From: Capsulimonadaceae bacterium
Lineage (GTDB): Bacteria > Armatimonadota > Armatimonadia > Armatimonadales > Capsulimonadaceae
Direction of reading: 5' to 3'
Length of the DNA stretch: 64,000 nucleotides
NCBI GenBank assembly: GCA_965215505.1
Contig: OZ244065.1
Coordinates: 960,001 to 1,024,000, forward strand
Under the pieces are notes generated by a model. That model did not search any database. It saw only the letters and a list, made by a program, of their open reading frames with translations, and was not told where the DNA came from. Position numbers and translations under genes: made by a program. This document shows positions 1 to 64,000 of this stretch, one piece after another; positions within the stretch are counted from its first letter, which is position 1; each line of letters opens with the position of its first letter.

Positions 1-607
1 GCAGGCGACCCGCCCACCGCCGCGCCTCGGCCCGCTTGTCCCCGTCCGTCTTGAAGGCCAGGTAGTTCGCCCCGTTCAGCGCCAGCAGGGCGGCACTCAG
101 CAGCCCGACGAGGATGGCGAACGGGTTCAGGGCCAGCGACAGCGAGCCTTGAAAGTTGCCCGTCGCGTCCAGCGGCACGCCCCGGACGACGTTGCCGACG
201 GCGGCCCCGAATAGCACGGCCAGCAGCAGGCTCGTGCCGCAGAAGGCGAAGTCCCAGAAGCCCCGCCACAAAGGGTCCGCCACCTGCGACCGGAACTCGA
301 TGGCCGACCCGCGCCCGATCAAGAGCCACAGGACGAGCATCAGGACCAGGTAGAAGCCGCTGAAGGAGGCCGCGTACAGCCGGGGGAAGGCGGCCACCAT
401 GCTGCCGCCCGCCGTCAGCAGCCAGACCTCGTAGCCGAACCAGAACGGCCCGATGACGGCCAGGTTCGTGCGCCGCTCGGCGTCATTGCGGCCCAGGACG
501 AAGTGCATGGCCCCGATGCCGAGGTCGAAGCCGTCCAGGATGGCGTAGCCGACTAGCAGCGCGCCCAGGGCGATGAACCAGGCCGTAGGGAGCCAATCAG
601 TATTCAT
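1..607 (-). CDS. cydB: Cytochrome bd ubiquinol oxidase subunit II (3' end off-window)
   Basis: Hand translation MNTDWLPTAWFIALGALLVGYAILDGFDLGIG...IGPFWFGYEVWL...AAFPRLYA...GNVVRGVPL; LDGFDLG motif; ATG overlaps cydA stop (ATGA). Confidence 0.95.
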   Translation of the reverse strand, partial: MNTDWLPTAWFIALGALLVGYAILDGFDLGIGAMHFVLGRNDAERRTNLAVIGPFWFGYEVWLLTAGGSMVAAFPRLYAASFSGFYLVLMLVLWLLIGRGSAIEFRSQVADPLWRGFWDFAFCGTSLLLAVLFGAAVGNVVRGVPLDATGNFQGSLSLALNPFAILVGLLSAALLALNGANYLAFKTDGDKRAEARRWAGRL

Positions 608-1995
608 ACCAGTGCCTCCAGTCGGGATAGCTCATCGATAGGGAGCGGCTGCCCCGGCGCGTCCGGCCCCGCCTCCTCCGGGCCGCGCGCGATGTGCTTG
701 AGCAGCAGGAACACGAACAGCAGGCCCAGCACGATGTAGATGCCGGTGAAGCCCAGCAGGGTGAAGATGACCTCGCCCGCCGAGACGTTCGGCGAGTACC
801 CCTGGCTCGTCCGCAGCACGCCGTAGATGATCCAGGGCTGGCGGCCCACGCAAGTCACCACCCACCCGGCCTCGTTGGCGATGTACGGCAGCGGCAGCGA
901 CAGCATCAGCGCCCACAAGTACCAGCGCGCCGCTTCCAGCTTTCGCCGCCACAGCAGGAACACGCCCAGAGCGGTCAGGGCGATGAAGTAGCCGCCCAGG
1001 GTGATCATGATGTGGTAGGCATAGTAGACGAGTTCGACCGGCGGCCACAGGTCACGGGGGATGTCGTTCAGCCCCTTCACCGAGGCGTGGGCGTCCCCGT
1101 AAGCGAGGTAGGACAGCAGGCCGGGCACCTCAACGGGGTCCAGCAGGTTGCCCTTTTTGGTGTCCGGCATGCCGATGATCGCGAGCGGCGCACCCGGCTC
1201 GCTCTTGAACTGGCCCTCCATGGCGGCCAAGGTCGTCGGCTGATACTTGACGACCATCTCGCCGTTCTTGGCCCCGGTGGGGAAGACTTGGGCGAGCGAG
1301 AAGGCCAGGCCGACGACCAGGCTGAGGGCCAGCGTGACGCGGGCGAAGGCGGTGTGCCTGCGCGAGAGCAGGTAGAAGGCCGCCAGCGCGGCCATGACGA
1401 GCGCGCCGTTGACGAAGGCCCCGCAGAGTGTGTGCAGGTACTCCCAGACCTCGAAGGGGTTTGTCAGCACGGCGGCCAGGCTGGTCAGGCGCAGGACGCC
1501 GCCGGGTTCGGGGGCGAAGCCGACCGGGTGCTGCATCCAGGCATCGGTGGCCGTGATGAAGTAGGCCGAAATGATCGAGCCGGCCGCGACGAGGGCGGCG
1601 GACAGGGCGTGGACCTTGACGGTGACGCGCCGCTCGCCGAAGAGGAAGACGGCGAGGAAGGCGGACTCGAGGAAGAAGGCGAACAGGCCCTCCATCATCA
1701 GGCCCTGGCCGATGATGCCGCCGGAGATGTTGGAGAAGCGCGCCCAGTTAGTGCCGAACTGGAACTCCATGGGGACGCCGGTGGCGACGCCCGCGCCGTA
1801 GTTGAGGAGGAACAGTTTGCCCCAGAAGCGTGCGGCGCGGGCGTGGAGTCCGTCGTAGCCCTCGCCGCGGCGCACCTGGATGACTTTGAGGGCGGCGATG
1901 AGGATGCCCAAGCCGATGGTGACGGGCGGGAACAGATAGTGGAACATGATCAGCGCGGCGAAGTGCACGCGGTCGGCGATGGCGGTCGTGTCCAT
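604..1995 (-). CDS. cydA: Cytochrome bd oxidase subunit I, short Q-loop, Glu-to-Cys variant
   Basis: FHYLF, EFQFGTNW, EGLFAFFLES, WMQHP, LAAMEG, HIM and GRQPW motifs. Confidence 0.96.
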   Translation of the reverse strand: MDTTAIADRVHFAALIMFHYLFPPVTIGLGILIAALKVIQVRRGEGYDGLHARAARFWGKLFLLNYGAGVATGVPMEFQFGTNWARFSNISGGIIGQGLMMEGLFAFFLESAFLAVFLFGERRVTVKVHALSAALVAAGSIISAYFITATDAWMQHPVGFAPEPGGVLRLTSLAAVLTNPFEVWEYLHTLCGAFVNGALVMAALAAFYLLSRRHTAFARVTLALSLVVGLAFSLAQVFPTGAKNGEMVVKYQPTTLAAMEGQFKSEPGAPLAIIGMPDTKKGNLLDPVEVPGLLSYLAYGDAHASVKGLNDIPRDLWPPVELVYYAYHIMITLGGYFIALTALGVFLLWRRKLEAARWYLWALMLSLPLPYIANEAGWVVTCVGRQPWIIYGVLRTSQGYSPNVSAGEVIFTLLGFTGIYIVLGLLFVFLLLKHIARGPEEAGPDAPGQPLPIDELSRLEALV

Positions 1996-2007
1996 GCGTT
2001 CTGCCCC

Positions 2008-2436
2008 CTATTTCACGATAAGAACGGGGCAATGCGCGTGGTGGACCACACGGTCACAGGTACTCCCGAGCAGGAACAGCGTCAGTCCGCTCGCCCCCCG
2101 GCTGCCCAGCACGATCAGGTCGCACCCCTCCACCTCGGCCAGGCGGATGATCTCGGCGGCAGGCTGGCCGACCTCCGAACGGCTTTGGTAAGACACGCCC
2201 GCCTCGTCCACGGTGCGACCCGCGTGCGAGATCGCGTGTTCTTGCAGCTCCGCGATGTACCGCTCGTCCAGCCCGGCGTTGACCATCTCCCCATAAGGCC
2301 CGATGGTCGGAATTGGCTGGAAGACGTTAATGATTGTCAGACGTGCCGCAAATTTGCTCGCCAAAGTCGCCGCCACGGCAGCCGCCTTGATCGCGCATTC
2401 GGACCCGTCCGAGGCCAGTAAGATATGGGTGAACAT
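2008..2436 (-). CDS. Universal stress protein (UspA family)
   Basis: ILLASDGS...DLIVLGSRG...LLGST...HAHCPVLIVK. Confidence 0.95.
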   Translation of the reverse strand: MFTHILLASDGSECAIKAAAVAATLASKFAARLTIINVFQPIPTIGPYGEMVNAGLDERYIAELQEHAISHAGRTVDEAGVSYQSRSEVGQPAAEIIRLAEVEGCDLIVLGSRGASGLTLFLLGSTCDRVVHHAHCPVLIVK

Positions 2437-2548
2437 TTGCGTCCTCTCGTTCCATTACCCGTCGCCCATGCTTCCATGGACCAGATTATTTTGCCAAATA
2501 AGTGTATGCTAAGACAGCATCATCGCCATTGTACCAGGTTTAACGGCG

Positions 2549-2567
2549 ATTGTGATTTCTTCACAAT
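2549..2567. promoter_or_regulatory. Palindromic operator ATTGTGA-N5-TCACAAT (Rex/Crp-like) upstream of usp-cydAB
   Basis: Perfect 7-bp inverted repeat in an AT-rich intergenic region; spacer is 1 nt shorter than the Rex/Crp consensus. Confidence 0.5.
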
Positions 2568-2666
2568 GATATTATTTTTCTGATATTAACTATCAGCTTA
2601 CCTGCTGGGTGCTACCGTCTTGCCCTAATGCCCACGCGGCGAGACTATGCAGGTATAATAAAGCCC

Positions 2667-3308
2667 GTGGCACTCATCAAGATTTGCGGCATCACGAGCT
2701 GGCGGGACGCAGAGGCCGCTGTGGCGGCGGGGGCGGACATGCTGGGCTTCCACTGCGACGAGAACAGCCCGCGCGTCATCGACCCGCTGGACTTCTGCGA
2801 CATCGCCGCCCGCCTGCCCGCGCATGTCGTCCGGGTGGCGGTCTTCGACCGGACCACGGACGCCCGCTGGCGGCTGGAAGGACGGCGCGTGTTCCATCTC
2901 TTCCAGCAGGTCCAGTACTACCAGGACAGCGTCTGGAGCGACATCCTGCGGGAGAACTGGGACATGGGCCGCAAGATCAAAGCGTTCCACCTGGGCACCG
3001 ACCGCGACCTTCGCCGGGTCGCGAGCTTCAACGGCACCGTGCAGTCGTACCTGTTGAACGTCAACGCCTCGGCCCCGGCTTCCTACCCGGACGCGGACGC
3101 CTATGGGTGGGAGCTTGCCCGCGAGACGCACCAGTACGGCAAGAAGCTGTACCTCGCCGGCGGCCTGACGCCCGAGAACGTCGGGGCCGCCATCGCTCGC
3201 GTCCGTCCCTACGCCGTGGACGTGACCGTCGGCGTCGAGTCCGCGCCGGGCCTCAAGGACCCCAACCGGATGCGCGCCTTCGTCAAGGCCGTGCGGGAGG
3301 CGAAATGA
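2667..3308 (+). CDS. TrpF-like paralog 1 (divergent; catalytic Asp replaced by Asn)
   Basis: IKICGIT, ADMLGF, SPRVI, YLAGGLTPENV, DVTVGVE, KD; LLN instead of LLD; GTG 7 nt after TATAAT. Confidence 0.85.
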   Translation: MALIKICGITSWRDAEAAVAAGADMLGFHCDENSPRVIDPLDFCDIAARLPAHVVRVAVFDRTTDARWRLEGRRVFHLFQQVQYYQDSVWSDILRENWDMGRKIKAFHLGTDRDLRRVASFNGTVQSYLLNVNASAPASYPDADAYGWELARETHQYGKKLYLAGGLTPENVGAAIARVRPYAVDVTVGVESAPGLKDPNRMRAFVKAVREAK

Positions 3309-4255
3309 CTTTGTTGCAGCTACCGTTCTTCGATGCCATCGCGAACGCCGAGATTATTCTGCTTGCCGGGGCGGGCGGCGGCTTCGACATCTTCTCCGGC
3401 CTTCCGATCTACTTCGGCCTCAGAAGTATGGGCAAAACAGTCCATCTTGCCAACCTATCCTTCTCGCGCTTATATGAGTCCAATGGGAAGCGGCTGGGGA
3501 CAGGACTGGTAGAGGTCACTGCACAGACTGAAGGCTTCGAGCGTTACTTCCCCGAGCTGCATCTGGCACGGTGGCTAGCGGCGCAGGGAGAGCCGGCACC
3601 GATCTACGGCATTGACCGCGCAGGCGTCAAGCCGATCAGCGCGGCCTACCGGGCGCTGAACGAGAGGCTGAAGCCGGACGCCGTGATCCTGATAGACGGC
3701 GGCACGGACAGCCTGATGCGCGGGGACGAGGCGGGGCTTGGCACCCCGCAGGAGGATGTCGCCAGCCTCTCCGCCGTCCACGCCCTCGACGTGCCGACCA
3801 AGCTGCTTGTTTGCCTCGGCTTCGGCGTAGACACCTACCACGGAGTCTGTCACGCTCAGTTTTTAGAGGCCGTGGCCGATCTGAGCCGTCAAGGTGCGTT
3901 CCTCGGCATGTGGAGCCTGACCCGCGACATGCCGGAAGTAAAACGCTACATCGAGGCCGTGGACCATGTAAACGGCATCATGTCGGATCACCCCAGCATC
4001 GTCTCGTCGTCCATCGTGTCGGCGATCGAGGGTCAGTTCGGCGACCACCACCGGAATTATCGCACGGAAGGCAGCCGCCTGTTCATCAACGCCCTGATGA
4101 CGCTCTACTGGTGCTTCCGCCTGGATGCCGTCGCCGGGCGCATCCTGTATCTGGACGCGGTGCGCGAGACCGAGAGTTTCCGCGACATGACACTCGCCAT
4201 CGAGTATTTTCGGGCCACCCATGACAGCAAGGGCTGGGTTGACCTACCGATGTAG
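3305..4255 (+). CDS. DUF1152-family protein
   Basis: AGAGGGFDIF, LIDGGTDSLMRGDEAGLGTPQED, GFGVD, SIVSS motifs; ATGA overlap with trpF1. Confidence 0.8.
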   Translation: MTLLQLPFFDAIANAEIILLAGAGGGFDIFSGLPIYFGLRSMGKTVHLANLSFSRLYESNGKRLGTGLVEVTAQTEGFERYFPELHLARWLAAQGEPAPIYGIDRAGVKPISAAYRALNERLKPDAVILIDGGTDSLMRGDEAGLGTPQEDVASLSAVHALDVPTKLLVCLGFGVDTYHGVCHAQFLEAVADLSRQGAFLGMWSLTRDMPEVKRYIEAVDHVNGIMSDHPSIVSSSIVSAIEGQFGDHHRNYRTEGSRLFINALMTLYWCFRLDAVAGRILYLDAVRETESFRDMTLAIEYFRATHDSKGWVDLPM

Positions 4256-4322
4256 GACGGCGGCTTTAACGCCGAATAAAACCACCTCTCACAGGACGAA
4301 GCCAAGAAAGCAAGGATGAACC

Positions 4323-4934
4323 ATGACACGAATTATGATCTCCGGCGTCACGAACAGGCCGGACGCACTGGCGGCGGTGGAGGCCGGGGCGGATGCGCTG
4401 GGCTTCATCGCGATTCCCGGCAACCCGCGCTCTCTGGAGCCGCAGGAGTATTTCGAGATCACCGAGAACTTGCCGATCTTCGTCCGGTGCGTCGGCGTGT
4501 TCGAGCGGCCCGGCGAGTACGACGATTATATGCCGGATTATGTCCAGCACTACGAAGACACGGCGGCGGAGTCCCGCGCCACGGGCCTAGCGGGTATCCG
4601 CATCCGCGTCTTTCGGATGCGGGACGAGTCTACGCTGAACGAGATTCGGGACTATCCTGATCCGGTCGGCGCGATCCTGCTGGACATGGACCACGCGGGA
4701 ACGCTTTATGGGTCGGGCGAGACCTTCGACTGGTCCCTGGCCGTCCGGGCGAAGGCGCTGACGGACCGCCCTATCATCCTGTCCGGCGGCCTGACGCCCG
4801 AAAATGTTGGGGCCGCCATCGCCCGCGTCCGCCCCTACGCCGTGGACGTGACGGAGGGCGTCGAGTCCCCGCCAGGCGTCAAGGACCCGAACAAGATGCG
4901 CGCGTTTGTGGAGGCCGTGCGGGAGGCGAGATGA
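4323..4934 (+). CDS. TrpF-like paralog 2 (KICG replaced by MISG; chimeric)
   Basis: [35 protein letters not shown]. Confidence 0.85.
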   Translation: MTRIMISGVTNRPDALAAVEAGADALGFIAIPGNPRSLEPQEYFEITENLPIFVRCVGVFERPGEYDDYMPDYVQHYEDTAAESRATGLAGIRIRVFRMRDESTLNEIRDYPDPVGAILLDMDHAGTLYGSGETFDWSLAVRAKALTDRPIILSGGLTPENVGAAIARVRPYAVDVTEGVESPPGVKDPNKMRAFVEAVREAR

Positions 4935-5488
4935 TTATTGACCAAGAAGCGCGGGAGCGATGGGTCATTCCATTCTACATGAAGGTGCTTCACGCACAAC
5001 AACCGCTTGCTGTCACAGAGTTACTCATTGAGGCCAGCAATGCGATCTCGCAAGAAACCGTGGACGCCCTTCTGGCTGACTTCAATTGGCGGACCCGAAA
5101 GATGGCAGCGATCTACGCGGGCGTCAATGCTTGGTCGGGATTCACGGATGCAATCGGCGGGCACCTGCTCAAGAGTGAGGTCTGCTTTGCGGGCGCATCC
5201 TACTGTTTTGCGCTGGCCCGCTTCGGCTCAGACGATGCGGTTTTTTATCTCAAGCAGTACCTCGACATCTGGCTCAGGCGGCCCGAGTGCTGGTATGACC
5301 AGAGTCATGCGCTTGCCGCGTTGCTCTGGCTTGACCGTATTCGGGGCACCGACGATGCGGCGGCCTACTTGGCCAATGGGGGCATTTGGGAATGTTTTGT
5401 TCAGAACAAGCCTCACTGGGATTTGCAGCGTACTAGGCTAACATTTTTTGAGACGATGAAGTTTTGTCAGGAGCAATTTCCTCAGTGA
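4931..5488 (+). CDS. DUF6000-like hypothetical protein, lower GC
   Basis: PFYMK, NWRTR, LLKSEVCFAG-YC-ALA, YLDIWL...YDQ pattern; overlaps both neighbours by 4 nt. Confidence 0.65.
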   Translation: MIIDQEARERWVIPFYMKVLHAQQPLAVTELLIEASNAISQETVDALLADFNWRTRKMAAIYAGVNAWSGFTDAIGGHLLKSEVCFAGASYCFALARFGSDDAVFYLKQYLDIWLRRPECWYDQSHALAALLWLDRIRGTDDAAAYLANGGIWECFVQNKPHWDLQRTRLTFFETMKFCQEQFPQ

Positions 5489-6108
5489 CCAGAATCAAAA
5501 TCTGCGGCATCTCGAATGGCCTGGACGCGATGGCGGCGGCGGACGCGGGCGCGGACGCCCTGGGCTTCATCGCCGTGCCGGGCAGCCCGCGCTACCTGCC
5601 GCCGGAGGTCTATCGCGAGATCAGCGCGGCCCTGCCGATCTTGGTCAAGCGCGTCGTCGTCGCGCACCGGCCCGAGGACGCGGAGGAGTATCTGGCCGAG
5701 TACGTCCAGCACTACGAGGACGCCTCGGACGAGTCCCACATGCGGCGCGGGGCGGCCTGGCGCATCCGGGCGTTTCGGATGCGCGATGAGTCATCACTCC
5801 GAGAGATCGGGGCCTACCCCGACGCCGTCGGCGCAGTCCTGCTGGATGCCTACCACAAGGCGATGCTCGGCGGGTCGGGCGAGACCTTCGACTGGTCCCT
5901 GGCCGTCCGGGCGAAGGCGCTGACGGGCCGGCCCGTCCTCCTGGCGGGCGGCCTGACGCCGGACAACGTGCAGGACGCCCTGGAAGCCGTGCGGCCCTAC
6001 GGCGTGGATGTGGCTTCGGGGGTGGAGGCGTCACCGGGCGTCAAGGACCACGCGAAGGTTCGGGCGTTCGTGCGGGCGGTGAGGGAGTGGGATCTGCGGC
6101 AGGGGTAG
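5485..6108 (+). CDS. trpF: Phosphoribosylanthranilate isomerase (canonical copy)
   Basis: [38 protein letters not shown] all intact; immediately upstream of trpBA. Confidence 0.92.
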
Positions 6109-6137
6109 CGGCCCGCGCGGATGGCGCTCCGGTGTCG

Positions 6138-6296
6138 GCCCCCACCCCCGGCGCGGACGCCGACCCCTGCCCCCGCAAGCGGGAGAGGGGTGAGGAAGTG
6201 TTCAGAGGGGAGCCGAAATGCAACGGTGACTGCTCTATCCTCTCTTTCACCCCGCTTGCGGGGGCAGGGGTCGGCGTCCGCGCCGGAGGTGGGGGC
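6138..6296. repeat. Long palindromic REP-like element (46-bp arms, 1 mismatch)
   Basis: 6138-6183 is the reverse complement of 6251-6296. Confidence 0.9.
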
Positions 6297-6314
6297 ATCC
6301 CACTTCTCCTCCCG

Positions 6315-6344
6315 TTGACAGCCTCCCCACCGAACTGCTACAAT
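6315..6344 (+). promoter_or_regulatory. Sigma70-type promoter of trpBA
   Basis: TTGACA-N18-TACAAT with extended TG. Confidence 0.7.
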
Positions 6345-6374
6345 ACGCCACGTTTTAGAAGGAAGTACCCTCCG

Positions 6375-7637
6375 ATGGCACCCCAGATACTGGAACAGAC
6401 GCAGCAGATGACGGAACAGCAGAAGACGGAAGAAGCGGCCCCGAACAAGTACGTCGCCGACGCGCAGGGGCGGTTTGGCGGAGAGTTCGGCGGGCGGTTC
6501 GTGCCTGAGACGATCATCCCCGCCCTGGACGAGCTAACGGAAGCCTACGCCAAGGCGAAGGCCGACCCGACGTTCCAGACGGAGTTCGATTACTACGCCA
6601 AGAACTACGTCGGTCGGCCCACGGCCCTATTCTTCGCCGAGAAGATGACGCGGGAATTGGGCGGGGCGAAGATCTACCTGAAGCGCGAAGACCTGGCGCA
6701 CACGGGCGCGCACAAGATCAACAATGCGCTGGGCCAGATCCTGCTGGCGAAGCGCATGAACAAGCCGCGCATCATCGCCGAGACCGGCGCGGGGCAGCAC
6801 GGGGTCGCCACGGCGACGGCCTGCGCGCTGTTCGGCTACGAGTGCATCGTCTACATGGGCGAGGAGGACGTGCAGCGGCAGGCACTCAACGTCGTGCGGA
6901 TGAAGCTCCTCGGCGCGACCGTCCGGCCCGTCTCGTCCGGGACGAAGACGCTCAAGGACGCCTTGAACGAGGCGATGCGCGACTGGGTGACGAACGTCCA
7001 CGACACGCACTACATCATCGGGACCGTGGCCGGGCCGCACCCCTACCCGACGATGGTGCGGGACTTCCAATCGGTGATCGGCATCGAGGCGCGGCAGCAG
7101 ATGATGGAGGACACCGGCGGCCTGCCGGACGCCGTCGTCGCCTGCGTCGGCGGCGGGTCCAACGCCATGGGCATCTTCTACCCGTTCGTCCACGACGAGG
7201 GCGTCCGGCTCATCGGCGTCGAGGCGGCCGGCGACGGCGTCCACACCGGCCGGCACGCCGCGACCCTGACGGCGGGGAGCAAGGGCGTCCTGCACGGCTC
7301 GGCCTCCTACGTCATTCAGGACGACTACGGGCAGGTGCTGGCGACGCACAGCGTCTCGGCGGGCCTGGACTACCCAGGCGTTGGACCGGAACACGCCTTC
7401 TTCAAGGACATTGGCCGGGCCGAATACGTCTCCATCACCGACGACGAGGCCCTGGACGCCTTCCAGTGGACGGCCCGGACGGAGGGCATCATCCCCGCCC
7501 TGGAGACGTCCCATGCCTTCGCCCACGTCCGCAAGATCGCGCCGCTGATGTCCCCGGAGCAGACCCTGATCGTCTGCCTGTCGGGGCGCGGCGACAAGGA
7601 CGTGGACTCGGTCGCGGGCCGTCTGGGGCTGCTGTAA
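6375..7637 (+). CDS. trpB: Tryptophan synthase beta
   Basis: [53 protein letters not shown]. Confidence 0.98.
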
Positions 7638-7640
7638 GCC

Positions 7641-8444
7641 ATGTCCCAGCGCCTCGACCAGACCTTTGCCCGCCTCAAAGACGCCCACGAGGGCGCACTC
7701 GTCACCTTCATTACGGCGGGCGACCCGTCCCCGGCGGGGACGCCCGCCCTCATCGCCGCGCTGGCGCAGGGCGGCGCGGACATCGTGGAACTCGGCATCC
7801 CCTACTCTGACCCACTGGCCGACGGCCCCAGCATCCAGGCGTCCTCGCAGCGCGCTCTGGACAAAGGCGTCACGCCGGATACCATCCTGCAAATGATCCA
7901 GGACGCCCGCGCTCTGACCCAGGTGCCGCTCGTCCTAATGACCTCATATAACCTGGCCCTCCGGTACGGCCTGGAGCGGTTCGCGCGGGTCTTTTCTCAG
8001 GCGGGCGCGGACGGGGCCATCCTGACCGATCTGCCGCCGGAAGAGGCTGTCCCCTGGAAGGCCGCCGCCACCGCGCACGGCATGGCGACGATCTTCCTGG
8101 TCGCGCCGACCTCCACGCCCGAGCGCATCGCACTGATCGCCTCCAACACGACGGGCTTCGTCTACTGCGTCTCGCGCACCGGCGTGACCGGCGCGCGGAC
8201 GGAGCTTCCCGCCGAGCTGAAGGCCTTGATCGCGCGCATCCGAGCGGCGACCGACAAGCCGGTCTGCGTCGGCTTCGGCATTTCCCAGCCCGCGCACGTC
8301 ACACAAGTGATCGGGGACGCCGACGGCGCGGTCATCGGCAGCGCCCTGGTGGACTTCTTACACGCACACGCCGATGATCCCAACCAGACGGCGGAGCTGA
8401 CACGGCTGGTCGCCTCCTGGAAGGAAGGGACGCGGCGGGCCTGA
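7641..8444 (+). CDS. trpA: Tryptophan synthase alpha
   Basis: ELGIPYSDPLADGPSIQ, SRTGVTG, VGFGIS. Confidence 0.98.
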   Translation: MSQRLDQTFARLKDAHEGALVTFITAGDPSPAGTPALIAALAQGGADIVELGIPYSDPLADGPSIQASSQRALDKGVTPDTILQMIQDARALTQVPLVLMTSYNLALRYGLERFARVFSQAGADGAILTDLPPEEAVPWKAAATAHGMATIFLVAPTSTPERIALIASNTTGFVYCVSRTGVTGARTELPAELKALIARIRAATDKPVCVGFGISQPAHVTQVIGDADGAVIGSALVDFLHAHADDPNQTAELTRLVASWKEGTRRA

Positions 8445-8465
8445 CCGCCGAAGTCTGAGGAGAGA

Positions 8466-9170
8466 ATGTACACCAAAGAGCAGTTCGGCAAGACCATAGA
8501 CAACACACTCCTGCGGCCCACCAGCACCCGTGACGAGGTGCTGCGGCTCTGCGAGGAGAGCGCCAAGCGGCACCTGGCGACCGTCTGCATCCTGCCCTGC
8601 TGGGTTGGGGCGGCGGCGCGCGCCCTGGCCGGGTCGGACGTCAAGGTCTGCACCGTCGTCGGCTTCCCGTTCGGGGCCAGCACCAAACTCGCCAAGGTCT
8701 ACGAGGCAAAGAACGCCATCGCGAACGGCGCACAGGAGATTGACGCCGTCCTGAGCCTCGCCAGGTTCAAATCGGGCGACTTCGACGCCGTCATGGAGGA
8801 CCTGCGTGGGCTGGTGGAGGCCTGCCGCGCGCCGGGGCGGACCGAGGAGTCCCGGAGCGTCCTGCTGAAAGTCATCATCGAGACGTGCTATTTGGACGGC
8901 GAGGAGATAGACGTGGCATCGCAACTCGTCCGCGACGCCGGGGCGGACTTTGTCAAGACCTCGACCGGCACGGCGGGCGGCGGCGCGACGGTCGAAGACC
9001 TCCGGCGCATCCGCCGGGCGGTCGGCCCCTCCCCCATCGGCATCAAGGCGTCCGGCGGCATCAAGACGGTCGAAACCGCCTTGCAGATGCTCGACGCGGG
9101 CGCGAACCGCATCGGCACATCGTCGGGCAGCGCCCTGTATGACGCCTACAACCCCCAGGATTTTGCCTAA
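8466..9170 (+). CDS. deoC: Deoxyribose-phosphate aldolase
   Basis: VCTVVGFPFG, LKVIIETC, FVKTSTG, IKASGGI, RIGTSSG. Confidence 0.96.
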   Translation: MYTKEQFGKTIDNTLLRPTSTRDEVLRLCEESAKRHLATVCILPCWVGAAARALAGSDVKVCTVVGFPFGASTKLAKVYEAKNAIANGAQEIDAVLSLARFKSGDFDAVMEDLRGLVEACRAPGRTEESRSVLLKVIIETCYLDGEEIDVASQLVRDAGADFVKTSTGTAGGGATVEDLRRIRRAVGPSPIGIKASGGIKTVETALQMLDAGANRIGTSSGSALYDAYNPQDFA

Positions 9171-9179
9171 GTGCCGGGG

Positions 9180-9542
9180 CTAGTCGCAGCCGAGACGCTG
9201 CGGCAGGGCCGTCAGGGCGAACGCCGACGGGTCGGTGTCGTCCGCGACCTGGTTGTAGAGGCTGACCGCCGCGCGGGTGTTCTGACGCCACCGGGCCGCC
9301 TCGGGTGCCGTCCGGGCCAGCCGCAGATGCCGGCGGCAGCGCGCGCAGCTCCGGTACTGACAGCGCAGCAGGGTGAGGCGGGTCGCGTTATAGGCGGCGG
9401 GCTTTGGCTGTCGCCCCTCCCCGATCTCGGCGGAGGAAAAGGCCGCCGGCCTCTGGACAGGGAGGGCGGCGACGCAAAACAGCAGGCTCAGACCGAGGCA
9501 GGGAACAATCAGGACGGAAATCAAAGGCGTCAGCTTGGACAT
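9180..9542 (-). CDS. Hypothetical membrane-anchored/secreted protein
   Basis: AAAGGAG RBS, hydrophobic N-terminus, fills the gap between deoC and recO. Confidence 0.55.
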   Translation of the reverse strand: MSKLTPLISVLIVPCLGLSLLFCVAALPVQRPAAFSSAEIGEGRQPKPAAYNATRLTLLRCQYRSCARCRRHLRLARTAPEAARWRQNTRAAVSLYNQVADDTDPSAFALTALPQRLGCD

Positions 9543-9610
9543 GGCGATCTCCTTTGTAATCTTCACTGCATAAACCATGCCAAGTAAATAGACGGGGGTA
9601 TAATTTCTTT

Positions 9611-10396
9611 ATGCCCGCGTACACCACCGACGCCGTCGTCCTGCGCCGCCTGCAATACGGCGAGACGGACAACATCCTGACCCTCTACTCGCCCGACAAG
9701 GGCCGCTTCTCGGCCATCGCCAAGGGCGCGCGCAAGGCCATCTCCCGGCTGTCCGGCGCGACCGAGGTCCTCACCTGCACCCGCTTCGGCCTGGCGACCG
9801 GCAAGTCGCTGGAGATCGTCACCCAGGTGGAGGTGCAGGAGTCGTTCAGCCACCTGCGCCAAGACCTGAACCGCCTCGCCCACGGCCTCTACCTCGCCGA
9901 CCTCGCAGACCACTCGGTCGAGGATCACGCCCCCAACCCCCTCCTGTACGACCTGCTGCTGACCGGCCTGCGCCAGACCCAGGCGCTGGACCCGCCCGAG
10001 CTTGCCGCCCGCTGGTTCGAAGTCCAGCTTCTCGGCGACCTCGGCTACGCCCCCAACCTTGCCGAGTGTACCGCCTGCCAGACACCCCTCCCCGGCGACT
10101 TTCCGCGCGACGAGGTGTTCGCCCTCTCCGCCGCGCTTGGCGGCGCGCTCTGCCCCCGCCACGCCCACCCCGAAGCCAACGAAGACCACAGCGGGCTGGG
10201 CATGGGTGCCCTGCGCCTCCTGCAAACACTGGAAAACCTGGGGGTAGAAGGCGGCGTTGCGCTGGCCGCCCTCCCCGCCGCCGGCCCGAAGAGTCTGGAC
10301 CAGGCGCGTCTCGCCCTGCGCCGCTCGTTGCGGTTCCGGCTGGAACGGGATCTGAAGAGCCTGGAGTTTCTGGACAGCCTGCGGTATAGCGCGTGA
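9611..10396 (+). CDS. recO: DNA repair protein RecO
   Basis: AVVLRR-YGETD, AIAKGARK, LGYAPNL-ECTAC, GGALCP. Confidence 0.95.
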   Translation: MPAYTTDAVVLRRLQYGETDNILTLYSPDKGRFSAIAKGARKAISRLSGATEVLTCTRFGLATGKSLEIVTQVEVQESFSHLRQDLNRLAHGLYLADLADHSVEDHAPNPLLYDLLLTGLRQTQALDPPELAARWFEVQLLGDLGYAPNLAECTACQTPLPGDFPRDEVFALSAALGGALCPRHAHPEANEDHSGLGMGALRLLQTLENLGVEGGVALAALPAAGPKSLDQARLALRRSLRFRLERDLKSLEFLDSLRYSA

Positions 10397-10420
10397 AGCA
10401 ACGAGGAGGGTCAAGGATGG

Positions 10421-10499
10421 GAGGGTCGGGGGACCCGACCCCTACAGGAATGGAGTCACTCGGGCCGTGTAGGGGCGGGGTCCCCCCACCCTCTTCTCC
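10421..10499. repeat. GTAG-type REP doublet
   Basis: ...GACCCGACCCCTAC and GTAGGGGCGGGGTCCCCCCACCCTCTTCTCC; near-identical to 28885-28916. Confidence 0.8.
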
Positions 10500-10593
10500 A
10501 TAACTGATATTACGCACTGTCTGCCGTCTTCCCCTGGTGTGATACCCCGGCGGAGTGAGCGGGCTGAGAACGGGCTGGGTGTAGGCTGAACAG

Positions 10594-10741
10594 GCCGAGT
10601 GGTTGAAAACCACTCGCTAGGAGAAGCGTTCTGCTAACGGAAATACGGGAACGGATGTCCCTGCCCGCGAGGGGCCACCTCGGAGCCATGTCCTGTGTCC
10701 GAAGGACACCTCTCCTAGCGAGTGGTTTTCAACCACTCGGC
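10594..10741. repeat. REPIN/MITE-like element with 31-bp perfect inverted arms
   Basis: GCCGAGTGGTTGAAAACCACTCGCTAGGAGA (10594-10624) and its reverse complement at 10711-10741. Confidence 0.9.
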
Positions 10742-10821
10742 TCGGAGCGGCACTCGGCACGGCACGGTACACGGCGCTGCGACGCCTGCGTAACATCAGT
10801 CCATAAAGCTACGCACCCCGC

Positions 10822-12336
10822 CTACTCATACCGCAGCGCCGTATCCCCCAGCACGATGGTATCCCCCGACGACAAAGGCCGCGCGTCGGCGACGCGGGAG
10901 CCGTTGATGAAGGTGCCGTTGGAGGAGCCGCCGTCGGCGAGCAGGTGGCGGCCGTCGGCATAGGTGATGCGGGCGTGGAGGCGGGAAATGGAGGTGTCGG
11001 CGGGGAGCGGGATGGTCTGCTCTGGCGCGCGGCCGATGGTGGCGGGGGCGTGGCTGAGGGGGAAGGACTGGCCGGAATACGGCCCCTGGACGCAGACGAG
11101 CCGTGTGCCCGCCCCGCCCATGCCAGGGCTGCTCATTGCCGGGCTGGTCATCGCCGTGCCGTTCAGACCACCGATGGCGGGTCCGCTCATGCCGGGGCTG
11201 AAAACGGTGGCGTCACTGACGGGGGCGGAACCCATCTGGGCGATGACGTCGTCGGGCGTGGTCAGGGGCGGGCGGGACGGGGTCGCCGAGGCACCGGCAA
11301 GCTCCTGGCCGACATAGCGCGGCGTTCCGGGCGGCGCAGCCTGACCCGATGCGGCGGCGGGGGCACCGGCCCCGGAGCGACGGGTGGCCTTCTCGTGGAA
11401 CAGCAATGTCCGCCGGCCGACCTGGATGGTATCGCCGTCGGCAAGCCACATCTCGTTCGCGACCGGCTGGCCGTTGACCAGGGGCGGCGCGTAGGTCGCC
11501 CCGCGCTTGCCCCCCTCGCCGACGAAGCGCAGGCGGTGCCGGTTCTGGGCGGGCAGCGACTCGATGGCGATGTGGGTGGGCGCGATCTCCGGGTCGCCGT
11601 ACAGCCCGATGTCGGACAGCTCGCCGCGCCCAACCGTCGTGATCGGCTTCGCGATCAAATACTCCTTGCCCTCGTTCTTCCCCAGAACGACCCGCACCCA
11701 GGCCTGCTTGAACAGGTTCTGGACGACCCCGATGAGGAACCCGGCCAGCGCGCCGACGGCGACCAGCGCGATCAGGCGGCTGAGGGGGGCGGGGAAGTCC
11801 AGCCCGTTCAGTATCTCGAAGGCGCTGCCGCCGAGGAACCCGCCGATCAGCCCGCCGAGCGCCCCCTGCCGGGCCACCAGGGCGGAACGGCTGACGATCC
11901 CCTGCGCCGCCCCGACGATGGCCCCGATGAGGGCGTACCCGAGCGCGCGGGCGAAAAGGAGGACGAAGAAGCGGCCCGGCGAGCTGACCTCCTCGCTGCC
12001 GCTGCCGACGATGACGCCGAACACGCTCTGGCCCAGCGACAGCCCCACCCAGCCCCCCACCGCCCCGATGCCCGCGCCCAGGGCGAGCGTCTGGATCAGG
12101 CGGCGCTGCGACCCGATGGACAGCGACTCGACGACGGCCAGCATCAGGCCCAGGAGGAGGCCGAACAGGGCGCCGTAGAGCAGGAACTTCGGGTCCCCGA
12201 ACAGCCCGGACACCACCATGCGGTGCGGCTGGAAGATCTCGGCGAACCAGCCCGTCAGGTCGGTCAGTATCCAGGCGAGGAAGCCCGCCAGGCCGCCGGC
12301 GAGCAGGTTGAGGAAGGATTTGCCTAGCAGGGACAT
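10822..12336 (-). CDS. Multi-pass membrane protein with two C-terminal FHA domains
   Basis: Gly-rich TM helices; VGRGELSDI and IGRAPEQ...ISRLHA...SSNGTFING FHA motifs. Confidence 0.88.
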   Translation of the reverse strand: MSLLGKSFLNLLAGGLAGFLAWILTDLTGWFAEIFQPHRMVVSGLFGDPKFLLYGALFGLLLGLMLAVVESLSIGSQRRLIQTLALGAGIGAVGGWVGLSLGQSVFGVIVGSGSEEVSSPGRFFVLLFARALGYALIGAIVGAAQGIVSRSALVARQGALGGLIGGFLGGSAFEILNGLDFPAPLSRLIALVAVGALAGFLIGVVQNLFKQAWVRVVLGKNEGKEYLIAKPITTVGRGELSDIGLYGDPEIAPTHIAIESLPAQNRHRLRFVGEGGKRGATYAPPLVNGQPVANEMWLADGDTIQVGRRTLLFHEKATRRSGAGAPAAASGQAAPPGTPRYVGQELAGASATPSRPPLTTPDDVIAQMGSAPVSDATVFSPGMSGPAIGGLNGTAMTSPAMSSPGMGGAGTRLVCVQGPYSGQSFPLSHAPATIGRAPEQTIPLPADTSISRLHARITYADGRHLLADGGSSNGTFINGSRVADARPLSSGDTIVLGDTALRYE

Positions 12337-12365
12337 CAGCGTCGGGCACCTTTCGGGTGTTTCAT

Positions 12366-13070
12366 TCAGACCTTTGTGGGGGCGAAAACGACGCGGGCCA
12401 CGTCGCGGAACTGGCGGGCGCGGTGGCGCAGGCCGTCCCAGTCGCCGCCCGTGACATTGTGGCGGAAGCCGGTCGCGACCTCCTGGACTCGGAAGCCCGC
12501 CCGGAGCGCCCGGACCGTCAGGTCCACCTCGACGCCGAAGCCCGGCGCGAACGTCCCGCCCAGCGCCTCCAGGACCTCGCGGCGCACGGCGCGCTGGCCC
12601 GAAAGCGGCTGCGTGAAGGTCCGCCCGGACTGCCGCTCGATGCCCCAGCGGGCGAGCCGGACCACCATCCCGCGCCCCCCCGACCGGCCCGTGGCGGCGA
12701 AGGCGGGGTCGGGCGGCAGCAGCCCGACCGTCATGTCCGCCTCGCCGCGCCTCAGCAGCGGCAGCAGCTTGACCGCCTCACCCGCCGTCGCGCCGAGGTC
12801 GGCGTCGAGCAGCAGGAAGACGTCCGCCCGGTCCCGCGCGGCGGCATAGGCGGCGGCCAGGGCCGCCCCCTTCCCGCCGTTCCTCTGCGTCAGCACCAGC
12901 GAAGCGCCCGCCGCCCGCGCCCGGTCCGCCGTGCCGTCCGTCGAGCCGTCGTCCAGCACGACGATCTCGCCGATCTCCGGGCGGGCGCACAGGGCCTGGA
13001 TCGTGACCCCGATCCGCTCGGCCTCGTTGTAGGCGGGCAGCAGGGCGCAGACCTTTATCGCTTCGCTCAT
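12366..13070 (-). CDS. GT2 glycosyltransferase
   Basis: LPAYNEA, LDDGSTDGT, GKGAAL, LDADL, PLSGQRA; ATGA overlap with upstream gene. Confidence 0.92.
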   Translation of the reverse strand: MSEAIKVCALLPAYNEAERIGVTIQALCARPEIGEIVVLDDGSTDGTADRARAAGASLVLTQRNGGKGAALAAAYAAARDRADVFLLLDADLGATAGEAVKLLPLLRRGEADMTVGLLPPDPAFAATGRSGGRGMVVRLARWGIERQSGRTFTQPLSGQRAVRREVLEALGGTFAPGFGVEVDLTVRALRAGFRVQEVATGFRHNVTGGDWDGLRHRARQFRDVARVVFAPTKV

Positions 13071-13933
13071 GGGCCGGCCACCGTGGTCAGCGAGTCCGGG
13101 AGTGGCTGCTTGGCGGTCGCTTTCAGGCCATAGTCGCCCTTCTCGCCGCGCAGGGCGAACGGCAACGCGAGCTGGCCCAGCGGCAAATCTATACAATCCA
13201 CGGTCGCGATGCCCGCGCCCTGAAAAGCGGGGATGGACGACGACGCGGCCCCGAGCGGCTCGCAGCCGATTAGGGTGACCGGGGCCGCGTTCGCCTTGAA
13301 ACCGTCCAGCAGCGGCCCATCCAGGGCGTCGCCCACCGCTTCATCGTTCTTGCCGCCGACCAGGACGAAGAGGGTACAGGGCTGCGAAAGGTCGCCGGAC
13401 TCGGTGAGGAGGTTCTGCCCTTGCAGCGCCTCCAGCGTGGCCGCCCCCTCGCTCCCCGCCGTCAGCGCCGCCGCCAGGGCGGCCAGCAGGGCCTTATCCT
13501 GACTCGCGGCGTCGGCGGGGTCGGCGAGGGCGGAGAGCGCCTGCCGCTGTCTTGGGAGCAGCGCGCCCCACTTGTCGGTCAGGACGACCGTGGCGGCGAC
13601 CATCCCTCCCGCATCGGTGACGGCCTTGTTCGCCGCCCCGTCGGCCTCCGCATAGTCCCCCGTCTGAATCACGATGACCCGCTTGCCGGCCAGCCTGCCC
13701 CGGACGAGCGCGGGCTGGAGCGAGGCCAGCGCGGCCTCGTCCTTCACGGAGCGGCCCCGCGCGAGGTCGCGGTCCTGGGCGACTTTATTGGCCGCCACGC
13801 GCAGGTTCGCGATCGCGCCGGCCTGCTGGCGGACCTGGGCCGGGCCGATGATCGAGGCCCCGATGAGGATGCCGAAGCCCAGCATCAGGAACATCAGGCC
13901 CAGATAGAAAATATGGTAGCGGACGTCCAGCAT
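13067..13933 (-). CDS. SteB/MctB-like (DUF3186) protein
   Basis: MLDVRYHI...FLMLGFGILIG, LVRGRLAGKRV, IATVDCID-PLGQLAL, GDYGLKATA. Confidence 0.8.
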   Translation of the reverse strand: MLDVRYHIFYLGLMFLMLGFGILIGASIIGPAQVRQQAGAIANLRVAANKVAQDRDLARGRSVKDEAALASLQPALVRGRLAGKRVIVIQTGDYAEADGAANKAVTDAGGMVAATVVLTDKWGALLPRQRQALSALADPADAASQDKALLAALAAALTAGSEGAATLEALQGQNLLTESGDLSQPCTLFVLVGGKNDEAVGDALDGPLLDGFKANAAPVTLIGCEPLGAASSSIPAFQGAGIATVDCIDLPLGQLALPFALRGEKGDYGLKATAKQPLPDSLTTVAGP

Positions 13934-13960
13934 AAGTCAATCAAGTGGCCCGAGGCGCGC

Positions 13961-15139
13961 TCACCAGTGCAGCCGCCACCAGAGGCGGATCAGGTCGGTC
14001 ATGTTCTTCCAAATGGGCGAGTACGAGAGGACCATGATGAACGGGAACATCAGGCACAGCAGCAGGGCGATGAAGTAGCCGAAGGGCGGCTTCGGCTGGT
14101 AGATCTTGCCGACGCCCCGCGCATCCACCAGGCGCGTCCCGACTTTGAGGCGCACCAGGTAGGTACTCGCCATGCCCGCCCGGCCTTTGTCCAGAAAATC
14201 TTCCAGGTTGGAGTGCGTCCCGACCGCGACGATCAGGTCCGCGCCGTGTTCATAGGCCAGCAGCAGGGCGGCGTCCTCGCTGGTCCCCGGCACGGCGAAC
14301 AGGTCCGACTCCAGGCCCAAAGCCCGCACCCGTTCCCGGCCGGGCGCGTCGCCGTTCTTGTAGGCGTGGACGATGATCTGCGCCCCGCAGCGCAGGGCGT
14401 CATCGGAGACGCTGTCCATGTCCCCCAGAATCACATCGGGGCGGCGGCCGATCTCAAGCAGAGCGTCCGCGCCGCCGTCCACGGCGATGACGACCGGCCG
14501 CAGGTCTTGCAGGTAGCCGCTCAGGGTCGCCAGGTCTTCCTTGTACCCCTCGCCGCGCACGACGACGAGGGCGTGACGTCCGGCCATCCTGACGCGGCGC
14601 AGGGCGGGGACGTCCGTCGGGTCGAGCAGCAGGTCTTTGTCGGCGTCAAGGTACTGGAGCGTGTTGCGGGCGAACTTCTCCAGCTCGCTCCCCAGGTTGG
14701 CCCGTGCCGCCGCCGTCACGCCCGCGACCCGCGCCTCGTCCCAAGGGAGGAGCGCGTCCACCAGCCGCTCGTCCTGGAACAGCCCCCCGCTGCCATCAAT
14801 GGCGAGCGACGCCCCCTCGCGCAGACGGGCGAACTGGGCCGGCTCGGAGAGCTGGAACATGGGCACATTGGCCGCCAGGAGTACGGCCGGGCCGCGGTTG
14901 GGGTACTTGCCGCTGATGAACGGCTGGGCGTTGACCACTGCGCTCACATGGGCGTCAGCCAAGGCGCGCGCCGCCAGGGCGTCAAGGTCCGCGTGGTCAA
15001 TGACGGCGACCGCGCCGGGCCGCAGCCGCTTGACCAGGTTTTTCGTGCGCCGGTCACAGAGGGCAGGCCCCGACAGCCGGTTCGGACTTGGCAGCCGGTT
15101 TGAACTTGTGGGTGTGGAAGTGGGACGGACTAGCGCCAC
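13961..15139 (-). CDS. steA: SteA-like protein (thiamine pyrophosphokinase-like domain)
   Basis: DRRTKNLVKRLRPG, ISGKYPNRGP, VDGGADALL, GDMDSVSD, GTSEDAA, FLDKGRAGMAST; GTG after GAGGAG. Confidence 0.85.
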   Translation of the reverse strand: MALVRPTSTPTSSNRLPSPNRLSGPALCDRRTKNLVKRLRPGAVAVIDHADLDALAARALADAHVSAVVNAQPFISGKYPNRGPAVLLAANVPMFQLSEPAQFARLREGASLAIDGSGGLFQDERLVDALLPWDEARVAGVTAAARANLGSELEKFARNTLQYLDADKDLLLDPTDVPALRRVRMAGRHALVVVRGEGYKEDLATLSGYLQDLRPVVIAVDGGADALLEIGRRPDVILGDMDSVSDDALRCGAQIIVHAYKNGDAPGRERVRALGLESDLFAVPGTSEDAALLLAYEHGADLIVAVGTHSNLEDFLDKGRAGMASTYLVRLKVGTRLVDARGVGKIYQPKPPFGYFIALLLCLMFPFIMVLSYSPIWKNMTDLIRLWWRLHW

Positions 15140-15243
15140 GTTTGTTGCTCTCTCCTCCGCCTCAGTATAGCACAAAGCGCGGCAACTGTGTAGAGGGACA
15201 CGGGGAGGATGCGGAGCAGGGCGGGACGTGTCATAATGGGCAT

Positions 15244-16026
15244 ATGACACCTGAATTCGTGGACACGCACTGCCACCTGAACCATGAAGACTTCGACGCC
15301 GACCGGGAGGAAGCGCACGCGCGGGCGACGGCGGCCGGGGTGACGCGCCTGCTGTGCATCGGCTACGACCGGGCGAGCAGCCGCAGCGCGGTCGCCCTGA
15401 CTGGGGATGCGGGCGTTTACGCTGCCGTCGGCATCCATCCCGAGTCGGCGGGAGAATGGGGCGCGGAGGCGGCACAAGAAATGGCGGCGCTGTACCGGGA
15501 GGGGGCGGGCCGGGTTGCGGCCTATGGCGAGATCGGGCTGGACTACCACTGGGACACCGTCCCGCGTGGGCGTCAGCAGGAGGTCTTCGCCGCACAGATC
15601 GCGCTGGCGTGGAGCCTTTCCCCCACCCTGCCCCTGATCATCCACAACCGCGAGGCGCAGGAGGACATATTAGCCACCCTGCGCGCCTCGAAAACGCCCG
15701 CACCCATCGTCATGCACTGCTTCACCGGCGACACGGACGCGGCGCGGGCGTGTCTGGATGCGGGCTGCTATCTGGGGATCGGCGGGGTGGCGACGTTCAA
15801 GAAGTCGGACGCCGTCCGCGCCGCCGTCGCCTACGCGCCCCTGGAGCGGCTGCTGCTGGAAACCGACTGCCCGTACCTCGCCCCGCAGTTCAGGCGCGGG
15901 CGGCGCAACGAGCCGTCCTACCTTCCCGCCGTCGCCGAGACGGTCGCCGCCGCTCGGGGCCTGACCGTGGAGGAGGTCGCAGCCATGACCACGGCGACCG
16001 CCCGGTCACTCTTCGGGATGACGTGA
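15244..16026 (+). CDS. tatD: TatD-family hydrolase
   Basis: DTHCHL, VGIHP, GEIGLDYH, IIHNREA, MHCFTG, ETDCPYLAP. Confidence 0.95.
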   Translation: MTPEFVDTHCHLNHEDFDADREEAHARATAAGVTRLLCIGYDRASSRSAVALTGDAGVYAAVGIHPESAGEWGAEAAQEMAALYREGAGRVAAYGEIGLDYHWDTVPRGRQQEVFAAQIALAWSLSPTLPLIIHNREAQEDILATLRASKTPAPIVMHCFTGDTDAARACLDAGCYLGIGGVATFKKSDAVRAAVAYAPLERLLLETDCPYLAPQFRRGRRNEPSYLPAVAETVAAARGLTVEEVAAMTTATARSLFGMT

Positions 16027-16058
16027 GCGACTCCCGCCCTCGTGGGCTGGATATGTTT

Positions 16059-16144
16059 GTAGGGGCGCCGCTTGCCGCACCCTCTTGTCCTGCCGCGCCC
16101 CCAGAACAGGACCATAAAGAGGGCGCGGCAAGCGGCGCCCCTAC
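16059..16144. repeat. GTAG-type REP inverted pair
   Basis: GTAGGGGCGCCGCTTGCCGCACCCTCTT...AAGAGGGCGCGGCAAGCGGCGCCCCTAC. Confidence 0.85.
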
Positions 16145-16157
16145 GGTCCGGGTCAGT

Positions 16158-16670
16158 TCATCGTGGTTCGTTCGGGGAGCGCATCAGCAAAGTCTCCAGA
16201 GTGGCCCCGATGCCCGAGGCCAGTGCCAGCAGGACGAGCAGCCAGCCCACGAACGGGACGCCGGAGGCCAGCAGCAGGACCCACAGCCCAAGCCGCAGGG
16301 TGGGCAGAGTCTCCATGTCCATCGTGGAAAGCGCGTCGGTCAGGCGCAGGCCCAGCGACAGGGCGGCCACCCCCAGCCCCAGGCTTGCCAGCGCCAGGCC
16401 GGACGCCAGTACGGCGACGCCCAGCAGCGCCAGCACATGCGTTTTGAACAGGACCCCGCAGAGGATCAGGACAAGCAGCGCGGCGGCCATCCCCCAGAGC
16501 GTCGGCACCCCGCGCCCGCCGTCGAGCCGGGCCGCCGCCCGCTCGCCCAAGTTTGCCAGCGGCGCGGCCCTCCCGAGCAGCAGGCCCAGCAAGCCCAGAG
16601 CGCAGAGGCCCGCGATCAGGAGCAGGACGACGACGGGGCCGCCCAGGAACAGGCGCTCGGAAGGATTTAT
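16158..16670 (-). CDS. Membrane protein, probable ATA start
   Basis: Hydrophobic ORF extends upstream to an ATA overlapping the anti-sigma TAA; AGGAG 6 nt upstream; PFVGW motif. Confidence 0.75.
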   Translation of the reverse strand: MNPSERLFLGGPVVVLLLIAGLCALGLLGLLLGRAAPLANLGERAAARLDGGRGVPTLWGMAAALLVLILCGVLFKTHVLALLGVAVLASGLALASLGLGVAALSLGLRLTDALSTMDMETLPTLRLGLWVLLLASGVPFVGWLLVLLALASGIGATLETLLMRSPNEPR

Positions 16671-17209
16671 GACAGGCTCCTCTGCGCCTGCCGCGCCCGG
16701 ACGCAGAACATCGCGTTCACGGTGACGGCCCCCAGCAACGCGGCCCAGGCCCAGGAGGGCACGGGGACGCCCGCCGTCAGCGCGGCCCAGATCGTGGAGG
16801 CGTCGGTCGGGACGCCGTGCAGGTTGGAAAGCAGCCAGCCCGGCGTCTGCCGAGCCGCCACGCCCACGGTGTCCAGGCCAGGCAGCAGAAGCCCCGGCAG
16901 CAGGGCGAGGAGGACGACCAGCAGGACCGTCGCCGCCAGAGGCAGCCAGACCGGGGTGCGAGCGGGCAGTGAGGCCGGGCGAGCGGCGATCCGCGCCAGC
17001 ACATCGGCGGTGAACTTCTCACCGGGATCGTCTTGGGGCAGTGGCCGCGCCCAGCGGCCCGCCGCGCGGGCCAGGGTCCGCTGCGCGTCCCATTCCCGGC
17101 AGCAGGCCGCACAACCCGCCACATGGTTATCCAGCCGCGCCCGCTCGTCCGGCGTCAGCAGGCCGTCCAGCGACTTCAGGACTTCCTCTTGGCACGATTG
17201 GCAGTTCAT
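16667..17209 (-). CDS. Zinc-binding (zf-HC2) transmembrane anti-sigma factor
   Basis: MNC...LDG-L...HVAGCAAC; two TM segments; ATGA overlap with the ECF gene. Confidence 0.88.
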   Translation of the reverse strand: MNCQSCQEEVLKSLDGLLTPDERARLDNHVAGCAACCREWDAQRTLARAAGRWARPLPQDDPGEKFTADVLARIAARPASLPARTPVWLPLAATVLLVVLLALLPGLLLPGLDTVGVAARQTPGWLLSNLHGVPTDASTIWAALTAGVPVPSWAWAALLGAVTVNAMFCVRARQAQRSLS

Positions 17210-17796
17210 GGGTGCATATACTCCGAGAGCGCGGCGCGCAGGTGAGCACGGGCGCGGAACAGGTGCGTCTTGACGGTGCCCAGCGGGACGCCGACGGCAG
17301 CGGCGATCTCCTCATAGGAGAGGTCGTCCAAATGGCGCAGCAGGAACACTGCCCGCAGTTTAGGCGGCAGGGCGGCGACGGCGGCCGACAGCCGTTGCTC
17401 GCCCTCCTCGGTCAGCAGAGCCTCCACGGGGTCCCCGCCCACAAACGCCGGCTCGGGAACCGCCGCAATCTCCACTAGGGCCGGACGCCGCGACTGTGCG
17501 CGCAGCCGATCCAAGCAACGGTTGACTGCGATGCGGTACAGCCAGGGGCGGAACGGCTCGCCGGGCCGGAACGAATGGCGCTTGTCGTAGGCGGCGACGA
17601 ACGCCTCCTGCGCGACATCCTCCGCCTCGTCGGGCGACTGCGCGGCCAGCATCCGCCGGGCGAGGGCGACGACGCGGGTGCGGTAGCGCGTCACCAGCAC
17701 GCCGAAGGCGGCGACATCCCCGGTCGCGCGGACGCGCTCGGCCAGCGCCTCGTCGCCCGCTTCCTCCCGCGCCGCGTCTTGTCGGCTGCCCGCCAT
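17206..17796 (-). CDS. ECF RNA polymerase sigma factor
   Basis: AEDVAQEAF, WLYRIAVNRCLD, LSYEEIA, GTVKTHLFRAR; start could also be 17835. Confidence 0.93.
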   Translation of the reverse strand: MAGSRQDAAREEAGDEALAERVRATGDVAAFGVLVTRYRTRVVALARRMLAAQSPDEAEDVAQEAFVAAYDKRHSFRPGEPFRPWLYRIAVNRCLDRLRAQSRRPALVEIAAVPEPAFVGGDPVEALLTEEGEQRLSAAVAALPPKLRAVFLLRHLDDLSYEEIAAAVGVPLGTVKTHLFRARAHLRAALSEYMHP

Positions 17797-17827
17797 GCGC
17801 GTGATGATACCCGAGACTAGGGCCTGT

Positions 17828-19087
17828 TCAGGCATGGACCACACCCACGGGGGCCGGGGCCAGGCCGGGGAAGATCGCCCCGGCGTTCGGGTTCTGGAGG
17901 CGGTGCGTGATGACCTCCGCCAGCACGGCCCGGTAGTCGGTCGTCACCTTGAGGTCCCCCGGCCCGTCAAGCTGTCCGGGGGCGAGGCCGGGCCACTTCC
18001 CGTGGACCTTCCCGCCCACGACATGACCGCCCAGAACGAGCATGACGCCCGCCCGGCCGTGGTCGGTGCCCAGGCCGCTGTTCTCCGCCACGCGCCGCCC
18101 GAACTCGGACATGACCACGACCGTCGTCCGCCCCCAGCGCGCCGGCCCCAGATCGGCGGCGAAGGCGGCCAGCGCCCCCGCCAGGCTTTGCAGCCTGCCC
18201 GCCAGGACGCCCTGTGAGGTCCCCTGCACGACATGGGTGTCATAGCCGCCGTGGTCCAGGCAGGCCGCCTCCAGCCCGACTTCGCTCTTCATCAGCAGGG
18301 CGACCTGACGCAGCCCTTCCCCCAGGTCGTCTTTGGGGTAGCCGCTCCTGGCGGGCGAGAGCATGGCGGGCGGCAGTCCGTTCAGGGTCTTCAGCACCGA
18401 CAGCGCCTCCGAGCCGGCTTCGGCCAGGGCGTCTTTAGAATACAGGCCCGCTAGGGTCTGCTCGAAGCGGTCCGCTCCGCCGTGGAACGGCGATTGGAGC
18501 CGCAGGTCGCCGACGCTTTCCAGCGAGGTGGCTTGGCTCGCCCCACGCAATGACTGCGGCAGGAGGCTCCCCAAGGCGACCGCGCGCAGCGGGGAAGGGT
18601 TCACCCAGGGCGCGGTTTCCAGGTGCCGCGCCAGCCAGCCCGAGGCAGGCCCGGTGTCCCGCGCGACGCCGCGCTCCATGGTCGCCATCGCTTCAAAGTG
18701 CGAGAGCGTCTGGTCGTCCGAGCCGCAGGCGTGGATCATCGCCATCTGCCCCGCCGCGTGCAGGGGCATCAGGGCCGCGAGGGCCGGGTGCAGGCCGAAA
18801 TAGCCGTCAATGTCCAGAACCCGGTCCTGCGGTTTGGTCTTTGCGTCCCCAGGCCGCGCCAAAGCCAGCACGGGCCGGTTGCGGTAGTAGTCGTCATCCC
18901 CGTGCGGGACGATGACGCTCAGGCCGTCCACGCCGCCGCGCAGGAAGATCGAGACCAGCGTGTCGCCGCCCGCCCCCTGGCGCCGCGAGCGGACCGTGAC
19001 GCCGGCCAGCGCGCTGCGCCGCCCCGCCGCCCAGCCCAGGGCGGAAAGCGCGCCCAAGGCGAATAATCCTCGTCGTGTCGTTTGCAT
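17828..19087 (-). CDS. DUF1501-family protein, Tat signal
   Basis: TRRGLF, FLRGGVDGLS, FGLHP, SHFEA, GYDTH, SEFGRR-ENS-GTDHG, TTDYR. Confidence 0.9.
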   Translation of the reverse strand: MQTTRRGLFALGALSALGWAAGRRSALAGVTVRSRRQGAGGDTLVSIFLRGGVDGLSVIVPHGDDDYYRNRPVLALARPGDAKTKPQDRVLDIDGYFGLHPALAALMPLHAAGQMAMIHACGSDDQTLSHFEAMATMERGVARDTGPASGWLARHLETAPWVNPSPLRAVALGSLLPQSLRGASQATSLESVGDLRLQSPFHGGADRFEQTLAGLYSKDALAEAGSEALSVLKTLNGLPPAMLSPARSGYPKDDLGEGLRQVALLMKSEVGLEAACLDHGGYDTHVVQGTSQGVLAGRLQSLAGALAAFAADLGPARWGRTTVVVMSEFGRRVAENSGLGTDHGRAGVMLVLGGHVVGGKVHGKWPGLAPGQLDGPGDLKVTTDYRAVLAEVITHRLQNPNAGAIFPGLAPAPVGVVHA

Positions 19088-19090
19088 ATT

Positions 19091-19275
19091 TGATCCTCTC
19101 CCCGGCGCAAGCGCCGACCCTCCCCTCGGAGGGAAGGGTGGGTGAAAGGTGCCAAGGCACCTCCTGTCATAGACCTTGCCGTGACTGGGTGGCCACCTAA
19201 TAAGACGACCCTACCTTCCGCCACCCACCCTTCCCTCCGAGGGAGGGGTCGCGACTTGTCGCGGGGGTAGGATCA
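19091..19275. repeat. Palindromic REP-like element between DUF1800 and DUF1501
   Basis: 19116-19144 approximately reverse-complements 19222-19250; ends TGATCCT/AGGATCA; resembles the 6138 element. Confidence 0.8.
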
Positions 19276-20736
19276 TCGCCACTGGAACGCGGGTGCCATC
19301 AGGACAACGGCAGCCCACTCACTCGGGTCTGAATAGGCGGGCGCACAGGCGCGCAGATCGGCCAGTGCAGGGTCGGACGCGCGGGCGCCGAAGGCCAGCT
19401 CCAGCAGCGTGTCCTGCGCGCCAAGTCCTGCCTTGCCGCCCGCCGCCGTGAGCGCCGCCGTGTCCAAAGCCGTGTTTTCCACCTTCCCTCCGGCCAGGGC
19501 CAGCGCGAAGTTCCAGCGCGGGATCAAAGCCCCCGTCCAGGCCCGCGTCCCTTCCGGGAAGCCGTCCGGCATCGGCCAGGCGAACAGCGGCTGCCCCATC
19601 GCCTCCAGGTGCTTCTGCACGCCCGCCCCGCCGTCCGTGTCCACGTTGAAGGCGCGCAGGGCGCTGACGGCGTAGTCGAAGGGCCGCTTCAGGATCGGCG
19701 GCGCACCGAGCAGTTCGGGCGATAGCAGCAAGGGCCGTAGGACGGCCTTGATGTCCCCGCCGGTCCGGGTGTAAACGTCCGCCAGGTGGCCGACCAGACC
19801 TTCCGGGGCGCTCCCGATGAAGTGCAGGCACAGCTTTCGCGCCAGATGCCGCGCCGTCGCGGGGTGGGCGGCGACGATGTCCAGGACGCGCTCGCCGTCG
19901 CTCACCCCGCCCCCGGCGGGGATGGTGACGCCCAGGACGTGCTTGACGCCGTCATCGTGGGCGTCTTTGTCGAGCCGGAACCGGCCCCGGTGCCAGTTCT
20001 TCTCGACGGTCCAGCCGGTGAGGCAGCGCGCGACCTCTTTCACGTCCCGCTGCGTGTAGCCGCCGTGGACGCCCAATGTGTGCAGCTCCATCAGCTCGCG
20101 GGCGTAGTTCTCATTCGGGACGCCCTTGCGGTTGGCCGTGTTGTCCAAATAGCCGAGCATGGCCGCCGAGCGGGCGGACGCTCCCAGCAGGTCCCGGAAC
20201 TTCCCCAGGACGTGTGCGCGGATCGTCTCGCCGTCGTCCACGACTTTGAAGTTCGGCCCCTGGCCCTTGAAAACATAGATGTTGAAATGGTTCGTCCAGA
20301 ACTCGACCATCCGCTCCTGCAACTGCTGGCGGCTGTAGACCGCCCGCAGGGTGGCCGACTGGCGCAGGGCGGCGACCAGCCGCTTGTCGTCCTCGTCGAA
20401 CAGCAGGCCCGTGTCGGGGTTCAGAACGTCCGCGATCGTGCCGAGCCGCCAGGTCAGCACCGGCTCTTCGGCCAGCGCGGCGGGCGCGAGCTGCTCCTCC
20501 ACATAGGCCGCCGCCCCGATGCGGGCGACGCGCGCCACGTCGCCGGGGCGCGGGCCGTAGGCCACCCGGTTCAGGAGGCGCATGGCCGGCGACTGCACCG
20601 GCAGGGCGGGCGGCAGGGCGTCGGCGGGCAGGGCTTCTTTAGTGAACCGCTGTTCCAGGCTCTCGCACCCGGACAGCAGACCGGCGGCGGCTGAGACAGC
20701 GCCTAGCCCTAGTATTTTACGGCGCGTCGTTCTCAT
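19273..20736 (-). CDS. DUF1800-family protein, Tat lipoprotein
   Basis: TRRKIL...LLSGC; LQERMVEFWTNHFN, YLDN, PNENYARELMELHTLG, YTQRDV, PDGF. Confidence 0.9.
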   Translation of the reverse strand: MRTTRRKILGLGAVSAAAGLLSGCESLEQRFTKEALPADALPPALPVQSPAMRLLNRVAYGPRPGDVARVARIGAAAYVEEQLAPAALAEEPVLTWRLGTIADVLNPDTGLLFDEDDKRLVAALRQSATLRAVYSRQQLQERMVEFWTNHFNIYVFKGQGPNFKVVDDGETIRAHVLGKFRDLLGASARSAAMLGYLDNTANRKGVPNENYARELMELHTLGVHGGYTQRDVKEVARCLTGWTVEKNWHRGRFRLDKDAHDDGVKHVLGVTIPAGGGVSDGERVLDIVAAHPATARHLARKLCLHFIGSAPEGLVGHLADVYTRTGGDIKAVLRPLLLSPELLGAPPILKRPFDYAVSALRAFNVDTDGGAGVQKHLEAMGQPLFAWPMPDGFPEGTRAWTGALIPRWNFALALAGGKVENTALDTAALTAAGGKAGLGAQDTLLELAFGARASDPALADLRACAPAYSDPSEWAAVVLMAPAFQWR

Positions 20737-21275
20737 GCCGCCGTCTCCAGTGTTTCCAGGGCGGGCGACGGCACGGGCCGCGCGGGCTGGACCTGCGGTT
20801 TAGCCCCGAACAGCACGGCGACGCCGCTGCCGACGGACAGCAGCAGGGCGGCGGGCAGGATGACGCCCCACCCGATGACCGGCAGGAAGCCCGCCGCGAC
20901 GTATAGCACCGAGGCGCGCGTCAGGCTGGCGAACGGCGTCATCGGCGAGCCGAGGGCGTCGATCCGCGCGCTGAGGAGCCGCACGGCGGCGGCGCTGCCG
21001 ACCGAAGCGATCACCCCCAGGCCGCCCAGGACGAGCAGCGCCAGCAGCCGCGCCGGGCCTGCCGCCGCTTTCGACAGGGCGATGGCAAGCACCGCGCCGA
21101 CCAGCAGAACCACAAACCCGCGCGCCAGGCAGGCGCCCGGCCCCGCCGTCAGCTTCGCCTGCGCCGCCGCCACCCGCGCTGGGAAGGCCAGCGCGATCAT
21201 CAAGATCGTCGCCGCCCACGACGCGCCGACGAGCAGGACGGCGGCGATCACCGCCAGTATGTCTCCAATGGTCAT
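20733..21275 (-). CDS. Membrane protein, likely paralog of 16158-16670
   Basis: About 5 hydrophobic helices, PVIGW motif; ATGA overlap with DUF1800. Confidence 0.75.
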   Translation of the reverse strand: MTIGDILAVIAAVLLVGASWAATILMIALAFPARVAAAQAKLTAGPGACLARGFVVLLVGAVLAIALSKAAAGPARLLALLVLGGLGVIASVGSAAAVRLLSARIDALGSPMTPFASLTRASVLYVAAGFLPVIGWGVILPAALLLSVGSGVAVLFGAKPQVQPARPVPSPALETLETAA

Positions 21276-21314
21276 TGCCTTGGTTCCCTCATTCCCCTGA
21301 GCATTCAGCAGTGT

Positions 21315-21340
21315 TACGCCGGTCACGCTGAAATGTTTCA
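21315..21340 (-). promoter_or_regulatory. ECF-type promoter TGAAAC-N16-CGTA
   Basis: Exact match to the SigW-type consensus, at the head of the operon containing the ECF gene. Confidence 0.8.
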
Positions 21341-21388
21341 GCCGGGGCTGACGGAACTTAACGCCGCCCTTTTCCGGTTACTAGGGTT

Positions 21389-21880
21389 ATGAACAACGCT
21401 TTCAAGATGCTGACAGCCCTGTGCCTCGCGGCACCCGCCCTGCTCCAACCCGCACACGCCCAGTTCGGCGGCCCGAAGGTGGCGACGGTGACTGCCGCCG
21501 CCAAGCCCGCGACGGTCGCGCCCGGCGGCCGGGGCGTCCTGGTGGTGACGGTGGCCGTCGGCCCGCAATACCACATTAACGCCCATGTGCCCAATGATCC
21601 CAACTACATCGCGACGGTGTTCGCGGGCGAGAAGACGCCCGGCATCGTCTACGGCACGCCGGTCTACCCCGCGCCCAAGGCCATGAAGCTGTCCTATGCG
21701 GCCAAGCCGCTGCTGGTCTACACCGGCAGGATCGTCGTCGCCGTCCCTTACACCGTGGCGAAGACCGCCAAACCCGGCAAGATGGGACTGGCCGGCGCGC
21801 TGTCCTTCCAGGGCTGTGACGCCAAATCCTGCTACCCTCCCGCCTCGGCCCAGGTGCGGGCGGCGGTGACGGTCAAGTGA
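21389..21880 (+). CDS. Stand-alone secreted DsbD N-terminal (Ig-like) domain protein
   Basis: Signal peptide; YHINAH, YP, VYTG, QGCDAKSCYPP. Confidence 0.85.
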   Translation: MNNAFKMLTALCLAAPALLQPAHAQFGGPKVATVTAAAKPATVAPGGRGVLVVTVAVGPQYHINAHVPNDPNYIATVFAGEKTPGIVYGTPVYPAPKAMKLSYAAKPLLVYTGRIVVAVPYTVAKTAKPGKMGLAGALSFQGCDAKSCYPPASAQVRAAVTVK

Positions 21881-21925
21881 GGACGGTCAAGTAGAGAGTG
21901 CCCAGGCGTGTGGTAAACTGAGGTC

Positions 21926-24900
21926 ATGGACACGCAACCCCTACAGTGGCGAATCGAGATGCTGGGCGGCCTGCGCGCCCGCAGCGCCGGTCGCGTGGTC
22001 GAGCGGTTCCAGACGCAGAAGACGGGGGCGCTGCTGGCGTTCCTCGCCTGCCATCCCGACCGCCGCCATTCGCGCGAGGAACTGGTAGACCTCCTGTGGC
22101 CCGACGCCGAGATCGGGCCGGGGCGCAACCGGCTGTCGCAGGCTGTCGGCTGGCTGCGGTCCCGGTTCGAGCCGGACGGGGCCGCACCCGGAAGCGTCCT
22201 CTTGGCCGACCGGCAGAGCGTGGGCCTGAGCCGGGAACTCGTCATGACCGACGTGGCCGAGTTCGAGGCGGCCCTGTCCGCCGCTGAGGGGGGCGGGGCG
22301 GCCGAGGTCCCGTCGCTCCAGCGCGCCCTCGCCCTTTATCGGGGCGAGCTTCTGCCGGGCCACTACGACGCCTGGGTCCTCGCCGAGCGCGCGCGCCTCC
22401 TCGGCCTGTACCTCTCCGGGCTGCGCCGCCTGGCCGCGCACCACGAGCATGAGCGGGACTGGGACGCGGCCCTCACCTGTGCGCGCCGGGCGGTGGCCGC
22501 CGACCCGCTGGCCGAAGAGCTGCACTGCGACCTGATACGGCTGCTGGCGGCGGGCGGGCAGCCCGGCGCCGCCCGCCGGCAGTTCCGCGAGCTGGAACGC
22601 CTCCTGGCCGAAGAGCTGGACGAACCCCCCTCCGCCGCGGCCCGCGCCCTCCGGGACCGGATTCAGCAGGACGGGCAGGTCCGGCAGGACTCGCCTTCGC
22701 CCCCCATGCCCGGCAAGGCCCCGCGCCCGCCCCTGCCGTCGCCCCTGACGCGCTTCTTCGGGCGGGACGCCGAGGTCGCCCGGACCATGGCGCTGGTGCA
22801 GACCGAGGGGGTGCGGCTGGTGACCCTGACCGGGACCGGCGGGGCGGGCAAGACGCGCCTCGCCATCGAGGCCGCGACGCGCCTCGCGGACTCCTACCGG
22901 GGATGCCTCTGGTTCGTTCCGCTGGCAGACCTCAGCGACGCCCGCCTCCTCCCGAACGCGCTGGCCGACGTCCTGCGCCTCCCCCAGACCGGCCCGGACC
23001 CCCTTCTGGAGACGGTCGCGGGCAGCCTCGCGCGCCGCCCGTCCCTGCTCGTCCTGGACAACTTCGAACACCTGCGGGACGGGGCCGCCCCCCTCCTGCG
23101 GGACCTGCTGGCGTGGGCGCCGACGCTGACGGTGCTGGTGACGTCCCGGCATCGCCTGGGCCTGGAGGGCGAGCAGGAGCTTTCGGTGCCGCCCCTGTCC
23201 CTCCCCCCCCGAAGCCCCCTGACGGGATCGGACCAGGCCGGCGCGGAGGCGGTGATGCGCGTGGACAGCGTGTGCCTGTTCGTGGACCGGGCGCGGGCGG
23301 TGCGCCCGGACTTCGCGGTCACGCCGGGCAACGCGGACGCCGTGGCCGACCTGTGCCGGCGGCTGGAGGGCCTGCCGCTGGCCCTGGAGCTGTGCGCGGC
23401 CTGGGCGCAGACGCTGACGCCCGCGCAGATGCTCTCCCAGCTCACGCACCGCTTCGACCTGCTGGTGAGCCGCCGGGCGGACATCGCCCCGCGCCACCGG
23501 AGCCTGCGGGCCGCTCTGGAATACAGTTACCTGCTGCTGCCCCCGAGCCTCCAGGAATTCTTCATCCAGGTTTCGGTCTTCCGGGGGGGCTGGACACTGG
23601 AGGCCGCCGAGGCCGTGTGCCTGGGCGGCACGCCCGGCGGTCAGGCATTGGCGGCCCTGACGAGCCTCACCGAGCTGCGCGAGCGCTCGCTCCTGATCGT
23701 GGAGGGCGGGGCGGAACCGGGGCAGGACTCCGGGATGCGTTACCGAATGCTGGAGGCACTGCGCGAGTTCGCCGCCGAGCAGCGGACGCTGGCGGAGGAG
23801 CCGGGACTCAGGCGGCATCACGCGGCCTACTTCCTCCGACTGGCGGAGGACGCCGGGGCGCACCTGAGCGGACCCCGGCAGGCCCTCTGGCTCGCCCGCC
23901 TGGAGGCCGAGCATGACAACCTGCGCGCGGCGCTGGGCTGGTCCGTGGAATCCCAGGACGCCGGGACGGGGCTGCGCCTGGCGGTCACGCTCTCTAAGTT
24001 CTGGGAGATGCGCGGGTACTTCCGGGAGGCGCGGCAGTGGCTGGAGCGGCTGCTCCCCCTCGCGCCCGAGCCGGGGCCGGGCGGGGCTGGACCGGGCGGG
24101 GCCGGGAATCGCCTTTGGGCGCAGACACTGACCGCCTACGCGAACGCCCTCGAGGGACTGACCGATTTCGCCGCCGCCGAGGCCCAGGCCGGGAAGGCGC
24201 TGGCGGTGTGGCGAAACCTGGGGGATGCGTCCGGCATGGCCTCCACCCTCGCACTGCTGGGATCGATCGCCATGATGCACGAGGATTACGGCCCGGCGGT
24301 CCGGCTCCTCCAGGAAGCGCGGGGCCTCGCGCGTGACGCCGGCGATGAGAGGATGGCCGCCGGCGCGGTCCACAATCTCGGCCGGATCGCCCTCGCGCGG
24401 CAGGACTGGTCCGAAGCCTCGGACGCCCTCGCGGAAAGTCTGGAGGCGCACCGCGCGCTCGGCGACCGGAACAAGGCCGCCGCCGCCCGGAACAACCTCG
24501 GCCTGGTGGCGCGCTACCGCGGCGACCTGGGGGCGGCCCGCGCCCTGCTCCATCAGGCGTTGGCGGAGCATCGGGAACTCGGCGACCGTCCGAGGACGGC
24601 GATCTCACTGCTCAACATCGGGACGGTGGAGCGCATCGCCCGGCGCGGCGATGAGGCGGCGTCCGCACTGACACAGGCGACCGCGCTGGCGCTGGAGATC
24701 GACGACCGGCGTGTCCAGACTTGGTGCGTCAAGGAAACCGGACACCTGATGTGCGCCGAGCGCCGCTGGGCGACCGGGGTACGCCTCCTGTCGGCCTCGG
24801 AGGGCCTGCGCCGGACGCTGGGAATGTCGTTCAGCCCTGCCGATCCGGGGGAACTATCCCGCGACGTGTCTTTAGCACGGTCCGCGCTCGGCGACACCGG

Positions 24901-25015
24901 GTTCGAAGCCGCCTGGCAGGCGGGATGCGGCTGGGACATCCGGCAGGCGTGCGCCCAGGCGACGCAGGCCGTCGAAGGCTCCGATCAGGCACCCTTCTCA
25001 GGGCATGGGATCTAG
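21926..25015 (+). CDS. AfsR/SARP-type regulator (wHTH-BTAD + P-loop ATPase + TPR)
   Basis: LLAFLA, TDVAEFE, LYRGELLPG, DPLAEE; GTGGAGKT, LLVLDNFEH, GLPLAL; TPR-like C-terminus. Confidence 0.92.
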   Translation: MDTQPLQWRIEMLGGLRARSAGRVVERFQTQKTGALLAFLACHPDRRHSREELVDLLWPDAEIGPGRNRLSQAVGWLRSRFEPDGAAPGSVLLADRQSVGLSRELVMTDVAEFEAALSAAEGGGAAEVPSLQRALALYRGELLPGHYDAWVLAERARLLGLYLSGLRRLAAHHEHERDWDAALTCARRAVAADPLAEELHCDLIRLLAAGGQPGAARRQFRELERLLAEELDEPPSAAARALRDRIQQDGQVRQDSPSPPMPGKAPRPPLPSPLTRFFGRDAEVARTMALVQTEGVRLVTLTGTGGAGKTRLAIEAATRLADSYRGCLWFVPLADLSDARLLPNALADVLRLPQTGPDPLLETVAGSLARRPSLLVLDNFEHLRDGAAPLLRDLLAWAPTLTVLVTSRHRLGLEGEQELSVPPLSLPPRSPLTGSDQAGAEAVMRVDSVCLFVDRARAVRPDFAVTPGNADAVADLCRRLEGLPLALELCAAWAQTLTPAQMLSQLTHRFDLLVSRRADIAPRHRSLRAALEYSYLLLPPSLQEFFIQVSVFRGGWTLEAAEAVCLGGTPGGQALAALTSLTELRERSLLIVEGGAEPGQDSGMRYRMLEALREFAAEQRTLAEEPGLRRHHAAYFLRLAEDAGAHLSGPRQALWLARLEAEHDNLRAALGWSVESQDAGTGLRLAVTLSKFWEMRGYFREARQWLERLLPLAPEPGPGGAGPGGAGNRLWAQTLTAYANALEGLTDFAAAEAQAGKALAVWRNLGDASGMASTLALLGSIAMMHEDYGPAVRLLQEARGLARDAGDERMAAGAVHNLGRIALARQDWSEASDALAESLEAHRALGDRNKAAAARNNLGLVARYRGDLGAARALLHQALAEHRELGDRPRTAISLLNIGTVERIARRGDEAASALTQATALALEIDDRRVQTWCVKETGHLMCAERRWATGVRLLSASEGLRRTLGMSFSPADPGELSRDVSLARSALGDTGFEAAWQAGCGWDIRQACAQATQAVEGSDQAPFSGHGI

Positions 25016-25177
25016 TGGACGACGAAAATACTCCGATGAACGCCTGAAGTTCAGGGTTTTTAAAGAGTTTTCCGGCGACGATTTGGGCGTTCTTTGGGAG
25101 TCACGGAGTAGAATGGGGCCATCACGCTAATTCGACCCCGTCGCCATTGCTGCCGACGACGTTTTTTCGCAAGGAGA

Positions 25178-26038
25178 ATGTTCATGTCACAGCACAGAGC
25201 GCGCGGCTCCCGCCAAGCCTTCACCCTGATCGAGCTGCTCGTCGTCATCGCCATCATCGCGATTCTCGCCGCCATTCTCTTCCCGGTTTTCGCCACCGTC
25301 CGGGAACGGGCGCGGCAGACCTCCTGCTCCAGTAACCTCAAGCAGATGGGCCTGGCGGCCCTGATGTATGTCCAGGATGCGGACGAGAACTACCCGCCCA
25401 CCTCCTACAGCACCCCCTCGGGCTACGCCTACTCCAACACGCACTACTGGTTCTTCGGCCTGATCTTGCAGAGCAGCGCGGCCGCCAAGCTGATCGCCGC
25501 CGAAGGGAGCCTCCAGCCCTACCTGAAGAGTAAAGGGGTGCAGACCTGCCCGGACGCGAACAACATCACCCCAAGCACCGGCGGCGCCCCCTTCACCATC
25601 GATCCCGGTGACGCCCCGCTCGGCTACGACTCGAACGCCCTGATCGGCGGCGGCCTGGTCCAATCGAATTCGCCGTATACGGTCTATGGCCCATTCCCGA
25701 ACATGGCCTCCTGGTCCGACCCTTCGGAAAGCGTCTTGATGGCGGACGCGGGCGGGACCTCGTCTTCTTTTAATGGAATCACCCCGCCGCGCAACCTGAC
25801 GACCGGCAAAGTCTACAAGTACCCGCAGATGGCGGGGCGACACCCCAACCTCTCCGCGAACGTCGTGTTCCAGGACGGACACGCCAAATCGATGCGGTTG
25901 AGCCAGACCGGCCTCGGCGCCTCCTATGTCGCCCAGAACCTCGGGCACCTCCTCGGCCCCAACGTCGGCGATGCGTCCCAGCCCGGCGCGAACTTCTACT
26001 TTGTCCCCGACAAGACCCCCGGCAACCCGGCGCTCTGA
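25178..26038 (+). CDS. Prepilin-type N-terminal cleavage / DUF1559-like protein
   Basis: [39 protein letters not shown]...[11 protein letters not shown]. Confidence 0.92.
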
Positions 26039-26092
26039 GGGGAGACGCCGCTCACCATGGAAGACCATGTGAAACCCTTATGAAAGACTCCG

Positions 26093-26308
26093 ATGAAAGT
26101 CACCTACGATCTGAGCGGGGACAAACTGCGTATCCTGTTCCGCAATGCCCCGATCTCCGAGACGGAGAGCCACCGCTCGGGCCTGATCCTCGACTACGAC
26201 CAGCAGGGCCGGATCGTCGGCCTGGAGCTGGCGGACGCCTCCGAACACATGTCGCGCCCGCACACGATGGACTTCGCCGAACACCCGGCCGCGCCGGCCG
26301 AGGACTAG
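26093..26308 (+). CDS. DUF2283-family small protein
   Basis: MKVTYD...D-LRI-F...LILDYD--GRIVGLEL-DAS. Confidence 0.85.
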   Translation: MKVTYDLSGDKLRILFRNAPISETESHRSGLILDYDQQGRIVGLELADASEHMSRPHTMDFAEHPAAPAED

Positions 26309-26310
26309 AC

Positions 26311-27063
26311 ATGAAACGAACGACGGGCGAGCCCGGCATGAAGGCCATCGGCCTGATCGGCGGCATGAGCTGGGAAAGCACCGCCATCTACTACCAGCAG
26401 ATCAACCGCCTAGCGGCCTCCCGGCGGGGCGGCCTCCGTTCCGCCCCGATTCGCCTGCACTCGTTCGACTTCGCCGCCATCGTCACGCTTCAGCAGCAGG
26501 GCGAGTGGGAGATGCTCGCTTCCCATCTGGCCGAGGCCGCGCGCGGGCTGGAACGGGCCGGGGCCGGGTGCGTGGCGATCTGCACCAACACGATGCACAA
26601 GGTCGCCGCCGAGGTGCAGGCGGCGGTCGGCATCCCCCTGATAGACATCCGCGATGTGGTCGGCGCGGAGGCCCGCCGGCGCGGGATGCGCCGGGTCGGC
26701 CTGCTGGGGACGCGCTACACGATGGAGCAGGACTTCTTCCGCGCCCACCTGGGCCGGGAGTGGGGCCTGGAGGTCCTCGTCCCGCCGCCGCACGAGATAG
26801 ACTCCGTCCACTCGGTCATCTTCGGCGAGCTGTGCCGGGGGGTCGTCCGCGCCGAGAGCCGGGCGCACCTCACCGGCCTCATCGGGCAGATGGCGGCGGG
26901 CGGGGCCGAGGGCGTCATCCTGGGCTGTACGGAGCTGATGCTGCTCTTGTGCCAGGGCGACAGCCCCCTGCCCCTGCTCGACACGACGACGCTGCACGCG
27001 CAGGCGCTCGTAGACTTTGCGGACGGCGCGGCCTCGGGGCCGCTCGGAGCCTGTCCCGCTTGA
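26311..27063 (+). CDS. Aspartate/glutamate racemase family
   Basis: IGLIGGMSWEST, CTNTMH, GLLGTRYTM, ILGCTE; start 26311 or 26338. Confidence 0.92.
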   Translation: MKRTTGEPGMKAIGLIGGMSWESTAIYYQQINRLAASRRGGLRSAPIRLHSFDFAAIVTLQQQGEWEMLASHLAEAARGLERAGAGCVAICTNTMHKVAAEVQAAVGIPLIDIRDVVGAEARRRGMRRVGLLGTRYTMEQDFFRAHLGREWGLEVLVPPPHEIDSVHSVIFGELCRGVVRAESRAHLTGLIGQMAAGGAEGVILGCTELMLLLCQGDSPLPLLDTTTLHAQALVDFADGAASGPLGACPA

Positions 27064-27083
27064 CACACGAAAGGTCGAACACC

Positions 27084-28340
27084 ATGTCGGTTTTGAAAAT
27101 CCTGTCCGTCCCGGCGTTCGCCGCGCTGGCGGCACTCGGCACGGCCTCCGCCCCCACGGGCGCAGCCCCGGCCTCTCCCGCCTTGAATTCTCCTGCCTTG
27201 GACTCTCCCGCCTCAGACTCCCCTGCCTCGGCTTCTCCTCTGGTCACCGCCAGGACCATCCGCGTCCGGGAGCAGTTCCGGCTTTATGACACCAAATCCG
27301 CTCGGTTCACGCCCTTCTTCACCAACACCGTCCTGATCAGCCGCCCGAGCAAGGTGAAGGTCATCGTGGCCCAGGCGCAGCCGGGCAAGAATCCGCACCT
27401 CTATTTGGCGGACGGCAGGACGGAGCGGGAGTATAATGCACTGACTAACCAGTATAATACACTGACACCCCGACCGGACGGGGCCTCGCGCTCGCAGCTC
27501 CGCGACATGGCCGGCATCGACATGATCCTGAACGGCGGGCCGAAGGCACCGCCCGCGAACGTCCAGCGGGTCGTCTCCTCCGAGACTCTGGACGGGCGGG
27601 CGATGGTCGTGACGACCGACACCAAGGCCCCGACCACCAGCACGAGCGGGACCACCTATGTCCACTCGACGAAAACCTGGGTGGATGCCCGGACCCGGCT
27701 GCCGTACCGCCTGGAGTTCCTCTCGTCCAGCGACGGGAAGACGACCCCGGAGGAAGAGCTGGACTTCTCGGATTGGGTCCTGAACAAGCCGGTCCCCGCC
27801 GCCCAGCTCGCCTGGACGCCGCCCGCCGGGGCCGAGCCGTTCTCCGAGCCGGTCCTGTTGCCCATCGGGTCGCCCGCGCCGGACTTCGCCGCACTCGCGC
27901 CGGACGGCAGGACGGTTCACCTGTCGGACTACAAGGGAAAGACCGTCGTGCTGGACTTCTGGGCGACCTGGTGCGGCCCCTGCCAGCGCTCCATGCCGCA
28001 TCTGGAGAAGGTCTACCAGCAGGTCAAGGACAAGAACGTCGCCGTGCTGGGCGTCTGCGTCTGGGACGAGAAGGCCCCCTACGACAAGTGGGTGGCGCAG
28101 AACATCGGGACCAAGTACAACTTCCCCGTCGCCTTCGACCCCGCCGGGCGCGGCAAGGCCAGCATCGCGGGCGGGCTTTACAAAGTCACCGGCATCCCGA
28201 CGCAGTACGTCATAGACAAGGACGGCAGGGTCGCCGCCTCCACCGTCGGCTACGAGGACGGCGACAGCCGCCTGGAAGCCAACCTCAGCAAGCTGGGGGT
28301 GGACGTTCCGGTCCCGCCGAAGACGGCCTCAACGAAATGA
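27084..28340 (+). CDS. Secreted TlpA-like thiol-disulfide oxidoreductase with LolA-like N-terminal domain
   Basis: Signal peptide, SPA repeats, APDF, LSDYKGK-VVLDFWATWCGPC, GIPT. Confidence 0.88.
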   Translation: MSVLKILSVPAFAALAALGTASAPTGAAPASPALNSPALDSPASDSPASASPLVTARTIRVREQFRLYDTKSARFTPFFTNTVLISRPSKVKVIVAQAQPGKNPHLYLADGRTEREYNALTNQYNTLTPRPDGASRSQLRDMAGIDMILNGGPKAPPANVQRVVSSETLDGRAMVVTTDTKAPTTSTSGTTYVHSTKTWVDARTRLPYRLEFLSSSDGKTTPEEELDFSDWVLNKPVPAAQLAWTPPAGAEPFSEPVLLPIGSPAPDFAALAPDGRTVHLSDYKGKTVVLDFWATWCGPCQRSMPHLEKVYQQVKDKNVAVLGVCVWDEKAPYDKWVAQNIGTKYNFPVAFDPAGRGKASIAGGLYKVTGIPTQYVIDKDGRVAASTVGYEDGDSRLEANLSKLGVDVPVPPKTASTK

Positions 28341-28344
28341 GAAC

Positions 28345-30651
28345 ATGAGAAAGACAACCCTGCACGGCCTGCTCCTCGCCCTCTCCCTGGTCCTGCTGCC
28401 CGCGCTCGCTCAAGCCGGGCTGCCGGTCCACTTCACGGCGTCCGTCAGTCCCTCCCCGGCCCGCGCCGGGGAGGTGGTGACGGTGACGGTAAAAGCGACC
28501 GTGGACGCGGGCTGGCACGTCTACTCGGTCGTCCCCGCCGCCACCGGCCCGGCGGCGACCGAGATTGCGTCACTGCCGGGCGGGACTCCGGTCGGGCAGA
28601 CGACCGAGGACGCGCCGATCCAGAAGTTCGACGCGAACTTCCAGACGCAAGTCGCCTACCATGAAAACGCGGCGACGTTCCAGCGGCGGTTCCGTCTCGC
28701 CGGTGCAGCCGGGAAATCAGTCACGCTCCATTACCAGACCTGCAACGACCACGTCTGCCTGCCGCCGACGGACGTGACGCTGCCGATCTCACTGACGCTG
28801 GCGGCGGGCGCGGCGCGGCCCGAATATGCCGCACCGGGGGCGACAGCAGAGGGCGCGATGAATCGCGCCCCTACGCCCTTGCCCGTAGGGGCGGGGTCCC
28901 CCCGCCCTCCTTCTCCTGCCGTCTCCTCTCCCGGCCCTTCTCCGGCCGGCGGCCTTCCCCTCTTCCTGCTCGCCGCCCTCGGCGCGGGCCTGCTCGCCCT
29001 CATCACGCCCTGCGTCTTCCCGCTCATCCCCATCACCTTGACCAACTTCGTCAAGCAGGCCGACGGGGACAAGGGGAAGCTGGTCCGGCTCTCGGGAGGC
29101 TACGCGCTCGGCATCGTCGCGCTCTACGTCGCCCTGGGCGGCATCGTCACGGCGACGGTCGGGGCGACCGGCATCAACAAGGTCGCCGCCAACCCCTACG
29201 TCAACCTGGGCATCTTCGTCGTCTTTGTCGTCTTCGCCCTGTCGTTTTTCGAGACGATCCAGCTCACCCTCCCGGCAAATCTCACCGCCATGCAGGCGGC
29301 GGGGAAGCGGCACGGCGGGACGCTGGGGTTGGTGCTGCTCGGCGTCACCTTCGTCCTGGCCTCGTTCACCTGCACCGCGCCGTTCGTCGGCACCCTGCTC
29401 GTGGCCGCCGCCGGCGGGGAGCGGTTCCGGCCACTGCTCGGCACATTGGTTTTCGCCTCGGCCTTCGTCTCGCCGTTCCTGGTCTTCGCCGCCTTCCCGC
29501 AGTGGATCGCCCGCATTCCCAAGGGCGGCCTCTGGCTGGCCCGCGTCAAGGCGGCTTTGGGGTTCGTCGAGCTGGCCGCCGCCTTGAAGTTCCTCTCCAA
29601 TGCTGACCAGGTCTGGAACTGGCGGCTGCTGACCCAGCCCGTCCTGCTGGCGGCCTGGGCCGTCATCTTCGTCTGCGCCGGGCTGTACCTGTGGGGGACT
29701 TTGCGCTTCGGCGTGGTCGGCGAGTTGGAGAAGCCGGGCGCGCGCGTCCCCGCCCCGCGCGCCGCCTTCGCCGCCCTGTTCCTCTTCCTGGCGCTCTACT
29801 GCTTCTGGGGGCTTGCGGGCCGGCGAGTGGCCCTGCTGAGTGCATTCCTGCCCCCGGCGGGCTATGGCGGGGCGGGGAGCAGTTCGGAAGACGGCCTGCC
29901 CTTCCTGACGGATTACAACGCCGCACTGGCCCAGGCCAAGGCGGAGGGCAAGCCGCTGTTCGTGGACTTTACCGGCGTCACCTGCACGAACTGCCGATGG
30001 AACGAGAAGAACGTCTTCCCGCGCGGCGATGTCCAGAGTGAGCTGTCCCAGTACGTCCGCGTCCAGCTCTACACGGACCGCCCTGGCGACGTACCAAACC
30101 AGAAGCTCCAGCTCGCGAAGTTCGGCGATGTCGCCCTGCCGCTCTACGGCGTGGTCAACCCGCAGACCGGCGCGGTCGTGGACAAGTACGCCGGGACGAT
30201 CACGGACGCGGGCGGCTTCACGCGCTTCCTGTCCCGCTCCCGGCTGGCCTCCGCCGCCCCGGCCCCGGCGCTGTGGGCCGCCTACAGCCCGGCAGCCGTC
30301 GCCTCCGCATCGGGGGCGGGCAAGCCGATCATCATTGACTTCACCGCCGCCTGGTGCGTCAACTGCAAGGAGATCGAACATGACGTCTTTGACAACCCCG
30401 CCGTGTCCCCCACCCTGGCCCAAGGCTTCGTGACCCTTCGGGCCGACCTGACCAACTTCGGCAGCCCGGCCAGCGTCGCCGTGGAAAAGCAGTACGGCTT
30501 CGGCAGCCTGCCGACCATCGTCATCCTCGCCCCGTCCGGCAGGGAGATCAAGACCCTGCGGATCACGGGTCGCCTGGGCGTCGAAGAGTTCCAGCGCCGC
30601 CTGCGTCTGGCCCAGGGGCAGACGGCCCCGGCGGCGGTGGCCGCACGTTAG
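28345..30651 (+). CDS. dsbD: DsbD-type disulfide reductase with two C-terminal thioredoxin domains
   Basis: GWHVYS, QTCNDHVCLPP, TPCVFPLIP, FTCTAPF, DFTGVTCTNC, DFTAAWCVNC. Confidence 0.9.
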   Translation: MRKTTLHGLLLALSLVLLPALAQAGLPVHFTASVSPSPARAGEVVTVTVKATVDAGWHVYSVVPAATGPAATEIASLPGGTPVGQTTEDAPIQKFDANFQTQVAYHENAATFQRRFRLAGAAGKSVTLHYQTCNDHVCLPPTDVTLPISLTLAAGAARPEYAAPGATAEGAMNRAPTPLPVGAGSPRPPSPAVSSPGPSPAGGLPLFLLAALGAGLLALITPCVFPLIPITLTNFVKQADGDKGKLVRLSGGYALGIVALYVALGGIVTATVGATGINKVAANPYVNLGIFVVFVVFALSFFETIQLTLPANLTAMQAAGKRHGGTLGLVLLGVTFVLASFTCTAPFVGTLLVAAAGGERFRPLLGTLVFASAFVSPFLVFAAFPQWIARIPKGGLWLARVKAALGFVELAAALKFLSNADQVWNWRLLTQPVLLAAWAVIFVCAGLYLWGTLRFGVVGELEKPGARVPAPRAAFAALFLFLALYCFWGLAGRRVALLSAFLPPAGYGGAGSSSEDGLPFLTDYNAALAQAKAEGKPLFVDFTGVTCTNCRWNEKNVFPRGDVQSELSQYVRVQLYTDRPGDVPNQKLQLAKFGDVALPLYGVVNPQTGAVVDKYAGTITDAGGFTRFLSRSRLASAAPAPALWAAYSPAAVASASGAGKPIIIDFTAAWCVNCKEIEHDVFDNPAVSPTLAQGFVTLRADLTNFGSPASVAVEKQYGFGSLPTIVILAPSGREIKTLRITGRLGVEEFQRRLRLAQGQTAPAAVAAR
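28849..28916. repeat. GTAG-type REP doublet embedded in-frame in dsbD
   Basis: GAGGGCGCGATGAATCGCGCCCCTAC...GTAGGGGCGGGGTCCCCCCGCCCTCCTTCTCC matches the intergenic copy 10469-10499. Confidence 0.8.
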
Positions 30652-30663
30652 GAGGTAAGCGAC

Positions 30664-30876
30664 ATGAACATCTTCCAGGTCTACGAGACTTACGTTGCCG
30701 ACCGGACAGCCGAAGAGCAGCTTCAACTAGCAACGCTCATCCTGCGCCAAAATGCGCCTCTGCCCACCGTGGACGAGAGCGATGAATGGACAGATCAGGA
30801 CATGCGGGACTGGAGCAATCACAGCCTGGCCCGTTTCGAGGCGATGGAGGCTGAGGAGCAGGGTGCCACGGGTTGA
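30664..30876 (+). CDS. Small acidic antitoxin-like protein
   Basis: AGGAGG RBS; DESDEWTDQDMRD; stop codon supplied by the adjacent repeat. Confidence 0.65.
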   Translation: MNIFQVYETYVADRTAEEQLQLATLILRQNAPLPTVDESDEWTDQDMRDWSNHSLARFEAMEAEEQGATG

Positions 30877-31003
30877 AACCCGAGGCACTGAAACTCCCAG
30901 CGTCCAGGGGACGCAGGAGACACGAGGCCCAGTGGCTCGAACGCTTCTTGTGTCGCCGCGACACTGGGCTTTCGGAGCCTCGGGTTTCAACCCGTGGCAC
31001 CCT
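30860..31003. repeat. REPIN/MITE-like element, 27-bp perfect terminal inverted repeats
   Basis: AGGGTGCCACGGGTTGAAACCCGAGGC ... GCCTCGGGTTTCAACCCGTGGCACCCT; second copy at 54961. Confidence 0.92.
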
Positions 31004-31010
31004 GACCAAC

Positions 31011-31052
31011 AGAAAGCGGGCGCGGGAGGTTTCTCCCGCGCCCGCTTCTTTT
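31011..31052. terminator. Bidirectional intrinsic terminator
   Basis: AAGCGGGCGCGGGAG-GTTT-CTCCCGCGCCCGCTT stem with T-tract, between convergent genes. Confidence 0.85.
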
Positions 31053-31076
31053 ACTTGCTCTTTTGCCTGGCCCAGC

Positions 31077-31328
31077 CTACTTCAGCAGATGCGCCGGAAG
31101 CTGCTTCTGGCCGGCGACGATGGCCTGGAAGTTCTTGGAGGTCAGCATCCGCGCCGCCACCTTGATCTTGACCTTCCCCTTCGGCGTCTGGATGGTGACG
31201 CTCTGGAGGTTCACCTGGAACCGGCGGGCCTTCTGCGGGGCGCGGTGCGCCCACGAGCCGGAGTGCGGGTGGCGGGTCCAACGCCCCGCCTGGGCATGAC
31301 GCCCGCTGATGTCACAAACTTTTGCCAT
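31077..31328 (-). CDS. rpmB: 50S ribosomal protein L28
   Basis: MAKVCDISG...RRFQVNLQ...KIKV; strong upstream promoter. Confidence 0.85.
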   Translation of the reverse strand: MAKVCDISGRHAQAGRWTRHPHSGSWAHRAPQKARRFQVNLQSVTIQTPKGKVKIKVAARMLTSKNFQAIVAGQKQLPAHLLK

Positions 31329-31374
31329 GATGCTGTCACGCTCCCTGCTGTTTCTCGTTAAAAGATGACCGGAT

Positions 31375-31404
31375 AGTATAGCACGCGCGCCCGGCGGCTG
31401 TCAA
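31375..31404 (-). promoter_or_regulatory. Sigma70 promoter of rpmB
   Basis: TTGACA-N18-TATACT with extended TG. Confidence 0.8.
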
Positions 31405-31474
31405 CCCTCGCCGCGCCGGAAATCGCACCGGGGGCGGGTATACTGGAACCAACGACCAACCCCAGGAGCCTCCG

Positions 31475-32755
31475 ATAAACGTCTCTTCCCCGCGCCGCGC
31501 CGCGCGTTTCCTCCAGGCGCTCGCCCCGCTCGCCGCCCTGCTGTGCCTTGCCGGGGCCGCCCTTGCCGCACCTCAGCCGGTCGCAGTAGACCCGCACTTT
31601 TACGACTACGACGCCCACGCGCCGTTTGCCGTGACGCAGGAGCCGTTCTCGACGCCGTATGCGACGGGGACCGGCTTCCACGCCCTGCGCGTCACCTTCC
31701 CCAGCCCGGTCAGGACGCCCTACACCGTCAACAACACGGTCACCGGGTTCCTGTTCCTGCCGGACACGCCCGGCCCGCACCCGGTCATGCTGGTGGAACA
31801 CGAGTGGCTGCCGACAACACTCGCGACCGAGTTCGAGCAGTCGGCGAGCCTGGCGAAAGCCGGCATCGCCGCCTTCCTCATCATCCAGCCCTACAGCTAC
31901 AACCGACGCCCCCAGCCGCGCATCGAGGACGTCGAGCTGCTGTCCGGCGACGTGCCCCAGATGGTCGGCGCGCTCCGGCAGGCCGTCCTGGACTCGCGCC
32001 GGGCCTTCGACTGGCTGGAAAAGCGCCCCGACATCGACCCCGCCCGCATGGGCGTCTCGGGCATCAGCCTCGGCGGCGTCCTGGCCCCGCTGGTTGCGGG
32101 CGTGGACCGGAGGGCGCGTCTACTCGTGACCATCGTCGGGGGCGTGGACGTTTCCGACGTCGTCTTCGACAGTTTCATCACGTCCGGCCTGCACCCGGCC
32201 CTGCTCTATCACGGCGTCACCTTCGACTCGCTGAAGCGAGACATGGCCCCGGTCGAGCCGGCCAACTGGCTGCGCGGCTTCGACCCGAAAAACGCCCTAC
32301 TGTTCAACGGCCGCTACGACGTCTTCATCTCGCCCAAGCAGGCCCACCACTTGTCGGAAGCTCTCGGCGGCGCGCGCATCGTCTGGACCCCGACGGGCCA
32401 TTACGGCGCGGTCTTCGCCCAGAAGCAGATCGAGGACGTCGGCATCAAGTTCCTGCGGTCGCGCTTCGGCATGGACCCCGCGCCCTACGTCCCGCCGTCC
32501 TCGCTGTCCGCGCCCACCATCAAGATCGGCCTGCTGGTCGGCGGGCAGGAGGGCGTCAGCCCCGCCCTCGCCTATCAGGCCATCACGTTCGGCCCGAAAG
32601 ACCGGCTTTCCCTGGACGGCCAGCTCACCCTGCACGGGCTGGCCGTCGCGCCCTCGTTCCGGCTGGACGAGAGCAATTCCGTCGGGGTCGAGTTCCCCCT
32701 GCTGCACGGCAAGCCCCGCACGCGCCTGTTCTACATGTTCCACTTCGTCCTGTGA
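31475..32755 (+). CDS. Secreted alpha/beta hydrolase, probable ATA start
   Basis: GISLGG nucleophile elbow, NGRYD, TGHY; 52 in-frame codons upstream of GTG 31631 encode a signal peptide starting at ATA behind AGGAG. Confidence 0.8.
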   Translation: MNVSSPRRAARFLQALAPLAALLCLAGAALAAPQPVAVDPHFYDYDAHAPFAVTQEPFSTPYATGTGFHALRVTFPSPVRTPYTVNNTVTGFLFLPDTPGPHPVMLVEHEWLPTTLATEFEQSASLAKAGIAAFLIIQPYSYNRRPQPRIEDVELLSGDVPQMVGALRQAVLDSRRAFDWLEKRPDIDPARMGVSGISLGGVLAPLVAGVDRRARLLVTIVGGVDVSDVVFDSFITSGLHPALLYHGVTFDSLKRDMAPVEPANWLRGFDPKNALLFNGRYDVFISPKQAHHLSEALGGARIVWTPTGHYGAVFAQKQIEDVGIKFLRSRFGMDPAPYVPPSSLSAPTIKIGLLVGGQEGVSPALAYQAITFGPKDRLSLDGQLTLHGLAVAPSFRLDESNSVGVEFPLLHGKPRTRLFYMFHFVL

Positions 32756-32839
32756 CGGATTTCACAGTGCGAGCCGTGCCGAGGGGCCATACTATGCCGT
32801 AGAGAACGATCAACAAACTTCGTGACCGGGAGGTCCCCC

Positions 32840-34336
32840 ATGTTCCGCACGCTGACCCACACGCTTTTGTGGAGTGCATTGCTCACTCTTTTCGTCGCCC
32901 AGGCGCGGCCGTCCGCCGCCCAATTGCCGGCGTCCTCCTTCGGTCCGGTCGTGTTCCAGGCGCGCGTCCTGGACCGGCAGGGCCGGCCCGTCGCCGGCCT
33001 CCCCCTCCGCTTCACCACCGACCTGAACGGCGTCGCCCGACGCGACAGCGGCTCGGGGGAGGGCGTCATCGCCGGTGCGACACGGACCGTCTCGACCGAC
33101 GCGGCGGGCCTCGCGACCTGGCGGATGTCGGGTCTGCCCTGGACGCATGAGGCGGACTGGTTTAGGGGCCGCGTCTCGCTGACCGTTGCGCTCCCGCAGG
33201 ATGGCCGGCGCGAACTCACCGCGCTGGGCGATGACGCCGCGACGGAGGCTTTGACCTTACCCCAAGCAGATGCCCTGGCTTCGCCGCTCACCATCCAGGT
33301 CTATGAGGAAGCCGACCGGCACATCCGCGGCTTCCCCGTGTGGTCCGCCCTCAACGGGCGGATGGACAAGGTCGTCGTCTTGCTGGAAGGGTTCGACCTG
33401 TACAACCGCATCAGCGCCACCGACCTGATGGGGCTGATCTCGCCCGCCTCGGACGCGCTCCGGGCACGGGGCGTCAGCGTCCTCGTCGTCCACTTCCCCG
33501 ACTCGCACCTGACGCCGGACAGACTGGCCCCCTATGCCGCACAGGCGATCCGGGCGGCGGCGCGGGCCTCCGGCCATCCGGTCGCCGTGGTGGGCCTGAG
33601 CGCGGGCGGCATCATCGCCCGCTATGCCCTGGTCGAAGCCGAAGAGAGCGGGACGCCGCTCCCCGTTAATACGTTCCTCAGCATGGACTGTCCCAACCGG
33701 GGCGCGCGGGTGAACCCGCAGCTCCAGGCCATCGTGCTGCGCTACGGGACGCCCTCCGACAAGGCCGCGCTCGCCAGCGAAGCCGCGCGCGTCCTGCTCA
33801 CCGAACAGCCCGCAGACGTCCGCTGGAAGTGGATCGGCCTGCCGCTTGCGGGCCGCGCCATGCCCGTAAGCGTCCGGGCGGACAGCAGCCTCCACGATGC
33901 CTTCTACGACCGCCTGCACCATCTGAACGACCACAACGGCTACCCGAAGCACTGCCGCCTGGTCGGAGTCGCGAGCGGCAGCCGCCGGGGCGGCTCCCCC
34001 GCCGGACGCCTGCTCACACTCTGGCTGCCCTACACCTACGGCTGGACGCTCCCCGCCGCCGCCGAGGACCGCGCGCCCGGCTCCGTCCTGCCGCCCTACT
34101 ATGTGGGCCGCTTCACGACCGTTTACCCGCTGGGCGTGGCCGGCGCGACTCTCCGCACCGCGCCGACGTTCATCCCGACCGCCTCCGCGCTGGACGCCGG
34201 GCCGGACGAGACGCCGCCGTTCGACGCCTGGTACGCCCTCCCCGACGGCACCCCGCCCATCCCCCACGACTCGGTCGCCCCGGACGAGGCCCGTTTCGTC
34301 GTCGGCATACTCCTGGCGAGCGATTGGGGTAAGTAG
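32840..34336 (+). CDS. Secreted protein with C-terminal alpha/beta hydrolase (lipase-like) domain
   Basis: Signal peptide; LLEGFD, VGLSAGG, SMDCPNRGA, FIPTASALD. Confidence 0.7.
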   Translation: MFRTLTHTLLWSALLTLFVAQARPSAAQLPASSFGPVVFQARVLDRQGRPVAGLPLRFTTDLNGVARRDSGSGEGVIAGATRTVSTDAAGLATWRMSGLPWTHEADWFRGRVSLTVALPQDGRRELTALGDDAATEALTLPQADALASPLTIQVYEEADRHIRGFPVWSALNGRMDKVVVLLEGFDLYNRISATDLMGLISPASDALRARGVSVLVVHFPDSHLTPDRLAPYAAQAIRAAARASGHPVAVVGLSAGGIIARYALVEAEESGTPLPVNTFLSMDCPNRGARVNPQLQAIVLRYGTPSDKAALASEAARVLLTEQPADVRWKWIGLPLAGRAMPVSVRADSSLHDAFYDRLHHLNDHNGYPKHCRLVGVASGSRRGGSPAGRLLTLWLPYTYGWTLPAAAEDRAPGSVLPPYYVGRFTTVYPLGVAGATLRTAPTFIPTASALDAGPDETPPFDAWYALPDGTPPIPHDSVAPDEARFVVGILLASDWGK

Positions 34337-34378
34337 TCTCGGCACGCAGATTAGGCGGAGCCAAGAAGGGCCAAACTC

Positions 34379-35182
34379 TTGAAAGACATCCTTGAACACA
34401 ACCGGGTCGCCTGGGACAAGCTGGGCGAACAGGGGAACCAGTGGACCATCGCCTACGATCCCACGAAGATCGCCGCCGCACGGCGGGGAGAATGGGAACT
34501 CTACTTGACCGAGCAGAGGCCGGTCCCGAAACACTGGTTCCCGCGGCTCGAAGGGGCCGATGTCCTCTGCCTCGCCTCCGGCGGCGGGCAGCAGGCGCCG
34601 CTCCTGGCGGCCGTGGGGGCGAACGTCACCGTGTTCGACAACTCCCCGAACCAGTTGAGTCAGGACCGGCTGGTCGCGGACCGCGAGGGACTGCCGCTGA
34701 CGACGGTCCAGGGGGACATGGCCGACCTGAGCGTGTTCGTCGGGGAAGCCATCTTCGACCTCATCGTCCATCCGGTCTCGAATCTCTTCGTGCCGGACGT
34801 CCGCCCGGTCTGGCGGGAGGCGTACCGCGTGCTGCGTCCGGGCGGCGTGCTGCTGGCAGGCTTCCTCAACCCAGCCTCCTATATTTTCGACCACAACCAG
34901 GCCAACCGGGGCGTCTTCGAGGTCAAATACAAGCTGCCCTATTCCGATATGGGCAGCATGTCGGAGGCGGAACGGGCGGCGGCGTTCGGCGCAGAGTCGC
35001 CGCTGGAGTTCAGTCACAGCCTGGAAGATCAGATCGGTGGCCAGACGGACGCGGGGTTCGTGGTGACGGGGCTGTACGAGGACAAGCGGCGCGGCGACCC
35101 GCTGGCGGAGTTCTTCCCGTCCTACCTCGCGACTCGGGCCTTCAAGCCCCCGAATGTAGGAACGTCCACGGGCCGGGCATGA
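34379..35182 (+). CDS. Class I SAM-dependent methyltransferase
   Basis: [30 protein letters not shown]. Confidence 0.9.
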
Positions 35183-35219
35183 CTTCGGCGTCATGACTTC
35201 GGCGTCATGACTTCGGCGT
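35178..35219 (+). repeat. Perfect tandem repeat, 14 bp x3 (CATGACTTCGGCGT)
   Basis: Direct reading; overlaps the methyltransferase stop. Confidence 0.95.
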
Positions 35220-35238
35220 AGAGTTTTCGCTGCGGCCG

Positions 35239-35562
35239 TCATGCCGCCAGCCGCTTTGCCTTCTTCTTGGGGATGACCGCATCGGTGGCCTGGGCGGGGG
35301 TCTGCCTGGCCTGAGCGAGTAGCTGGTCGAAATCAGAGGGCGCGGCGACGCCCTTACCGGCAACGGACGCACGCGCGGCGGCCAGATGCAGTGGGCGTAG
35401 GGTTGCGGAAGCGTCTTCTCGGGGCAGAGTGATCACGGCATCAAACTCTGTGTTGCGGAACATCGTAAACTCCGGCATCTTGTGCCTCTCACATCCGAGG
35501 AGGGCAAGCGCCTGGGCCAACTGGTCGAAGGTAACGGTTTGTGATGGTCGGCTTTTAGTCAT
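35239..35562 (-). CDS. Small protein with HicA-like pattern, lower GC
   Basis: VTFDQLAQALALLG...AVITLP...HLAAAR...DFDQLL; start uncertain. Confidence 0.55.
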   Translation of the reverse strand: MTKSRPSQTVTFDQLAQALALLGCERHKMPEFTMFRNTEFDAVITLPREDASATLRPLHLAAARASVAGKGVAAPSDFDQLLAQARQTPAQATDAVIPKKKAKRLAA

Positions 35563-35822
35563 GGTGGTCAATGACTTTCTCAAGCTCTCTTTGAATCTCA
35601 TTCTTGTATTGCCGGAACAATTCCATAGCGGCCCCTGACTTTCGGGTCTGCTCTCGGGTGTTCTTCGCCTGGGAACGTGCCGCTGTCTGTCCAGCCAGAC
35701 TGCCGCTTCCATCATAGCACGTTTCACGACCGCTAGGCGCGGGCAGGGCTGAGACACCTGCGACCTTGACACGCGCCCAGTTTGCTGATAGACTCTCTTT
35801 AATCACAATTTGGAGGGAACCC

Positions 35823-36101
35823 ATGGAACCACCCCAGCTTCAGCAGGACAGTGCCGCCTGGCGCTTCTTCGTGCAGGCTTCGTTCGCCATCTCGCTCATC
35901 CTGATGAGTGTCGGGATTTTCGAGCTGCCGGTCAACATCTGGATGCGCGGCTTCCTGGGCATGGGCCTCTTCTTCACGGTCAGCTCGACCATCACCATGG
36001 CGAAGACGATGCGCGACGGTCACGAGTCGCACAAGCTCATCCGGCGGCTGACGGACGCCAAGACCGAGAAAATCCTCCACGAGTACGAACTCAAGCCTTG
36101 A
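35823..36101 (+). CDS. YiaA/YiaB two-helix membrane protein
   Basis: GGAGG RBS; ASFAIS...W-RGFLGMG-FF-V-S--T-AKT-RD. Confidence 0.85.
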   Translation: MEPPQLQQDSAAWRFFVQASFAISLILMSVGIFELPVNIWMRGFLGMGLFFTVSSTITMAKTMRDGHESHKLIRRLTDAKTEKILHEYELKP

Positions 36102-36112
36102 AACCAAGAACC

Positions 36113-37915
36113 ATGCCCAACAACCTGAACGCATTACACGACACCGTCAACACGCGCTTCGCCGAGGCCGCGCGCAAGTACCCCGACCGGCCCGCGCTTT
36201 CCAGCAAGCCGCACGGCAGCAAGACCTGGGAAACCTTGACCTACCAGGACCTCGCCGCCCGCGTCCGGCGGGTCGCCCTGGGCCTGCGCGCGCTGGGCAT
36301 CGAGCGGGGGGACCGGGTGGCGATCCTCTCCGAGAACCGGCCCGAGTGGGCCATCCTGGACCTGGCGGCTCTCGCCGCAGGGGCGGTTTCTGTCCCGGTC
36401 TATCCCACCCTGCCCGCCTCGCAGATCGCCCACATCCTGTCCGACAGCGGCGCGAAGGCGGTCGTCGCCGAGAACGCTAAGCAGGCATCGAAGGTGGCTG
36501 AGGCGCGCGCGTCCGCCCCCGAGTTGGCCCTGGTCATCGCGCTGGACGAGGCGGCGGCGAAAGACGGCATCCTCTCGCTCGATGCCGTCGTCGAAGCGGG
36601 CGAGGCGGCGCAATTCGAGGAAAGCTATGAGGCCCGGCGCGACTCGGTCCAGTCGGACGACCTGATGAGTCTGGTCTACACCTCAGGGACGACCGGCAAT
36701 CCCAAAGGGGCGATGCTGACGCATGGCAACATGACGGCCGCCCTGGATGCCGCCAACCACCAGTTCCCGCAGTTCCAGCCGCCCAACGACGTGTTCCTCT
36801 CGTTCCTGCCCCTCTCGCACGTCTTCGAGCGCGTCACCTACAACCTCGCCATCACGCAGGGGGCGCACACGCGCTTCAACGACAGCATCTTCAAGCTCAT
36901 GGACAACCTGGCCGAGCTGGAGCCGACCGTCATGCAGTGCGTCCCGCGCGTCCACGAGAGCATCCACGACCGCGTCTCGGACGGCATCAAGAAGATGCCC
37001 GACCGCCGCCGGACCCTGACCTACTGGGCGCTCGGCGTCGGCGACTCGGTCTCGCGCCGCCGGAACGCGGGCAAGCCCATCAGCCCGCTCCAGTTCCTGC
37101 GCTACCTCATCGCCGACAAGCTGGTGCTGTCCAAGGTCCGGGCGCGGTTCGGCGGGCACCTCAAGTTCTTCGTCAGCGGCGGCGCACCACTCACCCCGAA
37201 GACCGCCCACTTCTTCCTCGCCATCGGCATCCCCATCCTGGAGGGCTGGGGCCTGACCGAGACGACGGCGGCGGCGACCGCCAACCAGTCTGGCCGCGTC
37301 AAGGTCGGCACGGTCGGCGTGCCGATGCTGAACGTCCAGGTCAAGACTGCCGAGGACGGCGAGATCCTGGTCAAAGGCCCGACCGTCATGCGCGGCTACT
37401 GGAACCACCCCGAGGCGACCGCCGAGGTCATTGACGGCGAGGGCTGGTTCCACACCGGCGACATCGGCGAGATAGACGCCAAAGGGTACGTCAAGATCAC
37501 CGACCGCAAGAAGGACATCCTCGTCCTGGCGAACGGCAAGAAGGTCGCCCCCCAGCCCATCGAGAACATGCTCAAGCGCAGCGCCCTCCTGACCGAAGTG
37601 GTCCTGCTCGGCGACGGCTCCGGCACGGTCGGCGCGCTCGTCGTCCCGAACTTCGACGCGCTGAAAGCCTGGGCCAAGGAGCAGGGCAAGGACCTCAAAA
37701 CGAATGAGGCCTTGACCGCCGATTCGGGCGCGCGTAAGTTCGTCAAGTCCGAGATAGACAAGCTCTCCAAGGAGTTGGCTGACTTCGAGAAGATCAAGCG
37801 CGTCGCCCTCATCGCCCACGTCTTCTCCCAGGAAGGCGGCGAATTGACACCCACCTTGAAGGTCAAGCGCCGCGTCGTCGCCGAGAAATACGGGTCACTG
37901 CTGGAAAAGGAATAG
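36113..37915 (+). CDS. Long-chain fatty-acid-CoA ligase
   Basis: YTSGTTGNPKGAMLTH, LPLSHVFER, SGGAPL, EGWGLTET, FHTGDIG, TDRKKD. Confidence 0.95.
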   Translation: MPNNLNALHDTVNTRFAEAARKYPDRPALSSKPHGSKTWETLTYQDLAARVRRVALGLRALGIERGDRVAILSENRPEWAILDLAALAAGAVSVPVYPTLPASQIAHILSDSGAKAVVAENAKQASKVAEARASAPELALVIALDEAAAKDGILSLDAVVEAGEAAQFEESYEARRDSVQSDDLMSLVYTSGTTGNPKGAMLTHGNMTAALDAANHQFPQFQPPNDVFLSFLPLSHVFERVTYNLAITQGAHTRFNDSIFKLMDNLAELEPTVMQCVPRVHESIHDRVSDGIKKMPDRRRTLTYWALGVGDSVSRRRNAGKPISPLQFLRYLIADKLVLSKVRARFGGHLKFFVSGGAPLTPKTAHFFLAIGIPILEGWGLTETTAAATANQSGRVKVGTVGVPMLNVQVKTAEDGEILVKGPTVMRGYWNHPEATAEVIDGEGWFHTGDIGEIDAKGYVKITDRKKDILVLANGKKVAPQPIENMLKRSALLTEVVLLGDGSGTVGALVVPNFDALKAWAKEQGKDLKTNEALTADSGARKFVKSEIDKLSKELADFEKIKRVALIAHVFSQEGGELTPTLKVKRRVVAEKYGSLLEKE

Positions 37916-37926
37916 ACCGCCTACGG

Positions 37927-38026
37927 CCCCCAATTCTGAAGGAGCGCCCTGTAGGGGCGCTGCTTGCCGCGCCCTCTTCCCCGGTCTGGCTCCTCTCCGG
38001 TCCCCCCAGAATTGGGAGCCAGGGGG
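37927..38026. repeat. Composite REP (GTAG-type unit flanked by CCCCCAATTCTG/CAGAATTGGG)
   Basis: 37951-37980 closely matches 16059-16088. Confidence 0.7.
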
Positions 38027-38075
38027 CGACCTGCGCCCTCCGCGACTTAACCAGAAATAGGGAGCGCCCGGCCCG

Positions 38076-39269
38076 TTGACCGTCTACAGCATCACGCTCC
38101 TGCTGATCGTGGCGACCCTGGTGGCACTGGCCGCGCGCCGCCTCCGAGTCCCCTACACGGTCGGCCTGGTCGTGGCCGGCGCGGGCCTCGCCCTGGCGCA
38201 CGTCCACACCGGCACCGCCCTGACCGGACGGTTGCTGTTCACCGCCCTCCTGCCGCCGCTGCTGTTCGAGGCAGCCCTGAGCCTGTCCTGGGCGGAGCTA
38301 AGGCGGGACGCCCTGCCGATCCTGACCCTGGCGACAGCGGGCGTAGTCGTCTCGGCCCTAGCCGTGGCGGCCGGGATGGCGTTGCTGGTGCATTGGCCCT
38401 GGCCCGCCGCCCTCGTCTTCGGCGTCCTGATCGCCGCCACTGACCCCGTTTCCGTCTTAGCCACTTTCAAGGAAAACGGCGTCGTCGGGCGGCTGCGGCT
38501 GCTGGTCGAGGCCGAAAGCCTGCTCAATGACGGCGTGGCCGCCGTCCTGTTTGCGCTGGCCGTCACCTACGCCCAGGGCGGGGGCGCGGCGGGACACGCG
38601 GGCTGGCTCACCCTGCTGCTCTCGACCGGCGGCGGCCTGCTCATCGGCGCGCTCTGCGGCGGCGTTGCGGTCGCCCTGGCCGGTCGGCCCACCGCCGACC
38701 ATCTGGTCGAGACGGCCCTGACGGCGGCCTCCGCCTACGGCTCGTTCCTGCTGGCCGACCACTTCCACGTCTCGGGTGTCCTGGCAACGGTCACGGCGGG
38801 CCTGGTCATGGGCAACGTCGGGGCCTTGCAGACCGCCGACTCGCGGTTTTTCAGCGAGCGGGGCCGCGAGGTCGTCCTCGCCTTCTGGGACTTCGCCGCC
38901 TTCGTCGCCAACTCCCTCATCTTCCTGCTGATCGGCCAGGGCAACGCCGCCATCGGCTTCTCCGGGCTGGGGCTGACCGCCATCGCCGCCGCCGTTGTTC
39001 TCGTCTGGGCGGGCCGGGCCCTGACCGTCTATCCTCTCTGCGCCCTGTTCGCCCGGTCGCGCCTGCGGATTGCGCGTCACCACCAGCACGTCCTGTTCTG
39101 GGGCGGCATGCGCGGCGCTTTAGCCTTGGCACTGGCCCTGAGCCTGCCGCCGGAGATGTCGTATCGAAGCCAGATCGTGATCGCCACCTTCAGCGTCGTG
39201 GCCTTCTCGGTCATCGTCCAGGGGATCGCCATGCCCCTCCTGCTGAAACGCTGGAACCTGCTGCCGTGA
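38076..39269 (+). CDS. CPA1 Na+/H+ antiporter
   Basis: LPPLLFEAA, AATDPVSV, EAESLLNDG, SGVLA, WGGMRGAL. Confidence 0.93.
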   Translation: MTVYSITLLLIVATLVALAARRLRVPYTVGLVVAGAGLALAHVHTGTALTGRLLFTALLPPLLFEAALSLSWAELRRDALPILTLATAGVVVSALAVAAGMALLVHWPWPAALVFGVLIAATDPVSVLATFKENGVVGRLRLLVEAESLLNDGVAAVLFALAVTYAQGGGAAGHAGWLTLLLSTGGGLLIGALCGGVAVALAGRPTADHLVETALTAASAYGSFLLADHFHVSGVLATVTAGLVMGNVGALQTADSRFFSERGREVVLAFWDFAAFVANSLIFLLIGQGNAAIGFSGLGLTAIAAAVVLVWAGRALTVYPLCALFARSRLRIARHHQHVLFWGGMRGALALALALSLPPEMSYRSQIVIATFSVVAFSVIVQGIAMPLLLKRWNLLP

Positions 39270-39301
39270 GCCATGCGTCTATAAACAACTGGAACATCGC
39301 G

Positions 39302-39805
39302 ATGGAACATCAACTTAGCTTCACCGTTACGAAAGACCTTGCGACGACCGCCTCGCGTCGCTTCTGGCTTCAGCATGTCGGTTGGGACGGGTTGATTTGG
39401 TGGGCAGTCATTTCCGTGGGGCTTATTATCGCCAGTATTCTCAACTGGCCGAATTGGTTCAACGGCGTATTCGGCGGTCTATTGGCACTTGTGGTCGTTT
39501 GCTTACCGTGGCTTGGGCCAGTCGGCTACTTCACGTTCATGCGCCGGGCATCCCGAAGGTACGACCGAATGCAGAACAAGCTGATCTCATACCACTTTAC
39601 CGAGAAGGGTCTAGAGACGAAATCGGATTTAGGGAGCGCAGAGATTCCCTGGCGGATGCTGAAAAAAGTGCAGTGCTATCCTGAAGTTTGGCTGCTGATT
39701 TTCGGGCGTGGTTCTTATGCGTATCTCCCCATTGCAGAGATGACCGAGCCGTTGAAGGGCTATATACTTCAGCAAGCAGAGCAGCACGGCGTCCAAGCGG
39801 CCTGA
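39302..39805 (+). CDS. YcxB-like membrane protein, low GC
   Basis: Two TM helices then FTEKGL...IPW--L-KV...YLP; start 39266 or 39302. Confidence 0.7.
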   Translation: MEHQLSFTVTKDLATTASRRFWLQHVGWDGLIWWAVISVGLIIASILNWPNWFNGVFGGLLALVVVCLPWLGPVGYFTFMRRASRRYDRMQNKLISYHFTEKGLETKSDLGSAEIPWRMLKKVQCYPEVWLLIFGRGSYAYLPIAEMTEPLKGYILQQAEQHGVQAA

Positions 39806-39863
39806 CGCAGTCATCACGGTCGTTTGATTCTATAGCACATGTTTGATGAGGTACAATTAACCT

Positions 39864-40103
39864 ATGAGCGTTCAAGAGATAGAGGCCGCCGTCACTCAGC
39901 TCCCCTCGCCCGAACTTGCCCAATTTAGGGCATGGTTTGAGGAGTATCAAGCCGACCTTTGGGATCAACAGATCGAGCAAGATGTCCTGTCAGGCCGATT
40001 GAATGCCCTCGCGGATCAGGCTAATTGGGAGTTTGAGGCGGGCCGCTGTCATCTCATGGTCCCTTGTCTCTCAAAGAGGCGTGATAAAGAGGGCAGCAAA
40101 TGA
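39864..40103 (+). CDS. Antitoxin-like small protein
   Basis: MSVQEIEAAV-QL---EL--FR-WF...WD-QIE-D...G-L--LA pattern; TACAAT 6 nt upstream. Confidence 0.65.
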   Translation: MSVQEIEAAVTQLPSPELAQFRAWFEEYQADLWDQQIEQDVLSGRLNALADQANWEFEAGRCHLMVPCLSKRRDKEGSK

Positions 40104-40561
40104 GAAGATGGCAACAAGCATTTGTTGTTCTCGCACTCGTCTCGGTTGTTGCCCTGGGCGGGATCTCACTCTACCATGTCATACTTAACGACCAGTTGAA
40201 TATGGAAGCAAAAGCAGGGAATTTGTCGGCTGTGCAGATTCTACTGCGCCGAGGTGCTGACATAGAGGGGCGCAGTATTCACTTCAAGACGCCCCTCATG
40301 TCTGCCGCCGAAGGCGGGAACGGGAACGTCATCCTGTTCTTGCTGGGCCGCGGGGCCGATGTGAACGCCCACAACGGGTCGGGTTCCGTTCTGATGTGGG
40401 CAGTCGCGAGCGGGAACGCAGGGGTCGTCCGCACTTTGTTGTTTCGCGGCGCGGACGTCAACTGGCGCAGCGGCGCGGGGGACACGGCCCTGGAAATGGC
40501 GAAGGAATACAAGCAGCCGGCAATCGCCAAGATGCTTCAGTCCGCCGGGGCCAGGAACTAG
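40100..40561 (+). CDS. Ankyrin-repeat protein with N-terminal TM
   Basis: TPLMSAA, LLGRGADVN, LMWAV, GDTAL. Confidence 0.88.
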   Translation: MRRWQQAFVVLALVSVVALGGISLYHVILNDQLNMEAKAGNLSAVQILLRRGADIEGRSIHFKTPLMSAAEGGNGNVILFLLGRGADVNAHNGSGSVLMWAVASGNAGVVRTLLFRGADVNWRSGAGDTALEMAKEYKQPAIAKMLQSAGARN

Positions 40562-40613
40562 GGGTCGCCCACTGGTTAAAATACGGCGTTTTGGGGAAGC
40601 CGCGCCCCCCGCG

Positions 40614-40642
40614 TTGACATCTCACCCCATAACTGGTATACT
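40614..40642 (+). promoter_or_regulatory. Sigma70 promoter of hrcA
   Basis: TTGACA-N17-TATACT with extended TG. Confidence 0.85.
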
Positions 40643-40654
40643 ATTGTCGGCACA

Positions 40655-41704
40655 ATGTATCTTGATGACAGAAAACAGAAGATTTTAGGCGCGGTCGTGC
40701 GCGACTACGTCGAGACGGTCAAGCCGCTCGGCTCCGAGGATCTGGCCGCCCGGCACCAGTGGGGCATCAAGAGCGCGACGATCCGCAACGAGATGGCGGA
40801 GCTTGCCGATCTTGGATTCCTGCGCCAGCCGCACACCAGCGCGGGCCGCATCCCCTCCGACCAGGGTTACCGGTTCTATGTGGACCACCTCATGGTGACG
40901 CAGGAGATGGAGGAGTCGGTCCGGCCCGTCCTGGACGCCGAGGACCAGGCTTTGGAGATGGAGCGGCTGCTGCGGCGCACCTGCGCCCTGCTGACCCAGG
41001 CCACGTCGTACACCTCCGTCGCCACCCCGCCGCGACCCGCCGACACCCAGGTCCGGCAGATCTTCCTGACGCCCGCCGGGGAGGACCGCCTGCTGGTCGT
41101 CATGCTCCTCAGCACCGGACAGGTGGAGAACCGCCTGCTGTGCCCGTCCCAGGCCGACGCGCACGCCGCCTCGCCCGCCGACATCATCGCCCTGGGAAAT
41201 GCTCTCAACGCCGCCTTCGGCGGGCAGCCGCTTGAGGCACTGGCCGGGCAGAACGCCGAGGCCCCCACCGAGTTCGCGCCCCCCCTGCGCTCCCTGTATG
41301 CGATGCTGACGAATGCCGCCCGGCAGATGGCGCAGGCCGCCGTGGACGAGGACAGCGTCTACATGGAGGGCGCGAGCGAGATCCTGCGCCAGCCCGAGTT
41401 CCGCGATGTCGCCAAGATCGAGAGCGTCCTGGACACCTTGCAGCGCGGGACACTGCTGTTCCAGACCCTCTCGCGCGCCCTGCTCGGGCCGGACGTCACC
41501 GTCGTCATCGGGGCGGAAAACCACGTCCCCGCCATGACCGAGTGCAGCGTCGTCACGGCTTCCTACTACGTCGGCACCCGCAAGCGCGGCACCATCGGCG
41601 TCGTCGGCCCGACCCGCATGAACTACGACCGGGCGGTCCCCGCCGTCGGCTTCTTCTCCGGCTCCCTCAGCCGCACCCTCACCCGCCTGGCAGGGCTGTC
41701 CTAA
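40655..41704 (+). CDS. hrcA: Heat-inducible transcription repressor
   Basis: SATIRNEMA-L, QPHTSAGRIPSD-GYRFYVD, IG-EN, GVVGPTRMNY. Confidence 0.96.
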   Translation: MYLDDRKQKILGAVVRDYVETVKPLGSEDLAARHQWGIKSATIRNEMAELADLGFLRQPHTSAGRIPSDQGYRFYVDHLMVTQEMEESVRPVLDAEDQALEMERLLRRTCALLTQATSYTSVATPPRPADTQVRQIFLTPAGEDRLLVVMLLSTGQVENRLLCPSQADAHAASPADIIALGNALNAAFGGQPLEALAGQNAEAPTEFAPPLRSLYAMLTNAARQMAQAAVDEDSVYMEGASEILRQPEFRDVAKIESVLDTLQRGTLLFQTLSRALLGPDVTVVIGAENHVPAMTECSVVTASYYVGTRKRGTIGVVGPTRMNYDRAVPAVGFFSGSLSRTLTRLAGLS

Positions 41705-41780
41705 AAACGGCGGCCCTGTCCGAAAGCCGCCCTGCTTGTGGTACAATGGTTGCCAACCACTCATAAGGAGGGCAACCCCG

Positions 41781-42689
41781 TTGCATTCTTTCCACGCACC
41801 CACGCTCCGCCCTCTCGCCACGCTCCTCGCCGCCGCCGGGGCGTTCCTGCCGGCCGGCCCCGGACGGGCACAGACGCCCGCCCCTGCTCCGCCCGTCACG
41901 GCCCCTGTCCCTACTCCGGCCCCGCCCGCGACTCCGGCCCCGCCCGCAGCTCCGACCCCGCCCGCAGCGCCGGTCCTCGACCTGATGCCGCTCAAGAAGG
42001 CGCTCAGGCCCCTCTCCGGCGGCGGGCTGCTCCAGTCGCATTCCAATTTCCAGATGACCGGCAGCAAGCAGGGCCTCTCCTTCACCTTCCGCGAGGAGGC
42101 CCACATCGTCGCCAAGCGGCCGGGCCGCTTCCGGGCGGAGCTGACCCAGTTCTCCGCCGACAACGTCCCGCAGCAGCGGCTCGTGGTCGTCTCCAACGGA
42201 GTCACCGTCTGGACCTACCGGCCCGGCACGCGCCAGTATTCCGTGACCACGTTCAAGGCGTTCGAGGCGGCGAACAACGACGTCACCGCGCTCGGCCTGG
42301 CCGTCGGCGGCTTCTTCCTGGGCGACGGGCACCAGCTCACTCAAGGGTTCCAGGGCCTGACCAAAGGCAACAGCGCCGACGTCTTGACTGTGCTGGCCGG
42401 CCTGGGCGTGAACCTCTCCAGCAAAATGCAGGCGGGCAGTGATGAGGACGACCTGGCCTACCTCATGACGCTCACCAAGCAGGGGTTAACCTACCGCTTC
42501 ATCGTGAACTCGGCCGGCGATGCGCTCCGGCAGGTGGAACTCCGGGGGGCGCAGAAGGGGATACAGATCGCCTTCAAAGAGAAGATCACCCAGCTCGCCC
42601 CGCTGACGACCGTTCCCAGGGACACGTTCACCTTCACGCCCCCGCCGGGCACGGTCAAGGTGGCGACGGTGTCCGTGGACCCGTTCTGA
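41781..42689 (+). CDS. Secreted LolA/DUF2092-like protein with Pro-rich linker
   Basis: AAGGAGG RBS + TTG; KRPGRFR, VSNG-TVWTY-P, TFTFTPPPG. Confidence 0.75.
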   Translation: MHSFHAPTLRPLATLLAAAGAFLPAGPGRAQTPAPAPPVTAPVPTPAPPATPAPPAAPTPPAAPVLDLMPLKKALRPLSGGGLLQSHSNFQMTGSKQGLSFTFREEAHIVAKRPGRFRAELTQFSADNVPQQRLVVVSNGVTVWTYRPGTRQYSVTTFKAFEAANNDVTALGLAVGGFFLGDGHQLTQGFQGLTKGNSADVLTVLAGLGVNLSSKMQAGSDEDDLAYLMTLTKQGLTYRFIVNSAGDALRQVELRGAQKGIQIAFKEKITQLAPLTTVPRDTFTFTPPPGTVKVATVSVDPF

Positions 42690-42703
42690 CCGCGCCGCGC
42701 GGC

Positions 42704-42761
42704 TTGACACCCTCCCCCTAAACTCGGTATAATGGGAGGGAATTTACGACCTTAGAGGTCG
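42704..42761 (+). promoter_or_regulatory. Sigma70 promoter plus Rrf2-type operator
   Basis: TTGACA-N18-TATAAT followed by the inverted repeat CGACC-TTAGA-GGTCG (42747-42761). Confidence 0.7.
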
Positions 42762-42783
42762 GAGAAAGGGGCGGTGCGGAACC

Positions 42784-43284
42784 ATGTTAAGCCTGTCCAA
42801 ACGCGCCGACTACGCCCTCCTCGCGCTGTCGCACCTGGCCGTGACCCAGGCCGCCGCCCCGGAGCGGCTGGTCAACACCAAAGAGATCGCCGAACAGTAC
42901 GAGATCCCGGCCGAGCTGCTGGCGAAGCTCCTGCAATCACTCGCCAAGAGCGGCCTCGTCGCCTCCCACCCCGGCCCCACCGGCGGCTACAAGCTGCTCC
43001 GCGCGCCCAACGCCATCACCGTGGCCGAGGTGCTGACCGTCATCGACGGCCCCCTCTCCATCCTCCCCTGCTCCAACGGCCTGGGACACACCTGCAAGCA
43101 GTTCAGCCACTGCACCATCCGCGACCCGATGGCCGAAATCGAGATCCGCGTCAAAGCCTTATTGCAGGAGATCACCCTGGAAGACGTCAGCGGCTCCGGC
43201 GCGGCCCCCGCCCCGTCCGACTGGCCGCCGTTCCAGGACTTTTCGAATCGCCGGTTCGCCGCCGGGCTGACGGTAGGGAAATAA
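42784..43284 (+). CDS. iscR: Rrf2/IscR-type Fe-S regulator
   Basis: SKRADYAL, EIAE, GPTGGYKL, IDGP, three Cys (C-x7-C-x5-C). Confidence 0.85.
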   Translation: MLSLSKRADYALLALSHLAVTQAAAPERLVNTKEIAEQYEIPAELLAKLLQSLAKSGLVASHPGPTGGYKLLRAPNAITVAEVLTVIDGPLSILPCSNGLGHTCKQFSHCTIRDPMAEIEIRVKALLQEITLEDVSGSGAAPAPSDWPPFQDFSNRRFAAGLTVGK

Positions 43285-43285
43285 C

Positions 43286-44479
43286 ATGGTTCGCCTGCCG
43301 ATCTACCTGGACAACAACGCGACGACCCGGACCGACCCGCGCGTGGTCGAGGCCATGCTGCCCTACTTCGCCGAGGTCTACGGCAACGCCGCCTCGCGCG
43401 CCCATTCCTTCGGGTGGGCTGCCGAAGAGGCCGTCGCCCGCGCCCGCGCACAGGTCGCCTCGCTCCTCGGGGCGGACCCGCGCGAGATCGTCTGGACTTC
43501 GGGCGCGACCGAGTCGGACAACCTGGCCCTCAAAGGCGTCATGGAGCGGTACGCCGACAAGGGCGACCACATGGTCACGGTCACGACCGAACACAAGGCC
43601 GTTCTCGATGCCGCCAAGCACCTGGAAGGCACGGGCCGCCGCGTCACCTATCTCGGCGTGGACCGGCAGGGCCGCATTGACATGGACGCCCTGGAGAACG
43701 CCCTGACTGACCGGACCGTGCTGGTTTCCGTCATGATGGGCAGCAACGAGGTCGGGACGCTCCAGCCCGTCGCCGAGATCGGCGCGCTCTGCCGCGCGCG
43801 CGGCGTCCTGTTCCACACCGACGCGACCCAGTGCATCGGCAAGATGCCCGTCAATGTCCAGGACCTCCCCGTTGATCTGATGTCCCTCACCGCCCACAAG
43901 ATGCACGGGCCGAAGGGCGTCGGCGCGCTCTACGTCCGGCGGCGCGCGCCCCGCGTCCGGCTGTCCGCCCAGATGGACGGCGGCGGCCACGAGCAGGGGA
44001 TGCGTTCAGGCACTCTGAACGTGCCGGGCATCGTCGGCTTCGGCAAAGCGTGTGAAATTTGTCAAAACGAACTGTCCTGGGAGCAGGAACACCTGACCCG
44101 CCTGCGTGACCGGCTGATCCGGGGCGTGCTGGGAACGATTAAAGGCACGGCCCTGAATGGCCATCCGACCGAGCGCCTGCCGCACAACGCCAGCATCGCG
44201 TTTGAAGGCGTCGAGGGCGACGCCCTGGTGACCGCCCTCTCGGAGGTCGCCCTGTCCACCGGCTCCGCCTGTTCGTCCGAGTCGCTGGAACCAAGCTACG
44301 TCCTCAGAGCGTTAGGGATGGGGGACGCGCGCGCCTACTCCTCGGTCCGGTTCGGCGTCTCGCGCTTCACGACCGACGAGGAGATAGATTACGTTTTGGA
44401 CCGGCTGCCCGAGGCCGTCGCCCGCCTGCGGCGGCTTTCCGCCACGCGGACGCCCGCGCTGGCCGGGAGCGCGGCCTGA
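43286..44479 (+). CDS. iscS: Cysteine desulfurase
   Basis: YLDNNATT, TSGATESDN, HTDATQ, AHKMHGPKG, RSGTLNV, STGSACSS. Confidence 0.95.
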   Translation: MVRLPIYLDNNATTRTDPRVVEAMLPYFAEVYGNAASRAHSFGWAAEEAVARARAQVASLLGADPREIVWTSGATESDNLALKGVMERYADKGDHMVTVTTEHKAVLDAAKHLEGTGRRVTYLGVDRQGRIDMDALENALTDRTVLVSVMMGSNEVGTLQPVAEIGALCRARGVLFHTDATQCIGKMPVNVQDLPVDLMSLTAHKMHGPKGVGALYVRRRAPRVRLSAQMDGGGHEQGMRSGTLNVPGIVGFGKACEICQNELSWEQEHLTRLRDRLIRGVLGTIKGTALNGHPTERLPHNASIAFEGVEGDALVTALSEVALSTGSACSSESLEPSYVLRALGMGDARAYSSVRFGVSRFTTDEEIDYVLDRLPEAVARLRRLSATRTPALAGSAA

Positions 44480-44480
44480 C

Positions 44481-44885
44481 ATGGACGCCTGCCCGCACTG
44501 TCACCGCCGGCTGCTTTCCCATATCAGCGCCCGGTGCAACTGGTGCGGGACGGAGATCACGGATGCGGCTTATTTAGTGCAGGCCGAAGTGGAGCGGGCC
44601 ACGTCCCGCGCGGAAGACGCCCTGCACTCTTTGCAGTCGCTGACCATCAGCCAGACGACGTACAGAAGTACGCAGATAGGTTACGCCGCCGGTAACTTCA
44701 GCGCGCCGCTGATGAGTCCTTATGACACAGCCGCGCTTGTCTCCAAGCGGGCCGAGTATGAGGCATGGGAACAGGCCAGGCGGGCGGCGGTATTCCACGC
44801 ACAGCAGCAAAGGGCATCGGAAGAGACGCCCGCCGAAGAGCCTGCCGCCGAGGCGCAGGACCGGTTCGGACACCTGGAACTATAA
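44481..44885 (+). CDS. Four-Cys (CxxC-x11-CNWC) hypothetical protein A
   Basis: CPHC...CNWCG; 1 nt after the iscS stop. Confidence 0.7.
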   Translation: MDACPHCHRRLLSHISARCNWCGTEITDAAYLVQAEVERATSRAEDALHSLQSLTISQTTYRSTQIGYAAGNFSAPLMSPYDTAALVSKRAEYEAWEQARRAAVFHAQQQRASEETPAEEPAAEAQDRFGHLEL

Positions 44886-44889
44886 GGCA

Positions 44890-45216
44890 ATGAACGAGAA
44901 CGAAACCTGGCCCCCGGCACCGGGGCCTCAGAACATTCCCCAGCAGGCGGCCCAGGAGGCGGGAACCGTCGTCTGCCCCACCTGCAAGCGGAAGCTGCTG
45001 ACGCAGACCAGCCCGCTCTGCAACTGGTGCGGCGCGCAGATAGACAACCCCGAATACCAGGCGCGGGCCGCCCAGAGCCGTCAGGAGCGCGACCAGCAGG
45101 AGCGGGCCGAACTGGAGTCGGTCATTCAGGAGGAAGCCCAGCACGGCATCCTGGGCCGGCTGAAGCGGCTCGGCAAGCAGAACAAGGTCGCGCCGCCGAA
45201 AAGCCCGCTGGTGTGA
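44890..45216 (+). CDS. Four-Cys (CxxC-x11-CNWC) hypothetical protein B
   Basis: MNENE...CPTC...CNWCG; paralog of A. Confidence 0.75.
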   Translation: MNENETWPPAPGPQNIPQQAAQEAGTVVCPTCKRKLLTQTSPLCNWCGAQIDNPEYQARAAQSRQERDQQERAELESVIQEEAQHGILGRLKRLGKQNKVAPPKSPLV

Positions 45217-45218
45217 GC

Positions 45219-45863
45219 ATGGAATCGCCCTCCACCGTCAGCCTGACGGCCCTCCCCGCCCCGGAGACGCTGCGGCGCATCTGCAAGGCGGTGGCGGCGC
45301 TGGAAGCGCTCCTACAGCCGACCGACTGGCTGCGGCGCAATCTCTACTTTCCAGATTGGGGCGGCGGCCTGGAAGTCGCTAAGGTGGACAACGGGGCAGG
45401 GGACACCCTGTTCTGCCTCTTCTCCCCGGTCGGCACGGTCATCAAGGGCTTTGACCACGAATCGCCGCTGAGTCCGCACGCGCAGGAAGAGTATCAGGTC
45501 TGGCCGGGCATCTATGAGGGTCTGCCCGCGCCCCTGTCCGCTCTCCTCGACGACCCGGCTTTCGAGCGGGATGACGTCACCTTCTGCCTCTGGTGGCCTG
45601 CCGGCGGCACGGCCTGGGAGACGGGTCCCGTCGAGTTCCCACCCGACGGCGATGACGGCTCCTCCTTCCTCCTCGGCATGCTGTCCCGCTCGGCGGAGGA
45701 GTACGCCGACTGGGCGCAGGATTATCACGGGATGGGGGTCGCACTGGAACCCGTCCGGCAGGTATACGCGCGCCTGACCCTCGATGAAGAGACGGCGCGG
45801 CGCATCAACCCGTCAGCCGATTACGAGGCGGTCCGGCAGGAGATCGCATCCATACTCGCCTGA
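45219..45863 (+). CDS. Conserved hypothetical protein
   Basis: DNGAGD, IKGFDHESPLSP, VWPG, TFCLWW, DDGS; typical codon usage. Confidence 0.75.
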   Translation: MESPSTVSLTALPAPETLRRICKAVAALEALLQPTDWLRRNLYFPDWGGGLEVAKVDNGAGDTLFCLFSPVGTVIKGFDHESPLSPHAQEEYQVWPGIYEGLPAPLSALLDDPAFERDDVTFCLWWPAGGTAWETGPVEFPPDGDDGSSFLLGMLSRSAEEYADWAQDYHGMGVALEPVRQVYARLTLDEETARRINPSADYEAVRQEIASILA

Positions 45864-45903
45864 CCGTACCCGGCTGAACAGACTATCAAGGAAAGCAGAC
45901 ACT

Positions 45904-46779
45904 ATGCAACAAGACCCGGCGGAAGAGCCGCTGAAGAACGTCCCGCTCGAATCCGCCATCCTCGGCATGCGGATGGCCCTGACGGACGAGGAGGGGGCCG
46001 AAGCGCGGCAGGCCTTCCTGGACCTCCTGCGCGACAGCATCCTGGCCGTGCCGACCATGAGCGCCGTGCCGACCAACCCTGACGGCTCCATCGCGCCCAA
46101 CGCCGACATCCAGCTCATCATCGCCACCAACCCCGAGGGCGTCAGCGGCGTCCCCGCCTTCACGCAGCTCGGCATCCTCCGGGCCGCACTGCCGCAACTC
46201 GAGAACGGGATGTTCCTGTCCGGCGCGCAGCTCGGCGGCATCCTCGCCGGCAGCGAACACCTACTGTTCGTGGACGGCCCGGACGTCCACGCCGAGGTCG
46301 GCCCGGACGAACTGGCGATGATGGCCCAGACCGCCCAGATGATGGCCCAGATGCAGCAGCAGGCGGCGGGCAGCAACGAGCGCCTGGAAGCGGCTCTGGC
46401 GGCCTTGCACCACAGCGACAACACCGAGAATCGCGGGGCGGTCGTCCAGGCCTTCCTGGAAGAGTTCAGCCGCATCCCCGTGGCGGGCGACTCCGACGAG
46501 GACGCCGAGTGCGTCGTCCTCAGCACCGGTGCCCCCGAGGACACGCCCCAGACGCCCCAGGAGCTGGAGCTGCTGACCGAGAACGACGCCCTGCTCTGCT
46601 TCACCAGCGAGGCCGCCATGCGCGTCTGGGACACGGCGGGCCGCAGCGCCGTCGTCCTGCCCGGCCCGGTCATCGCCCAGCTCGCCGCCCAGGCGGGCGT
46701 CTTGACCCTGCTGCTGAACAAGGGGCACGAGACGCAGCGCGCCCTGAAGCTCGAAGAAGGCCGCATCGAGGTCGTTTGA
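45904..46779 (+). CDS. SseB-family protein (two tandem SseB-like domains)
   Basis: Repeated LE-A-...F...L-VP...PAFT / LCFTS pattern; very acidic. Confidence 0.65.
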   Translation: MQQDPAEEPLKNVPLESAILGMRMALTDEEGAEARQAFLDLLRDSILAVPTMSAVPTNPDGSIAPNADIQLIIATNPEGVSGVPAFTQLGILRAALPQLENGMFLSGAQLGGILAGSEHLLFVDGPDVHAEVGPDELAMMAQTAQMMAQMQQQAAGSNERLEAALAALHHSDNTENRGAVVQAFLEEFSRIPVAGDSDEDAECVVLSTGAPEDTPQTPQELELLTENDALLCFTSEAAMRVWDTAGRSAVVLPGPVIAQLAAQAGVLTLLLNKGHETQRALKLEEGRIEVV

Positions 46780-46888
46780 TTAGGAAACCGGCAAAATCAC
46801 CCGCCCCCGCCCCGCACGTTTGCCGTGACGGGATGGGGGCGGACCGGCGATAATAGGCTTAGTCTTCTCCCGAAAGCGAGCCTACTCC

Positions 46889-47230
46889 ATGTCTTCCGCC
46901 ATGTCTTCCGTCCTGTCCCCCGTCGCCGCCGTCCCCGAATGCGAATCCGCCCGCCGCGTCGCCGCCGTCTGCCGCCGCCCCGAGGCCGAAGCCGTCCAGG
47001 CCCAGGTCGCCGCCGCCGTTCCCCACCCCACCAGTGCCGACGTCCTCTGGCTCACCTGGGTGCAGTGGCGCGCGTTGGGCCGCGAACGCATGGTCCGCGA
47101 GACCGGCCTATCCCTCTGGACCCTCACCGACCGTCTGCGTCAGCTCCGCGAGGCGGGTGCCCCCGTCCTGTCCTCCTCCGAGGAGCGTGAACTGATCGCG
47201 CGGGGCAGGTTCCACGGGGAGTGGGCTTAG
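46889..47230 (+). CDS. Hypothetical protein, possible HTH
   Basis: Strong GC3 bias; RETGLS---L--RLRQL. Confidence 0.5.
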   Translation: MSSAMSSVLSPVAAVPECESARRVAAVCRRPEAEAVQAQVAAAVPHPTSADVLWLTWVQWRALGRERMVRETGLSLWTLTDRLRQLREAGAPVLSSSEERELIARGRFHGEWA

Positions 47231-47249
47231 GCAAGGAATGCGGCGGAAG

Positions 47250-47380
47250 GACGAGTGGATGAATCCACTCGCTTCGCTGGGATTCGTCCACGGGACAAGT
47301 AGATCGGGACGATGTCGTCTCCTTCTCCCTTCTGTCCTCTGGACAGGTCTGCCCGGAGCGAGTGAATTCATTCACTCGTC
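47250..47380. repeat. REPIN-like inverted pair related to the 10594 family
   Basis: GACGAGTGGATGAATCCACTCGCT ... AGCGAGTGAATTCATTCACTCGTC. Confidence 0.8.
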
Positions 47381-47410
47381 TGCTGCTCGTCCCTCTCCTC
47401 TTGCCCCTCC

Positions 47411-48193
47411 CTATGCCGCCTCCCACGCCCGCCGCAGCACGTCCAGCGCCTCGGGGGCCTGGCTCGGCAGGTCTTCCCACGACCCCTCAATGCTGATGCG
47501 GCCGTCATACCCGCTCGCCTTGACCACGGCCAAATAGTCGCGCAGGAACTCGAAATCCGCCGCGACGGGCGCGCGGCGGCCCACCGCCCCGGCGATATGG
47601 ACGTGGCGCAGCAGGGGCATAGACTGGCGCGTCTCCTCATAGCTCTGGCCGCCGTGGTCCACATGGTACAGGTCGCTCAGGACGGCGACGGCGGGGTGGT
47701 TCACTTCCCGTGCCAGCGCGATCCCTTCAGCGACGCTGTTGATGAAGTTGCACTCGGTCACGTTCAGCGGCTCGATGGCGATGGTGATCCCGTGCCGTTC
47801 CGCCGCCGCCCCGCCCCGCCCCAGGAACTCCCGCACCTGCCTCTGCGCCTCTTCCAAAGGCCAGCCCTCCGGGATGCCGCGCGCCGCCCCGCTCCCGAAC
47901 ACGGCCACCTCCCCGCCCAATGCAGATGCCCGCGCGAAGGCCGACTCCAGATACCGCTCCTGCCTCCCCGCGTCCACGTCCGGCCCCACCACCTTCAGGT
48001 CGACGGGCAGCAGGACGTTGTACGCCTCGGGCTTCAGGGCGGAAGACGCGAAGGCCGCCAGCAGCGGCGGCATCACGTCTCCCTCCGGCTGCTCGGGCCG
48101 CAGGGCACCCGCCACCGCGAGTTCTATGTAGTCGTAGCCGGCCCCGGCCAGCGCGTCCCGGTTCTCCGGCCCCGTACAGATGCCAAATCGCAT
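47411..48193 (-). CDS. Sugar phosphate isomerase/epimerase (TIM barrel)
   Basis: GYDYIE, VFGSG-AR, IEPLN--E, DLYH, HVHIA, GYDGRISIE. Confidence 0.9.
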   Translation of the reverse strand: MRFGICTGPENRDALAGAGYDYIELAVAGALRPEQPEGDVMPPLLAAFASSALKPEAYNVLLPVDLKVVGPDVDAGRQERYLESAFARASALGGEVAVFGSGAARGIPEGWPLEEAQRQVREFLGRGGAAAERHGITIAIEPLNVTECNFINSVAEGIALAREVNHPAVAVLSDLYHVDHGGQSYEETRQSMPLLRHVHIAGAVGRRAPVAADFEFLRDYLAVVKASGYDGRISIEGSWEDLPSQAPEALDVLRRAWEAA

Positions 48194-48309
48194 GGTATTC
48201 TCCTCCGCCTTTATCCCCTGTTAGCCGCGGCCCCCGGTTCCTCCTGCCTACATTTAGTAGACTCGCCCGAAAAAAAAGCGTATATGTAGCGAAAAAGTTG
48301 CGCGCGCGC

Positions 48310-48338
48310 TTGTCAAATAGCAACAACCGTGCTATAAT
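48310..48338 (+). promoter_or_regulatory. Sigma70 promoter of phoU-yggS-sepF-proC
   Basis: TTGTCA-N17-TATAAT with extended TG. Confidence 0.8.
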
Positions 48339-48375
48339 GGGCAAAGTTCGTAACGAGTCGGAATAAAACGCAGTG

Positions 48376-49065
48376 ATGTTGAACACACGACAAAGCTTCC
48401 ATGACGAGCTGGCCGCTCTGGAGCAGGAACTCCTGCTCATGGGCACCCTGACAGGTGCGATGCTCGGCCAGGCCGTCGAGGCCGTCCAGCAGAACGATGT
48501 CGCGCTGGCCGAGCGGGTCCTGGTCCAGGACGACGCCGTGGACGAGATGGACCGCAAGATCGAGGCCCAATGCATCCGCTTGCTCGCCTTGCAGCAGCCG
48601 ATGGCCCGCGACCTGCGGCAGATCGAGAGCGCCCTGAAGGTCATCACCGACCTGGAGCGGATCGGCGACCACGCCGTGGATATCGCCAAGATCGCCCGCA
48701 AGCTGACCCAGGAGTTCTATCTAAAGGCACCCCTCCTGGACATCGGGCCGCTGGCGCAGACGGCCCGGACGATGCTGCACGAGAGTCTGGAAAGCCTGGT
48801 CCGGCATGACCTGGCGCTTGCCGTGCGCGTCTGCGACGACGACGACCAGGCCGACGACGCTTTCAAATCCCTACGCGATGAGCTGCTGGCCCTGACCCAG
48901 AACCAGCCGTCCCTCGTCTTCCCCGCCTCGTACATGCTGCTGGCCGTTGTTTATTTGGAACGCATCGCCGACCACGCCACCAACATCGCCGAGCGCGTCT
49001 ACTACATCGAAACCGGGGACCGCAAGCCGCTCGGGCGACGCACCGCGCGCCCCGAGGACTCGTGA
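48376..49065 (+). CDS. phoU: Phosphate signalling protein PhoU
   Basis: QQPMARDLR, DLERIGDHA, LERIADHATNIAE. Confidence 0.95.
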   Translation: MLNTRQSFHDELAALEQELLLMGTLTGAMLGQAVEAVQQNDVALAERVLVQDDAVDEMDRKIEAQCIRLLALQQPMARDLRQIESALKVITDLERIGDHAVDIAKIARKLTQEFYLKAPLLDIGPLAQTARTMLHESLESLVRHDLALAVRVCDDDDQADDAFKSLRDELLALTQNQPSLVFPASYMLLAVVYLERIADHATNIAERVYYIETGDRKPLGRRTARPEDS

Positions 49066-49724
49066 GCGAAGTCGCCGACAACCTGGACCGGCTGAACGGG
49101 CAGATCGCCCAGGCGGCGGCGCGGGCGGGGCGCAGTCCGGATGAGATCACCCTGGTTGCCGTCACCAAAAAGCAGGCCGCCGCCACGGTGGCCGAGGCGC
49201 TGGCGGCGGGCGCGGGCGACGTAGGCGAGAACTATGTCCAGGAAGCGCAGGAAAAGCGGGCCGCCGTTCCTGGTGGCCGCTGGCACCTGTTGGGGCATTT
49301 GCAGGGAAACAAGGCGAAACTGGCCGTGTCGCTCTTCGACCTGATCCAGAGCGTGGACAGCGTCAAGCTCGCACAAACGCTTGGCAGGCACACGCAGGCG
49401 GCCAATGCGGCGCAGGAGATTTTGCTGCAAGTGCATCTCGGGGACGAGGCGACCAAGACCGGGCTGCCGCCCGAGATGGCGCGGGATGCTGCGGCCGAGA
49501 TCGCCGCGATTGACGGGATCGCCCTGCGCGGCCTGATGGGGATCGCCCCCTTCGGCGTGGACCCCCGGCCCCACTTCCGGGACCTGCGGCGGCTCTTCGA
49601 GGCGCTGCCGCCGGAAAACCGCCTGGTCCTCTCGATGGGCATGAGCGGCGACTTCGAGGCCGCCATCGAAGAGGGCGCGACGATGGTCCGGGTCGGCACG
49701 GCGATCTTTGGGGCGCGGACATGA
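49062..49724 (+). CDS. yggS: PLP homeostasis protein (YggS/PipY)
   Basis: LVAVTK, GENYVQE, WHLLGHLQ-NK, LSMGMSGD, MVRVGTAIFG. Confidence 0.95.
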   Translation: MSEVADNLDRLNGQIAQAAARAGRSPDEITLVAVTKKQAAATVAEALAAGAGDVGENYVQEAQEKRAAVPGGRWHLLGHLQGNKAKLAVSLFDLIQSVDSVKLAQTLGRHTQAANAAQEILLQVHLGDEATKTGLPPEMARDAAAEIAAIDGIALRGLMGIAPFGVDPRPHFRDLRRLFEALPPENRLVLSMGMSGDFEAAIEEGATMVRVGTAIFGART

Positions 49725-49782
49725 CAGGCACTAGAGGACACGACAGCAGGACAGACACGACGACAGGAGGCTAGACAGCGCG

Positions 49783-50298
49783 ATGAACCAGAATGCGGAA
49801 GCGGAAGACTATGAAGAAAATGCCCCCGCCCGAGAAGGCGGCTTGTGGTCCCGTATCATGAAGCCGTTCAAAGGGCAGGACGACTACGAGGAGGACGAGG
49901 ACATGGCCGCCGAGAACCTGACCCAGCAGATTCCCGTATCCGCCCGCGCCAACGGCGGCTCTTACAACCCGCTCAAGCGAGGGACGACGTTGCGAATCGA
50001 CCAGGCCCGCCAGACCCGGATCACCGTTCGCCGCTCCGTCCAGACCTTCGACGACGCCCGCCGCGCCGCCGACGGCCTGAAGGACGGACAGCAGCAGATC
50101 GTCAACCTGGAGCAGACCCCCGCCGACATGGCCGAGCGCATCACCGACTTCCTGAACGGCGCGACCTATGCCCTCGACGGCAGCGTGGAGAAGATCGGCG
50201 AACAGGTCTACCTGTTCACCCCCTCCACCGTCGTCATTGACATCGAGGACAAGCCCGCCACGACCGGCGTCCGCGCCGCCATCTTCGACCGGGGCTAG
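49783..50298 (+). CDS. sepF: Cell division protein SepF
   Basis: FDDA--AAD-LK, IVNLE, RITDFLNGATYALDG, LFTP. Confidence 0.92.
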   Translation: MNQNAEAEDYEENAPAREGGLWSRIMKPFKGQDDYEEDEDMAAENLTQQIPVSARANGGSYNPLKRGTTLRIDQARQTRITVRRSVQTFDDARRAADGLKDGQQQIVNLEQTPADMAERITDFLNGATYALDGSVEKIGEQVYLFTPSTVVIDIEDKPATTGVRAAIFDRG

Positions 50299-50310
50299 GG
50301 CCGTCCGAAT

Positions 50311-51123
50311 ATGCTCCGCGACAAGACATTGGCCGTGCTGGGTGCGGGCATGATGGGCGGCGCGCTGGCGCGCGGGCTGGTCGCCTGCGGTGCCATGCCC
50401 CCGTCCGGCCTCCGGCTCTACGACACGCACGCGGCCAAAGCCGAAGCCCTGGCCGCCGAGCTTGGGCCGGGCGCGCTCGCCGCGTCCTCGGCCCAGGCCG
50501 CCGTTCTTAACGTCGACCTGATCCTGCTGGCCGTCAAGCCGCCCATGGTCGCGGGCGTCCTGGCCGGGATCGCGCCGTTCGTGCTGCCCTCCCAGCTCGT
50601 CATCTCCCTGGCGGCGGGCGTCCGGCTCGCCAAGATGGAGGCCCTGCTGCCCGGCATCCCCGTCGTCCGCACCATGCCGAACACCCCCTGCCTCGTCGGC
50701 AAGGGGGCCACCGCCCTCAGCCGCGGCACACACGCCACCGAGGAACATTTAGGGTTGGCCCAGTCCCTCTTCGCCGCCGTCGGCCTGTCCGTCGAGGTCC
50801 CCGAAACCCTGCTTGATGCCGTGACCGGCCTGTCCGGCTCCGGCCCCGCCTACGTCTATCTGATGATCGAGGCCCTCGCCGACGGCGGCGTCAAGGAGGG
50901 CCTGACCCGCGACACCGCCCGCCTCCTCGCCGCCCAGACCGTGCTGGGCGCGGCCCAGATGGTCCTCTCCTCCGACCAGCACCCCGCCCAGCTCAAGGAC
51001 AACGTCACCACGCCCGGCGGCACCACCATCGCCGCCCTCCACGTCCTAGAGCGCGCCGGCATCCGCACCGCCCTCATTGACGCCATCCAGGCGGCGGCGG
51101 AGCGGTCACGCGAGCTTTCCTGA
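50311..51123 (+). CDS. proC: Pyrroline-5-carboxylate reductase
   Basis: GAGMMG, LAVKP, R-MPNTP, SGSGPAY, VTTPGGTT. Confidence 0.96.
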   Translation: MLRDKTLAVLGAGMMGGALARGLVACGAMPPSGLRLYDTHAAKAEALAAELGPGALAASSAQAAVLNVDLILLAVKPPMVAGVLAGIAPFVLPSQLVISLAAGVRLAKMEALLPGIPVVRTMPNTPCLVGKGATALSRGTHATEEHLGLAQSLFAAVGLSVEVPETLLDAVTGLSGSGPAYVYLMIEALADGGVKEGLTRDTARLLAAQTVLGAAQMVLSSDQHPAQLKDNVTTPGGTTIAALHVLERAGIRTALIDAIQAAAERSRELS

Positions 51124-51305
51124 TAGCATCAGGCTGTCCGTGTCCGTCCGCGTGTTCCCCATCCAGCCGAACAGCGGCGTCCCCCCCCCTTTCCTGATGA
51201 GGGTATTACCAAAGATGCAGCCTGACCGCACGGTCCCCGGAGGGTGGAGAAACCGGATAAGCTCGCCGGATGCCTGAGCAACACTCGGTCCGGGCGGCAT
51301 CCGGC

Positions 51306-52373
51306 TCATTTGGCGGGCGGCGGGGCCGTAGCGGGAGCCGGGCCGACAGTAACGGTAACGGTCGGTACGGCAGAGGGATACGGTTGCAGGTACATCTTGC
51401 CGCCGGGGAAGTCCATCAGGACGCGGTAGCCCGAAAGGACATCCAGGCCAAGGACAGACGGAGTGGCTAGTGTTTTTGTACGCATCTTCCTGTTAAATAC
51501 CGTCAGCGGAAGGTCATTCAGAGTGAGAGGCCCAAGATGGAACTCGCCTACCTTCTCCGTGTCGACGGTTTCATTCCCGAACAAGTTAATCTCCTGCTGT
51601 TGGTCTACCGCCTTCAGGCCAAGTTGTTTCGCCAACTGGCTAGAAACACACGTCTTGTTGGAGCCAATATCCAGCATCAAACGTTCTTCAGCGTTGACGC
51701 CATGATCGGAGAACTGGGCCTGCACCCACCGGACGCCCTTATCATCTGCAAGAGGCAAGACGTAAGGGGCTGTGAACTTTAATTTCGTCAATGCGGCAGA
51801 CTCCACTGCGCCAGGGTAAGAGAACGTGAAAGTGTGATGGTGGGTATCCAGAAGAAGGGCTACATAGCGCAACATGTTCATGCCAATGATGCCATCGTAT
51901 GAGGAGCCAGGGTGTAGCACGAACGCTTTCTCCTCCGCAACCACCATTTCCTGGTTATTGAAGATCAGCCCGCCGATGTTCACTCCCGATAGTAGTGCCA
52001 TCGATGATTGTTCCCTCCCTTCTATGAAGAAAAAGGGTTTCCCATCATCAGCGACAGCAGGAACTAAGCGTAATTTAAGCTTCTTCGCAAGAGACTGGCT
52101 GATGACACTCGTTGAAGTGCCGGTGTCCACAACGAAGGTGGCAATGGTTGTTCCGTTGAGCGTGACTTGTACTAGCGGCTGCCCCAGAATGAGGGTTCCG
52201 ACAGAGTTTGGTAGGTAACTCATTGTAATGAGGTGTTGTTTTGGCGAGGCGGCTGCCGTATCCATTTGGGCTATGGAACCATGGAGGCTGAAGTTGAGGA
52301 GAAACAACACCAAGATGGCTATCCGCCAGCACCTTTTGTGCCTTGTATACTTTATTGCCCGAAAGATTGACAT
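51306..52373 (-). CDS. Secreted double-domain retropepsin-like aspartyl protease
   Basis: FVVDTGTS, YDGIIGM, LMLDIGS, VLGLDVL; AGGAG RBS. Confidence 0.85.
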   Translation of the reverse strand: MSIFRAIKYTRHKRCWRIAILVLFLLNFSLHGSIAQMDTAAASPKQHLITMSYLPNSVGTLILGQPLVQVTLNGTTIATFVVDTGTSTSVISQSLAKKLKLRLVPAVADDGKPFFFIEGREQSSMALLSGVNIGGLIFNNQEMVVAEEKAFVLHPGSSYDGIIGMNMLRYVALLLDTHHHTFTFSYPGAVESAALTKLKFTAPYVLPLADDKGVRWVQAQFSDHGVNAEERLMLDIGSNKTCVSSQLAKQLGLKAVDQQQEINLFGNETVDTEKVGEFHLGPLTLNDLPLTVFNRKMRTKTLATPSVLGLDVLSGYRVLMDFPGGKMYLQPYPSAVPTVTVTVGPAPATAPPPAK

Positions 52374-52457
52374 GATTTTCTCCTGAAGTAGCGGAAGCTG
52401 GCATCAATGGCTTGACACCAAAAATGTCGGCTTCCGCTGGAAAGGGACATGGGAGGG

Positions 52458-52649
52458 TTATCGGAAGCCGCCCTTGTATCCAAAGGTGAAGCCGTTGAGA
52501 CTAGAAAAGCCTGCGGAGAAACCGCCGGACGAGAAGTTCACGGCACCGCATGAGGTTCCGAGTCCTGTGCCTACGTTGTATTTCAACCCACCTGTGGCTG
52601 AAAATCCGCCCTCGGGCTGGCCGTTCACGGCCTGGTCGCAGTAGTGCAC
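52458..52649 (-). pseudogene. Gly-rich C-terminal fragment of a truncated gene (Rhs-tip-like)
   Basis: No RBS; begins at the insertion boundary. Confidence 0.35.
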
Positions 52650-52695
52650 ACTTATGTTGACGCGATCCAGGCAGCGGAGCGGTCGCGCGAGCTTT

Positions 52696-53505
52696 CTAAC
52701 TACCGCAATCCGTCACCACCAGCCCCAGTAGCGCCGTCCGCATCCCCGCCCGCTCCAAGTTCTGTCGGCTGCTGGAATACGGCGCGGCGTTGCCGACGGC
52801 CAGGTCACAGCCCTCTTCCAAGGCGTCCGCCAGCCGCCGCTGGATCAGGGCGGCCTGGCAGCCCCGGCGGCGGTACTGCGGCAATGTAGCCCCCGCCGTC
52901 AGGTGGCCGATGCCGTCGCGGATGTCCATGGAGGCGGCGGCAGCGGGGACGCCGTCCACCAGGGCCATGTAGAGGCGGGAGCCGGGCAGGCTGTTCTCCG
53001 GGCGCTCCGTCCGCAGTATGCCCTCGCGCTCCTCTGGCGGCACCTCGAAGACGTCCATGAAGAGCTGAAAGCAATCCTCGCGCGCCGTGCCGTCTGCCCT
53101 TAGCACCGTGACACCCGGCGGCGGGGGCGGGGCGGCAGTGGGAACGCCGTAAAGGGTGCTGATGGGGCCGGTGACGAGCAGGGACTTCTCCGCCAGGCGG
53201 AGGGCCGTTTCCGGCTCGATAGATTGGTCGGTAATCTGGAAGTCGCAGCGCAGGCCGTCTTCGCGGTAGAAGTTGAGAATGGCATCGAGCGAGCCGAGAT
53301 CATCCAGCCCAAGGCCGAAGACCCGGCTGGCGTGGATGAACCCCCCGTCGAGGTATTTGACGGCGACCGCCGGGCCGAACTCCCGCAGGCTCGCCCCCAT
53401 CGGGTTCCCGTCCAATCCCTCGCAGAGCCGGGCGCGCAGGACCGCGCTGTCACGGTAGAAGCGGTTGATGCGCGCGGCCAGTTCCGATGTTAGCGTCAGT
53501 TCCAT
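52696..53505 (-). CDS. GNAT acetyltransferase
   Basis: GATLPQYRRRGCQ-ALI--RL, SSSRQNLERAG. Confidence 0.88.
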   Translation of the reverse strand: MELTLTSELAARINRFYRDSAVLRARLCEGLDGNPMGASLREFGPAVAVKYLDGGFIHASRVFGLGLDDLGSLDAILNFYREDGLRCDFQITDQSIEPETALRLAEKSLLVTGPISTLYGVPTAAPPPPPGVTVLRADGTAREDCFQLFMDVFEVPPEEREGILRTERPENSLPGSRLYMALVDGVPAAAASMDIRDGIGHLTAGATLPQYRRRGCQAALIQRRLADALEEGCDLAVGNAAPYSSSRQNLERAGMRTALLGLVVTDCGS

Positions 53506-53537
53506 AAGGGCAAAGCCTCTCCTATCCACACCAGGGG

Positions 53538-54941
53538 CTATTTGCCGCTGAGGAACTTGCGCGCCATTCGTTCCGCGCCCGCCTTGTCGTCCGGCGCGAG
53601 GCGGCCTTCCACGACTTCACCGGTCAGGTACTCCTTCAGCTCGCCCAGCTTCTTGCCCGGCGGCAGGCGGAGCAGGGCCATGAGTTCTTTGCCGTCGAGC
53701 GGGGAGGTCAGTGCGCTGATGTCCTGCGCCTCCTGAATGGGCGTCATGCGGGCGCGCAGGTTCGCCCCGCGCGAGACCGGGGCGGGGCCGGGGGCAAGGG
53801 CGGACACATCCGCACGGTTGACGGCGAACAGGTCGTCCAGGTGCGGCCCCAGGTCGCGCATCAGGCGGCGCACGGCGGCGTCGGTCCATTCGTCGTGGTA
53901 CTCGCCGATCCGCATGTGCTGGGCGACCAGCGTGGTGACGGCCTGAGTTTCATCATTGGGGAACTTCAGGCGCCCCATCCAGCGGCGGGTCATGTCCGCC
54001 CCGACATCGGCGTGGCCGTAGAAGTGGACGCGGCCGTCCTCCCCCACCCCCTTCGTGCGCGGCTTGCCCACGTCATGGAACAGCGTCCCCAGCCGCAGGA
54101 TCAGCGAGGCTTCGGACGGCAGGCTGCCCAGGGCGAGGAGGCTATGCTCCCAGACGGTGTAGGCATGTGCATCGTTCTGAGTGACGCCGACCATTTCTAG
54201 AAGCTCGGGCGCGAACTGTGCCAGCAGGCCGCTGTCTTTGAGCAGTTCCAGGCCGAGCGGCGCGCGGGCCGTCATCAGGGTCTTGCAGAACTCGTCGCGG
54301 ATGCGCTCGTAGGAGATGACGCGCGTCCGATCGGGGTTGATGTCGTTCAGCCGCGTGGCCCGCTGGCGCATGGCCTTCCAGGTGATCGGGTGGATGGCGA
54401 ACCCGAAGCGGGCGGCGAAGCGCACGGCGCGCAGCATCCGCAGGCCGTCGTCCTGGAACGTCAGCAGCGGGTCGGTCGGCGTCCGCAGCGTCTTAGCCTC
54501 GATGTCGGCATAGGCCAGGCCCAAGGGGTCGGTGGTTTCGCCGGTGTGCAGGTTTTCGAGCAGCGTGTTGATCGTGAAGTCGCGCCGCCGGGCGTCGTCC
54601 TGGAGCGTCCCCGGCTGGACTTCGGGCTTGCGGCTGTCCGAAGCGTAGGACTCGACGCGGGCCGTCACCAGCTCCACGTCGCGGCCTTTAACGACCACCA
54701 TCGCCGTGCCGAAGCGCGGATATACGACCGGCTCGAAGTCCGCCGCGCCCCGCCCCCGCAGGAAATAGGCCAGGGCCAGCGCGTCGCCTTCCAGGACGAT
54801 GTCAATGTCGTCCTTGGCCGACGGCAGCCCCATCGCCTTGTCCCGGACGAACCCGCCGACCAGGAACAGATGCCCATCGTACTCCGTCCCCCGCGTCGCC
54901 GCCCGCAGGGTGTTCAAGATAGTCTCGGTGTCCGTGTTCAT
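53538..54941 (-). CDS. cca: CCA-adding/poly(A)-polymerase-family tRNA nucleotidyltransferase with HD domain
   Basis: VGGFVRD, DIDI, RRDFTIN, LRMLRAVRF, ERIRDE, HDVGKP. Confidence 0.92.
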   Translation of the reverse strand: MNTDTETILNTLRAATRGTEYDGHLFLVGGFVRDKAMGLPSAKDDIDIVLEGDALALAYFLRGRGAADFEPVVYPRFGTAMVVVKGRDVELVTARVESYASDSRKPEVQPGTLQDDARRRDFTINTLLENLHTGETTDPLGLAYADIEAKTLRTPTDPLLTFQDDGLRMLRAVRFAARFGFAIHPITWKAMRQRATRLNDINPDRTRVISYERIRDEFCKTLMTARAPLGLELLKDSGLLAQFAPELLEMVGVTQNDAHAYTVWEHSLLALGSLPSEASLILRLGTLFHDVGKPRTKGVGEDGRVHFYGHADVGADMTRRWMGRLKFPNDETQAVTTLVAQHMRIGEYHDEWTDAAVRRLMRDLGPHLDDLFAVNRADVSALAPGPAPVSRGANLRARMTPIQEAQDISALTSPLDGKELMALLRLPPGKKLGELKEYLTGEVVEGRLAPDDKAGAERMARKFLSGK

Positions 54942-54960
54942 TGGGGCGATTATACCCACA

Positions 54961-55097
54961 TGGATGCCACGGGTCGAAACCCGAGGCTCGGAAATGCTCA
55001 CCGTCCAGGGGACGGAAAGACACGGAAGCCAAATGCCGGAGGGCGTCCCCTGGACGCTGGGCTTGTCTCAGCCTCGGGTTTCAACCCGTGGCACCCT
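54961..55097. repeat. Second copy of the 30860 REPIN/MITE family
   Basis: Same terminal repeats and internal CGTCCAGGGGACG. Confidence 0.9.
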
Positions 55098-55137
55098 TGT
55101 CAGGCACAGTGGGGCCTCCATCGGGTACACTCTCCCC

Positions 55138-55596
55138 ATGCTCATCCCACTCATCACCCAAAGCCTCACGCGCGGTTTCAAGACCGGGCTGGCCCTGGCC
55201 GCCGCCACGAACGCCGTCATCATGCTCGCCAGCGACAAGGAGAACGGCTCGCCGTGGGCCGCCCTCAACTGCGTCGCCCACATCGTGGACGGCGACGACA
55301 AGGAACAGCCGACCGACTATGCGCCGCGCGAGTCGCGCCTCGGCGTCTTCATCAACGGCACGGCCATGTGCGCCTGGGGCGTGCTTTACGAGGGCGCTCT
55401 GCTGGTCACGAAGACCAAGAGCAGCCCGCTGACGGCGGCCCTGGCGGTCGGGGCGGCCTGGGTCATTGACTACAAGATCGTGCCCAAACAGTACACGCCC
55501 GGCATCGAGAAGCGGCTCAGTCCGCGCTCGGTCCTGCTGTCCTACACGGCGATGGCCGTCATGTTCAGCCTGTCACCGCTGTGGAATAAGAAGTAG
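55138..55596 (+). CDS. Hypothetical membrane protein
   Basis: SPWAALN--AHI--GD, DY-IVPK--TPG-EKRLS; TACACT 6 nt upstream. Confidence 0.75.
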   Translation: MLIPLITQSLTRGFKTGLALAAATNAVIMLASDKENGSPWAALNCVAHIVDGDDKEQPTDYAPRESRLGVFINGTAMCAWGVLYEGALLVTKTKSSPLTAALAVGAAWVIDYKIVPKQYTPGIEKRLSPRSVLLSYTAMAVMFSLSPLWNKK

Positions 55597-55648
55597 GTCG
55601 CCCGGTCTTCATGTCCTGACGCGCTTTCTCGTGTTATAATGAAGCATC

Positions 55649-58183
55649 ATGCGCTTCGCCCGGCAGTCCCTTCTCGCCTGCGGCCTGCTCCTCGCGACCG
55701 CCGGCGAGGGGCGGGCGCAGGCCCCGACCACTATCCCAGCCGCTCCCGCCTCCCCCGGTCCGACCACGCCGCCCGCCACGGCCCCGACCCTGCCGCCGGT
55801 GTCTTCCGCCACGCCCCCGGCCGCCCCGCCCGTGCCCGCGTCCGCCTCGCCCTCCGGCAGTCCAGTCCAGCCGCTCCCGACGGCTTCCCCCACGACGGGC
55901 GGCGGGCCGCTGGTACCCTCGGCGCAGGAGACGCCGCTGCCGGGAAGCGCGCCGGGCGGCCCGCCGCTAGACCCGAACGATGTGTATTTGCACTACCGTG
56001 CGGACACGTCCGAGTATACGACGCAGGGGACAATCATCGGGCGGGGCAACGTGCAGATCGCCTATCAGGGCTACCTGCTGACCGGGGATCAGGCGGAGCT
56101 GGACACGAACCGGGGGGTCGCGACGTTCTTCGGCCCCGTTCACCTGGTCGGGCCGACCGGACAGACCGCCGAGGTCGGGCCGGGCGGGCGGCTGCGGCTG
56201 AACCTCAACCGGGGCACCTACACGCTGACCGGGGCGCGCTCCATCATCCAGCCTGAGCAGGTCCAGGCGCAGATCGGGCTGATCCAGCCTCTCTATATCT
56301 CCGGCGGACTTGTGCGCGGGCGGCCCGGCTTCATTGACGCCCGCGACGCCTCGCTGACGACCTGCGACTTCCCCGACCCGCACTACTCGTTCACCGCCCG
56401 CGAAGCGTATGTCATCCCCGGAAAGCGGCTGGTGGGGCGCAACGTCTCCTTCTACCGCCGGGGCCACCGCGTCTTCAGCATCCCCTACCTGTTCGTCCCG
56501 CTCGACCAGCGGCTGGCCCGGCAGACCCTCTTCCCGACCGTCGGGCAGACGCCCGACGAGGGCTACTTCATCAAGTTCGCCTTCGGGTACGCCCTGACGT
56601 CCGCCCTGCCGGGCATCCTGCGGGTGGAAGAGTTCCAGAAGAAGGGAACGGGCCTGGGCTTTGACCAGAGCTACGGGTCAACCGCCCGGCCCACGCGCGG
56701 GTCCGGCCTGTTCACCTTCTACAGCCTGTACGACAAGAGCCAGGGGACGGAAGACATCAACGGCAGCCTCAACCACGTCCAGCGGTTCGGCACGGTCAAC
56801 GCGACCCTGAACTCGCAGTACCAGCAGAATTCCTACTTCACCGGCCTGAGCCGGTCCCAGTCCCAGAACACCACGCTGGGGCTGAACCGGAACGTGGGCA
56901 ACCTCAGCACGTCGCTGACGACGACGCTCAACCAGAACTCGTTCGGGTATGGGCAGTCACAGACCTTGACCTCATCGCTGGACAACACCTACCAGCCGAC
57001 GTCAAGCTCACAGCTCGAAACGAAGTTCGACTTCTCGCAGTTCAACTCGCCGGGCTTCGGCGGGCTGGGCGGCAGCAGCCGTCAGGAGCTTGACTCGAAC
57101 CTGGACTACCGCAACCGGGGGAAGCTGTTCGACGTGGAGGTGCTGGCGACCAAGTACACGCAGCTCGCCTCCGGCGGCGGCTCAACGCAGTTCCTCGGCG
57201 GCCTGGAGCGGCTGCCCGAACTGCGGCTGGCGACGGATGCCATCCGGATGCCGCTGCTGCGGCGCGTCCTGCCGAAGACCACCCGGATGGACCTCTCCGT
57301 CGGCGACTTCAACGAGCCGTCGTCGCTGACCAAGTCCCAGCGCGCCCGGTTCAACCTGGACCTCGGCACGACGACGCAGAAGATCACGGGCCGCAGCTCG
57401 CTGGATTACGGCGGCTCCTTCCAGCAGGGCTTCTACGGCGACGACACCGCCCAGTATGTCCTGAACGGTCAGAGCGCCTACCGCCTGCGGGTCGGCAGCA
57501 AGTCCACGGTGGGCGCGACCTACACCTACCTGCGCCCCTACGGCTACACCCCCTTCCAGTTCGATTACACCGGCAACACGAACCTCGCCGGCCTGAACCT
57601 AGCTCTCCAGGAGTCGCAGGCCTTCCAGCTCGCGGTCGGGACGGGCTACGACTTCAACCGGACGCAGAGTACGCCCGGCTACCGGGCGACCCCCTTCCAG
57701 AGCGTGTCGGCCCAGGCGCTCTATACGCCGGTCCAGGCGGTGCGCTTCCGCACGACGCTTTCCTATGACCTGAACTACAGCCGCCTCCTGGACATGACAA
57801 ACGCCCTGCGCGTCCGAGGCCCCGACCAGACCGCGCTGGACCTCTCGGGGCGGTTCTCCCCGATGCTGAACCGGTACACGACCGTCAGCGCCAACCTGAA
57901 CTTCCCCTTCTTCCGCGATCGCCGCGAGGACGCCGGCTACCGCATCCGCGCCATCACCGGCTACAACGGCATCACCAGCCGCTTCGACTACAAGGGCCTC
58001 GCCCTCACCCGCTCCTGGCACGATTATGAGCTGAACCTGACCTACCTGGACACGCCCAACGGCCTGCGCCCCGGCTCCACGTTCAACCTCACCTTCCGCC
58101 TCAAAGCCTTCCCCGCCTACGAGCCGTTCGCCACCGGCCAGTACGGGCAGTCGCTCGACACGGGCATCGGCGAGACTTTGTAG
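55649..58183 (+). CDS. LptD-like outer-membrane beta-barrel
   Basis: Signal peptide, GNVQIAY, TTCD---PHY, alternating beta-strand pattern, C-terminal LKAFP. Confidence 0.75.
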   Translation: MRFARQSLLACGLLLATAGEGRAQAPTTIPAAPASPGPTTPPATAPTLPPVSSATPPAAPPVPASASPSGSPVQPLPTASPTTGGGPLVPSAQETPLPGSAPGGPPLDPNDVYLHYRADTSEYTTQGTIIGRGNVQIAYQGYLLTGDQAELDTNRGVATFFGPVHLVGPTGQTAEVGPGGRLRLNLNRGTYTLTGARSIIQPEQVQAQIGLIQPLYISGGLVRGRPGFIDARDASLTTCDFPDPHYSFTAREAYVIPGKRLVGRNVSFYRRGHRVFSIPYLFVPLDQRLARQTLFPTVGQTPDEGYFIKFAFGYALTSALPGILRVEEFQKKGTGLGFDQSYGSTARPTRGSGLFTFYSLYDKSQGTEDINGSLNHVQRFGTVNATLNSQYQQNSYFTGLSRSQSQNTTLGLNRNVGNLSTSLTTTLNQNSFGYGQSQTLTSSLDNTYQPTSSSQLETKFDFSQFNSPGFGGLGGSSRQELDSNLDYRNRGKLFDVEVLATKYTQLASGGGSTQFLGGLERLPELRLATDAIRMPLLRRVLPKTTRMDLSVGDFNEPSSLTKSQRARFNLDLGTTTQKITGRSSLDYGGSFQQGFYGDDTAQYVLNGQSAYRLRVGSKSTVGATYTYLRPYGYTPFQFDYTGNTNLAGLNLALQESQAFQLAVGTGYDFNRTQSTPGYRATPFQSVSAQALYTPVQAVRFRTTLSYDLNYSRLLDMTNALRVRGPDQTALDLSGRFSPMLNRYTTVSANLNFPFFRDRREDAGYRIRAITGYNGITSRFDYKGLALTRSWHDYELNLTYLDTPNGLRPGSTFNLTFRLKAFPAYEPFATGQYGQSLDTGIGETL

Positions 58184-58188
58184 CCGAC

Positions 58189-58722
58189 ATGAAACCAGAC
58201 ACATTCCTGCAAGCCCTGCACGACTGGCAGAACTTCTACACGCTGCTCGGCGAAGTGTCCGCGACGCTCGCCGGCCTTATGTTCGTCGCCGCCAGCCTCG
58301 GCGCGCGCCTGATCAATGAGGAGGACGATCCCAAAGTGCGGACATTCCTCACGCCCACGGTCGTCTACTTCTCGAACGTGCTGCTGCTGTCCGCCCTGAT
58401 GAATGTCCCGACGCAGACTCGGACGGCGCTGACCGTCCAGCTCGCCGCCGCCGGCCTGATTGGGGCGGGGTACAGCCTGTCCCACCTGCCCCGCCTCCGG
58501 GGCTTCCAGCAGGACAAGGCGTTCAGCCGCCAGACCTGGACATGGAACCTGCTCCTCCCCTTGTTCAGCGCCCTGTGGCTGCTGGGAGCCGCCCTCGTCC
58601 TGCCCCGATCCGTCGCGGGAGGACTGGACGCCGCGGCGGCGGGCGTCCTGCTGCTCGTCGCGGTCGGCCTCCACAACGCCTGGACCGTCACCCTCAACAT
58701 CGTCTTACGCACCCCGGCGTGA
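58189..58722 (+). CDS. Hypothetical membrane protein
   Basis: WQNFY-LLG--SATL-GLMFVA-S, F-TPTVV-F, G--NAW. Confidence 0.8.
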   Translation: MKPDTFLQALHDWQNFYTLLGEVSATLAGLMFVAASLGARLINEEDDPKVRTFLTPTVVYFSNVLLLSALMNVPTQTRTALTVQLAAAGLIGAGYSLSHLPRLRGFQQDKAFSRQTWTWNLLLPLFSALWLLGAALVLPRSVAGGLDAAAAGVLLLVAVGLHNAWTVTLNIVLRTPA

Positions 58723-58741
58723 GCGTGTTAAACTTGATACC

Positions 58742-59800
58742 TTAAGCGAGGGCATACCAGGTGGAGCGGCCCTGCCCGTACCGTCCCAGCGTTCCGGCCT
58801 GAACCAGTGCATTTAGACGCGCCTTGATCGTGCTGCGGCTTTCCCCCGTCAGCGCCTCGATCTGAGCGGTCGTCACGCGCCCGTGTTCGCGCGCTATCTC
58901 CAATATCTGCACCGAAAGCGTGGGCAGGGCGGTCCCCCACGCCTGCTCGCGGGCGACCTTCTGTTCCAGGCGCGCTTTCTGCCGCTGCAAGGCGCGCAGG
59001 AAGAACAGCACCCAGGGTTCCCAGTCCGGCCTCTCATCGGTCAGCGTCCCCTGCGTCCGGCGAAGCGACAGGTAATAACCTTCCTTGCTGGCCTCGATGA
59101 CGCTCTCCAGTGAGCTATAAGGCACATAGCCATAGCCGGCGCGCAGGAGCAGCAAAGTCGTTAGTACGCGCGACAGCCGCCCGTTGCCGTCCTGAAACGG
59201 ATGGATCGCCAGGAAGCGGACGACGAAGATGGCGATCACCAACAGCGGGTGCCATAGCCCCGCCCCCAATGACTCGCCGGTCCAGGCAACGAGTTCCTGC
59301 ATCCGCCAGGATGTTTCCAGCGGTGATGTGGTCTGGAAGACGACGCCCAAGCTTTTTCCCTCCGCATCAAACGCCTCGACGTGGTTAGGCAGTTTTTTGT
59401 ATTCGCCCCGGTGCCGGACGTCTTTCGAGCTATGCCTGAGAAGCATTTGGTGAAGCTGCTTGACATGGTTCTCGGTCAGAGGGATCGCCTCCCAGTCTGA
59501 GAAAATCGTTCCCATCACCTCGGCATAGCCGGCGACTTCCTCCTCATCACGCGAGCGGAAGGAGTTCGTTTCCAGACCTGTCAACAGTCGCTCCACCTCG
59601 CGGTCACTCAAGCGTGCGCCTTCGATGCGCGTAGAGGAGCCTACGCTCTCGATGGTAGCGATTCGGCGCAGGGCGGCGAGTCGCTCAGGAGCAAGGGCAC
59701 GCAGAGAGCGCCATGCACCTTTGAATTCATCGATCTCCCCGATGAGTCGCAGCATCTCCGGCGTGATGTGCAAGGCGGAATTTTGGGCTTCAGCATCCAT
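58742..59800 (-). CDS. Fic-family protein with C-terminal wHTH
   Basis: IESVGSSTRIEG, HPFQDGNGRLSR, GRSTWY. Confidence 0.93.
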   Translation of the reverse strand: MDAEAQNSALHITPEMLRLIGEIDEFKGAWRSLRALAPERLAALRRIATIESVGSSTRIEGARLSDREVERLLTGLETNSFRSRDEEEVAGYAEVMGTIFSDWEAIPLTENHVKQLHQMLLRHSSKDVRHRGEYKKLPNHVEAFDAEGKSLGVVFQTTSPLETSWRMQELVAWTGESLGAGLWHPLLVIAIFVVRFLAIHPFQDGNGRLSRVLTTLLLLRAGYGYVPYSSLESVIEASKEGYYLSLRRTQGTLTDERPDWEPWVLFFLRALQRQKARLEQKVAREQAWGTALPTLSVQILEIAREHGRVTTAQIEALTGESRSTIKARLNALVQAGTLGRYGQGRSTWYALA

Positions 59801-59814
59801 GTCCACAATCCTAC

Positions 59815-59851
59815 CCGATTAGAGCCGATTATGTCCAATTAGAGCCGATTA
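59815..59851. repeat. 10-bp periodic repeats over the fic promoter
   Basis: CCGATTAGAG-CCGATTATGT-CCAATTAGAG-CCGATTA. Confidence 0.75.
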
Positions 59852-59872
59852 CACCATCAATCCTGCTGCCTC

Positions 59873-59905
59873 CTTCATATCTTCTTCATCTTTGTGCGTT
59901 ACAGT
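59873..59905 (+). promoter_or_regulatory. OmpR-type box plus -10 (site 1)
   Basis: CTTCAT-N5-CTTCAT-N10-TACAGT. Confidence 0.7.
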
Positions 59906-59940
59906 GCTTCTAATTCCCCCGCGCAAAGGACATACCAACG

Positions 59941-61047
59941 ATGCACCGTCTCATCAAGCCCCTCGCCCTCGCCGCCGTGCCGGTCTTCCTGCTCACCCTC
60001 TCCGGCTGCGGAGGCGGCGGAGGCACGACGAGCAGTACCACCAGTACGGGGGGCGGGCAGACCGCTTCGGCCCTCCCCGCCGCCCTGAACGTCTACGTCA
60101 CCGACGGCTTCAGCGACCAGTACAAGCAGGTCCTGGTGACGCTCTACAAGATCGAGCTGACGACCGACGGCACGAACTACACGACCGTCTTCACTTCATC
60201 CGCCGGGCAGACGATCAACCTCTCCTCGCTCGCCGCAACAACCGCCCTGCTCGCCAGCGTCAACGTCCCGGCGGGGACCTACACGCAGGCGCGGATCACC
60301 TTCGGGGACCACTTCACCCTGGTCGGCCAGGACGGCACCAGCACCAGCGTCGCCGTGGACCCCAGCATCGGGACGGCAGCTAATGGCATGGTCGCGCTCA
60401 CCGTCGCGACGCCCACCAAGTGCGTCTCAGGGCAGTCTTCGGCCCTGTTCCTGGACTTCAAGCTGGCCGAGTTCACCCTCGTGGGCAACCTCCTGCGGCC
60501 CCAGGTCGGGCCGGGCGACCCCGGACCGAACGGCATGAAGCCGTGTAACGGCAGCCTGATGGGGACAATCGCGAACCTCGTGGCCGGGACCAGCTTCGAC
60601 CTGCAAGGGCCGGACGGGCACACCGTCCATGTCGTGCTGTCGGCGACGACCACGACGCTCAGCGGCCAGACCGGCGCGGCCATCACGCTCGCCAACGGCC
60701 AGAAGGTTTCCGTCGAGGGGGCCTTCACCGCGTCCACGCAGACGGTCGCGGCGACCTCGGTCACGCTCAACGACTACACCACGACGCAGCGCGAGCAGGC
60801 GGAGGGGACGGTCGCCAGCGTCAGCGCGGCGGCAAACACCTTCGTCCTGACGGTCCAGCGGGCGGGCGGCATCCAGCCGACGGGCGGGACGATCACGGTC
60901 CAGGTCGGGGCGGCGACGGTCTACATGAAGGGCCGGAACCAGTCCGCCGGCTTCGCCGACGTCACTGCCGGGGCGATGGTGAACGTGCAGGGGACGTTCG
61001 ATGCCACCACGCAGACCCTGACGGCCCGTTCGGTCGGTTTCCATTGA
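59941..61047 (+). CDS. Lipoprotein, DUF4382/DUF5666-like
   Basis: LSGC lipobox; VYVTD, VPAGTYTQ, LDF; two OB-like repeats (G-V-V-G-F). Confidence 0.8.
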   Translation: MHRLIKPLALAAVPVFLLTLSGCGGGGGTTSSTTSTGGGQTASALPAALNVYVTDGFSDQYKQVLVTLYKIELTTDGTNYTTVFTSSAGQTINLSSLAATTALLASVNVPAGTYTQARITFGDHFTLVGQDGTSTSVAVDPSIGTAANGMVALTVATPTKCVSGQSSALFLDFKLAEFTLVGNLLRPQVGPGDPGPNGMKPCNGSLMGTIANLVAGTSFDLQGPDGHTVHVVLSATTTTLSGQTGAAITLANGQKVSVEGAFTASTQTVAATSVTLNDYTTTQREQAEGTVASVSAAANTFVLTVQRAGGIQPTGGTITVQVGAATVYMKGRNQSAGFADVTAGAMVNVQGTFDATTQTLTARSVGFH

Positions 61048-61051
61048 CGGC

Positions 61052-61087
61052 GGACCGCCCCGCTGCGTAAGCGCACGGGGGCGGTCC
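61052..61087. terminator. GC-rich hairpin, possibly bidirectional terminator
   Basis: GGACCGCCCC...GGGGCGGTCC; no clear U-tract. Confidence 0.55.
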
Positions 61088-61226
61088 TAGCGGCTGCGGG
61101 CAGGGGCAGTGGCAGCAGACCGACGCGCAGGCCGGGCAGAGTCTTCCGGCCGTAGTCACGCCGGAAGGCCTGCTTCATTTTGAAGGGGCATGGCGTCTCG
61201 TTCTGTCCGTGCGGTTCCAGAGCAGC

Positions 61227-61308
61227 AGGATATTCAGGAGGGATGAAGGAAAGATGAAAGGCGCACCGGCCGCTCCTTCATGTCGCCTTCATCTTTGCCC
61301 TGTAAGAT
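61227..61308. promoter_or_regulatory. Back-to-back OmpR-type promoters (sites 2 and 3)
   Basis: Minus strand TTTCAT-N5-CTTCAT-N10-TATCCT (61259-61227); plus strand CTTCAT-N5-CTTCAT-N10-TAAGAT (61276-61308). Confidence 0.7.
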
Positions 61309-61360
61309 GATCTCAAAAAACACTTGAACGGCCGGAGTCCACTCCGGGAGGTATCGAGAA

Positions 61361-62320
61361 ATGAAAACACACCTGATTTTGCCGCTGTCGCTGGCCGCCG
61401 CGCTGCTCCCGATTTCGGCGGGGGCCGACCCCCTGGTCCTGACCAACGTGCCCGCTCGGGTGGCGGCGGCGCGTCTGGGGGCAAAGTACGGCATCGGCAT
61501 CGTACTCACGGAAAACGCCGGTCGGCGCGTCAACGTCTCCATCGAGGATGAGGACGGCGCGGACGATGCGGGCGCGCGCCTCCAGACGGTCAACGCCCTG
61601 GCGAACGCCCTCCGGCTGGACTTCACGAAGACGATCGTGGTCAGCCGGTCCGCACTCGACCGGGCCATGAGCGCCGGTGCCGATGCGGCGGCGGGTGCCC
61701 CGGCGGACCCCGACACGACCGGGGCGGTGGACTCGGCGGCCTCCGTCCCGTTCGGCGCGACGCGGCTGCGGACGCGGGAGGCGATCACGCTCATCGCCAA
61801 TGTTGACGACGCCTACGCCCAGATCGCCGGTGACATCGGCGGGTTCGTGACGCTGTCCAGGCCGACTCTCACCGTCGCACAGGCGGAGAAGGAGATCGCC
61901 AAGCAGACGGGGACCACCTGGAAGGCCGTCTACACCCTGGCCCCGCGCGAGCGCGTCGCCTCGGCGGTGTCGCCGCTGATCTTCTTCCCCGACCGGCAGT
62001 GGGAGGCCGAGCAGCGGCGTCAGGAGCAGGAAGCGGAGCGGCAGTACGCACAGGAGCAGGCGGCGGCGTATCAGGCTTATCAGCAGGCCGCCGCCCGGCA
62101 GCAGGCGCTCCCTCAGAGGGATACCCGCGTCACTACACAGGGCGCGCAGGGCATGAACAGCCAGGGCATGAACAATCAGGGCGGCAGCGGGAGCGGGTAC
62201 GGTTACTACGGCGACCCGAACCAGAACGGCGGCTACGAGGCGAACGGCGGCTACGGCGTTGACATGAACACCAGCGGCAACGCGGGCGGGAACTTCCCCA
62301 ACCATGTCGTCGGGAACTGA
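61361..62320 (+). CDS. Secreted hypothetical protein with Q/G/N-rich tail
   Basis: GGAGG RBS, signal peptide, coiled Q/E segment. Confidence 0.8.
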   Translation: MKTHLILPLSLAAALLPISAGADPLVLTNVPARVAAARLGAKYGIGIVLTENAGRRVNVSIEDEDGADDAGARLQTVNALANALRLDFTKTIVVSRSALDRAMSAGADAAAGAPADPDTTGAVDSAASVPFGATRLRTREAITLIANVDDAYAQIAGDIGGFVTLSRPTLTVAQAEKEIAKQTGTTWKAVYTLAPRERVASAVSPLIFFPDRQWEAEQRRQEQEAERQYAQEQAAAYQAYQQAAARQQALPQRDTRVTTQGAQGMNSQGMNNQGGSGSGYGYYGDPNQNGGYEANGGYGVDMNTSGNAGGNFPNHVVGN

Positions 62321-62335
62321 CACCGCGAGGCTGCC

Positions 62336-63022
62336 ATGAAGATCTTACTCATCGAGGACGAGGAGGCGATCGCCGCCGTCGTCAAGAAGGGCCTGGAGCG
62401 GGCGCAGTATCAGGTCACCGTGGCGGCGGACGGAGCCGCCGGGCTGGAGATGGCGACCCAGGAACTCTACTCGCTGATCGTCCTGGACCTGATGCTGCCG
62501 CGCCTGGACGGCTGGGGGGTCTGCCGCGCCCTGCGGGAGCGCGGCGACCCCATCCCCATCCTGATGCTGTCCGCCCGCGACGCCGTCGAGGACCGGGTGA
62601 CCGGCCTGGGCCTGGGCGCGGACGACTATCTGCCCAAGCCGTTCGCCTTCGCCGAGCTGCTGGCCCGCGTCCAGGCCCTCCTGCGCCGGGACAGGAGACA
62701 TAAGGGGCGGCAGATCGTCATCGAGGACCTAGAACTGGACACCCAGCTCCGGCGCGTCCGGCGTGCCGGGCTGGGGGTGGAACTGTCTCCGCGCGAATAC
62801 GCGCTGCTGGAGGCGCTCGCCACTCACGAGGGGCAGGTGCTGACCCGCGAACTCATCCTGGAGCGGGTCTGGCTGGACGAGGAGAGCTACTCGAATACTG
62901 TGGACGTCTGCGTCGGGACTCTGCGGAAGAAGATAGACGCCGGGCATCCGGTGAAGCTGATCCAGACCGTACATCGCGTCGGCTACACCCTGCGGCGTCC
63001 GTCCGAGGGGACCTCCGCATGA
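62336..63022 (+). CDS. OmpR/PhoB-family response regulator
   Basis: LIEDE, LDLMLP, GADDYLPKPF, SNTVDV, TV--VGY. Confidence 0.96.
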   Translation: MKILLIEDEEAIAAVVKKGLERAQYQVTVAADGAAGLEMATQELYSLIVLDLMLPRLDGWGVCRALRERGDPIPILMLSARDAVEDRVTGLGLGADDYLPKPFAFAELLARVQALLRRDRRHKGRQIVIEDLELDTQLRRVRRAGLGVELSPREYALLEALATHEGQVLTRELILERVWLDEESYSNTVDVCVGTLRKKIDAGHPVKLIQTVHRVGYTLRRPSEGTSA

Positions 63023-64000
63023 GATCGCCGGATAGAATGGCCTTCCGGCTGTCGTCCGTCCGCACGCGGCTGACCCTGTGGAGCGTGGCGGTGCTGGCCC
63101 TGGCGCTGCTCGTCTTCGCGGGGGCTTTGCGCTCCATCATCCAGGTGAACCTCGACGCCGCGATCAACCGCAGCCTCATGCAGCAGGCGCGCGGACATCA
63201 GCGGATGACCGCACGGATGCTGGAGACACGCCCCGACGGCTCCGGGCCTCAAGGCCCCGGACCTGGGGGACCTGACTTTGGACCCAGCGGTTTCGGACCT
63301 CCGGGCAGCGGCCCGCCCGGCCCTGGGCCTGATTTTCAGGGACGGCCCCCTGGGGACGGCCCAAAGCCGTCTAAGCCGCCCGTCATCGGGCAGGGCGGGG
63401 AACTGGCGGCCCGCGTTCTTGACCTGCATGGGCGGGCCTTGTTGGGATGGTCGGCCAGCACGCCCTGGGACCCGGACACGTTCCCGCTCTCGGCGCGGGG
63501 GCAGGAAGTCTACTCGACTGTCCATCTGAGTTTGCAGTCCGTGCGCGTCTTTTCCGTGCCCATCCTCCTGCATGGAAAGGCCGTCGGCGTTGTGCAGACG
63601 GCCGCCTCCCTCAGCGAAGCGGATGCCGAGATGAGGCACCTGACGCGCGCCCTGCTGACCCTGATTCCTCTGGTGCTGCTGATCGCCGGGGCGGGCGGCG
63701 CTCTCCTGACCGGGGGGACACTGCGGCCCATCCGCGGCATCACGCAGGCGGCGAACCGGATCAGCGCCGAGAACCTTTCGGGGCGGCTGACGGTCTCCGG
63801 CAGCGACGAGTTCTCGGACCTGGCAGCCACCTTCAACAGCATGCTGGCGCGGCTGGAAGGGTCCTTCCACAAGCTCACCGTCGCCTACGAACAGGAGCGC
63901 CGCTTCACCGCCGACGCCTCCCACGAGCTGCGGACCCCGCTGACCGTCATCAAGGCCCACGCCAGCCTTTCGCTGGATGGGGAGCCGACGGCGGTGGAGT
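63019..64000 (+). CDS. HAMP sensor histidine kinase (3' end off-window)
   Basis: Hand translation: SVRTRLTLW TM, Pro/Gly-rich sensor, second TM, HAMP (DEFSDLA-TFNSML-RLE), RFTADASHELRTPL. Confidence 0.93.
   Translation, partial: MRSPDRMAFRLSSVRTRLTLWSVAVLALALLVFAGALRSIIQVNLDAAINRSLMQQARGHQRMTARMLETRPDGSGPQGPGPGGPDFGPSGFGPPGSGPPGPGPDFQGRPPGDGPKPSKPPVIGQGGELAARVLDLHGRALLGWSASTPWDPDTFPLSARGQEVYSTVHLSLQSVRVFSVPILLHGKAVGVVQTAASLSEADAEMRHLTRALLTLIPLVLLIAGAGGALLTGGTLRPIRGITQAANRISAENLSGRLTVSGSDEFSDLAATFNSMLARLEGSFHKLTVAYEQERRFTADASHELRTPLTVIKAHASLSLDGEPTAVE

Follow-up and report, generated by a model that had tools for sequence, protein, structure and literature searches.

Subunit I of the cytochrome bd oxidase encoded in the window (the whole 64,000 nt stretch of Capsulimonadaceae DNA analysed here) carries a cysteine, Cys382, at the column of Escherichia coli Glu445, and this residue is confirmed as a selected trait of a clade of Armatimonadota. 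Cys recurs at the same column in cyanobacteria and in other bacterial lineages. The most likely reading is that of a convergent and overlooked Cys variant of a known enzyme, an ordinary O2 reducer with a probably sulfur-bound heme.

The CydA domain (PF01654, positions 3–418 of 418, E 2.7e-143), the fold and the pairing with CydB place the protein in the cytochrome bd superfamily, qOR family. An AlphaFold2 model (protein only, without heme; pLDDT 92.8) gives TM scores of 0.74–0.89 against solved CydA structures, with 0.89 against 7ose. The motif around Cys382, NEAGWVVT-C-VGRQPW, aligns without gaps with E. coli K-12 CydA (from NC_000913), as it does in the alignments with PDB sequences, and the earlier note had placed the Cys at this column correctly. 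The solved sequences 7ose, 6rko, 7d5i, 5doq and 9r2g all have Glu here (5/5). Glu codons (GAR) and Cys codons (TGY) differ at all three bases. In the E. coli alignment the equivalents of Arg9, Phe12, His19, Glu99, Leu101, Phe104, Glu107, Ile144, His186, Glu257, Met393, Trp441 and Arg448 are intact, in agreement with what the earlier note had said of His19, Glu99/107, His186, Met393 and Arg448. Coordinates are collected in Table 1. In one study, two metatranscriptome libraries from ice contain contigs about 88–95% alike that cover cydA, which indicates presence, not transcription.

Table 1. Features of the cydAB region (window positions unless a genome locus is given)
Feature	Position	Strand	Basis
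cydB, subunit II, 344 aa in the genome, running past the window edge; 4-base overlap with the cydA stop	1..607	-	PF02322, TIGR00203 over cut-off
CydB Phe57-Gly-Tyr59 where E. coli has Asp58-Gly-Asn60, at which the CydB proton path ends	431..439	-	Alignment
cydA, cytochrome bd subunit I, 463 aa (P0001), short-Q-loop qOR1	604..1995	-	PF01654 match
Arg385 (E. coli Arg448), intact	841..843	-	Alignment
TGC codon of Cys382, aligned with E. coli Glu445 (position of the b595 axial ligand)	850..852	-	Alignment
Met330 (b558 ligand, Met393 in E. coli) and Thr332 (aligned with E. coli Ala395; relatives have Gly)	1000..1008	-	Alignment
Thr255 instead of the usual Q-loop Lys252	1231..1233	-	Alignment
His188 (E. 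coli His186, b558 ligand)	1432..1434	-	Alignment
Glu102 to Glu110, spaced as in qOR1 (proton-channel pair, Glu99/Glu107 in E. coli)	1666..1692	-	Alignment
His19, heme d ligand position, intact	1939..1941	-	Alignment; role as described in PMC8585947
Phe12, shields the open face of b595; present in 4/4 full-length Cys lineages	1960..1962	-	Alignment; role as described in PMC8951039
Universal stress protein gene (usp), head of the operon	2008..2436	-	PF00582, E 7e-32
usp-cydA-cydB-108 aa ORF-Acg FMN protein-cation ATPase-repeat protein-phosphoketolase-acetate kinase, one strand	G000:C1:950521-962436 (L237)		

Among the best 120 homologues (8000 candidates scored), the Glu445 column holds Cys in 21 and Glu in 99, and the best 18 all have Cys; the residue is thus no singleton among close relatives. 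The named relatives are Armatimonadota, some of them Capsulimonadaceae. Within the order, cydA was found in 20 of 71 genomes, with 23 matches (six Cys and 17 Glu), and the Cys-type gene is the only cydA match in each Cys genome, that is, the window genome and five others. In a sample of 401 genomes of the phylum, the Cys motif occurs in five, all in the window's family, and the Glu motif in 94. Inside a genus, the Cys-type gene substitutes for the Glu-type gene one for one. Pairwise dN/dS is 0.075–0.118 for the five closest orthologues and reaches 0.32 among distant pairs, whose dS approaches or exceeds 1. A sequencing error or a decaying gene, which had been thought unlikely from the start, can be rejected as good as outright: Cys is clade-wide and present in 21 homologous clusters, both TGC and TGT are used for it, the codon change from Glu involves three bases, dN/dS is about 0.1 and cydB is intact.

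In every set that was not chosen for Cys, only Glu or Cys is found at the column. Eighty loci gave 71 Glu and three Cys, with six unreadable; 150 representatives from clustering at 50% gave 115 Glu and three Cys, with 32 unreadable by motif search. A pattern for codons not starting with G, which leaves aside Asp, Ala, Gly and Val, returned from the 401 phylum genomes only the five Cys genes and one match that is not CydA. Were the position relaxed, Ser, Ala, Gln or Asp would be expected to appear; since only Glu and Cys are seen, the ligand role appears to have been kept. The recurrence of a three-base change that swaps one ionisable metal donor for another also suggests this.

The Cys is not confined to Armatimonadota. 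A DNA pattern for GWxxxCxGRQPW matched at least 120 loci in metagenomes, a set that is selected for Cys and so gives no frequency. Among the pattern loci listed, 98 were CydA by tblastn and 22 were chance matches; 95 readable loci divided into 67 of cyanobacterial type, 18 of Bacilli type, four of chlamydial type, three of the window type and three of a fifth type. Cys-bearing clusters include Thermosynechococcus, Nodosilinea, Microcystis, Phormidium, Rossellomorea, the Bacillus cereus group and Rhabdochlamydiaceae. With a cyanobacterial CydA as the query, all 120 homologues among the matches listed have Cys, those named being from Nostoc, Calothrix, Anabaena cylindrica and Trichormus variabilis ATCC 29413. 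The annotated plasmid copy of CydA in T. variabilis ATCC 29413 has Cys at the column. Plasmid A of this strain, which is conjugative, carries two convergent cydAB operons (L224) that adjoin heme-copper oxidase and GMC oxidoreductase genes. The fifth Cys lineage is represented by the fragments L162, L167 and L172 (GWITTCIGRQPW), which group with qOR2/qOR3-like sequences.

Phylogenetic analysis points firmly to several independent origins of the Cys. A 76-row tree (95 thinned rows, 29 of them dropped for size, with 10 named outgroups added; quick IQ-TREE, LG+G4, trait columns removed) contains four Cys groups that stand apart from one another, with Glu-bearing relatives next to each, and requires five changes. 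A 186-row FastTree tree has five Cys groups and needs seven changes; with long branches and no mixture model, the exact number is soft in both trees. A single clade of all 39 Cys rows was rejected (p-AU 4.9e-7), and the window CydA and cyanobacterial CydA fall into separate clades. Monophyly of just the 24 Cys rows from armatimonads was likewise rejected (p-AU 6.9e-4), because a Glu group lies within. Cys marks a clade of Armatimonadota, a possibility that the earlier note had raised, with one Glu group nested inside. In a careful 38-row tree this group (P0020–P0023) joins the Cys-bearing P0013 at 100/99, inside a clade supported at 100/97, and on this topology one nested subclade has reverted from Cys to Glu. 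An origin of the nested Glu group by recombination was considered and is not supported, as the Cys sister is highest in identity in nine of ten sliding windows. The easy return to Glu suggests that Glu and Cys are nearly interchangeable.

In E. coli bd-II, Glu445 is described as binding b595, with His19 binding heme d, the active site (PMC8585947). At this site a phenylalanine is reported to block the open face of b595 and the Leu101 insertion to open the O2 site of heme d, while in Geobacillus the positions of the two hemes are given as swapped (PMC8951039). The qOR1 subfamily is defined by seven residues between the two proton-channel glutamates (bioRxiv 2021.01.16.426971). In the window CydA, seven residues separate Glu102 and Glu110, Leu104 corresponds to the E. 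coli Leu101 insertion, and the tree groups the protein with E. coli, not with Bacilli/Embleya. Phe12 is shared with the Bacilli Cys lineage; the three Glu-type comparators of that lineage have Met or Thr. Taken together, the qOR1 spacing, Leu104 and Phe12 indicate that Cys382 most likely serves the relay heme b595 and not the O2-binding heme d, the heme order being read from the qOR1 signatures.

Electrons would then pass from quinol to b558 (His188/Met330), on to b595 and finally to heme d (His19), where O2 would be reduced. Cys382 would stand in for Glu445 and supply the relay heme with its ionisable axial ligand, probably a thiolate on ferric b595 that can be protonated or loosened upon reduction, and its ligation would lower or retune the b595 potential. 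A recent preprint relays that in E. coli b595 is more difficult to reduce with Glu445Ala and that potentials go up with Glu445Asp; on computational grounds it also argues that ferrous b595 is less stable with an anionic ligand, which favours transfer to heme d (bioRxiv 2025.09.03.673948). For the window enzyme, the direction of such a shift is inferred. A thiolate would act on b595 in the same direction as an anionic ligand. Overall we lean towards an active menaquinol:O2 short-Q-loop qOR1 bd oxidase, used at low oxygen, in which Cys382 is a replacement ligand that tunes b595. That the enzyme is an ordinary quinol:O2 bd oxidase is very probable from its homologues and context, and a direct Fe–S bond between Cys382 and b595, judged from position, seems fairly probable. 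The sulfur-ligated or retuned heme proposed in the earlier note thus stands as the leading interpretation, but the idea of a singular, rewired enzyme does not, as the same Cys is the cyanobacterial norm and is found in at least three more lineages.

The Cys side chain is two bonds shorter than that of Glu, so ligation would need a shift of the helix or of the heme. This shortness favours a different arrangement in the same O2-reducing enzyme, with the Cys not bound to iron, water or hydroxide in the gap, and the Cys either donating protons from the second sphere or being the sole small residue that fits. Glu445 has itself been considered a ligand that is weak and can be protonated (bioRxiv 2025.09.03.673948), and the return to Glu within the clade would agree with such an arrangement. 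A Glu immediately after the Cys (CEGRQPW), present in eight of 28 Cys rows, could also assume charge compensation. Size alone, however, would allow Ser, Ala, Asn or Asp, none of which occurs in the sets examined, and the harder reduction of b595 in E. coli Glu445Ala (bioRxiv 2025.09.03.673948) also speaks against this arrangement. We regard an unbound Cys as rather unlikely.

Within the Cys clade, CEGRQPW was noted in P0014–P0017, P0024, P0026, P0030, L085 and L126, and its Glu is possibly a stepping stone or a charge compensation. A compensating residue common to all Cys lineages was sought in the alignment and not found. His239, which occurs in cyanobacteria and Bacilli, was rejected for this role, as it is common anyway (44% of short-Q qOR1; PMC13189123, table S3). 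The defining features of the OR-C and OR-N families were not found, His188, Met330 and Glu260 being present, and a scan of the window CydA for CxxCH gave no match and no heme c fusion. Covalent attachment of a heme through a single Cys does exist, an example being heme ci of cytochrome b6f, and the Cys is invariant in each lineage. Both facts would suit a Cys382 that is thioether-bound to the heme, or a b595 site that is empty or holds another cofactor. Such arrangements are nevertheless highly improbable: in solved relatives the residue is described as lying on the axis of the iron and not at the edge of the porphyrin (PMC8585947), Arg9, Phe12, Trp441 and Arg448 near the site are unaltered, and the position has reverted to Glu.

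Cys382 is accompanied by other departures from E. coli, of which Thr255 (Lys252), Ala242 (Asp239) and CydB Phe57/Tyr59 (Asp58/Asn60) were absent from the earlier note. At the quinol site Glu257 is present (Glu260), Lys252 is replaced by Thr and the rest of the Q-loop is intact. Lys252 has been given a loop-stabilising or proton-release role in a 2026 structure (PMC13189123). Its column holds Thr in 22 of 28 Cys rows and in all six nested Glu rows, and Lys in 94/94 other Glu rows; six of the 28 Cys-clade rows retain Lys. To judge from these counts, Thr at the Lys252 column is not tied to Cys at the Glu445 column. The Ala395 column, described as lining an inhibitor pocket near b558 (PMC13189123), has Thr in 23/28 Cys rows vs 0/100 Glu rows, a contrast that amounts to only two independent pairs. 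Further changes are Arg391 to His and Asn148 to Asp; His391 and a variable residue 239 are ordinary among short-Q-loop qOR1 (PMC13189123, table S3).

The change in CydB extends to a wider armatimonad bd clade with both Cys and Glu members (the window, L001–L004, L008, L085, L126 and L201–L209), in which CydB has W[FAT]GYEVW for W[DN]GNEVW and CydA has Gln11His and Thr15Leu. The Asp58 column of CydB, called conserved family-wide in a preprint, holds Phe, Ala or Thr in this clade and Asn in 47 Glu-type outgroup loci. Asp58Asn is also frequent in Acidobacteriota and Eremiobacterota loci. The loss of Asp58 in the wider clade predates the Cys. A tie between the two was rejected, since cyanobacterial and chlamydial Cys types have Asp and Glu-type sisters lack it. 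The wider clade may have an altered proton path that affects charge separation, and, given the loss of Lys252 and CydB Asp58, the activity or charge separation of the clade may differ from that of the standard enzyme.

The cydB gene is complete in the genome. The cation ATPase downstream is of the P-type, and parts of the gene set recur beside cydAB in relatives, in changing order. The combination of Usp, Acg-family FMN protein, cation P-type ATPase, phosphoketolase and acetate kinase is one that we take to be a hypoxia-regulon-type set. Upstream of usp-cydAB lies a perfect palindrome with 7-bp arms, ATTGTGA-N5-TCACAAT (window 2549–2567). The core TGTGA-N5-TCACA has its sole genome copy here and is one base shorter than a CRP/FNR-like site; the N6, CRP/FNR-like version occurs at 13 sites elsewhere in the genome. 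The palindrome was not found within 900 bases upstream of cydA at nine related loci. Elsewhere in the window, three phosphoribosylanthranilate-isomerase (TrpF-like) genes (2628–3308, 4323–4934 and 5464–6108, + strand) form one cluster before trpBA, kept apart by DUF1152 and DUF6000 genes.

This cydA is the only one in the genome, which is 96% complete. Heme-copper oxidase subunit I is represented by two divergent CcoN-like proteins below the cbb3 cut-off (G000:C1:3236161-3237441 and 894562-895899; L226 and L227), and a search of the genome with PF00115 found no A-type oxidase. Two futalosine-type genes (PF02621) are present for menaquinone, and menB was not found in the genome. No CydD scored over the cut-off in the genome, nor in any of 39 family genomes of Cys or Glu type (27 candidates scored per genome); a tie between the Cys and a lack of CydDC was rejected, as the count is 0/39 regardless of type.

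Thiolate hemes with NO- or peroxide-type chemistry are known elsewhere, in P450, NOS and chloroperoxidase, and the earlier note had suggested an enzyme rewired in this manner for NO, peroxide or sulfide. That precedent, the alteration of CydB Asp58/Asn60 together with CydA Gln11/Thr15 in the wider clade, and the two CcoN-like subunits, which could cover respiration, would be consistent with a changed substrate. On the other hand, the conserved Phe12 covers the open side of the heme that Cys382 faces, the heme d residues are intact, and no NO, sulfide or peroxide metabolism genes were found among the 43 neighbour proteins scanned. Cys-type and Glu-type genes swap one for one within a genus, and an altered substrate is unlikely because the cyanobacterial Cys-type Cyd reduces O2. 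The suggestion now seems very improbable, and we prefer the ordinary O2 reducer.

A structural review calls this Glu strictly conserved (PMC8951039), and a review of heterocyst proteins states that the ligands are conserved family-wide, cyanobacteria included, naming the Glu (PMC6616624). Our literature search found no paper naming a natural Cys here, although primary papers and supplementary alignments or logos outside its reach may show one. The role of heme b595 has been called a long-standing question (bioRxiv 2025.06.23.660515). At stake are what the b595 ligand must do and the effect of a thiolate on potential, O2 affinity and resistance to NO or sulfide. Natural Cys/Glu sister pairs (about 70% identity) and cultured cyanobacteria make the b595 ligand question directly testable. 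The significance is tempered by the enzyme most likely doing an ordinary job and by the chance that the substitution already stands in the literature. As a tentative proposal, bd oxidases might comprise two interconvertible ligand classes, with an unrecognised thiolate class that has arisen at least five times over qOR1, qOR2-like and qOR3, apparently including all cyanobacterial Cyd. If so, electrons in such a respiratory terminal oxidase would pass through a Cys-heme, and the thiolate class would have its own b595 potential and its own tolerance of NO, sulfide or peroxide; for Bacillaceae it is even conceivable that the O2-binding heme carries the thiolate.

Among known systems, the window enzyme resembles the solved qOR1 short-Q-loop oxidases of Mycobacterium tuberculosis (7NKZ), Mycobacterium smegmatis (7D5I) and Corynebacterium glutamicum (8B4O) and the long-Q E. 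coli bd-I (6RKO) and bd-II (7OSE). Common to them are the fold (TM 0.76–0.89), the cydAB operon, the Glu99/107 spacing with Leu101, and His19, His186/Met393, Phe12, Trp441, Arg448 and Glu257. It differs from the solved oxidases in having Cys for Glu445, Thr for Lys252 and Ala for Asp239, in CydB Phe/Tyr for Asp58/Asn60, and in a genome with no CydD over the cut-off. Laboratory variants of E. coli Glu445 (Ala, Asp) concern the same position, but are engineered, not natural; Murali and Gennis reportedly tested further Glu445 substitutions in 2018, possibly including Cys. The Bacillaceae qOR3-type CydA, GW[IV]F[AS]C[TS]GRQPW (Rossellomorea, Brevibacillus and the B. cereus group), has Cys and Phe12 as in the window, but is only about 30% identical and has a six-residue Glu spacing. 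Its closest solved relative, from Geobacillus thermodenitrificans (5DOQ), has Glu at the column, and there this residue binds heme d.

A further known system is the cyanobacterial Cyd (plastoquinol oxidase; Synechocystis PCC 6803, Anabaena/Nostoc), which carries the Cys too; the connection with the purified cyanobacterial enzyme, that of Synechocystis PCC 6803, is made through the group and not through its own sequence. For Synechocystis Cyd, the activity described is that of a plastoquinol:O2 reductase (PMC7796093). Since this accepted member also lacks the Glu, the Glu445 ligand is not a valid criterion for exclusion from the qOR family. Cyanobacterial Cyd is 33–37% identical to the window protein, forms its own clade beside Glu-bearing proteobacterial sequences and, unlike the window protein, has Arg before the Cys, His239, Lys252, CydB Asp58 and another quinone. 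The residue is thus common to a subfamily that is already characterised, while the window protein lies outside that group.

Follow-up and report, generated by a model that had tools for sequence, protein, structure and literature searches.

The window, the 64,000-nucleotide stretch of contig OZ244065.1 from a Capsulimonadaceae bacterium analysed here, carries three genes for phosphoribosylanthranilate (PRA) isomerase, or TrpF, which we call copies 1, 2 and 3 (Table 1). Each is open and full-length by open reading frame and Pfam analysis, as the original prediction had it for copies 1 and 2. The three were also said to lie in tandem; they do form an array on one strand, but they are not adjacent, because unrelated DUF1152 and DUF6000 genes separate them. 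Start and stop codons overlap along the array (ATGA, ATGA and GTGA). The reading frames of trpB and trpA follow downstream, and their counterparts in locus L263 match PALP and Trp_syntA. The source genome has a fourth, more distant TrpF-like gene.

Table 1. Features of the trpF array and its surroundings (positions in the window)
Feature	Position	Strand	Remarks
-10-like box GGTATAAT	2652..2659	+	7 nt 5' of the copy 1 GTG start
Copy 1, Asn126 TrpF subfamily member, putative pseudoenzyme, 213 aa	2667..3308	+	
DUF1152 cargo gene, 316 aa	3305..4255	+	start overlaps copy 1 stop; PF06626, E 6e-19; GC 0.62
Copy 2	4323..4934	+	5' part 4323..4781, 3' part 4782..4934
DUF6000 cargo gene, 185 aa	4931..5488	+	overlaps copy 2 stop and copy 3 start; PF19463, E 2e-44; GC 0.545
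Copy 3, canonical trpF ('type A' allele), 207 aa	5485..6108	+	
Sigma-70-like promoter, strong, 5' of trpB	6315..6344	+	TTGACA-18-TACAAT, 11/12
trpB then trpA, downstream operon context	6375..8444	+	

Both cargo genes recur at related loci: DUF1152 follows copy 1 in G012, L080, L102 and L266 as well, and L084 and, spread over two contigs, G022 again have DUF6000 between copy 1 and trpF. An assembly artefact as the cause of this layout is ruled out by independent sequencing runs that cross the junctions. A single contig of run X3 covers 3222-5658 and shows 5 differences. Runs X6, X7 and X8, from three further studies, yield near-identical pieces across the junctions, the whole stretch never coming in one piece. 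None of the runs listed as carrying the locus is RNA. Judged from its sequence, the box GGTATAAT may be a leaderless-type promoter for copy 1; by eye, 20 of 23 copy-1 loci have GGTA(C/T)A(A/C)T shortly before the start codon, and a sigma-70 scan did not include the box among its predictions. Searches for structured RNA (positions 1-12000, E 0.5) and for terminator-like sites (2300-6500) returned none. Copy 3 has K5, C7 (in KICG), R36, D121 (in LLD), the GGSG loop and DVASGVE, and its best solved-structure match is 1LBM (E 5e-35); Cys7, Asp126, Arg36, GGSG and DVxSG bear out its description as canonical.

The copy 1 family

Motif positions (Cys7, Asp126 and the S180-S181 loop) were assigned by alignment to Thermotoga maritima 1LBM. 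On this basis copy 1 keeps Cys7 in KICG, has LLN and DVTVGVE and lacks the GGSG loop, just as predicted. It scores 69.3 bits against PF00697 (cut-off 22.7), and its predicted structure is a (beta/alpha)8 TrpF barrel with a pLDDT of 95.7, whose best fold matches are 1NSJ/1LBM (Foldseek, E 8e-18, TM 0.79). Against the NCBIfam TrpF equivalog (cut-off 215 bits) its best score is 135.7, and canonical copy 3 also falls below at 194.7.

Copy 1 belongs to a family of its own. Members occur in 28 of 38 other Capsulimonadaceae-like Armatimonadota genomes and in 0 of 32 genomes of the sister family, and an ordinary trpF accompanies copy 1 in all 26 carriers checked. Searches found no copy 1 in the near-complete genomes G002, G006, G009, G024, G059 and G070, so the gene is dispensable. 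The copy-1 sequences form one clade (support 100/100) on a stem of 1.22 changes per column with shorter crown branches, and a score gap separates them from other sequences (239-267 bits versus at most 158). The tree groups copy 1 with TrpFs from outside the family (unstarred support 91/91, the bootstrap not being settled) and does not establish an origin by duplication in place of the family's own trpF. Median pairwise dN/dS is 0.149 for copy 1 (269 of 276 pairs) and 0.156 for trpF (633 of 666 pairs), and a codon model gives omega values of 0.061 and 0.070, respectively. The proposed comparison across relatives thus returned purifying selection and presence in relatives rather than neutral decay. 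Loss of a catalytic residue with purifying selection kept, which marks a pseudoenzyme, is what copy 1 displays.

According to PMC2667513, catalysis by TrpF rests on the pair Cys7 and Asp126, and Arg36 binds the carboxylate. The Asp126 site is Asn in 120 of 121 copy-1 sequences and His in the remaining one. Among TrpF representatives (148 examined of the 150 best matches) it is Asp in 143 and Asn in one, the single Asn belonging to the representative of the copy-1 family itself. Asn at this site is more than chance. Cys7, invariant in 95 canonical TrpF sequences, is present in copy 1 itself and in 98 of 106 family members; a separate count finds it replaced in 8 of 102, the substitutes being Ser, Asp or Asn. 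Residues fixed among the copy-1 sequences are Arg36, the anthranilate carboxylate ligand, in 120/120, N131 in 120/121, K5 in 104/106, G166 in 120/121, T187 in 110/120 and V188 in 116/120; Q83 is kept as well. At position 133, 90 of 121 sequences carry His and 29 carry Asn.

The phosphate site, which we take to consist of the loop-6 GG[ST]G, the loop-7 GG and the loop-8 SS, is altered unevenly. Loop 6 is replaced and is the least conserved region of the family (mean 0.59 versus 0.71-0.82), the loop-7 GG is kept (118 and 120 of 121), and loop 8 reads T-V in place of S180-S181. The idea of a non-phosphorylated substrate is weak, given the retained loop-7 GG and loop-8 Thr hydroxyl. Conservation has also appeared at new places. 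A surface rich in Trp, Arg and Lys is newly conserved (the RENWxMxRK, NGxVQ and QxGK loops, W68 and W90); invariant residues distant from the active site comprise W68, W90, W98, R102, K103, R116, Q156 and K159, and many of the new invariant residues sit in loops of the face opposite the active site. On the catalytic face the family has gained C30 (94/102), D31 (93/101) and Y146-G147.

The only recurring neighbours of copy 1 are trp genes. Outside the window's genus, 9 of 10 genomes have it directly downstream of trpC. Within the genus this linkage is lost, copy 1 lying upstream of trpF in 6 other genomes (one joined across two contigs) and away from trp genes in 12, so its position after trpC may be mere ancestral gene order. 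In the part of the TrpC alignment viewed by eye, no feature tracks the presence of copy 1, and an ESM Atlas search returned clusters of PRA isomerase and of no other family.

Candidate roles for copy 1

We consider it probable that copy 1 is under selection and is not a normal isomerase. The view that its variants mark a retained pseudoenzyme or a repurposed enzyme holds, the lesions being fixed across a family whose dN/dS matches that of trpF. It is best read as a tryptophan-pathway pseudoenzyme that binds a ligand. Copy 1 would be an old, family-specific TrpF paralogue that gave up PRA isomerase catalysis and was retained as a non-catalytic accessory; the Asn at the catalytic Asp, the relaxed Cys7, the kept Lys5, Arg36 and loop-7 GG, the purifying selection and the place in the trp operon all point to this accessory role. 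Through Arg36, Lys5 and Asn131 it may still bind an anthranilate-ribose-phosphate intermediate (PRA or CdRP) without turning it over, while its new surface would make contact with a partner, either another copy of itself or an enzyme of the pathway (TrpC or TrpF being the likeliest), and so buffer a labile intermediate or tune flux.

A bolder version, which is possible but which we would not expect to hold, makes copy 1 the founder of a class of trp-pathway regulators, in which the natural Asp126-to-Asn change would create a substrate trap for sensing or carrying PRA or CdRP, docked on TrpC or TrpF. Such a protein would bring protein-level tryptophan control to a lineage that lacks TrpR, TRAP and a trp T-box. 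Against this version and the best reading alike, loop 6 is the least conserved region and Ser181 has become Val, so that phosphate binding may be too weak for a substrate trap.

A strictly fixed Asn fits a new catalytic role too. Copy 1 could be a barrel rewired after duplication or transfer to act on another substrate through Asn131, Cys30-Asp31, Arg36 and often Cys7. The long stem followed by constraint, the residues gained on the catalytic face and the altered phosphate loop suit such an enzyme, as do its own -10 box and, across most of the genus, neighbours other than trp genes, and a TrpF recruited to another pathway is on record in Chlamydia (PMC4161248). Against it, no second conserved neighbour indicates another pathway, 8 of 102 members do without Cys7, and many new invariant residues face away from the active site. 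The two obvious gaps such an enzyme might fill are already closed: a Chlamydia-type folate bypass is ruled out by FolE matches (PF01227) in all 39 family genomes, none of which has FolE2, and a HisA substitute by the eukaryote-type HisA that scores above cut-off in G000. We judge a new enzyme unlikely.

It is improbable that copy 1 is still a PRA isomerase, whether slower or under different regulation, in which another residue or water serves as general acid. Retention of K5, C7 (98/106), R36, Q83 and the loop-7 GG, and occupation of the trpF position behind trpC, would suit one; but Asp126 is essential in TrpF (PMC2667513), the variation between His and Asn at position 133 leaves no fixed substitute acid, some members carry Ser, Asp or Asn at Cys7, and copy 1 never replaces trpF in the 26 carriers checked. 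Similarly doubtful is a copy 1 that has abandoned small molecules and acts outside the tryptophan pathway, as a scaffold or regulator bound to protein or RNA. The invariant Trp and basic residues far from the active site would accord with this, and a tryptophan regulator is unaccounted for, since searches of 5 genomes found TrpR and TRAP in none of them, and G000 has three T-box-like RNAs that lie 5' of ilvB, thrC and valS, none before trp genes. However, the pocket residues Arg36, Lys5 and Asn131 are conserved at least as well as the surface, Pfam finds no DNA- or RNA-binding domain in copy 1, and G006, which lacks copy 1, likewise lacks TrpR and TRAP.

Origin of copy 2

The residues predicted for copy 2 (MISG, LLD with the Asp kept, and DVTEGVE) were recovered on alignment to 1LBM, together with YGSG. 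Copy 2 is almost certainly a chimera, trpF allele up to about 4785 and copy-1 end beyond. Its 5' part goes back to a canonical trpF allele of 'type B', now carrying K5M, C7S and changes in loop 6, and has 79% nucleotide identity to the L074 trpF versus about 50% to copy 1; its 3' part is 85-91% identical to the eight closest copy-1 alleles and at most 74% to any trpF. Informative sites left of the break are trpF-like in 137 of 160 cases (137:23), and those right of it copy-1-like in 21 of 23 (2:21), so that descent from a single trpF over the whole length fails. The crossover falls within a shared CCTG.C.GGCGGCCTGACGCC stretch at about 4778-4800, and DVTEG stems from the DVTVG of copy 1. The same hybrid occurs in P0006 with DVTVGVE unchanged. 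Lys5 and Cys7 are replaced by Met and Ser in P0002 and P0006, while all 108 canonical rows have K and C.

Both parental layouts are extant, in L102 and L084. Unequal crossover in the stretch that codes for GGLTPEN in both genes, between a 'copy 1-DUF1152-trpF(B)' and a 'copy 1-DUF6000-trpF(A)' chromosome, would give copy 1-DUF1152-[trpF(B)::copy 1]-DUF6000-trpF(A), and relaxed selection on the redundant hybrid would then account for its loss of Lys5 and Cys7. Copy 2 is rare, found only in G000 among 41 genomes and in one other protein cluster among 120 listed; no orthologue appeared among 80 loci kept of 91 from JGI metagenomes (best identity 74%), and no reciprocal chimera among 121 copy-1 rows. 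Copy 2 looks to be under relaxed selection, with 19-22 private amino-acid changes against 6-11 in sister alleles, two to three times as many. Its branch dS is noisy (-0.07 to 0.39), which leaves neutrality beyond demonstration, and 2 of 7 distance triplets, also noisy, give an omega equal to that of the sister lineage. Single-sequence structure prediction for copy 2 reaches a pLDDT of 51, too low to be informative. In a model without indels, the chance of no stop arising is 0.51 for 23 missense changes and 0.27 for 45, high enough to make the open frame unremarkable.

The original prediction took copy 2, too, for a retained pseudoenzyme and the two lesions for complementary; neither claim found support, since copy 2 is a rare trpF/copy-1 chimera and copy 1 occurs without it in all 18 other carriers among the 41 genomes; the complementarity is a coincidence. 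That the copies form a selected pair, for instance a heterodimer, is extremely improbable: both frames are open, K5M and C7S are common to copy 2 and P0006 across 23 amino-acid differences and the locus was found again in runs of several studies, but the hybrid's rarity, its excess of private changes, its unremarkable open frame and the action of Cys7 and Asp126 on one ligand within one barrel (PMC2667513) all argue against it. For the whole two-event account, a binding accessory in copy 1 and a crossover by-product in copy 2, we see an even chance.

Relation to known systems

TrpF is a textbook case in the evolution of barrel enzymes, and few pathways in biology are better mapped than that of tryptophan. 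The copy 1 subfamily is undescribed: a literature search, with most subscription journals and supplements outside its scope, found no description of an Asn126 TrpF subfamily and nothing on Armatimonad trpF. Sources that name copy-1 proteins call them plain phosphoribosylanthranilate isomerase, a standing misannotation. A family-wide disarmed TrpF in trp operons, constrained like a real enzyme, would imply a new control or channelling step in the pathway or a new reaction, and copy 1, with 213 residues, a confident model and a family member (P0218) in the named species Capsulimonas corticalis, is open to direct testing. Copy 2 carries little weight, save as a clear example of the shuffling of cargo genes around trp genes here.

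Copy 1 shares with TrpF (PF00697; T. maritima 1NSJ/1LBM) the fold, K5, C7 and R36, the loop-7 GG, the DV-x-x-GVE frame and a place in the trp operon. It differs in the Asp126-to-Asn change, the replaced loop 6, T-V for S180-S181, the relaxed Cys7 and the new Trp/Arg/Lys-rich surface, and in having an ordinary trpF beside it. The Chlamydia TrpF likewise does more than its annotation says, serving in folate synthesis; according to PMC4161248 it keeps PRA isomerase activity and fills a folE gap, whereas copy 1 lacks the catalytic acid and sits among genomes that all have folE. For copy 2 the likeness is to unequal-crossover chimeras of paralogues, with one break inside a short identical sequence and both parental gene orders extant; its mechanism is ordinary, and it is notable only for stacking two cargo genes in one array.

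Plant PDX1.2 is a pseudoenzyme subunit of PLP synthase. By analogy it may serve as a working model for copy 1, being a dead TIM-barrel paralogue beside an active twin in a biosynthetic pathway. Copy 1 is of a different family, the PDX1.2/PDX1.3 entry 6HYE matching it in Foldseek just as a distant barrel.

Layout of the locus

The original prediction of three TrpF genes was borne out, each gene carrying the motifs described and matching Pfam PRAI, but the copies do not lie in tandem as had been proposed: DUF1152 separates copy 1 from copy 2, and DUF6000 separates copy 2 from copy 3, the canonical trpF. Both cargo genes are lower in GC than the TrpF copies (0.66-0.71). In an alignment to Thermotoga maritima TrpF, the lesions of the variant copies map to Cys7, Asp126, loop 6 and Ser180-Ser181.

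Features at the three-TrpF locus and elsewhere in the genomes compared (G000, the window's own genome)
Feature	Coordinates	Remarks
Copy 1	2667-3308	Pfam PRAI match
DUF1152 cargo gene	3305-4255	GC 0.62
Copy 2	4323-4934	Pfam PRAI match
DUF6000 cargo gene	4931-5488	GC 0.545
Copy 3	5485-6108	Pfam PRAI match; followed by trpB, trpA
T-box-like RNAs	G000:C1:1902198, 5384033, 3286676	below gathering score; upstream of ilvB, thrC, valS
HisA, eukaryote type	G000:C1:767172-767861 (L328)	TIGR02129 above cut-off
Fourth TrpF-like gene	G000:C1:1490181-1490804 (L003)	separate clade
folE as two matches in one frame	G012:C56:6423-7928; G016:C1:1544399-1545904	open frame of 554-556 aa

At least half of the sequence words of the stretch were found in nine sequencing runs from five studies; the top-matching runs may be the source sample. 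One of four runs examined yielded a single contig across 3222-5658 with 5 differences from the window, and the remaining runs yielded near-identical pieces crossing the junctions; going by these contigs, the gene layout is real. At 5793-5838 within copy 3, all four runs share about ten substitutions relative to the window, mostly three bases apart; this cluster reflects either a patch exchanged by recombination or the presence of another strain. Between trpF and trpB (about 6130-6300) lies a repeat where read depth spikes strongly and numerous assembly ends are left loose, so its probable identity is a dispersed palindromic repeat.

Origin of copy 2

Over its first 153 codons, copy 2 shares 79% identity with type B trpF alleles against about 50% with copy 1. 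Codons 163-201 show the opposite, with 85-91% identity to the eight closest copy-1 alleles and no more than 74% to any trpF. Informative sites shift from 137:23 to 2:21 (trpF-like:copy-1-like) between 4781 and 4790, a best-fit choice of breakpoint, within a shared stretch coding L[AS]GGLTPEN. By these identities, copy 2 is a hybrid of type B trpF and copy 1. Parental layouts exist as copy 1-DUF1152-trpF(B)-trpB (locus L102 and genome G012) and copy 1-DUF6000-trpF-trpB (locus L084), and a single unequal crossover between the two would produce the gene order of the window. The only further hybrid found, P0006, is 90% identical to copy 2 and retains DVTVGVE, which shows that the DVTEGVE of copy 2 came from copy 1.

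K5M, C7S and Y123D are common to copy 2 and P0006. The two differ at 23 of 203 sites, and several of these sites are conserved in other sequences. Across seven triplets, in which dS was too noisy for omega, 19-22 amino-acid changes are private to copy 2 versus 6-11 in sister alleles, with two triplets showing no excess. The chance that a frame stays open without selection after 23-45 missense changes is 0.51-0.27, indels aside, and the start-stop overlaps running through DUF6000 into trpF could favor an open frame via translational coupling. Copy 2 is ordinary recombination debris, likely in relaxed decay.

The genus holds two trpF allele types (type A at window 5485-6108 versus loci L037 and L038). 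Between G012 and G000, trpB is 90% identical and trpF 77%, suggesting allele exchange. Loci L077 (4026-4130), L078 (3982-4088) and L085 (6711-6823) carry an extra copy of the last ~35 codons of trpF after cargo genes inserted behind it, as if cargo had entered by recombination at the trpF 3' end; the ORFs listed for L077 and L085 include no evident integrase.

Conservation and distribution of copy 1

Neutral decay and absence in relatives would have counted against the original prediction, and copy 1 shows neither. Searched for with a profile built from 102 members, it turned up in 18 of the 23 other genomes examined from the genus, in 10 of 15 from other genera of the family and in none of 32 sister-family genomes, leaving out a 1.8e-47 match in G006 and a second match in G016, both canonical trpF genes. 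The same search found no copy 1 in several near-complete genomes, and it is therefore accessory. Median pairwise dN/dS is 0.149 for copy 1 (24 genes; 269 of 276 pairs with dS 0.05-2) versus 0.156 for canonical trpF (37 genes; 633 of 666 pairs), and a codon model gives 0.061 versus 0.070; the constraint on copy 1 equals that on the real enzyme. Read by eye, a -10-like box directly precedes its start in 20 of 23 loci.

Identity to the 120 homologues listed runs from 92% down to 50%. Those that carry a name belong to Armatimonadota, Capsulimonas and a Capsulimonadaceae bacterium, and the window itself probably derives from that family. Of 1.84 billion representatives, two reach 239-267 bits, and no ordinary TrpF exceeds 158. 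A tree of 55 rows groups its 17 copy-1 members in one clade (support 100/100; stem, 1.22 changes per column), for which no clear sister group emerged. The beta3-beta4 region is longer than in the family's own trpF, so copy 1 may stem from an older paralogue or transfer rather than a recent tandem duplication. The fourth TrpF-like gene, on a long stem of 2.21, keeps Cys and Asp (KICC, PSGPG, LLD, GGTG, DLCSGV) and has relatives in sister-family genomes G025, G026, G028 and G034.

TrpF catalysis uses Cys7 and Asp126, with Arg36 as carboxylate ligand (PMC2667513). Contrary to working TrpF, copy 1 has Asn at the Asp126 site (Asn131, in 120 of 121 sequences); of 148 newly listed TrpF representatives, 143 have Asp at this site, and the sole Asn belongs to the copy-1 family's own representative. 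Thr187 (110/120) and Val188 (116/120) are likewise prevalent, Lys5 is kept in 104 of 106 sequences, and Arg36 is invariant. Eight of 102 members have Ser, Asp or Asn in place of Cys7, which is invariant in 95 canonical sequences; such a pattern is expected if catalysis no longer matters. Copy 1 belongs to the TrpF fold family (model pLDDT 95.7; best fold match, 1NSJ) and behaves like a putative pseudoenzyme.

Thirty-one copy-1 positions are at least 90% conserved yet unlike the canonical consensus, including W68, F79, W90, ENWxMxRK (96-103), R116, G123, Q126, Q156, G158 and K159. By model secondary structure, many copy-1-specific residues fall in helix-to-strand loops on the face opposite the active site, and we infer that they are surface exposed. 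In T. maritima TrpF, the subunits of the dimer meet on that face.

Possible roles of copy 1

Outside the genus, copy 1 directly follows trpC in 6 of 10 genomes and is one gene away in 3 more; trpD precedes the trpC-copy 1 pair in 7, and 2 have the pair without trpD. One locus, L263, reads trpD-trpC-x-copy 1-cargo-trpF-trpB-trpA. Within the genus this linkage is lost: in 6 other genomes copy 1 sits upstream of trpF (once across two contigs), and in 12 it is remote from trp genes. Each of the 26 carriers checked (G061 and G064 left out) also holds another PRAI gene that scores higher. In the trpG-peptidase-trpD-trpC cluster of G000 (L332, 4505-9550), small genes that match nothing in NCBIfam are wedged among the trp genes.

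We read copy 1 as a candidate binder without turnover, either a trap for PRA, which is labile, or CdRP, or a protein that pairs with TrpC or TrpF. It retains the anthranilate-binding Arg36 and Lys5, has exchanged the catalytic acid for an amide of equal shape, lets the base drift, and has acquired a conserved surface remote from the pocket. Asp126Asn in TrpF, we assume, abolishes catalysis and keeps ligand binding. Searches of five genomes turned up neither TrpR nor TRAP, and G000 has T-box-like RNAs ahead of three other genes (table), which leaves room for a Trp regulator; this does not point to one, because G006 lacks both regulators and copy 1 as well. The literature searched, with most subscription journals beyond its reach, held no account of a copy-1 TrpF subfamily.

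The main rival to a non-turnover binder is that copy 1 is a new enzyme. In G012 and G016, folE is split within one open frame by what looks like an intein-sized insertion. TrpF-like barrels have precedent for filling a folE gap (PMC4161248), but both gaps known for such barrels are already filled here: all 39 of 39 genomes have a FolE match, and G000 has a HisA.

Follow-up and report, generated by a model that had tools for sequence, protein, structure and literature searches.

A probable ATA start codon, kept as ATA, ATT or ATC across a genus of Armatimonadota, in a gene for a predicted secreted serine hydrolase

The gene for initiation factor IF3, infC, starts with AUU, AUA or AUC, and this start serves translational autocontrol, initiation there being weak and discriminated against by IF3. 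The initiator fMet-tRNA pairs with such AUH codons (AUA, AUU or AUC; ATH in DNA) through a third-base mismatch, a pairing that IF3 disfavours. In Escherichia coli, both infC and pcnB use AUU (PMC13009471). The same study reports four non-canonical starts in Staphylococcus aureus, where such starts were mapped by Ribo-Ret: AUA in infC, ccpN and citZ and AUU in cvfC1, all behind an extended Shine–Dalgarno (SD) sequence and giving about 10% of the output of AUG, with up to 30% for ccpN in rich medium (PMC13009471). For Listeria monocytogenes, another report describes six core genes with fixed non-canonical starts, an output order of ATG > ATA > ATT, and an ATG-to-ATA change in rsbW that is a laboratory or strain mutation (PMC13068326). 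A literature search combining Armatimonadetes with start codon returned no paper on non-AUG starts, as judged by title.

Here we describe a start of this sort in a 64-kb stretch of DNA (the window), positions 960001–1024000 of contig C1 in the genome (G000) of a soil-type bacterium; this genome is a single contig of 6.18 Mb with 66.5% GC. Comparison among relatives makes it very probable that the ATA at position 31475 is the genuine start of a 426-aa secreted serine hydrolase with a CE7-like fold and a C-terminal beta domain, and that this weak AUH start is kept by selection.

Start site and product of the hydrolase gene

The hydrolase gene lies divergent from rpmB, and the features around its 5' end are as follows.

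31077–31328, − strand: rpmB (L28; Pfam Ribosomal_L28), the divergent neighbour
31375–31404, − strand: sigma-70 promoter of rpmB, TTGACA-18-TATACT (promoter scan 11/12, 0 in shuffles)
31379–31381, + strand: in-frame stop TAG, which closes the hydrolase frame upstream
31439–31444, + strand: −10-like box TATACT (GGTATACT), read from the sequence, probable promoter of the hydrolase gene
31464–31468, + strand: Shine–Dalgarno AGGAG, 6 nt 5' of the ATA at 31475
31469–31474, + strand: spacer CCTCCG between AGGAG and ATA
31475–31477, + strand: predicted ATA start codon, followed by AAC (31478–31480); the sole near-cognate codon behind the SD
31475–31567, + strand: predicted signal peptide of 31 residues (n-region RRAAR, hydrophobic core, ALA/A cleavage-type site; read by eye)
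31475–32755, + strand: full coding sequence, 426 aa plus stop (32753–32755), for a predicted secreted alpha/beta serine hydrolase with a C-terminal beta domain
31631–31633, + strand: GTG of the public gene call, giving a 374-aa product without the signal peptide

The sequence reads as a preliminary description of this DNA had it, with TATACT at 31439 followed by AGGAG-CCTCCG-ATA-AAC at 6-nt spacing. From the ATA to position 31630 there are 52 codons without ATG, GTG or TTG; indeed none of these occurs in frame between the TAG at 31379 and the GTG at 31631, which is the first canonical start. The 52 codons translate as INVSSPRRAARFLQALAPLAALLCLAGAALA/APQPVAVDPHFYDYDAHAPFA, and here too the signal peptide and its APQP junction are as earlier quoted. 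Read by eye, the leader consists of RRAAR, then LQALAPLAALLCLAGAALA, then A-L-A/A, as in a putative Sec-type signal peptide. No −35 element matching the TATACT box was found by a promoter consensus scan of the + strand, and thus no full promoter is called for the hydrolase gene. The predicted RNA fold of 31451–31530 is no better than that of shuffled sequences (z = 0.35), and an Rfam search of 30600–31900 returned nothing near gathering score. Within the window, AGGAG-N6-ATA occurs twice, at 31464 (+ strand) and 16681–16668 (− strand), against 0.39 expected, and 2 of 100 shuffles of the window reach two matches. This count alone is weak evidence, and the real support for the start is comparative.

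Searched against Pfam, the 426-aa product gave weak alpha/beta-hydrolase matches (ABHD18, 34.2 bits; DLH, 25.8 bits) and nothing else. An alignment of 36 homologs showed that G196-I-S198-L-G200, D282 and H309 are invariant. The AlphaFold2 model (mean pLDDT 89.5) places a helix at the N-terminus (residues 6–31), followed by an alpha/beta core and then, at 349–425, a distinct C-terminal domain made entirely of beta strands. Its top Foldseek matches are the CE7 acetyl xylan esterases and cephalosporin C deacetylases, led by 2xlb_A (E 4e-14, TMt 0.68); across 2xlb_A, 3fvt and 1ods, E is about 1e-13, TMt 0.68–0.72 and identity 17–19%. We read the product as a predicted secreted serine esterase-like enzyme with a CE7-like fold, a likeness that does not imply membership of CE7 proper. 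The gene is flanked by a DsbD-like gene upstream and a 504-aa gene without a Pfam family downstream.

Public databases hold this protein in a shorter form. Protein P0007 (374 aa) is 100% identical to our product over 88% query coverage, begins at the GTG at 31631 and lacks the signal peptide. For near-identical genes elsewhere, the annotated lengths range from 374 to 452 aa, and their N-termini are unrelated. The named homologs come from 'Armatimonadetes bacterium' entries and, at 53% identity, from Capsulimonas corticalis, which assigns the genome to Armatimonadota. Automatic gene finders that accept ATG, GTG and TTG only would shorten the hydrolase because of its ATA start. Such programs truncate or mis-start the family as a whole, with the loss of the signal peptide, so that a secreted enzyme is then taken as cytoplasmic.

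Conservation of the start codon in orthologs and paralogs

The hydrolase gene is present in all 23 same-genus genomes searched, and its 5' region could be read at 21 loci including that of G000 (L004 is truncated by the end of its contig). At the position of the ATA at 31475, these loci carry ATA (12), ATT (5) or ATC (4) and never ATG. The codon that follows is AAG (10), AAC (4), AAT (2), AAA (2), GAC (2) or GAA (1), whereas the codon directly before ATH varies freely. A GGAG/GAGG-type motif lies 6–7 nt upstream of ATH, and GGTATAC/T stands 29–30 nt upstream in 21 of 21 loci. The preliminary description had also pointed to a longer context, AGGAGCCT...ATAAA, shared with a second ATA at 16670. 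The string is indeed present at both sites, but it is mostly coincidence; what the orthologs have in common is limited to a GGAG-type SD, a 6–7-nt spacer, and ATH followed by an A-rich codon.

Several loci narrow the choice of start. In-frame stops 9–14 codons upstream of ATH (L006, L009, L010, L013, L016 and L020) exclude a start far upstream. In 4 of the 21 loci (L001, L009, L013 and L018), no ATG, GTG or TTG occurs from the in-frame (or nearest) stop to the end of the signal peptide, and a canonical codon therefore cannot encode the conserved N-terminal part. Canonical codons do occur close by at some loci: a GTG directly before the ATA in L006, a GTG four codons before ATH in L016 and a TTG seven codons before it in L020. 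In four others (L007, L011, L060 and L061), translation could begin at an ATG or TTG further downstream, which makes it uncertain that ATH is used in every species. In 6 of the 21 loci (L008, L011, L012, L017, L019 and L061), ATH and the leader are separated by a palindromic insertion, some tens of codons long, that keeps the frame.

These comparisons bear on the public gene call, under which translation begins at the GTG at 31631 and the 52 codons before it are an untranslated leader that is open by chance. That GTG is the first canonical start and the one used for P0007, and chance open frames come easily in DNA of 66.5% GC. In lower-GC relatives, however, the frame is open only from just upstream of ATH. 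A hydrophobic leader follows ATH in frame at all orthologous loci, and conservation at the protein level extends to the residues before the GTG (APQPxPVDPHFYDYDAxAPF), down to about 50% identity. The aligned valine, by contrast, does not retain a start-type codon preceded by an SD, and residues 54–58 and 68–76 form strands of the fold in the AlphaFold2 model. We consider the annotated GTG start extremely unlikely.

A different concern is that the ATA arose by a sequencing error, or by a recent ATG-to-ATA mutation that killed the hydrolase gene in this strain. One case of this sort exists in the genome: a HAD-type hydrolase gene (G000:C1:5658228) has a strain-specific ATA where its sole ortholog found (G020, 88% identity) has ATG. 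For the gene studied here, contigs from four runs of four studies, each spanning 31350–31750 in one piece, showed zero differences at 31475–31477. One identical run may be the assembly's own source; two of the four represent a variant strain with three SNPs in the 401 bases (31389, 31515 and 31672). Systematic misreading of ATGAA as ATAAA is unlikely, as ATGAA is not depleted genome-wide (7908 ATGAA against 2143 ATAAA). With ATH at 21 of 21 orthologous loci and ATG at 0, the probability of an error or recent loss is close to nil, and the ATA at 31475 is neither.

A paralog tells the same story. The copy in G000 (C1:1455082), 49% identical to the hydrolase, starts with ATT AAC behind GAGG, and all 22 loci read in its family carry ATA, ATT or ATC at the corresponding site, two of them (L040 and L043) with an additional ATG two codons upstream. 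Both paralog families together thus keep AUH at the aligned site in 43 of 43 loci, with no ATG. Outside the genus, the single homolog in a neighbouring genus (G024) reads GTG ATA, and more distant homologs, as called, have an ordinary methionine and signal peptide. Starts are ambiguous in the Capsulimonas homologs from metagenome-assembled genomes (MAGs), where a GTG is available two codons after ATT, and in one other Armatimonadota MAG, where ATT stands behind GAGG with a TTG five codons on. The habit of starting this gene with ATH, as judged from these alignments, is clear for the genus and uncertain beyond it.

A second ATA start, other ATH starts and the translation machinery

The second AGGAG-N6-ATA match in the window, also put forward earlier as a start codon with the same SD spacing, lies in an operon of three genes.

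17206–17844, − strand: ECF sigma factor (Pfam Sigma70_r2/r4), first gene of the operon
16667–17209, − strand: zf-HC2 anti-sigma factor (Pfam), second gene
16677–16681, − strand: Shine–Dalgarno AGGAG, separated from the second ATA by the 6-nt spacer CCTGTC
16668–16670, − strand: predicted ATA start codon, second case, overlapping the anti-sigma stop TAA (16667–16669) as ATAA
16158–16670, − strand: coding sequence of a 170-aa polytopic membrane protein, third gene of the ECF sigma/anti-sigma operon

No Pfam family was found for the 170-aa protein. With it as the query, nine of the same-genus genomes gave no match. The site could be aligned in 14 relatives and G000, and all 15 of these distinct places have ATA there; in the sequences shown, it overlaps the TAA or TAG that ends the upstream frame. 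The next codon is AAC (10), AAT (3), GAT (1) or ACC (1), and GGAG lies 5–7 nt upstream of the ATA in 13 of the 15 places (tallied by eye). This conservation argues that the second ATA is also a real start. We considered that a frameshift might instead fuse the membrane protein to the anti-sigma factor; the two frames overlap at ATAA, and the downstream frame is open before the ATA for 286 codons in G000 and 208–354 in relatives. Yet the stop overlap (TAA or TAG) and the GGAG 5–7 nt upstream are kept in the places shown, no conserved slippery sequence was seen, and the sigma and anti-sigma genes themselves overlap by an ordinary ATGA, of which the ATAA overlap is the analogue. A fusion is very unlikely, and we continue with the second ATA as a putative start.

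From two cases in 64 kb, the preliminary description had suggested that AUA initiation is lineage-wide. To this may be added that conserved ATH starts were found in at least five gene families, and that the genome has a tRNA with anticodon UAU and an irregular stem, as well as one odd tRNA with anticodon CAU. Genome-wide, however, SD sequences precede ATA at background frequency. In a rough set of 5245 genes called by codon-usage likelihood, a strong SD was found at the 5' end for 14.5% of ATG and 2.0% of ATA codons (5/251), the latter figure equalling background. Of those five ATA sites, three are followed by a real ATG 1–2 codons later; the remaining pair are the window's own cases. A screen that does not depend on gene calls, requiring an SD, an 80-codon open frame and a switch in coding potential, gave 18.5% for ATG and 2.6% for ATA (23/899), again background. 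A hydrophobic leader upstream of the first canonical start was seen in only 14 genes, among them the window's two cases, and 324 truncated-looking genes showed no excess of ATA or ATT (ATA at 7.7 per 1000 codons; control leaders, 7.9). A crude count of AGGAG-N6-codon sites was uninformative because most of them lie inside genes. The screens are blunt, with many false matches beside real ATGs, and they missed a response regulator gene (below) because it has no SD in G000; hence they do not yield a full count of ATH starts.

The translation machinery also appears ordinary. Inspection of the initiator tRNA had been suggested earlier; we found one clear, standard initiator tRNA(CAU) with C1 and the GGG/CCC anticodon stem, beside an elongator tRNA-Met and a tRNA-Ile2-like CAU gene. 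The 3' end of 16S rRNA (GGATCACCTCCTTTCT) contains the usual anti-SD CCUCC. A change of the genetic code that makes AUA methionine was rejected, since an internal ATA of infC aligns with ATC or ATT (isoleucine) in relatives, ATA, ATT and ATC interchange at the start site, and the genome has both the tRNA-Ile2-like CAU gene and the UAU tRNA. No sign of a dedicated AUA initiator was seen either. General initiation at AUA, through a relaxed IF3 or initiator tRNA, or a reading of AUA as methionine, is accordingly a very improbable account of the lineage. The absence of a genome-wide SD–ATA excess, together with the ordinary initiator tRNA and anti-SD, points to gene-specific weak starts. Two outcomes had been named beforehand as evidence against lineage-wide use: the lack of genome-wide enrichment, which is what we found, and orthologs that uniformly use ATG, in place of which we found ATH.

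The infC gene served as a positive control. It begins with ATC AAC in 24 genus and family loci, except for ATA AAC in G024, and with ATA AAC in two order-level genomes (G033 and G040). In most loci shown, a stop lies 1–2 codons upstream of ATH, and the peptide INNRDFRRDPREPRVN, encoded before the first ATG, is conserved with synonymous changes. Its start context, SD-N6-9-ATH-AAY, is that seen at the hydrolase ATA. Another ATH start belongs to a gene for an OmpR-type response regulator (G000:C1:2129390), whose ATA shares bases with the TAG that closes the histidine kinase gene before it and, as noted, has no SD in G000; relatives have ATC, ATA, ATC (with a GTG two codons upstream) and ATC, and G016 has ATG. 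Single candidates were followed into five relatives, and one proved false, one strain-specific and one conserved. The false match, which also weighs against general AUA initiation, was a glyoxalase gene (G000:C1:5316134) whose relatives have an upstream ATG; the strain-specific one was the HAD-type hydrolase gene described above. A peptidase candidate at 5627840 was set aside on inspection by eye, having an ATG nine codons on and a TATACT box directly 5' of its ATT.

Proposed mechanism and comparison with known systems

We propose that a transcript begun from the conserved GGTATACT box would carry a leader of about 23 nt, in which the AGGAG Shine–Dalgarno would position the ribosome's start site 6 nt downstream, at AUA. 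The ordinary initiator tRNA(CAU) would pair with this AUA despite a mismatch at the third position and start the protein with fMet at a low rate, which may be sensitive to the proofreading factor IF3; both the low output and the IF3 sensitivity are expected by analogy with other organisms. That ATA, ATT and ATC replace one another freely, with ATG missing from all 43 loci of two paralog families, suggests that the weakness itself is selected, in the hydrolase and its paralog throughout the genus. The ATA at 16670 (− strand) would work in the same way, helped by translational coupling through the AUAA overlap with the anti-sigma stop: the ribosome probably reaches this ATA upon terminating on the anti-sigma gene.

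A bolder reading, which we regard as doubtful though not far-fetched, is that these genes form a small 'AUH regulon' comprising the two secreted esterase paralogs, the ECF-operon membrane protein, the OmpR-type response regulator and infC, whose outputs would move together and inversely with IF3 activity. All of these genes start with ATA, ATT or ATC, most of them in an infC-like SD-N6-9-AUH-AAY context. If such a regulon existed, its starts would switch the translation of envelope and secreted proteins with stress or growth rate, and would not serve mere low expression.

A set of 43 loci that all keep AUH and never have ATG is unusually clean comparative evidence for selected weak initiation, and it comes from a little-studied phylum and a high-GC genome, in which starts of this sort are easily overlooked. 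The genes offer testable candidates for IF3-sensitive control outside Proteobacteria and Firmicutes, and leave the known mechanism unchanged.

Judged by its sequence features, the hydrolase ATA start is of the infC, pcnB and ccpN kind, which is already known in other bacteria. Like infC and pcnB, the hydrolase gene has a conserved AUH start behind an SD; unlike them, the genes here encode a secreted hydrolase, its paralog and a membrane protein and not a translation factor, and for that reason no feedback loop is evident. With the S. aureus genes it shares AUA or AUU starts that are conserved in related species, have a properly spaced SD and were missed by annotation. Those genes differ in their extended SD pairing and in belonging to a low-GC Firmicute, whereas the starts here stand behind a plain 4–5-nt GGAG or AGGAG in an Armatimonadota genome of 66.5% GC and are predicted from sequence comparison. 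The Listeria report offers a parallel in number, a handful of core genes with fixed ATH starts (six there, at least five families here), and a further likeness in a sigma-factor operon, where stoichiometry is tuned by the ATA start of a gene that is coupled to the one before it. By contrast with the rsbW ATA described there, which is a laboratory or strain mutation, the ATA of the ECF operon is fixed in 15 of 15 places.

Start codons of infC and a response regulator

Coordinates outside the window refer to contig C1 of the Capsulimonadaceae bacterium genome (G000).

G000:C1:1709846, minus strand, outside the window: infC
G000:C1:2129390, plus strand, outside the window: OmpR-type response regulator with an ATA start

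The start of infC (loci L062-L085) is ATC AAC, with ATA in some relatives, and a conserved N-terminal stretch of 16 residues, INNRDFRRDPREPRVN, is encoded ahead of the first ATG. Gene callers that choose this ATG would shorten infC. For the response regulator, the ATA overlaps the TAG that ends the gene of its histidine kinase. We found that the aligned start codon is ATA or ATC in five of six genomes (relatives' loci L103-L107) and ATG in G016; starting at the next canonical codon would remove the conserved ILVVEDD motif.

Further candidate starts and tRNA genes

G000:C1:5658228, plus strand, outside the window: HAD-type hydrolase gene (ortholog locus L095), ATA AAA AAG
G000:C1:1972932, minus strand, outside the window: membrane protein, ITYFRRNLGRTLPLAFVIVLSV...
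G000:C1:1035475, plus strand, outside the window: 53-codon open reading frame, IVRYPSDRLYEEVAYIAYHFHW..., with ATA at its beginning

The FDHDG motif of the HAD-type hydrolase gene precedes the next canonical codon. An ortholog was found in one of the five relatives searched, and this sole comparison (G020, 88% identity) reads ATG AAA AAG where G000 has ATA AAA AAG. The gene may have a strain-specific weak start, or may be dying. In the membrane protein, the first hydrophobic segment has no canonical start ahead of it, and AGGA lies upstream of candidate ATC start codons. The gene ahead of the 53-codon frame ends in a TAG that the ATA overlaps in the -1 frame, and the run GGGGGAA stands immediately before this ATA. 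The frame could be translated from the ATA by coupling, or arise through a frameshift.

G000:C1:5948263-5948339 and 2219763-2219837: tRNA with anticodon UAU and an unusual extra tRNA(CAU)

Both tRNA genes, detected in G000 with ARAGORN, are additional to those for the standard initiator, the elongator tRNA-Met and the Ile2-like tRNA. The anticodon stem of the UAU tRNA is imperfect.

The hydrolase 5' end and the neighbouring intergenic DNA

Six orthologs of the secreted hydrolase (L008, L011, L012, L017, L019 and L061) carry some tens of inserted codons between the aligned ATA, ATT or ATC codon and the signal peptide. The inserted stretch has inverted-repeat character, and its translated motifs include RCGAQTPNVRLRG ... 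RRTLGASPHS. The frame is open across the insertion in all six, with 64-126 codons from the aligned codon to the anchor. The insertion may be translated, or a new start downstream may have replaced the original in use.

Window 31375-31404, minus strand: near-consensus promoter facing rpmB, TTGACA-18-TATACT, with TG before the -10
Window 30859-31004: long hairpin-like inverted repeat between the DsbD-like gene and rpmB

The inverted repeat may be a repeat element; an Rfam search of it returned only spurious sub-threshold matches to miRNA families.

The rpmB promoter stands back to back with the TATACT box of the hydrolase gene. TATACT is also found upstream of infC in relatives, and it therefore appears to be the usual -10 of the genus.
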